Source of the DNA: Paecilomyces variotii
Taxonomy: Eukaryota
Direction: 5' to 3' (one strand)
Length of the DNA: 20,286 nucleotides
Assembly: GCA_004022145.1 (NCBI GenBank)
Contig: RCNU01000044.1
Position numbers and translations under genes: made by a program. The notes beneath the pieces are model-generated. The model had not been told where the DNA came from. It saw only the letters and a program-made list of their open reading frames with translations, and searched no databases. Shown piece by piece: positions 1 through 20,286 of the stretch; positions within the stretch are counted from its first letter, which is position 1; each line of letters opens with the position of its first letter.

Positions 1-138
1 TTAGCTAATAGCACTATCTGCCCTTATCTATCTATAAACTAGTGCATATATAGCTTTAGGGCGCCTCTTATAATATAGAGGTATATATTACTATTTACCT
101 TCTAATAAGCTAGTATTTTAAGTCTTAATAGAATAATA
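1..138 (-). repeat. Probable start of the chromovirus 3' LTR (runs off the window)
   Basis: Directly follows the minus-strand purine tract GAGGGGGAT and begins TA(TTATTC), consistent with a RIP-mutated TG. No partner LTR in the window to confirm it. Confidence 0.45.
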
Positions 139-147
139 ATCCCCCTC
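139..147 (-). promoter_or_regulatory. Candidate polypurine tract (PPT) of the chromovirus
   Basis: Plus strand atccccctc = minus GAGGGGGAT, downstream of pol. Confidence 0.5.
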
Positions 148-906
148 TAAATAGCAGTATTCTTTCTTTTCTGCTAATTCTTTAATTTCTCTAGGCTTAC
201 TAGATAGTTCTTAAGAATATAGCTAATATAAATCCTATATTAGGACTCTAGTTTCTTTAAAGGTATTAGTCTAATTAAATATATCTATAGAGTCTACCCG
301 CTATTCTTAATTATATCTATATCTTTTTAAATTATTATATAATTAATCTATTATAGCTCTTATTAGCTATTTATATAGATATAATATATAGTAAGTAAAG
401 TAAATATTCTTAATAGGTTATTAGAAATTGTAGTATTATCTATTTCTCTAATTACTTACTTTACTTCCTTTTTTATTTTATCTAAAAATTTATCTATTAG
501 GTTAAAAAATAGCCTTTTATTAATTAGAGAGTTATTATCTTCTAATTCTTATATGCTTTCTATATCTATATCTATATTATTAGATATTATCTTTAGTAAG
601 GATTTAATTCGGACAAGTCTAGTTAATAAGATATAGATATTTAAAGAGATATCGGCGTTAAAGAGATATAGATATTAAAGATATTTACTTATTTAGTTAA
701 ACCTTATATTTAGTCTCTTAGTAAGGCTTTTATTAATAGGCGTATTAGCTCTAAATAGCTATTTTAAAGCTTAGCTCTTAAATTACTACCTATATCTTAT
801 TTTATTCTTAGGATTTAAACAGCTAATTTAGCTTATTTACTAACTTAAAGAAATAAAATAAAATAGCCTATTTAGCTTATCTATAACTTAATTATATCGC
901 TATATA

Positions 907-965
907 GGCATATACCTCGGCCTAGCCAGGGCCGAGCTCAGCCCACCCTAAGAGCTTAGCCTACC
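907..965 (+). repeat. Left terminal inverted repeat
   Basis: ggcatatacctcggcctagccagggccgagctcagcccacc... versus right-end reverse complement gggatatagctcggcctagctagggctaagcttagcccacc...; contains the hairpin ctcggcc-7nt-ggccgag (916-936) and two GAGCTCAGCCCACC-like motifs. Confidence 0.9.
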
Positions 966-1129
966 CTAGAGCTTATCCTTAGCTAAATTAAGCTTAACCT
1001 ATCTTATATATAGATTAAGTATAAGCTCAGCATAAGCCGATTATATAATTAATATAAGATTAGCCTACCTAAGAATTAATAATAATATTTATATAATAAA
1101 ACTCTTTAAAATTTGCAATATATATATAT

Positions 1130-4100
1130 ATAATAGCTAATATAAAGCTAAATATTATTATTTTTTCCCTAAATACCTAAAAATAGCTAAGAACTAAATA
1201 ATTATAACTAATAGCTAAGTTAATAGTATTCTTAGTTAATAGCTGCATAATATTCTTATCTAAGTATATTAATATAATTCTTATAGAGGCTTAGCAGACG
1301 CTAAATATATACTTAATATTTATTATATTTAAACTAGATACTAACTTACTATAGAGCGAATTTATATAGAACTATAATCTTTATAAAATATACCTAAACT
1401 AGTTTAAGAATATAATAAATAATTAAAATAGTATCTATTTCTATATAGAAAGCAAAAATAAAAAATTTAAAATATATCTTAAATTTCCTCTTTATATAGG
1501 ATTTAATTAAATATATTCTTTTTATATAAGTTCTAATAAGATATATACTAAATATATCCAGAAGGCTATTTTTTTTATAAATATTATTATTAGCCGCAAT
1601 AGTATCTCTGAGATTATAATTAATAATATTTAAGATAAGTTATTTATTCCTAAATATTTAATAATTTATTTTAATAGTATCTTATATTTTATTTACTAAA
1701 AAAATCTTTTACCTTATAACTATTCTAATATAAATATCTATTAAATATTTTAATAACTTTTATTAAAAATATATCTATACCTTATCTTAAGCAGATATTT
1801 AATATATTATAAATATATGCTAAGTATAGCTTAGATCTAGTTTAGGCTCTATACTTAAGGTAATTATAAGACTCTATCTCTCCTACTTCTTTAAAAGGAT
1901 AAAAAGGATAAAATTTAAAGTAAGGTATATTATTAGGCATATAAATGCAGTAATATTAAATATTACAAATATATATTAGAGTATATACTTAGATAACGCT
2001 ATAAATATAGCTATATTAAACTAAATATCTTTAAAATATTTTATAAAGAAGCAGGCTATATATCTAATACTACTTCTACTAGTAAATTTTTTAAAAAAGA
2101 AACTAAAAATTAATATAATAGATTTTTTTATTTTTAGAATTAATAATTAGCAGAGCATTATTTTTATCTAAAAAGTAAAATATAAGTATGCTTAAATTAA
2201 ACTCCGGTAATCTTTAAACAGCATAAAGTAAGTTTAACTCTATATTTAATCTCGGCATATACTAAACATATCCTTAACTACTAATTATCTTTATTAGTTA
2301 CCTATTAGCAAGTAATTTTAAATTATAGTATACTACATAAGCTATCTCTATATATATAGCTTAAATTTATATACTTTATCTATATATCTTAATAGCTTAT
2401 AGGATATATAATACTAATATTTTTATTTAATTTATTTATATCTATATTAACTATACTATTTTAAGGCGCACAACTTATAGTAGGTATTTGCTCTATATAT
2501 ATTAGGCATATATTAACTATAGGTCTAGGATTTAACTATTCTTAAGATATATCTAAAGTCCTATATAAAGAATATAATATTTTAATTAATATTTTTATTC
2601 CTTATAATTAGGATTATTTTCCTTTTATCCTTCTTATTTATTAAGAAAATTATATATATTTTCCTCTATTACTAATTAAGTTAAGTTAAGATTTTATTTA
2701 AGAACTTACAGATCTAATTAATTAAAGAGATATTCTTATTATAACTGCGCATATATTATATATATCTTAAGCCTGTATTCTATATATGCTAACTAGATAC
2801 TTATAGATAAATTCTTAATATCTCTTAAAGTATATATGTTTAAGCAAAAATATTAAAGTTAAGCTCTAAATTTAATTAGAGCTTCTTTAAATATTAAGGA
2901 TAAAATTACTTATTTAATTTAAAAATAAAAACTTTTATAATACTTATTTAGTTTAAATATTACTAGTTAGAATCTATTCTTATTATATATTTTATATATA
3001 CTAATATTATATAGAGGTTATATAAGAGTATAAGTTTAACTAATATAGAAAAAGTAATAAACAATAGATTTATATAGTTAATATTAGTGAAACTAGAGAA
3101 TATATTATTATTTATTATATAAATACTTAAGTAAAAGCATTTATAAAAGCTAAATATCTTAAAATAAATTTAGCTTATAAGATAATACTTAGAAATATAA
3201 ATATCTTTTTAATCTTAAGCTGGAATTCTAAAGCTAGATATATATTTAACTTCTCTTTATTATGCGTTTAGCATATGCTAACTTTATATTAGGGATTAAT
3301 ACTTATTACTATGCTTTTATCTCTCTATAAATTTATTATATATATTTTTAAATATTTAAATTACTATTTTAAATATTATTATAAGCTGTATATTAATATA
3401 TTTAATAGGCATATATTTTAAATAAAGAAGGGATATAGACTATTACTATAGATATATATAAGAAATAAGTATTTAGTTAGTATTATCTTAATAGATACAG
3501 AATATATACTAAATATATTTAGGCTTTAATAACTATTTATATTTTATTTATCCTTTCCTTAACTGGCAAGAATATCTTAAGTATATACTTATTTTTTGCT
3601 AAATATATATTAAACACAATTTCTATAAGAAGTTTAAAAGATCCTATCCTTTTATCTATTAACTAAAATATTTATAAGATCTATATTTTTACCAAGAAAT
3701 TCTTCAAACTATATATTAATAGGGTAAGGAATATCTAGATATTAAAAAATAGCTTTAAAATAAAATAAAACTATAGATTCTTACTATATTATTATAGGAA
3801 ATATTAAAAATCCCTTTTAAATAATAGAGTTATACTTAAAAGTATACTAAATTATCTAAAAGTAGTTACTTCTAAGATAATTATAATATAGGGAGAAACC
3901 TATTTTTACTAGGGGCTATTTAATAGTATATTTATATTTAATATATACTTAGTATCTGTCTAACATAGATTAAATACTAATAAGGCTAATTTATATTTAA
4001 TCTATAATAATATATAAAAGATATTATTAAATAATAAGAGCTTTTTAGCTATAATATTAATAATATATAGTAAAACTATAGTAATATTATATAAATCTCC

Positions 4101-5380
4101 TAATAGATATAGAGAAATAGTAAGATAAAAGTTTAATATGCCTTTAAATATATGCTAAATATATCTTTTAGACTAATAGAATTAAAGAGCTGCTAATTAT
4201 TAAATAAATCAATCTTATTTATTATTTAATCTTAATAATCCCTATAATATATCTTTAAATAATAATAATAATCGATCTTCTGATAAAGATATTAATTTTA
4301 AGGTTATTTTAATATCTTTATCTGAATCTTTTACTGAACATATACTAGCTAGAGATAAAATATCTATAAAGTATATACTAAGCAAAGATTAAGAAAGGAA
4401 TTAACCTAGAGGTTCTAATTATTATTAAAGCTAGGTTTAATTTAAGACTAAATAGACTAAGCTAAGCTTTAAAGAATTAGACTTAGATTATTATTTTTAA
4501 TATAAATTAAATGCAGAGTATATATTAAATAAAGGTTAAGAAAGGGGTTAATCTAAAGGTTCTAATTATTATTAGAGCCAGGTTTAATTTAAAACTAAGT
4601 AGATTAAGCTAAGCTTTAAAAAATTAGACTCAGATTATTATTTTTAACACAGATTAAATACAGAATATATATTAAATAGAGATTAAAAAAGGGGTTAATC
4701 TAAAGATTTTAATTATTATTAGAGCTAGGTTTAATCTAAGACTAAGCGGACTAAGCTAAGCTCTAAAGAATTAAACTTAAATTATTATTTTTAACGCAGA
4801 TTAAATACAAAATATATACTAAATAGAGATTAAGAAAGGAGTTAATCTAAAGGTTCTAGTTATTATTAAAGCTAGATTTAATCTAAGACTAAATAAACTA
4901 AGCTAAGCTCTAAAAAATTAGACTTAGATTATTATTTTTAATATAGATTAAGTATAGAGTATATATTAAATAAAGATTAAAAAAGGGGTTAACTTAAAGG
5001 TTTTAGTTATTATTAGAGCTAGATTTAATCTAGGACTAAATAAATTAAGTTAAGCTCTAAAGAATTAAACTCGGATTATATTTTTTAATACAGATTAAAT
5101 AAAGAGCATATATTAAATAAAGATTAAGAAAAAGATAGACTTAAAGATTCTAATTATATTTAAGGCTAAGTTTAATTTAATACTATCCTAATATCTAGAA
5201 GGGTTTAAATCCCTTTATTAAATTTAAATAGCTCTGCTAATTTTAATCTAGAGTATATACTAATTCTATATTTGGCATATATTATCTAGGAGTTAAGTAT
5301 AGATTCTAGATAAAATAGAGCTTATATATATTATAGCAGAGGACCCTTATTAGAAGAAATAGTAAAGACTAATTTTATTA
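1130..5380 (-). pseudogene. RIP-destroyed long ORF1 of the TIR element; N-terminal part carries 49-aa S/P/Q-rich repeats; product unknown
   Basis: The 147-bp array period is a multiple of 3 and runs in frame into an acidic Ser-rich stretch (de-RIP ...SVEDSDEDIEMTSESVSSSEDR...). Stops are RIP-type. Below ~4000 the frame is ambiguous and both ends are approximate. Confidence 0.45.
4370..5179. repeat. Tandem array, 147-bp unit, ~5.5 copies
   Basis: Anchor g(g/a)tt(c/t)ta(a/g)tt recurs at 4411, 4558, 4705, 4852, 4999 and 5146 (period exactly 147). The full copies differ mostly by transitions. Confidence 0.97.
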
Positions 5381-5591
5381 TTTAATTAAGAGAAATAATA
5401 AAATAAAGGTAATAAGAATTTAAGTAAAAAAGAGAAGGATTATTACAGCAGTTTATATAATAAATATATATATCTATATAGCTATAGTTATATAGTAAAT
5501 ATATATATATATTTCCTTTTCCCCTATAATAAGAATAAATAAAAAAATAAAGAATATTATATTACAATTATTTAAAGATATAAAAAAATAG

Positions 5592-5687
5592 TCTTTAAAT
5601 ATAAAAACTTAGTATTAAATTAAAGTTCAGTATTAATAATCTTTAAGTATAAGAGCTTAATATTAAATTAAAGTTTAGTATTAAATA
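5592..5687. repeat. 48-bp tandem duplication between the two putative ORFs
   Basis: tctttaaatataaaaacttagtattaaattaaagttcagtattaa (5592) versus tctttaagtataagagcttaatattaaattaaagtttagtattaa (5640). Confidence 0.85.
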
Positions 5688-5949
5688 TATACTTAGGGGA
5701 GAGCTGGGCTTAAATATCTATATATTTAAGGCCTCTAAAAACTTATCCTTAGAAGAGAAGATTATAACTTATAAATATAAACTTAATATATACTCTATAT
5801 ATAGAAGGGAAAAACTTATTAATAGACTTAGCACTACAGCTATTAATACTATAAAAATATCTATAACTATAACTATAAGTATAGCTATATTTTAATTTAA
5901 TTAGTATTTTTTTATTAGCAATATATTTACTTATATATTTATTATAAAA

Positions 5950-7520
5950 TATAAACTATCCGCGCTTTAATAAAATTAAGGTAGGACTTATATTATAATT
6001 TAGTTTAATATATATATAAGATAAATTAGAAAGCTATTTATTATTACTTTTATTATTATTATCTTATAATAATAAAATATTTTTAGTCTATATAAGGTTA
6101 GTATATATATAATATAGGCAGAGATATACTTATTACGCGCTTATAAGACAGGGTTAATAAAGATATAGAATGCTAGAATAAAGGCCAAAATTAGTTAAAA
6201 TTAATATTAGGTATATATTAAATATATTCGAAAAGCCTGCTAAAAGTTATAAATTATATATAAATAGTAATATAAATAGCAATATAAATAGCAATATAAA
6301 TAGCAATATAAATAGTAAAGAAGATAGTATATAGATTCTATTTATATATTAGCATATGCTAAACTTATTCTTTAATAAAACTAGCTCTTGTAGCTATTTC
6401 TAAACTTATTATTAATATAAGCTATTTTTTTATAAGATATAATAATATTTTTAATTAGTATACTTCCTATACTAGAAGAAATATTAGCTTAATATAAGCT
6501 TTATATATGCTTAAGACTTACTATAGTTTATAAATAAAATTAGTATCTTATTATTTATTAAATAAAATATATTTAATTAGCGCACTATATATTATTAGCA
6601 TAGCTTTAATATATATAGAATAGATCCTAAATTTATTATAGCTTAATTATCTTCTTATCTATAATTATATTACTAGTCTCTATATTATAGTTTAATACTA
6701 TAGCAGATTAATATATATCTAGTATATACTAAGAATAATAATATACTTGCCCCTAAGTATATAGTCCTTATATAGCATTATAACTTTAACTATTAGCATA
6801 TTATATATATATAGAATTTATATTAAACTTATAATAAGTTATAAATTAATAATCTTACCGCATATAAGTAGGCTATCTATATTTATTTATACTTAGCAAC
6901 TATAAAAGCTTAATATATGCTTAGTTAATTTTAAAAAAAGGACTTATATATTCTTATTTATGCTTAAGATAGAAAACCTAAGAGTTAATATATAAGTATT
7001 TTTTTTAGTAATAATTGCAGGCACTATTTATATTTAGCGCGCTTCTAATATATGCGCAATATCTATTTATTAAATTTCTTATTTTCCTGCTTAGCTATAA
7101 TATATAAGTTTAAAATCTATATTAGATTTAGATTAAAAACTAGGCCTATTTTTATTTAGCATATATTTAATATTAAGCAGAGATATACTTACTATAATAA
7201 TATCTGTAATTTATTAGATTATTTATTAATAAAACTATATTATAAGTAAGAAGTTCTTTTAAATATAATAGCATTTTTATAATTATATAGCAGTAATATA
7301 AGAGGGTAGATTATAATACTATAAAGGCAGGGCGAAGGTATTATTAGGGAGATTAAAGATAATATAAATAATATAAACTTCTATATAATAGGATTTTAAT
7401 ATTACTTTAGTATATGCTTAATAACTGCCTTTATATATACTGCCTTAATAAACTGCGCAGAATAATATCAGTTCTAGCTCCTTATATATATCCTAGTATT
7501 GCTTTAACCTATACTTAATA
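5950..7520 (+). pseudogene. RIP-destroyed putative ORF2 of the TIR element; product unknown
   Basis: The plus frame reads AEIYLLRAYKTGL...NARIKAKIS...YIRKAC, followed by an in-frame 12-bp repeat. Later it reads ...FFSNNCRHYLYLARF...RQGEGIIREIKD. Stops are TAA/TAG. No family recognised; boundaries approximate. Confidence 0.35.
6259..6318 (+). repeat. 12-bp minisatellite x5 (TATAAATAGYAA)
   Basis: Five direct copies; de-RIP could encode (H/R)EQQ repeats in ORF2. Confidence 0.9.
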
Positions 7521-7694
7521 TATATTATAATATAGTATAGAATATATACTATATATAGTTTTTAATAAATATAGTTTACTATAATATAATATAAAAACTT
7601 TATTATAAGTTATATAAGCTATATATATATTAAGCCTACTTAAATATTATACTAAAACTAACTTAATATCTAAGCTAAACCTAGATTTTTCTTA

Positions 7695-7753
7695 GGTAGG
7701 CTAAGCTTTTCAGGTGGGCTAAGCTTAGCCCTAGCTAGGCCGAGCTATATCCC
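7695..7753 (-). repeat. Right terminal inverted repeat
   Basis: Inverted copy of 907-965, followed by g and then the TSD atcgctatata. Confidence 0.9.
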
Positions 7754-8024
7754 GATCGCTATATATATAAAGTCTTAACTTAATAATCTATTGCTCTAAA
7801 TAGCAGATTAACTGCTTAGCTTACTAAGATATAGTCTATATATATAAAAGCTCTAAACAGCAGATTTCTTTACTTAGCTTTAGCCTTAAATAATAAGTTT
7901 TATTACTTAGCTTTCTTTTAATCTTTAAGTATTAGACCTAGTATAAAGGGGTATTTAAAATAAAAATATTATATTGCTTCTAGTATATAGGCTAGCTTTC
8001 CCGCTAATACCTAGTATTATCTTA

Positions 8025-8165
8025 TTACTTTAAGTATATTCTTAATATATTTAGCTAGTTCTTATATGTTTTTATAGTATCTATAACTATACTATTTTAT
8101 AAGATATTTTAATATTCTATCGCGGCCTTTAGCATTAAGTATCTTATTAACTTCTTACTCTTTAT
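8025..8165 (-). pseudogene. Chromodomain at the integrase C-terminus
   Basis: Reads E*EVNKILNAKGRDRILKYLIK*YSYRYYKNI*ELAKYIKN = de-RIP EWEVDKILDAKGRGRTLKYLVKWHGYGHHENTWEPAKHVKN, a classical chromodomain. Confidence 0.9.
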
Positions 8166-11100
8166 ATTATTTTATATTATCTAAGACTTAAACTAGTAGT
8201 TCTAGCTCTAGTTCTATATATAATTTATTCTATTTCTATAGAGATAGTAAGAATATATAGAATATTAAATATATTTAATATAAAAGAGGCAGTTTTAGGC
8301 AATAAGCTTAGGGGCTAATTTTAGCTAAGACTTTAAATAGACCTTAATACTTACTATCTAATTTCTTACTAGGTCTATTTATATATAGGTATTTAGTATT
8401 AAAAAGGACTTTATTACTAATTATAAACTCTATCGGCTTACCTAAAGATTTTTTAAGTATTTAATTCTAAAATAATAAGAGATATTTAACTAGCTCTTTA
8501 TATAGTTTCTAAAGGTCTTATATAAATTATATTATATTAGTATTACTATTAATAAAAACCTTAGTTAAGCTTAATAGTTTTAAGTATTTATTATAATAAA
8601 TAAAGAATAAGGATATTTTTATTACTGCCTAATAAGAGTTATTATAAGTATACTCTATAATTACTAATAGCTAAGCCTAATTATTTTATTACTAATTTAT
8701 AAATATCCTTAAATATTATTTTAATATTTAATTTAACTATTTTATTATACTATTAATTTAAGGGTAAAATATTATTAATAACTAATAGTTTATATTAAGG
8801 GCCTTAGCTAATATTATCTAAAAGCTTAATATAAATAGCGACCCTTTATCTAAGATAATAGATTTCTGTATATTATATAAATAAAATATATTCTTAATAT
8901 AGAGTTAAGTAAAGGTTCTTATATTAGTTTTTATAGAGTATATTATAAAATAGCCTATTCTGCTAAAATAGTTAATAAATACTAAGATTATTAAATAACT
9001 TAACCTTAAACTATTTATACTTTTAAGAAGTCCTAAAATAAAATCTACTGCTATATAATCCTATAGTTTATTAAGTATTAGTAGTGCTATTAAAATACTA
9101 TAATATCTCTGCGCTATTTTTACTCTTTAATATACTAAATAACTCTAGATATAGTCTGCTATTATTAATGCCAGTCTAGGCTAAAATATCTATTTTCTAA
9201 TTCTCTTAATTATAGAGTCCTTACCTTAATAGCTACTCGCTCTTAAGTTATAAAATTTATAAAGAATAATTAGCTATAATTCTTCTATAAAAATATATAT
9301 TTTAATATAGTTATAATAGAAAATATTATTATTTTTATCTTAATAGACTTTTAGCTAGGCTTATATTATTATCTTTATCTCCTTAATATAACTGTGCTTT
9401 ATCCTATCCTATAGAGATATATTCTATCTCTAGTCTTAATCTGAAGATAAGTCTTATAATAGTATCTTAGAGTACTAGTATCTCTCTATATATTATATTA
9501 CGCTAATCTAGAGGAGTTATATTAATATATTCTCTAGTCTCTATTATAATTTATAGTTATTATAATATAATAGGCTATTAGCTAAGTTACGCTTCTTAGG
9601 TCTATATTTAATACAGAAATAAAATTATAAGAGATATTTTATTTATTTAGCTTATTTTTAGAATAAGATCTATATTATTAAGAAATGTTTTAAATTATTA
9701 TAGTCTATAATTACTTTAACTAGTTTAGCTATTTTAATTAAGAAATATTTTTAAACTTTAAAGGTATTAATAATAGTAAATAATTCTTGCTTATATATTA
9801 GCTATTATAACTTTATATCTATAAATTTTGCGCTATAAAATATAATAGAATATTATACTTTATTCTTAAAAAGCTAGCTTAGTATCGCTAATTTAGTAAA
9901 CTTACTTATATTAGTCTCTAATAAATACTATCTATTTAGGTTAAAATACTTTAATAATAGCGCCTCTATAAAGCATTTCTTAAGTATTTAAAAGCTTATC
10001 TAGGCTTCTTCTCTCTATATAAATAATATATTATATTTTATAAGTTAAGTTAATAGAAAAGTAATATAATTATAATATTTAATAAAATAATAATAGAAAT
10101 TACAGAAACTAAAAAATTAAACTAAACTTATTATTAATATTAGCGTAGGCTAAGTAGTAATAGTCTCTATTTACTGTTTATTTATTACTACCCCTTAGAG
10201 TATAATTATAAAACCTAAGAATATAACTCTATTAATAGAGAATAAATATTTTTTTAATTTATAAAACAGGTTATTATCTAATAAGCTCTAAAGAACTACT
10301 CTTATATACTAGGTATAAAGCTTCTTATTACAGCTAAAGATAAATATATTATTTAGATATATTATGCAGTATTTATTAATATACTGTCTAAGTATTAAAT
10401 CTATAAATGCCTAAAATATTGCTGGGGCATTATAAAGACTAAATAGTATTACCCGCTATTTAAATAGTCTATATCTTATACAGAAAGCTATTTTTTACTT
10501 ATATCCCTTTACTATATAGATTAAATAGTACGCTAAGTAGAAGTTTAAATAAATAAAAATAACTGCATTTTATAGCCTTAAGAACAGATTATCTATTATT
10601 AAGACTAGGTATTTATTCTTAAATATCCTCTTATTAATAGCCTTAAAGTCTATATAAAGTTATAAAACTCTAAATGCTTTAGGTATAAATAATAGTAATA
10701 AGGCGCATAGTATATTAGAGGGTTAAATATATTCGCGTTTTAATCCTTTATTAAAAAACTTATTAAGTAATTTTAACTCTTGCTCTAATAAATAATAATA
10801 TAGCTTATATAATAATACCGCCCTTTTAATAAGGTTAATCTTATAGTTAATACTTAGTCTCTATAAGAGTAAGTACTTTACCTTCTTCTTACTAAATATT
10901 TAGGCTAGATTTATATACTACTATAGTATTTTAATAGTAACTAAGTCTTCTTTATCCTTTAAATTTATTATTGCTATTAGTAAGCCTAAATAAGGCATAA
11001 ATATAAACTCTTTTTTAATATTATCTTTTATATTTTCCTTTATTTCTATTATATATTCTATTTTAAGAAGCTTTTATTACTTAGCTAATTACTCTAAGAT

Positions 11101-11265
11101 AGTTTCTCTATTCTAATTAATTAATAGATTCTCTAATATTAACTATAGTAAGCTAAGAATTATATTAAATACTATTAGTAATACTTTAAACGCATAAAGT
11201 TCTATTTCTTTACTTAATATTATATAATATAATTTAAAGTAATACTTTATTAGTTTAGCTAGCTC
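8166..11265 (-). pseudogene. pol: Chromovirus pol relic: protease C-half, reverse transcriptase, RNase H, integrase
   Basis: RT: RVILFSLYNAPAIF*AFID...YCIIYLNNIFIFS (MPFGLCNAPATFQ...YLDD; YLNN at 10348-10359). RNase H: ETNISKF (ETDAS, ~9900-9920). Integrase: L*DYIAVDFILGLL (PW..IAVDFI.GLP, ~9030-9065) and FYP*INS (FHPQTDG, ~8750-8770). PR end: FNIILSLL*L (FDVILGLPWL). Confidence 0.95.
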
Positions 11266-11760
11266 TAGAGTGGTTACAGTAAACCGAAAAAACCGAACCG
11301 AACCGAACCGAACCGCCCATGGTTTAGTTTGGTTCGCTTCCTAGTAAACCGCGGTGCGAGTCTACCAGAACCGAACCAAACCGGTGGTTTTTGGTTTAAA
11401 CCATTTGAACCGTAATTTTAACCTCGTATTTAAATTACACTATGTAATTTATCGATACTTATATCGGAGGTATAAAATTACTATAGTATTTAGTATATAT
11501 AATAAAAATATATTAGAAATCGGTAAATTACAGTATTGTAATTTTCGCTTATTTATCCTAATATAGCTAGAGCATAGTTATATAACCGGATCTAACTTAG
11601 GTTAGTAACTAATTATGCCGATCCGGTTTTTTTAGTTTTAAACCGAACTACTAGTATATAGTTCGGTTTAGGTATGGTTTATCTGCCCCGAACCGAAAAC
11701 CGCTACGGGCGGTTTAACTCCCCCCCTAAACCGAACCGAACCGCCTATATAACTACTCTA
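11266..11760. mobile_element. 495-bp non-autonomous hAT-type element (MITE)
   Basis: 13-bp TIRs tagagtggttaca (11266-11278) / tataactactcta (11748-11760), plausibly from ancestral CAGAGTGGTTACA. Perfect 8-bp TSD GCTAGCTC (11258-11265, 11761-11768). Subterminal AACCG arrays at both ends. An 8-bp TSD, short (C/T)AG TIRs and subterminal repeats are hAT hallmarks. Confidence 0.92.
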
Positions 11761-13030
11761 GCTAGCTCTATATTATTAATATCTTATATCTCTAATAGTA
11801 AGACTAGTCTTAATATTAGGTAAATCCCCTTAATTTATTCTATTATTATTATATTAATATAGTTTATATTTATACTACTATTAATTAATACTATTAATAA
11901 TATAATACTCTCCTTAGCTAATAGTGCCGTAATTAAAATAAATACTTTAATCCTCTTAAATATTAGTATATAAGATAATAATGCTTAAATTTATATAATA
12001 CTTGCATTATTTGCTAATATTATAATAGTATTTTATTTAAGCTTATTTTAAGAGGAATAGGCCTTTAGAATTAATTCTTCCTCTAATTTTTTATATCTGT
12101 AGCTTCTGCTAATTAAAAAGCCTTTAAATATTATTTTTTCTAATAGCTCTTTTCTCTATATCTTAAATAAAGGCTCTTATTATATTATCTCTTCTACTCC
12201 TTATTAAGTAAATTATATCTTTTATTACTATAAGAGATCTATAATAGTCTTTTATAATCTTATTCTTACCCCTTATTATTTATTACTATTTCCTTATTTA
12301 GTAACTAGCTTTATATATTAAAGAATTTACTTAAACTAAAGTAATTATAATAGCCTTAAGGCGATTATTCTATATAGTATTTTCCTTCTTATATATAGAG
12401 TTCTGCTTATTAGGCCGCTTATTTCTATTTTATATATAAGGCCGGAGAATAAGTAAAATACCTTTAATATATCTTATAAATAATATATAGCATTAGCTTA
12501 TAGCTAAATATATTACTTAATACTATATTATTTTAATCTAAGTCTACTATAATAGTTTTAAATTTATTAATAATATAGTAAGAAGAACTAGTATAAAGAA
12601 TATAATTAGTTAAGAGATTATATGCTTTTATTTAAAGTTTTTAAAAAGTCTATAAGTAAAGCAGGAAAGGAAGAAGGATAGTAAGAAGATAATACCTTTT
12701 AATTATTTAAAATAAAATAATTAGCTTTTTTTTTATTATTATTTAGTATTAGTTTAGTATTAGATTATTATTGATTTACTATATTAGTCTATAGCTAGAG
12801 CTTCTTCTTTAACTCTATTCTAAGCTCTAAAGCTAAATACCTTTTTTTTTTTCTTAATATTTATTTGCTTAAAAACTCTATATTAAGTTTTAATATATCT
12901 TCTTATAATAAATTAGAGCTAAATATAAGGAGTATTAAAATATTAAATAAAAATAAGAGAGAAAGGAAAATTAGAAGCTAAGGTTAAAGCTAAAATTAAG
13001 AAAAGGGGTAAAAAGTAGTAAAAAAATAAA
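11761..13030 (-). pseudogene. gag: Chromovirus gag and protease N-half relic
   Basis: Aspartic protease active site VLINSSININYIN (ALIDSG..NYID) near 11855-11895. Gag-like NKFKTIIVDLD*NNIVLSNIF (EF......L.WND.AL...F) at ~12510-12575. The protease frame rejoins across the MITE. Confidence 0.8.
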
Positions 13031-13399
13031 TAAAATAGCTAAAAAAAATTACTATTATAAATAAAAAGAGATAAATATATTTTTTAAATTAGTAGAGATA
13101 GTAAATATAATATAGGATAAAAATATATATTAATAATAAGAGAAAAAAAAGATTACTAAATATAAAGAAAAGCTTAATAAATATAAAAAGAAAGCAGAAA
13201 TTTAGAAAAAATAAAAAATTATTAAATAAGAATTATTTATTAAAAAATAGAAGAATTTCTTATTATTATCTTTATTACTATTTTTTTAAAAAAATATAAA
13301 GAAAAGCACTAATCTTTTTAGCGCTAGTTAAAATAAAAGGACTCTTAGCTCTTTAGTATTACTAGATTTAAAGATATAAATAGCTTAAGTATTTAAAAA

Positions 13400-15600
13400 T
13401 GCAGGATTATTAATAATATAGTTAATTTAAATTATATTAGCTCTATAGATATTAATACCTAGAAATCTTAGGGTATTATATTTTAAAGGGGATAATATTA
13501 TTTATTATTTAAGGCTTTTTAAAAGGCTATATAAGGCGAATTAACTCTTAAAAGAGGAAAAAACTAAATAATTTATAAACTATTATAGCCTATTAGTATT
13601 ATTATAAATAAATATTTAATTTAAATATAAAGAGAAGAATTACCTAAAATTAGCAGAAGTAATTAAATAAGAATATACTTATTATAATAAATACTAAAGG
13701 AAATATAATATCTAATAGCTAAAAAGATTTAAAAATATAAAATATAATAGCTTTAAGGACCTAAAAAAATATAATTAAGAATATTAAGCTATATTAGAAG
13801 CGCTGGTAACTTTAAATAAGTTAAGCTAATATTTATAGAAAGTTTAATATTTTTAAAAACTTTTAAAAAAGCTTAAGCAATAAATAGTTTAAGAATTAAA
13901 TATAGACTATTATACTCTATTTACTATTAAATATATTAATTTCTATAAAAAAATAGTAGATAGAATAAGAATAATTAAAACTCTTTATTATCTTAATAAT
14001 AGTAAACTAAAGAAAGATTAAAATATAATAGTTTTAATAAAGGAGAAGATAACTAAAAAAAATAATATATAATTTTTTATTAAACCTAATAAAATTTATC
14101 TAGATAAGAATAAAAATAAGGCTAAATAATAGAGTACTAAAGTAAAGTTAATAAAGCAGTTATAGATTAATTAATAAAAGAGTTTAAGAAGTTAAAACTA
14201 TATAGTATATAATATATAAGGAGGCCTAATAATAATATACTTAATATTAGTATAAATATATAAGCTAAAGTACCTTTAAGATTTAACTTAACTAGAGGAT
14301 TTAAAATATCTCTAAACTTATATAACTTCTACTAGGCTTTTAATTATATTTAATTTTATTATTTAAATTTAAAAAGCCTCCTAAATTAGAAGCTTATCTA
14401 TTAAAAAGAAAACTATAAACTTTACTTTAAGCTAGAAAGATAGAATAGAGAAGTTATTTATTTTATATAGGGGAATATATTATAAAAAGAAATTATTAAA
14501 TAAAGACTAAAGAAAGAGTAAAGGAATATTAGCTTAATTAGGTATAATATCTAGTTAATTATGCTAGGATAATCTGGGAATAACTTAAGCTCTAAGAAAG
14601 AAGCTAGGGATATTATAGAAAATTACTATTCTATTAATATAATAAGATTAAATAAGCCTTAAGAAATAAAAAAAAGGTAAAATAAGATTAAATAATTATA
14701 TAAAAAAAATTACAAAAAGTAATTAAATAGGAATAGAGATTTCTTTTAATTAAGATAAATTAATTTAATAATTATTAGCCTCTAAGTATAACTAAGAAAG
14801 TAAAGATAATTAAAGAAGAAATAAAGAATATACCTAAATAAAATAAGAATAAAAAGATTATTAAAATAAAAGAGAAATAAAAGTTAAAGAGGTTTAAAGT
14901 TATAGATAAGCTAAAAGGGACTATTAATATAATAGGGGTTATAAACTAGATATTAGATATTAGAGTTTAAATATTAATTTAAGATCTTATTAATCTATCT
15001 CTTAATTTATATAAGGCCTTATTTACTTTATAATTATAATAAATAATAATAAAGGTAATATTTTATAATACTAAAGGAGTACAGTTTAATGCCTTTATAT
15101 TAAATATAGAGTATAGTAAATAGTGCAGATTAGTATACTTATATATTCTTATAATTTAAGCCTCTTAATAAAGATAAGATATTATATATAGCTATAACTC
15201 TAAAATTGCTAATTAAAATTAATAATTATAAGGAGGTATAAAATATTATAATAGATAGTAGAGCTAAAATTAATATAATATATAGAGATATAGTAAATTA
15301 CTATAAATTTATTATAAGCTAAAAATTTAAAGATAATATAATATTAGTAAATAGTAAGTAAACCTCTTTTATAGATCTCTATAAAAAGATACCTATATAG
15401 ATAAAATCTTTCTATTATAAGGTCTCTTTTTTTATAGTAAATAATAAGATTAACTATAATTATATTCTAGGATAGCCTTTTAAGTATTAAATATATTTAT
15501 AGTATATTGCTTTATTAAATAGGATAATAAAGAGTATAATTTACTTTATAAACTAAAAGAATTAAGCTATTATTTAGGTATTTTTAATAAATAACCTAAG
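13400..15600 (+). pseudogene. gag: gag-protease relic of the plus-strand Gypsy element
   Basis: PRNLRVLYFKGDNIIYYLRLFKRLYKAN (PG.PG...F.G.NIT.YL..FE.LC) at ~13457-13540. Protease IDSRAKINII (IDSGAEIN; DSG at 15254-15262) and NYNYILG*PF near 15450-15480. Confidence 0.75.
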
Positions 15601-15899
15601 AAATAAGTTAAGAAAAGAAGTATTACACAATCTATTATTCTAGATATAAGAATTATTAAACTAGAGTTAAAAAAGAATAATAAATATTAGACTAAAAATA
15701 GAGAAGGCCTATAAAAGCTATACTTAATAAATAATATTAGTTTTAGAGTGAGTAAGGAAATTAAAAGTAAAGAAATAAAGATATTTAAACTTATTAAATT
15801 AAATAAAGGAGTTAAAATATTATAGAGGTATAAATTATCTAAAAGATATAATCTTTTTATTATAAAAATAAAATATTTTATTAATATATAATATAAGAA

Positions 15900-18800
15900 G
15901 AAATATAAAAAGGTTTATTTAGTAAATATATTAAATAGACCTATAATAGCTCTAGAGAGGTTATTAAAATAAAAAGAAATTATTAGAGAGTATTATTACA
16001 AGAACCCCTAAAAAAATATAAAAGAAATATATAAAGGATTTATTAAATATATCTAGCTAAAAATATTAAATATTAAGAGAGAAATAAGATTAATACTAGA
16101 CTATCTGAAGAATCTTATTATAAGTAATAATTTATAGCTAAAAAAGAAAAAACTATTAATAGAGGTATTTTTCGCTTAAAAAGCAGTCCTTACCTAGATT
16201 TTTAAAGAGATTAAATAAATATACCTAAAAATTATATCTTCAATTATTATTTAGACTATAGATTACAAATTATAATAGGTAAAAAGCTTCTTAATATTAA
16301 AGGTATTTTATAATATAATATAAAGAATAGTAAAAGAGAGAATAAATATAAAGATCCTTAAATATAGTTAAAGACCTTACTAAAATCTATAGTTCTTAGT
16401 AAAAAAGAAAAATAGCAAATATTAGCTAATTAATATAGTTATAGAAGTTAATTAAGTAATAATATAAAATACTAATCTACTTCTTTTAGCTAATAAATTT
16501 TTAAAAGAGTTTAGTAAAATATTAGTATTAATACTTATAGACTTATTCTCTAGATATAATTAATTAAAGTTAGCTAAGGAATTATAAGACTTAATAGCTT
16601 TCTATATATTAAAGATTAGTTTAATTTATTAAGCTAGACTATTTTAAGAATAGATAAATATAATATAAAAGTTTATATAAGAAATTATAAAAATATTAGC
16701 AGATAATATTCTTAATATCTGTAATATATTTTTAGATAATATACTAATATAAGGACTTAAGATTAATTATAGGAGAGAAGAGACGCTGCTAAGAATTAGA
16801 AGGTTTATATTTAAATATATCTAGAATATTAATAAGATATTATATAGTCTTAAATTTATAAGTTTAATAATTATTAGGGAGAAATTATAATTTATAATAC
16901 TAGGAATTAAAATAGTAAGCTATATATATAATATTAAAGAGAAATATCCTAAGTTAGCTAAAGTAATTAAAATCTTAAAATAGCTATTTTATTAGAACTT
17001 ATAGAAAGTAAGAGGATTTTTAGGGATTATAGCCTATTATTAAATATAGATTAAAGAATATATTATTAAAGCTAAGCTAATATATTTAATATTAAAAAAG
17101 AGATAAGATTTCTTTTAAAGGCTAAAATAATAAGAAGTAATAAATATTTTAAAAATAGCCCTAATAATAGTATTAGCACTTAAGCTAATTAATTATAGAG
17201 AGGGAAATATAATTATTATTAATATTAATACTAATAGTAATAAATAAAAGGCTTAACTTACTTAAGAAAAAAAGGAGTTTAATAAGAGATACTTAGCTAG
17301 ATATAAAAGTAAAATATAGATATAGGCAAAGAGGTAATATAATAGAGAAAAGCTAGAGTATAGGGCAATATTAAAGATGCTTTATAAATTCTAAGTATAT
17401 TTATATAGTATATATTTTTAACTAAAGATAGATATAAAAACTTTAATAATATAATTAAATAGAATAGCTATAGACCTCTCTAGGTTAATAATTACTTAAT
17501 AGATTATTTAAATTTAGCTATTTAACTTTAATATTATCTATATATTAAGGAAAAAAAATTTAGTTATAGATAGGTTATTTTAAAAGCTAATAATAGAGCA
17601 AGATCTAGAAGAGGCAAAAAATAATAATATAAAGGAATTCTTAGACCTATAGTTTTATACAGTTTATTATACTAATATATAAGAGGTAAAATTAAATAAT
17701 ATCCCTTAATTAATACCTATATTATATTAGTTAAAAAAGTCTTTACTAATTATAGAATAGTTATAAACTATAATAAAACTAGATAATATAGATAGAGGAT
17801 AATATACTAAGTTTAAAAAAGAGGCCCTAAAATATATAATATAAGATAGTATGCTTTTTTAGAGAGTATAATAAAATTAGCCTTACTATATAATTATTAA
17901 TAATAAGAAAAAAATAAAAAGAAATTTTTATAGCCCTTTATAAAGAGTATAGATATTATAAATATAAAGTAATTTATTAAAAGATAGCTGATTAATATTA
18001 GTAAAAAGGCTTATATAAGTATATTACTAGATAAATAAAGATATATAATAAATATTAAAAAGCAGATAAAGAATATATAAAAGAAGCTTTATAATTAATA
18101 TTTATTTTACTAAAGAGATTAAAGCTATATCTAGATATTTATAAGATTATACTGCCTAATAAGAGAAAGATTTATATTACTATATTTTAGGATAATTTTA
18201 GCTAAGTTAAATATAAAGCCCTTAATAATCTTATTTTAAGAGCTATTACTAAGTTTTTATAAGAAGATTAAATTTATTATTAAGGAATAATAGAAACTCT
18301 TATTAATAATAAAGAATTAGAGAATAAAGCTATAATTAATATATTAGTATAGAAGTATAAGATTAATTATATTAAAGTCTTACTATATAACCTATAAGTA
18401 AATAAAGTAATTAAAGTTATATATAAGTCCTTTATATATAATATTAGAAAACTTATAAAAAGAATAGGGGTAAAAATAAATAAACTATTTATTAGCAGTA
18501 ATTTAAGCAAATAGAAATATAGTTAAGATCTCTATAGGCTTAATACTATTTAAAATAATTATAGGATATAATACTATACTACTAATTAAATTAGAAATAT
18601 CTATTTAGAAGATTTTAATATAGGATAAGATTAAGACTATAAAAGATCTTTTATTCCTTTATATATAATAAATAGAGCTCTAAGATTAAGATATAGAAGA
18701 GGCCTAACTTTATATTTAATATATAAGAGAAGCTAATAAAAAAGTCTTTAATAATAAGAAATAGTTTTATAAAAAACAATTAATAGAAGAATAGCTTATT

Positions 18801-18985
18801 CTGCTTTATAATATAAAGCTTAAGATATCTTATTTTATAAAATTAGTATATTACTAGCTTAAATTATATAAGATTAAAGAAGTCTTTAAGAAAAGATTTT
18901 ATAAGCTTAAGGAATTAAATAATATACTTTTTAGGGACCTAATTTATAAAAATTATTTAAAAGGCTATTATTTATAAGAAGATTA
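15900..18985 (+). pseudogene. pol: pol relic (RT, RNase H, integrase) of the plus-strand Gypsy element
   Basis: RT: IDLFSRYN* (IDLFSGYDQ, ~16537) and FLDN (FLDD, 16729-16740). RNase H: NINTNSNK*KA (TDASG.GWGA-like, ~17221) and ARYKSKI* (ARYESG.W). Integrase: INNKELENK (VDGG.ENK, ~18302), VLLYNL*VNKVIK (SPYNPQANG.IE, ~18377) and *LKLYKIKEV (WLGPY, ~18855). Confidence 0.92.
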
Positions 18986-19290
18986 AAATAAAATATTAAC
19001 TATAAGTAATAATATAATATCTAAGTAAGAAAATTAATAATTAAGTAATAATAATAATAATACAGACTAAATATTATTTAGATTAAAATATATAGTTATT
19101 ATTTTAATATTCTCCTTTTAAAAATATTAGCTTAAAAGGAGGAAAGTAAAAAACTAGTAATAAAGTAAGTTTAATATTAAGTAAGAAATTAGTTTAAAAA
19201 GAGAAGAAATAAAAGGATAATAATAAAATAAGTACTAATATTATAATAAAAAGAAAAGGAAGATAAACTTAAGATAAGGGTGTTTTTTTT

Positions 19291-19305
19291 AGAGAAGAGG
19301 AAGAA
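19291..19305 (+). promoter_or_regulatory. Candidate PPT of the plus-strand element; the 3' LTR probably starts at about 19306-19308
   Basis: Purine run agagaagaggaagaa after a T-run, ~300 bp downstream of the integrase end. No second LTR copy to confirm it. Confidence 0.5.
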
Positions 19306-20286
19306 TTTAAAGATACCTAATAATAATTAAAAAAGAAAAAAAAGAGAGATAACTAAAAAAATATATAATATTAGCTTAAATATCTTAAAAAGGTCTATAA
19401 ATAAAGCTAAAAATAGAAAATATTAGATAAAGAATATAAGCAATAAATAAAGAATTCTTATCTTATTATAAAAACCTTATTTTTTATATTATATAATATT
19501 ATAATAAAAATAATTAGAGACTAAATTAAGCTAAACTTAATCCTATTTTACCTTTTAAATATATTTTTTTACTTAAAAACTATTTTAAAAAATTATTTTA
19601 TAAAGATATATATTAAAAATAGAAAAAAATATACTAAAAATATAAAATATTATTTATTAGGATAAAGCTCTTTAACTTAGAATATATATATATACTACAG
19701 TTAGCAAAATTTATAAGCTTATAAAAAAGATAATAAGTAAGGCTAATAATAAAGAAAAAAAGATTTAGTTTATAAATAATATAGCAGTAATTATTTTAAA
19801 TTTTTAAAGCAGGCATAATAAAGCAGCTAATAATTTTTATAATTTTTTAAACTAATAAAAGCTATTAAAAGAAATAAGAAAGAAAAAAGTATTAGCTATT
19901 AATAAGCTAAAAGAATTAAAAATATAAATAGAAAAGAATTATAAATATACTAATAAAGATTACTATAAAGCTATAGAGAAATAAAATTAAAAGATTATAG
20001 ATTAAGTCTTATTAATTATTAGATAATTATATTAAATCTTAATAACTATAAAAAGATTAATATCTAATACTAGAGATTAGAGAATAGCAGCTATATATCT
20101 AATAAAATATAAGTTAATAGACTTTATAATATTAAGAGATAAAAAATATTAATTAAAAAGAGTCTTTAACTAATTAATATTAGAAAAATAAAAGATATTT
20201 TAAGAAAAGCCCTTAGTAAAAAAGGATTAATTTTTTAAAAGCCTATTAATAAAAAGCTATAAGAGGTTAAAATAAGAATAAAAAAA

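Follow-up and report, generated by a model that had tools for sequence, protein, structure and literature searches.

A RIP-destroyed transposon inserted in a gypsy retroelement, probably of a divergent fungal Mutator/IS256 lineage

We analysed a stretch of 20,286 nucleotides (the window) and concluded that positions 907-7753 are very probably a RIP-destroyed copy of an autonomous-type cut-and-paste transposon from a fungal lineage, itself divergent, of the Mutator (MULE)/IS256 type. We read the family as a divergent lineage of the Mutator superfamily that is apparently undescribed; its predicted fold and a catalytic motif point there, below the Pfam threshold. No description of it was found in the literature searched, a search that left Repbase outside. 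The case indicates that a transposon scrambled by RIP can still be assigned when a stop-masked frame is compared with a very large protein library and mismatches are scored as C>T or G>A. The fungal Mutator-type lineage added here is one that domain-based surveys would miss, so that MULEs in ascomycetes would be under-counted.

Results

Ends of the insert, target site and host retroelement

The insert is 6,847 bp long. The longest inverted repeat in the window had arms of 67 nt at 904-970 and 7690-7756, which were 82% complementary. When the TIR arms were aligned inward from 907 and 7753, 50 of 60 positions agreed, and transitions made up 7 of the 10 mismatches. The pattern of a 28-nt TIR core matched two sites in the window, 916 (+) and 7744 (-), and none of 100 shuffles. 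The TIRs are thus imperfect and about 60-64 bp long, and the left tip is followed by direct copies of a sub-motif with an 18-bp period, AGCTYAGCCYACCY, reaching to about 1070. The insert is flanked by an exact 11-bp direct repeat (Table 1). Base 7754 (G) is either the element's own or a filler base.

The insert interrupts a RIPed Ty3/gypsy element that runs on the minus strand. On the minus strand of the right flank, Pfam reported RT_RNaseH_2 (3e-8) and SH3_Tf2-1 (5.8e-7), with no match to a chromodomain. The description of a TIR-bounded DNA transposon inside a gypsy element, given in an earlier note made by reading this DNA, was borne out by these ends, the exact TSD and the pol flank, and the note was also right to take the length of the TSD as a pointer to MULE-type elements. 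Self-comparison, in which the insert and flanks were set against the remainder of the window, yielded nothing beyond low-complexity noise, and a tRNA scan of the window found none. GC skew was weakly negative in the left part and positive in the right part.

Table 1. Positions of features in the window
Feature	Position	Strand	Remarks
Left TSD copy, 11 bp	896-906		ATCGCTATATA; identical to 7755-7765
Left TIR	907-970	+	tip GGCATATACCTCGG; homologous to GGGnTTACAGCTCGG of related elements
Transposase gene, RIP-inactivated, multi-exon (Mutator/IS256-like DDE, predicted)	~1274 to at least 3920	+	phmmer, tblastn and family profile
Transposase matched blocks, first part	1355-1696, 1508-2125, 1841-2239, 2284-2475, 2477-2800	+	tblastn map
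Transposase matched blocks, rest	2806-2943, 3017-3256, 3295-3465, 3522-3920	+	tblastn map
Short intron, GTAAGT ... ACTAAT ... TAG	2228-2297	+	frame switch; exact boundaries inferred
Further intron-like extra stretches, ~45-70 nt	~2768-2806, 2944-3014, 3257-3292, 3469-3522	+	boundaries inferred
First catalytic Asp codon (P0008 D178)	3167-3169	+	now Asn; coordinate from tblastn alignment
CxxH motif (P0008 C287-H290)	3597-3608	+	now C-stop-I-Y, H to Y
Catalytic Glu codon (P0008 E374)	3858-3860	+	now Lys
Minisatellite, 147-bp unit, ~7 units	4218-5252	+	between the two genes
Intergenic simple repeats	(TA)n 5454-5512; 48-bp unit twice, 5587-5684		repeat scan
ORF2 remnant, mini-exon gene	7256-6348	-	RIP-aware scan
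ORF2 exon matches a, d, e	7256-7185, 6898-6830, 6786-6748	-	RIP-aware scan
ORF2 exon matches f, g, i	6695-6636, 6601-6518, 6422-6348	-	RIP-aware scan
Right TIR	7690-7753	-	reverse complement begins GGGATATAGCTCGG
Right TSD copy, 11 bp	7755-7765		ATCGCTATATA; exact direct repeat of 896-906
Interrupted host, RIPed Ty3/gypsy pol	7786-11439	-	Pfam; single low-stop frame spans the stretch

RIP damage and the transposase gene

The DNA carried a clear signature of RIP, as the earlier note had claimed: GC was 0.19, the observed/expected ratio was 0.21 for CpA and 0.15 for TpG, and (CpA+TpG)/(ApC+GpT) was 0.27, consistent with RIPed DNA. No stop-free frame in the insert exceeded 81 aa, a result that leaves no place for the minus-strand ORF of ~1,400 codons and the plus-strand ORF of ~500 codons that had been proposed to start from 5400-5900. 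The insert is a dead copy: every exon now contains stops, and N, Y and K stand where the catalytic D, H and E were. It first landed in the gypsy retroelement, after which RIP converted C to T and G to A along its whole length.

Pfam gave no match in any of the six stop-masked frames of the insert. This silence can be explained by poor sensitivity under such RIP, because RVT_1 and rve of the neighbouring gypsy element were also missed by Pfam in a control run on the flank. The stop-masked +1 read-through frame of 1208-4807 was used as the phmmer query against a library of 1.84 billion representatives, and 13 matches with E<=1e-3 were obtained (P0001-P0013). We scored three of these matches by the codons that were identical or differed by C>T/G>A only, among the aligned codons. 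The score was 98% for P0001, 98% for P0002 and 100% for P0003. RIP could explain 136 of 141, 85 of 89 and 51 of 51 mismatches, respectively, against shuffle means of 32, 18 and 11. These proteins are un-RIPed, and the search brought up a wider fungal family besides, with "hypothetical protein" as the name of every member. The last transposase exon was also matched by the family profile in hmmsearch (3e-22).

All transposase matches were on the plus strand, and the switches of frame fell at short intron-like stretches. Three of the four further stretches in Table 1 contained a CTAAC/CTAAT branch-point motif, and 3469-3522 showed ACTAAA only. The start of the gene was set from the offset of P0003. 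That the insert had "no recognisable transposase" was correct for Pfam on the RIPed frames and was overturned by phmmer.

Frames were also sought by stop density and by a codon-usage model for which the neighbouring gypsy pol served as training set. The best segments of the insert did not exceed Markov nulls, except that one plus frame showed a weak excess. Stop density was highest (15.8%) in the true frame of the last transposase exon, owing to the many Q and W residues encoded there. Stop density pointed to wrong frames, and both measures were dropped as frame guides.

These results bear on the proposal of the earlier note that the insert is a TIR element, either unclassified or a non-autonomous carrier of cargo, with divergent ORFs of ~1,400 (-) and ~500 (+) codons and without a transposase. 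The empty Pfam result in six read-through frames and the sign of the GC skew in the two parts agree with it, but homology sets the transposase on the plus strand (1355-3920) and a second gene on the minus strand (~7256-6348), no long minus-strand ORF rose above the Markov nulls in the codon-usage and stop-density models, and Pfam is insensitive under this RIP. We consider that proposal highly improbable; at its insertion the copy was of the autonomous type, with an encoded transposase.

Related elements and their target sites

The transposase was encoded at 33 metagenome loci. Seven relatives, each of ~6 kb, were bounded by TIRs of 44-69 bp and had the terminus GGGnTTACAGCTCGG in common, to which the window terminus is homologous. 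TSDs were 11 bp in the window and in L003, 8-9 bp in L029, and 8 bp in L027. A TSD of 8-11 bp was hence present in three of the six relatives with readable flanks, or in four of seven elements when the window is counted. L016 and L017 had both ends and no TSD, the TSD of L015 was ambiguous, and L018, which lacks a right flank, was left out of the count. We assume that the related contigs lacking a TSD may be chimeric metagenome assemblies. An exact TIR scan of the metagenome collection gave 0 matches.

Second gene, minisatellite and intron palindrome

A remnant of a second gene, ORF2, was located in the window with a RIP-aware scan. Among ~40,400 positions, exons a, e and g each ranked 1, exon i ranked 4, exon d 12 and exon f 16. 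All matches were minus-strand and spaced as in L003; the scan did not find exons b, c and h (three of nine) in the window. Plain exon HMMs matched only exon g (E 0.01), and tblastx of the ORF2 regions of relatives against the window gave nothing. ORF2 was conserved and colinear across 10 loci. Pfam reported no family, and no helicase, in the ORF2 regions of L003, L015 and L018.

Because homology puts the transposase on the plus strand and ORF2, close to the right end, on the minus strand, the gene layout is convergent, and the divergent arrangement proposed earlier has to be reversed. In the minisatellite between the genes, the GCATATGC motif recurs in RIPed form in every unit, and differences among units comprised 208 transitions and 8 transversions. 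The un-RIPed counterpart of the minisatellite is P0001.

The same 8-nt palindrome, GCATATGC, was present in ~30-45 copies per element, mostly inside introns. The introns read through in L003 were ~46-51 nt long and formed one sequence family centred on the palindrome, which adjoins or overlaps the branch point. It could be a candidate cis-acting site, bound by the transposase or the ORF2 protein, or form a pre-mRNA hairpin; in either case splicing would be tied to the control of transposition. Another possibility is that the palindrome is the mark of introner-like introns that multiplied as a family inside the transposon. The full picture of an undescribed deep Mutator/IS256 lineage in ascomycetes, with a MuDR-like convergent gene pair, introns built on the palindrome and a minisatellite sharing its motif, the palindrome being regulatory or introner-like, is one that we put forward tentatively and regard as rather doubtful. 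The conserved second gene and the repeated palindrome can be tested for roles in transposon regulation or in the origin of introns. Likeness to stwintrons was considered and rejected: symmetrical intron families have been described in Hypoxylaceae (PMC8469720), and nothing there matched the GCATATGC motif.

Catalytic core and classification

The transposase has the signature D, D, CxxH, E, represented in P0008 by D178, D254, C287xxH290 and E374, and the codons for D178, H290 and E374 were mapped in the window. An AF2 model of P0008, built from 137 rows, reached a mean pLDDT of 76.5 (>=86 in the core); it puts D178 and D254 in beta strands and E374 where a helix begins. This model was used instead of the one of P0010 (11 rows), which was unusable at a pLDDT of 50.6. 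All five Foldseek matches at E<=1e-3 were ISCth4 chains (best E 2.5e-4). VIA-align against 48,161 chains gave 6xg8_A a Z of 10.2 over 219 aligned residues, the only match with Z>=8; Hermes scored 6.3, RAG1 6.1 and the P element 5.8. For the match to ISCth4, TM-scores were modest at 0.30/0.40 and the rmsd was 5.3 Å, and the family profile gave only noise (E>1) against PDB sequences. Homology and the model together indicate that the insert encoded a DDE transposase with a predicted RNase H fold and a CxxH motif, whose closest solved structure is that of ISCth4 of the IS256 family.

Elements of the hAT and P groups likewise have a CxxH motif and, within the RNase H core, an insertion that is all-helical, transposases of Hermes and the P element were among the structural matches, and the TSD of L027 is 8 bp. 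A hAT- or P-like element is nevertheless extremely unlikely here: the Z values of Hermes and the P element stand far below that of ISCth4, the Foldseek E of Hermes was 2.2e-2 against 2.5e-4, and Pfam reported no hAT dimerisation, THAP or other hAT/P family on the family proteins. TSDs of hAT elements are given as usually 8 bp, and 5-7 bp in some lineages, in the available part of PMC12730594, and the two 11-bp TSDs fall outside the usual hAT/P length.

Of 26 family proteins searched with Pfam, one had any match: MULE (PF10551) on P0005, with an E of 0.047 and 14.6 bits, which is below the gathering cut-off of 27.6. Standard domain models do miss this family, as the earlier note had supposed, and the likeness to MULE-type transposases that would have spoken against its unclassified family was found by fold and motif, but not at the Pfam threshold. 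On the family proteins Pfam reported neither SWIM nor CCHC nor any further zinc-finger family, and no Pfam family matched the N-terminal region of the transposase. Listed relatives are "hypothetical" or "uncharacterised" proteins in public records, with no precomputed Pfam domain. Neighbours in the ESM Atlas that carried a family name were all MULE, SWIM or ZSWIM clusters, which we treat as a lead only.

The family might instead be a separate, unnamed DDE superfamily, a sister of MULE/IS256 sharing with it only the ancestral RNase H core and CxxH. This would fit the absence of Pfam MULE from 25 of the 26 proteins and its sub-threshold score in the other, the empty PDB profile search, the uninformative public names, and the N-terminal region and ORF2 that match no family. 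We judge it unlikely, because the top structural match was specifically an IS256 enzyme, well above hAT, RAG and P, the named ESM Atlas neighbours were MULE-type, and the TSD, TIR, antisense gene and minisatellite are all listed for MULEs in the part of PMC6446971 available to us. Membership in the Mutator superfamily is our preferred reading.

Discussion

As a Mutator-type element, the intact transposon would have been ~6-7 kb long, with TIRs of 44-69 bp and two convergent, intron-rich genes separated by a minisatellite. Each TIR would present a conserved 14-nt tip followed by two or three direct sub-repeats, the putative binding sites of the transposase. From the type of the family, the TIR-bound transposase would excise the element and join it to staggered cuts 8-11 bp apart, and we propose that the TSD arose from repair of the gaps at these cuts.

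Two other groups of transposons can be compared briefly. AcademH elements have TSDs of 9-10 bp in the available part of PMC10045372, which overlap the 8-11 bp of the present family; unlike them, the family has a catalytic core that resembles IS256, and Pfam reported no superfamily-II helicase or Academ-type domain in six insert frames and 26 family proteins. KDZ (Kyakuja, Dileera, Zisupton) and Plavaka elements are likewise fungal DNA transposons that are often unannotated. Pfam includes KDZ and Plavaka models, and no such family was reported on the family proteins at E<=0.1 or E<=1. The part of PMC12730594 at hand gives a TSD of 8 bp for Zisupton, and of 2-3 bp with termini TGT or CATCA for Plavaka, so TSDs and termini stated there differ from those of the window family.

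IS256 is the bacterial counterpart of the eukaryotic Mutator elements. ISCth4 is a member of the IS256 family, in which the transposases are similar to MULE transposases; its TSDs are 8 bp (PMC7780238, in the part available). ISCth4 (PDB 6XG8, 6XGW, 6XGX) is the best structural match to the catalytic core, and the catalytic residues are similarly spaced (D175, D241 and E348 versus D178, D254 and E374 in P0008). In contrast to the fungal element, ISCth4 is bacterial, 1.5 kb long, has a single intronless gene and moves by copy-out/paste-in. Identity in the structural alignments is only 11-15%, and the fungal protein carries ~400 additional residues at its N terminus and a coiled coil at its C terminus.

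MULEs, above all two-gene elements such as maize MuDR and Yarrowia Mutyl, come close to the present family. The available part of PMC6446971 lists for MULEs 8-11-bp TSDs, TIRs some tens of bp long, an antisense second gene, and a minisatellite that follows the transposase gene. It gives MutB of Mutyl as antisense and mentions mudrB, and it lists the minisatellite for a MULE group with invertebrate (animal) hosts, with aphids noted. The present family shares all of these with MULEs, together with a DDE transposase and a CxxH after the second Asp. The two genes of maize MuDR converge. Hua-Van and Capy in 2008 reportedly regarded a C/DxxH motif after the second Asp as a signature of the MULE family. 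MULE TIRs are typically long, and those of the window and its relatives lie at the short end. Unlike MULEs, the fungal transposase falls below the Pfam MULE threshold with no SWIM, CCHC or FLYWCH finger family reported, ORF2 matches no Pfam family, and both fungal genes are split into many exons by introns of 46-51 nt that share a central GCATATGC.

Ends of the insert and its host element

The window was AT-rich throughout (GC 0.14-0.28 per 500 nt) and showed the signature of RIP: observed/expected values were 0.21 for CpA and 0.15 for TpG, and TpA/ApT was 1.36. The ratio (CpA+TpG)/(ApC+GpT) was 0.27 in the window versus 0.40 within the insert, the TIR transposon at 907-7753. Of 2,933 inverted-repeat pairs in the window, the longest consisted of arms at 904-970 and 7690-7756 (67 nt, 82%). 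In an alignment of the TIR arms beginning at 907 and at 7753, the first 60 positions held 50 identities and ten mismatches, seven of these being transitions. The 28-nt TIR core pattern occurred at two sites only, one per arm, and was matched in 0 of 100 shuffles. The 11-bp TSD, ATCGCTATATA, abuts both arms externally (896-906 and 7755-7765). The arms are made up of a sub-motif with an 18-bp period, AGCTYAGCCYACCY, for which 20 matches were found in the window versus 6.7 expected.

The right flank encodes Ty3/gypsy pol on the minus strand (Pfam: RT_RNaseH_2 3e-8, SH3_Tf2-1 5.8e-7). The inverted-repeat pair, the flanking repeat and this pol confirmed the TIRs, TSD, length and host element that the earlier note had described; Pfam gave no match for the chromodomain that it had named. 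The insert with one TSD copy (907-7765) measures 6,858 bp, or 3 x 2,286, and since this is divisible by 3, the interrupted gypsy element keeps one reading frame on either side of the insertion.

Two other features of the window were observed. Upstream of gypsy pol, a GC-richer patch (11270-11760, GC 0.27-0.30) has abundant AACCG/CGGTT motifs, a short palindrome at ~11640-11669 and CpG kept despite RIP; a tRNA scan found no tRNA there. A second RIPed retroelement occupies 12500-20286, with a strongly purine-rich plus strand that also gives a weak RT_RNaseH match at ~17218-17452 (E 0.0084); it shares no similarity with the first gypsy element at the nucleotide level.

The transposase gene and its un-mutated form

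The insert had been thought to carry divergent ORFs of ~1,400 codons on the minus strand and ~500 codons on the plus strand. Neither ORF was recovered: the longest stop-free frame within 800-7900 was at most 81 aa, and models of stop density and codon usage gave no long minus-strand ORF, all values lying at or below Markov nulls except for a slight excess in one plus frame. Pfam gave zero matches on the six stop-masked frames of the insert, a weak negative because RVT_1 and rve were likewise missed in the adjoining gypsy element.

The 1,200 residues of the excess plus frame (window 1208-4807), with stops written as X, were searched with phmmer against 1.84 billion representative proteins, and 13 proteins were matched at E<=1e-3. 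Three short proteins, P0001 (1.7e-41), P0002 (2.5e-41) and P0003 (3.5e-12), were 46-55% identical to the query, and the remaining matches formed a wider family including P0010 (969 aa), P0008 (566 aa) and P0005 (599 aa). A mismatch was counted as explainable by RIP if any codon of the database residue could become the window codon by C>T and G>A only. Explainable mismatches numbered 136 of 141 for P0001 (shuffle mean 32), 85 of 89 for P0002 (18) and 51 of 51 for P0003 (11). Identical and explainable positions together reached 98%, 98% and 100% in these proteins, and 53-58% in the distant members P0008, P0014 and P0010. P0001-P0003 therefore represent this same element in its un-mutated state.

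All transposase matches, by tblastn and by hmmsearch with the family profile, lay on the plus strand (see the table). At every frame switch there were ~45-70 extra nucleotides with intron signals, for example GTAAGT at 2228 and, at ~2790, 3000 and 3280, CTAAC or CTAAT branch-point motifs followed by YAG. In un-RIPed relatives the gene is also split into exon-sized ORFs. The true frame of the last exon had the highest stop density (15.8%) of the three plus frames in 3100-4360, owing to the abundance of Q and W there; as a guide to frame in RIPed DNA, stop density is therefore misleading.

The family conserves a catalytic signature, numbered here on P0008. The window codons opposite D178, H290 and E374 now read N, Y and K, and the CxxH motif reads C-stop-I-Y; all are RIP-type changes.

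Features of the insert, its transposase family and related metagenome loci (L numbers)
Feature	Coordinates	Strand	Remarks
Sub-motif AGCTYAGCCYACCY	914-1070	+	six matches
Sub-motif AGCTYAGCCYACCY	7694-7746	-	three or four matches
Transposase block	1355-2239	+	tblastn / profile
Transposase block	2284-2475	+	tblastn / profile
Transposase block	2477-2800	+	tblastn / profile
Transposase block	2806-2943	+	tblastn / profile
Transposase block	3017-3256	+	tblastn / profile
Transposase block	3295-3465	+	tblastn / profile
Transposase block, last exon	3522-3920	+	profile i-Evalue 3e-22
147-bp array, ~7 units	4218-5252		between the two genes
Simple repeats	5454-5684		between the two genes
ORF2 exon a	start 7256	-	rank 1
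ORF2 exon d	start 6898	-	rank 12
ORF2 exon e	start 6786	-	rank 1
ORF2 exon f	start 6695	-	rank 16
ORF2 exon g	start 6601	-	rank 1
ORF2 exon i	start 6422	-	rank 4
Signature residue	D178 (P0008)		in E[IM]DLxFKM; conserved in family
Signature residue	D254 (P0008)		in TVTVDM; conserved in family
Signature motif	C287xxH290 (P0008)		conserved in family
Signature residue	E374 (P0008)		in TESSHF; conserved in family
Insert	907-7753		TSD 11 bp
L003	182-6127		TIR 52 bp, 98%; TSD 11 bp, GGAAAACCTGC
L015, L016, L017			~6.12 kb each; TIR 63-69 bp; L015 TSD ambiguous
L018	3932-10066		TIR 44 bp; right end = contig end
L027	~9361-15421		TIR found by alignment; TSD 8 bp
L029	~2763-8826		TIR found by alignment; TSD 8-9 bp

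Related elements

With two conserved peptide patterns, 33 metagenome loci encoding the transposase were found, seven of them bounded by inverted repeats. The TIR tips of the relatives read GGGnTTACAGCTCGG, with the variant GGGTATCAGCTCGG in L003, and those of the window read GGCATATACCTCGG on the left and GGGATATAGCTCGG (reverse complement) on the right. Behind the tip, the relatives carry a lineage-specific motif of ~13 nt in two or three direct repeats, and the window is alike.

L018 was left out of the TSD count, its right end being the contig end. A TSD of 8-11 bp was present in four of the seven elements having both flanks, window included. Besides the window, a TSD was read in L003, L029 and L027; the flanks of L016 and L017 carried none, and L015 was ambiguous. 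L015-L017 are three contigs holding one multi-copy element between short flanks, and we assume that they may be chimeric assemblies. Published accounts give TSDs of 8-11 bp for MULEs (PMC6446971), 9-10 bp for AcademH (PMC10045372), and 8 bp for Zisupton and 2-3 bp for Plavaka (PMC12730594).

In two short contigs, L008 and L022, the transposase match starts at query residue 336, and a terminal motif closely like the left tip of the window (GGCATACAGCTTGG at L008:127-140, GGCATATAGCTTGG at L022:144-157) lies close to the start of the match. These may be internally deleted copies.

A second, convergent gene

In L003, L015, L018 and L029, the DNA that follows the transposase gene has colinear blocks in common, which lie on the opposite strand (tblastx sum E 2e-45, 2e-54, 8e-29). 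This gene, ORF2, consists of 9-10 mini-exons of 12-28 aa, in the same order in ten loci (L003, L015-L018, L026-L030), and the introns that part them in L003 are canonical (GT...AG) and 46-51 nt long. Pfam had no match on ORF2 of the relatives.

In the window, ORF2 was not found by tblastx, and plain exon HMMs gave exon g alone (6598-6527, E 0.01). A RIP-aware scan of every window position on both strands (~40,400 positions) placed colinear minus-strand matches within 70 nt of the sites predicted by L003 spacing; exon g is not independent support, because it fixed the expected exon places, and the scan did not recover exons b, c or h. With the transposase on the plus strand and ORF2 on the minus strand downstream, near the right end, the two genes converge, contrary to the divergent pair proposed before.

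Between the genes, unit-to-unit differences in the 147-bp array amount to 208 transitions against 8 transversions, and P0001 is the un-RIPed counterpart of the array. The right tip of another relative, L019 (3138-3664), lies only 526 nt past the transposase match, indicating a copy without ORF2; the family therefore includes elements with one gene as well as elements with two.

A recurrent palindrome

In L003, all 33 sites of an 8-nt palindrome, GCATATGC, fell within the 5.9-kb element, with 0 in the 7.8 kb outside. Looser 7-mer counts inside versus outside the element were 74 and 2 in L003, 80 and 2 in L018, and 56 and 0 in L015, where the outside is 285 nt only. Most copies lie in the 46-51-nt introns of both genes, adjoining or overlapping the branch point, and the others in intergenic repeats; the introns resemble members of a single sequence family. 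The density of RIP-degenerate forms was 10-21 per kb in six 1-kb bins out of the seven lying mainly in the insert, 7 in the remaining one (4001-5000), and 0-5 per kb elsewhere in the window.

Class of the transposase

Public records name family members as hypothetical proteins in Blastomyces percursus, Penicillium argentinense, P. alfredii and Polytolypa hystricis, and as an uncharacterized protein in Pseudomassariella vexata, with zero precomputed Pfam domains. Pfam MULE was matched sub-threshold by one of 26 sequences: P0005 in the first set of ten proteins (E 0.047, 14.6 bits vs a cut-off of 27.6); the other 16 sequences, a mixture of family proteins and exon translations, gave no match. 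No other Pfam transposase family passed. This failure to reach the MULE threshold would fit a sister superfamily rather than a Mutator lineage, a reading that we consider improbable beside the anatomy and the predicted fold. As leads only, the best three ESM Atlas clusters (0.95) included one named 'MULE transposase domain-containing protein', and all lower rows with a Pfam family were MULE, SWIM or ZSWIM1-3.

An AlphaFold model of P0010 from 11 alignment rows was poor (pLDDT 50.6). The alignment was then deepened to hold P0008 in first place, seven other proteins and, from the loci, 129 exon-level translations; the resulting P0008 model had a mean pLDDT of 76.5 (86-98 at residues 130-370). 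In this prediction D178 and D254 fall on mixed-sheet strands, and a long helix opens with E374. Against the PDB, Foldseek gave five matches at E<=1e-3, each of them an ISCth4 transposase chain (best: 6xg8_A with E 2.5e-4, probability 1.00, TM 0.30/0.40); PFV integrase (1.1e-2) and Hermes (2.2e-2) followed. Among 48,161 representative chains, VIA-align gave 6xg8_A a Z of 10.2, the sole Z>=8, with 219 residues aligned to model 121-397 at rmsd 5.3 A; next were Hermes (6.3), SIV integrase (6.3), RAG1 (6.1) and P element transposase (5.8).

We conclude that the insert is very probably a RIP-killed autonomous-type DDE transposon of a divergent Mutator-superfamily lineage, filed there by anatomy and IS256-like fold; it is called divergent because the family fails the Pfam MULE threshold. 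The Mutator-like anatomy is seen in the TSD of 8-11 bp, the sub-repeats within the TIRs, the convergent gene pair and the minisatellite. According to the ISCth4 report, ISCth4 belongs to the IS256 family, whose transposases resemble eukaryotic MULE ones, has catalytic residues D175, D241 and E348, and makes 8-bp TSDs (PMC7780238); the modelled core fold of the insert's family is like that of this transposase.
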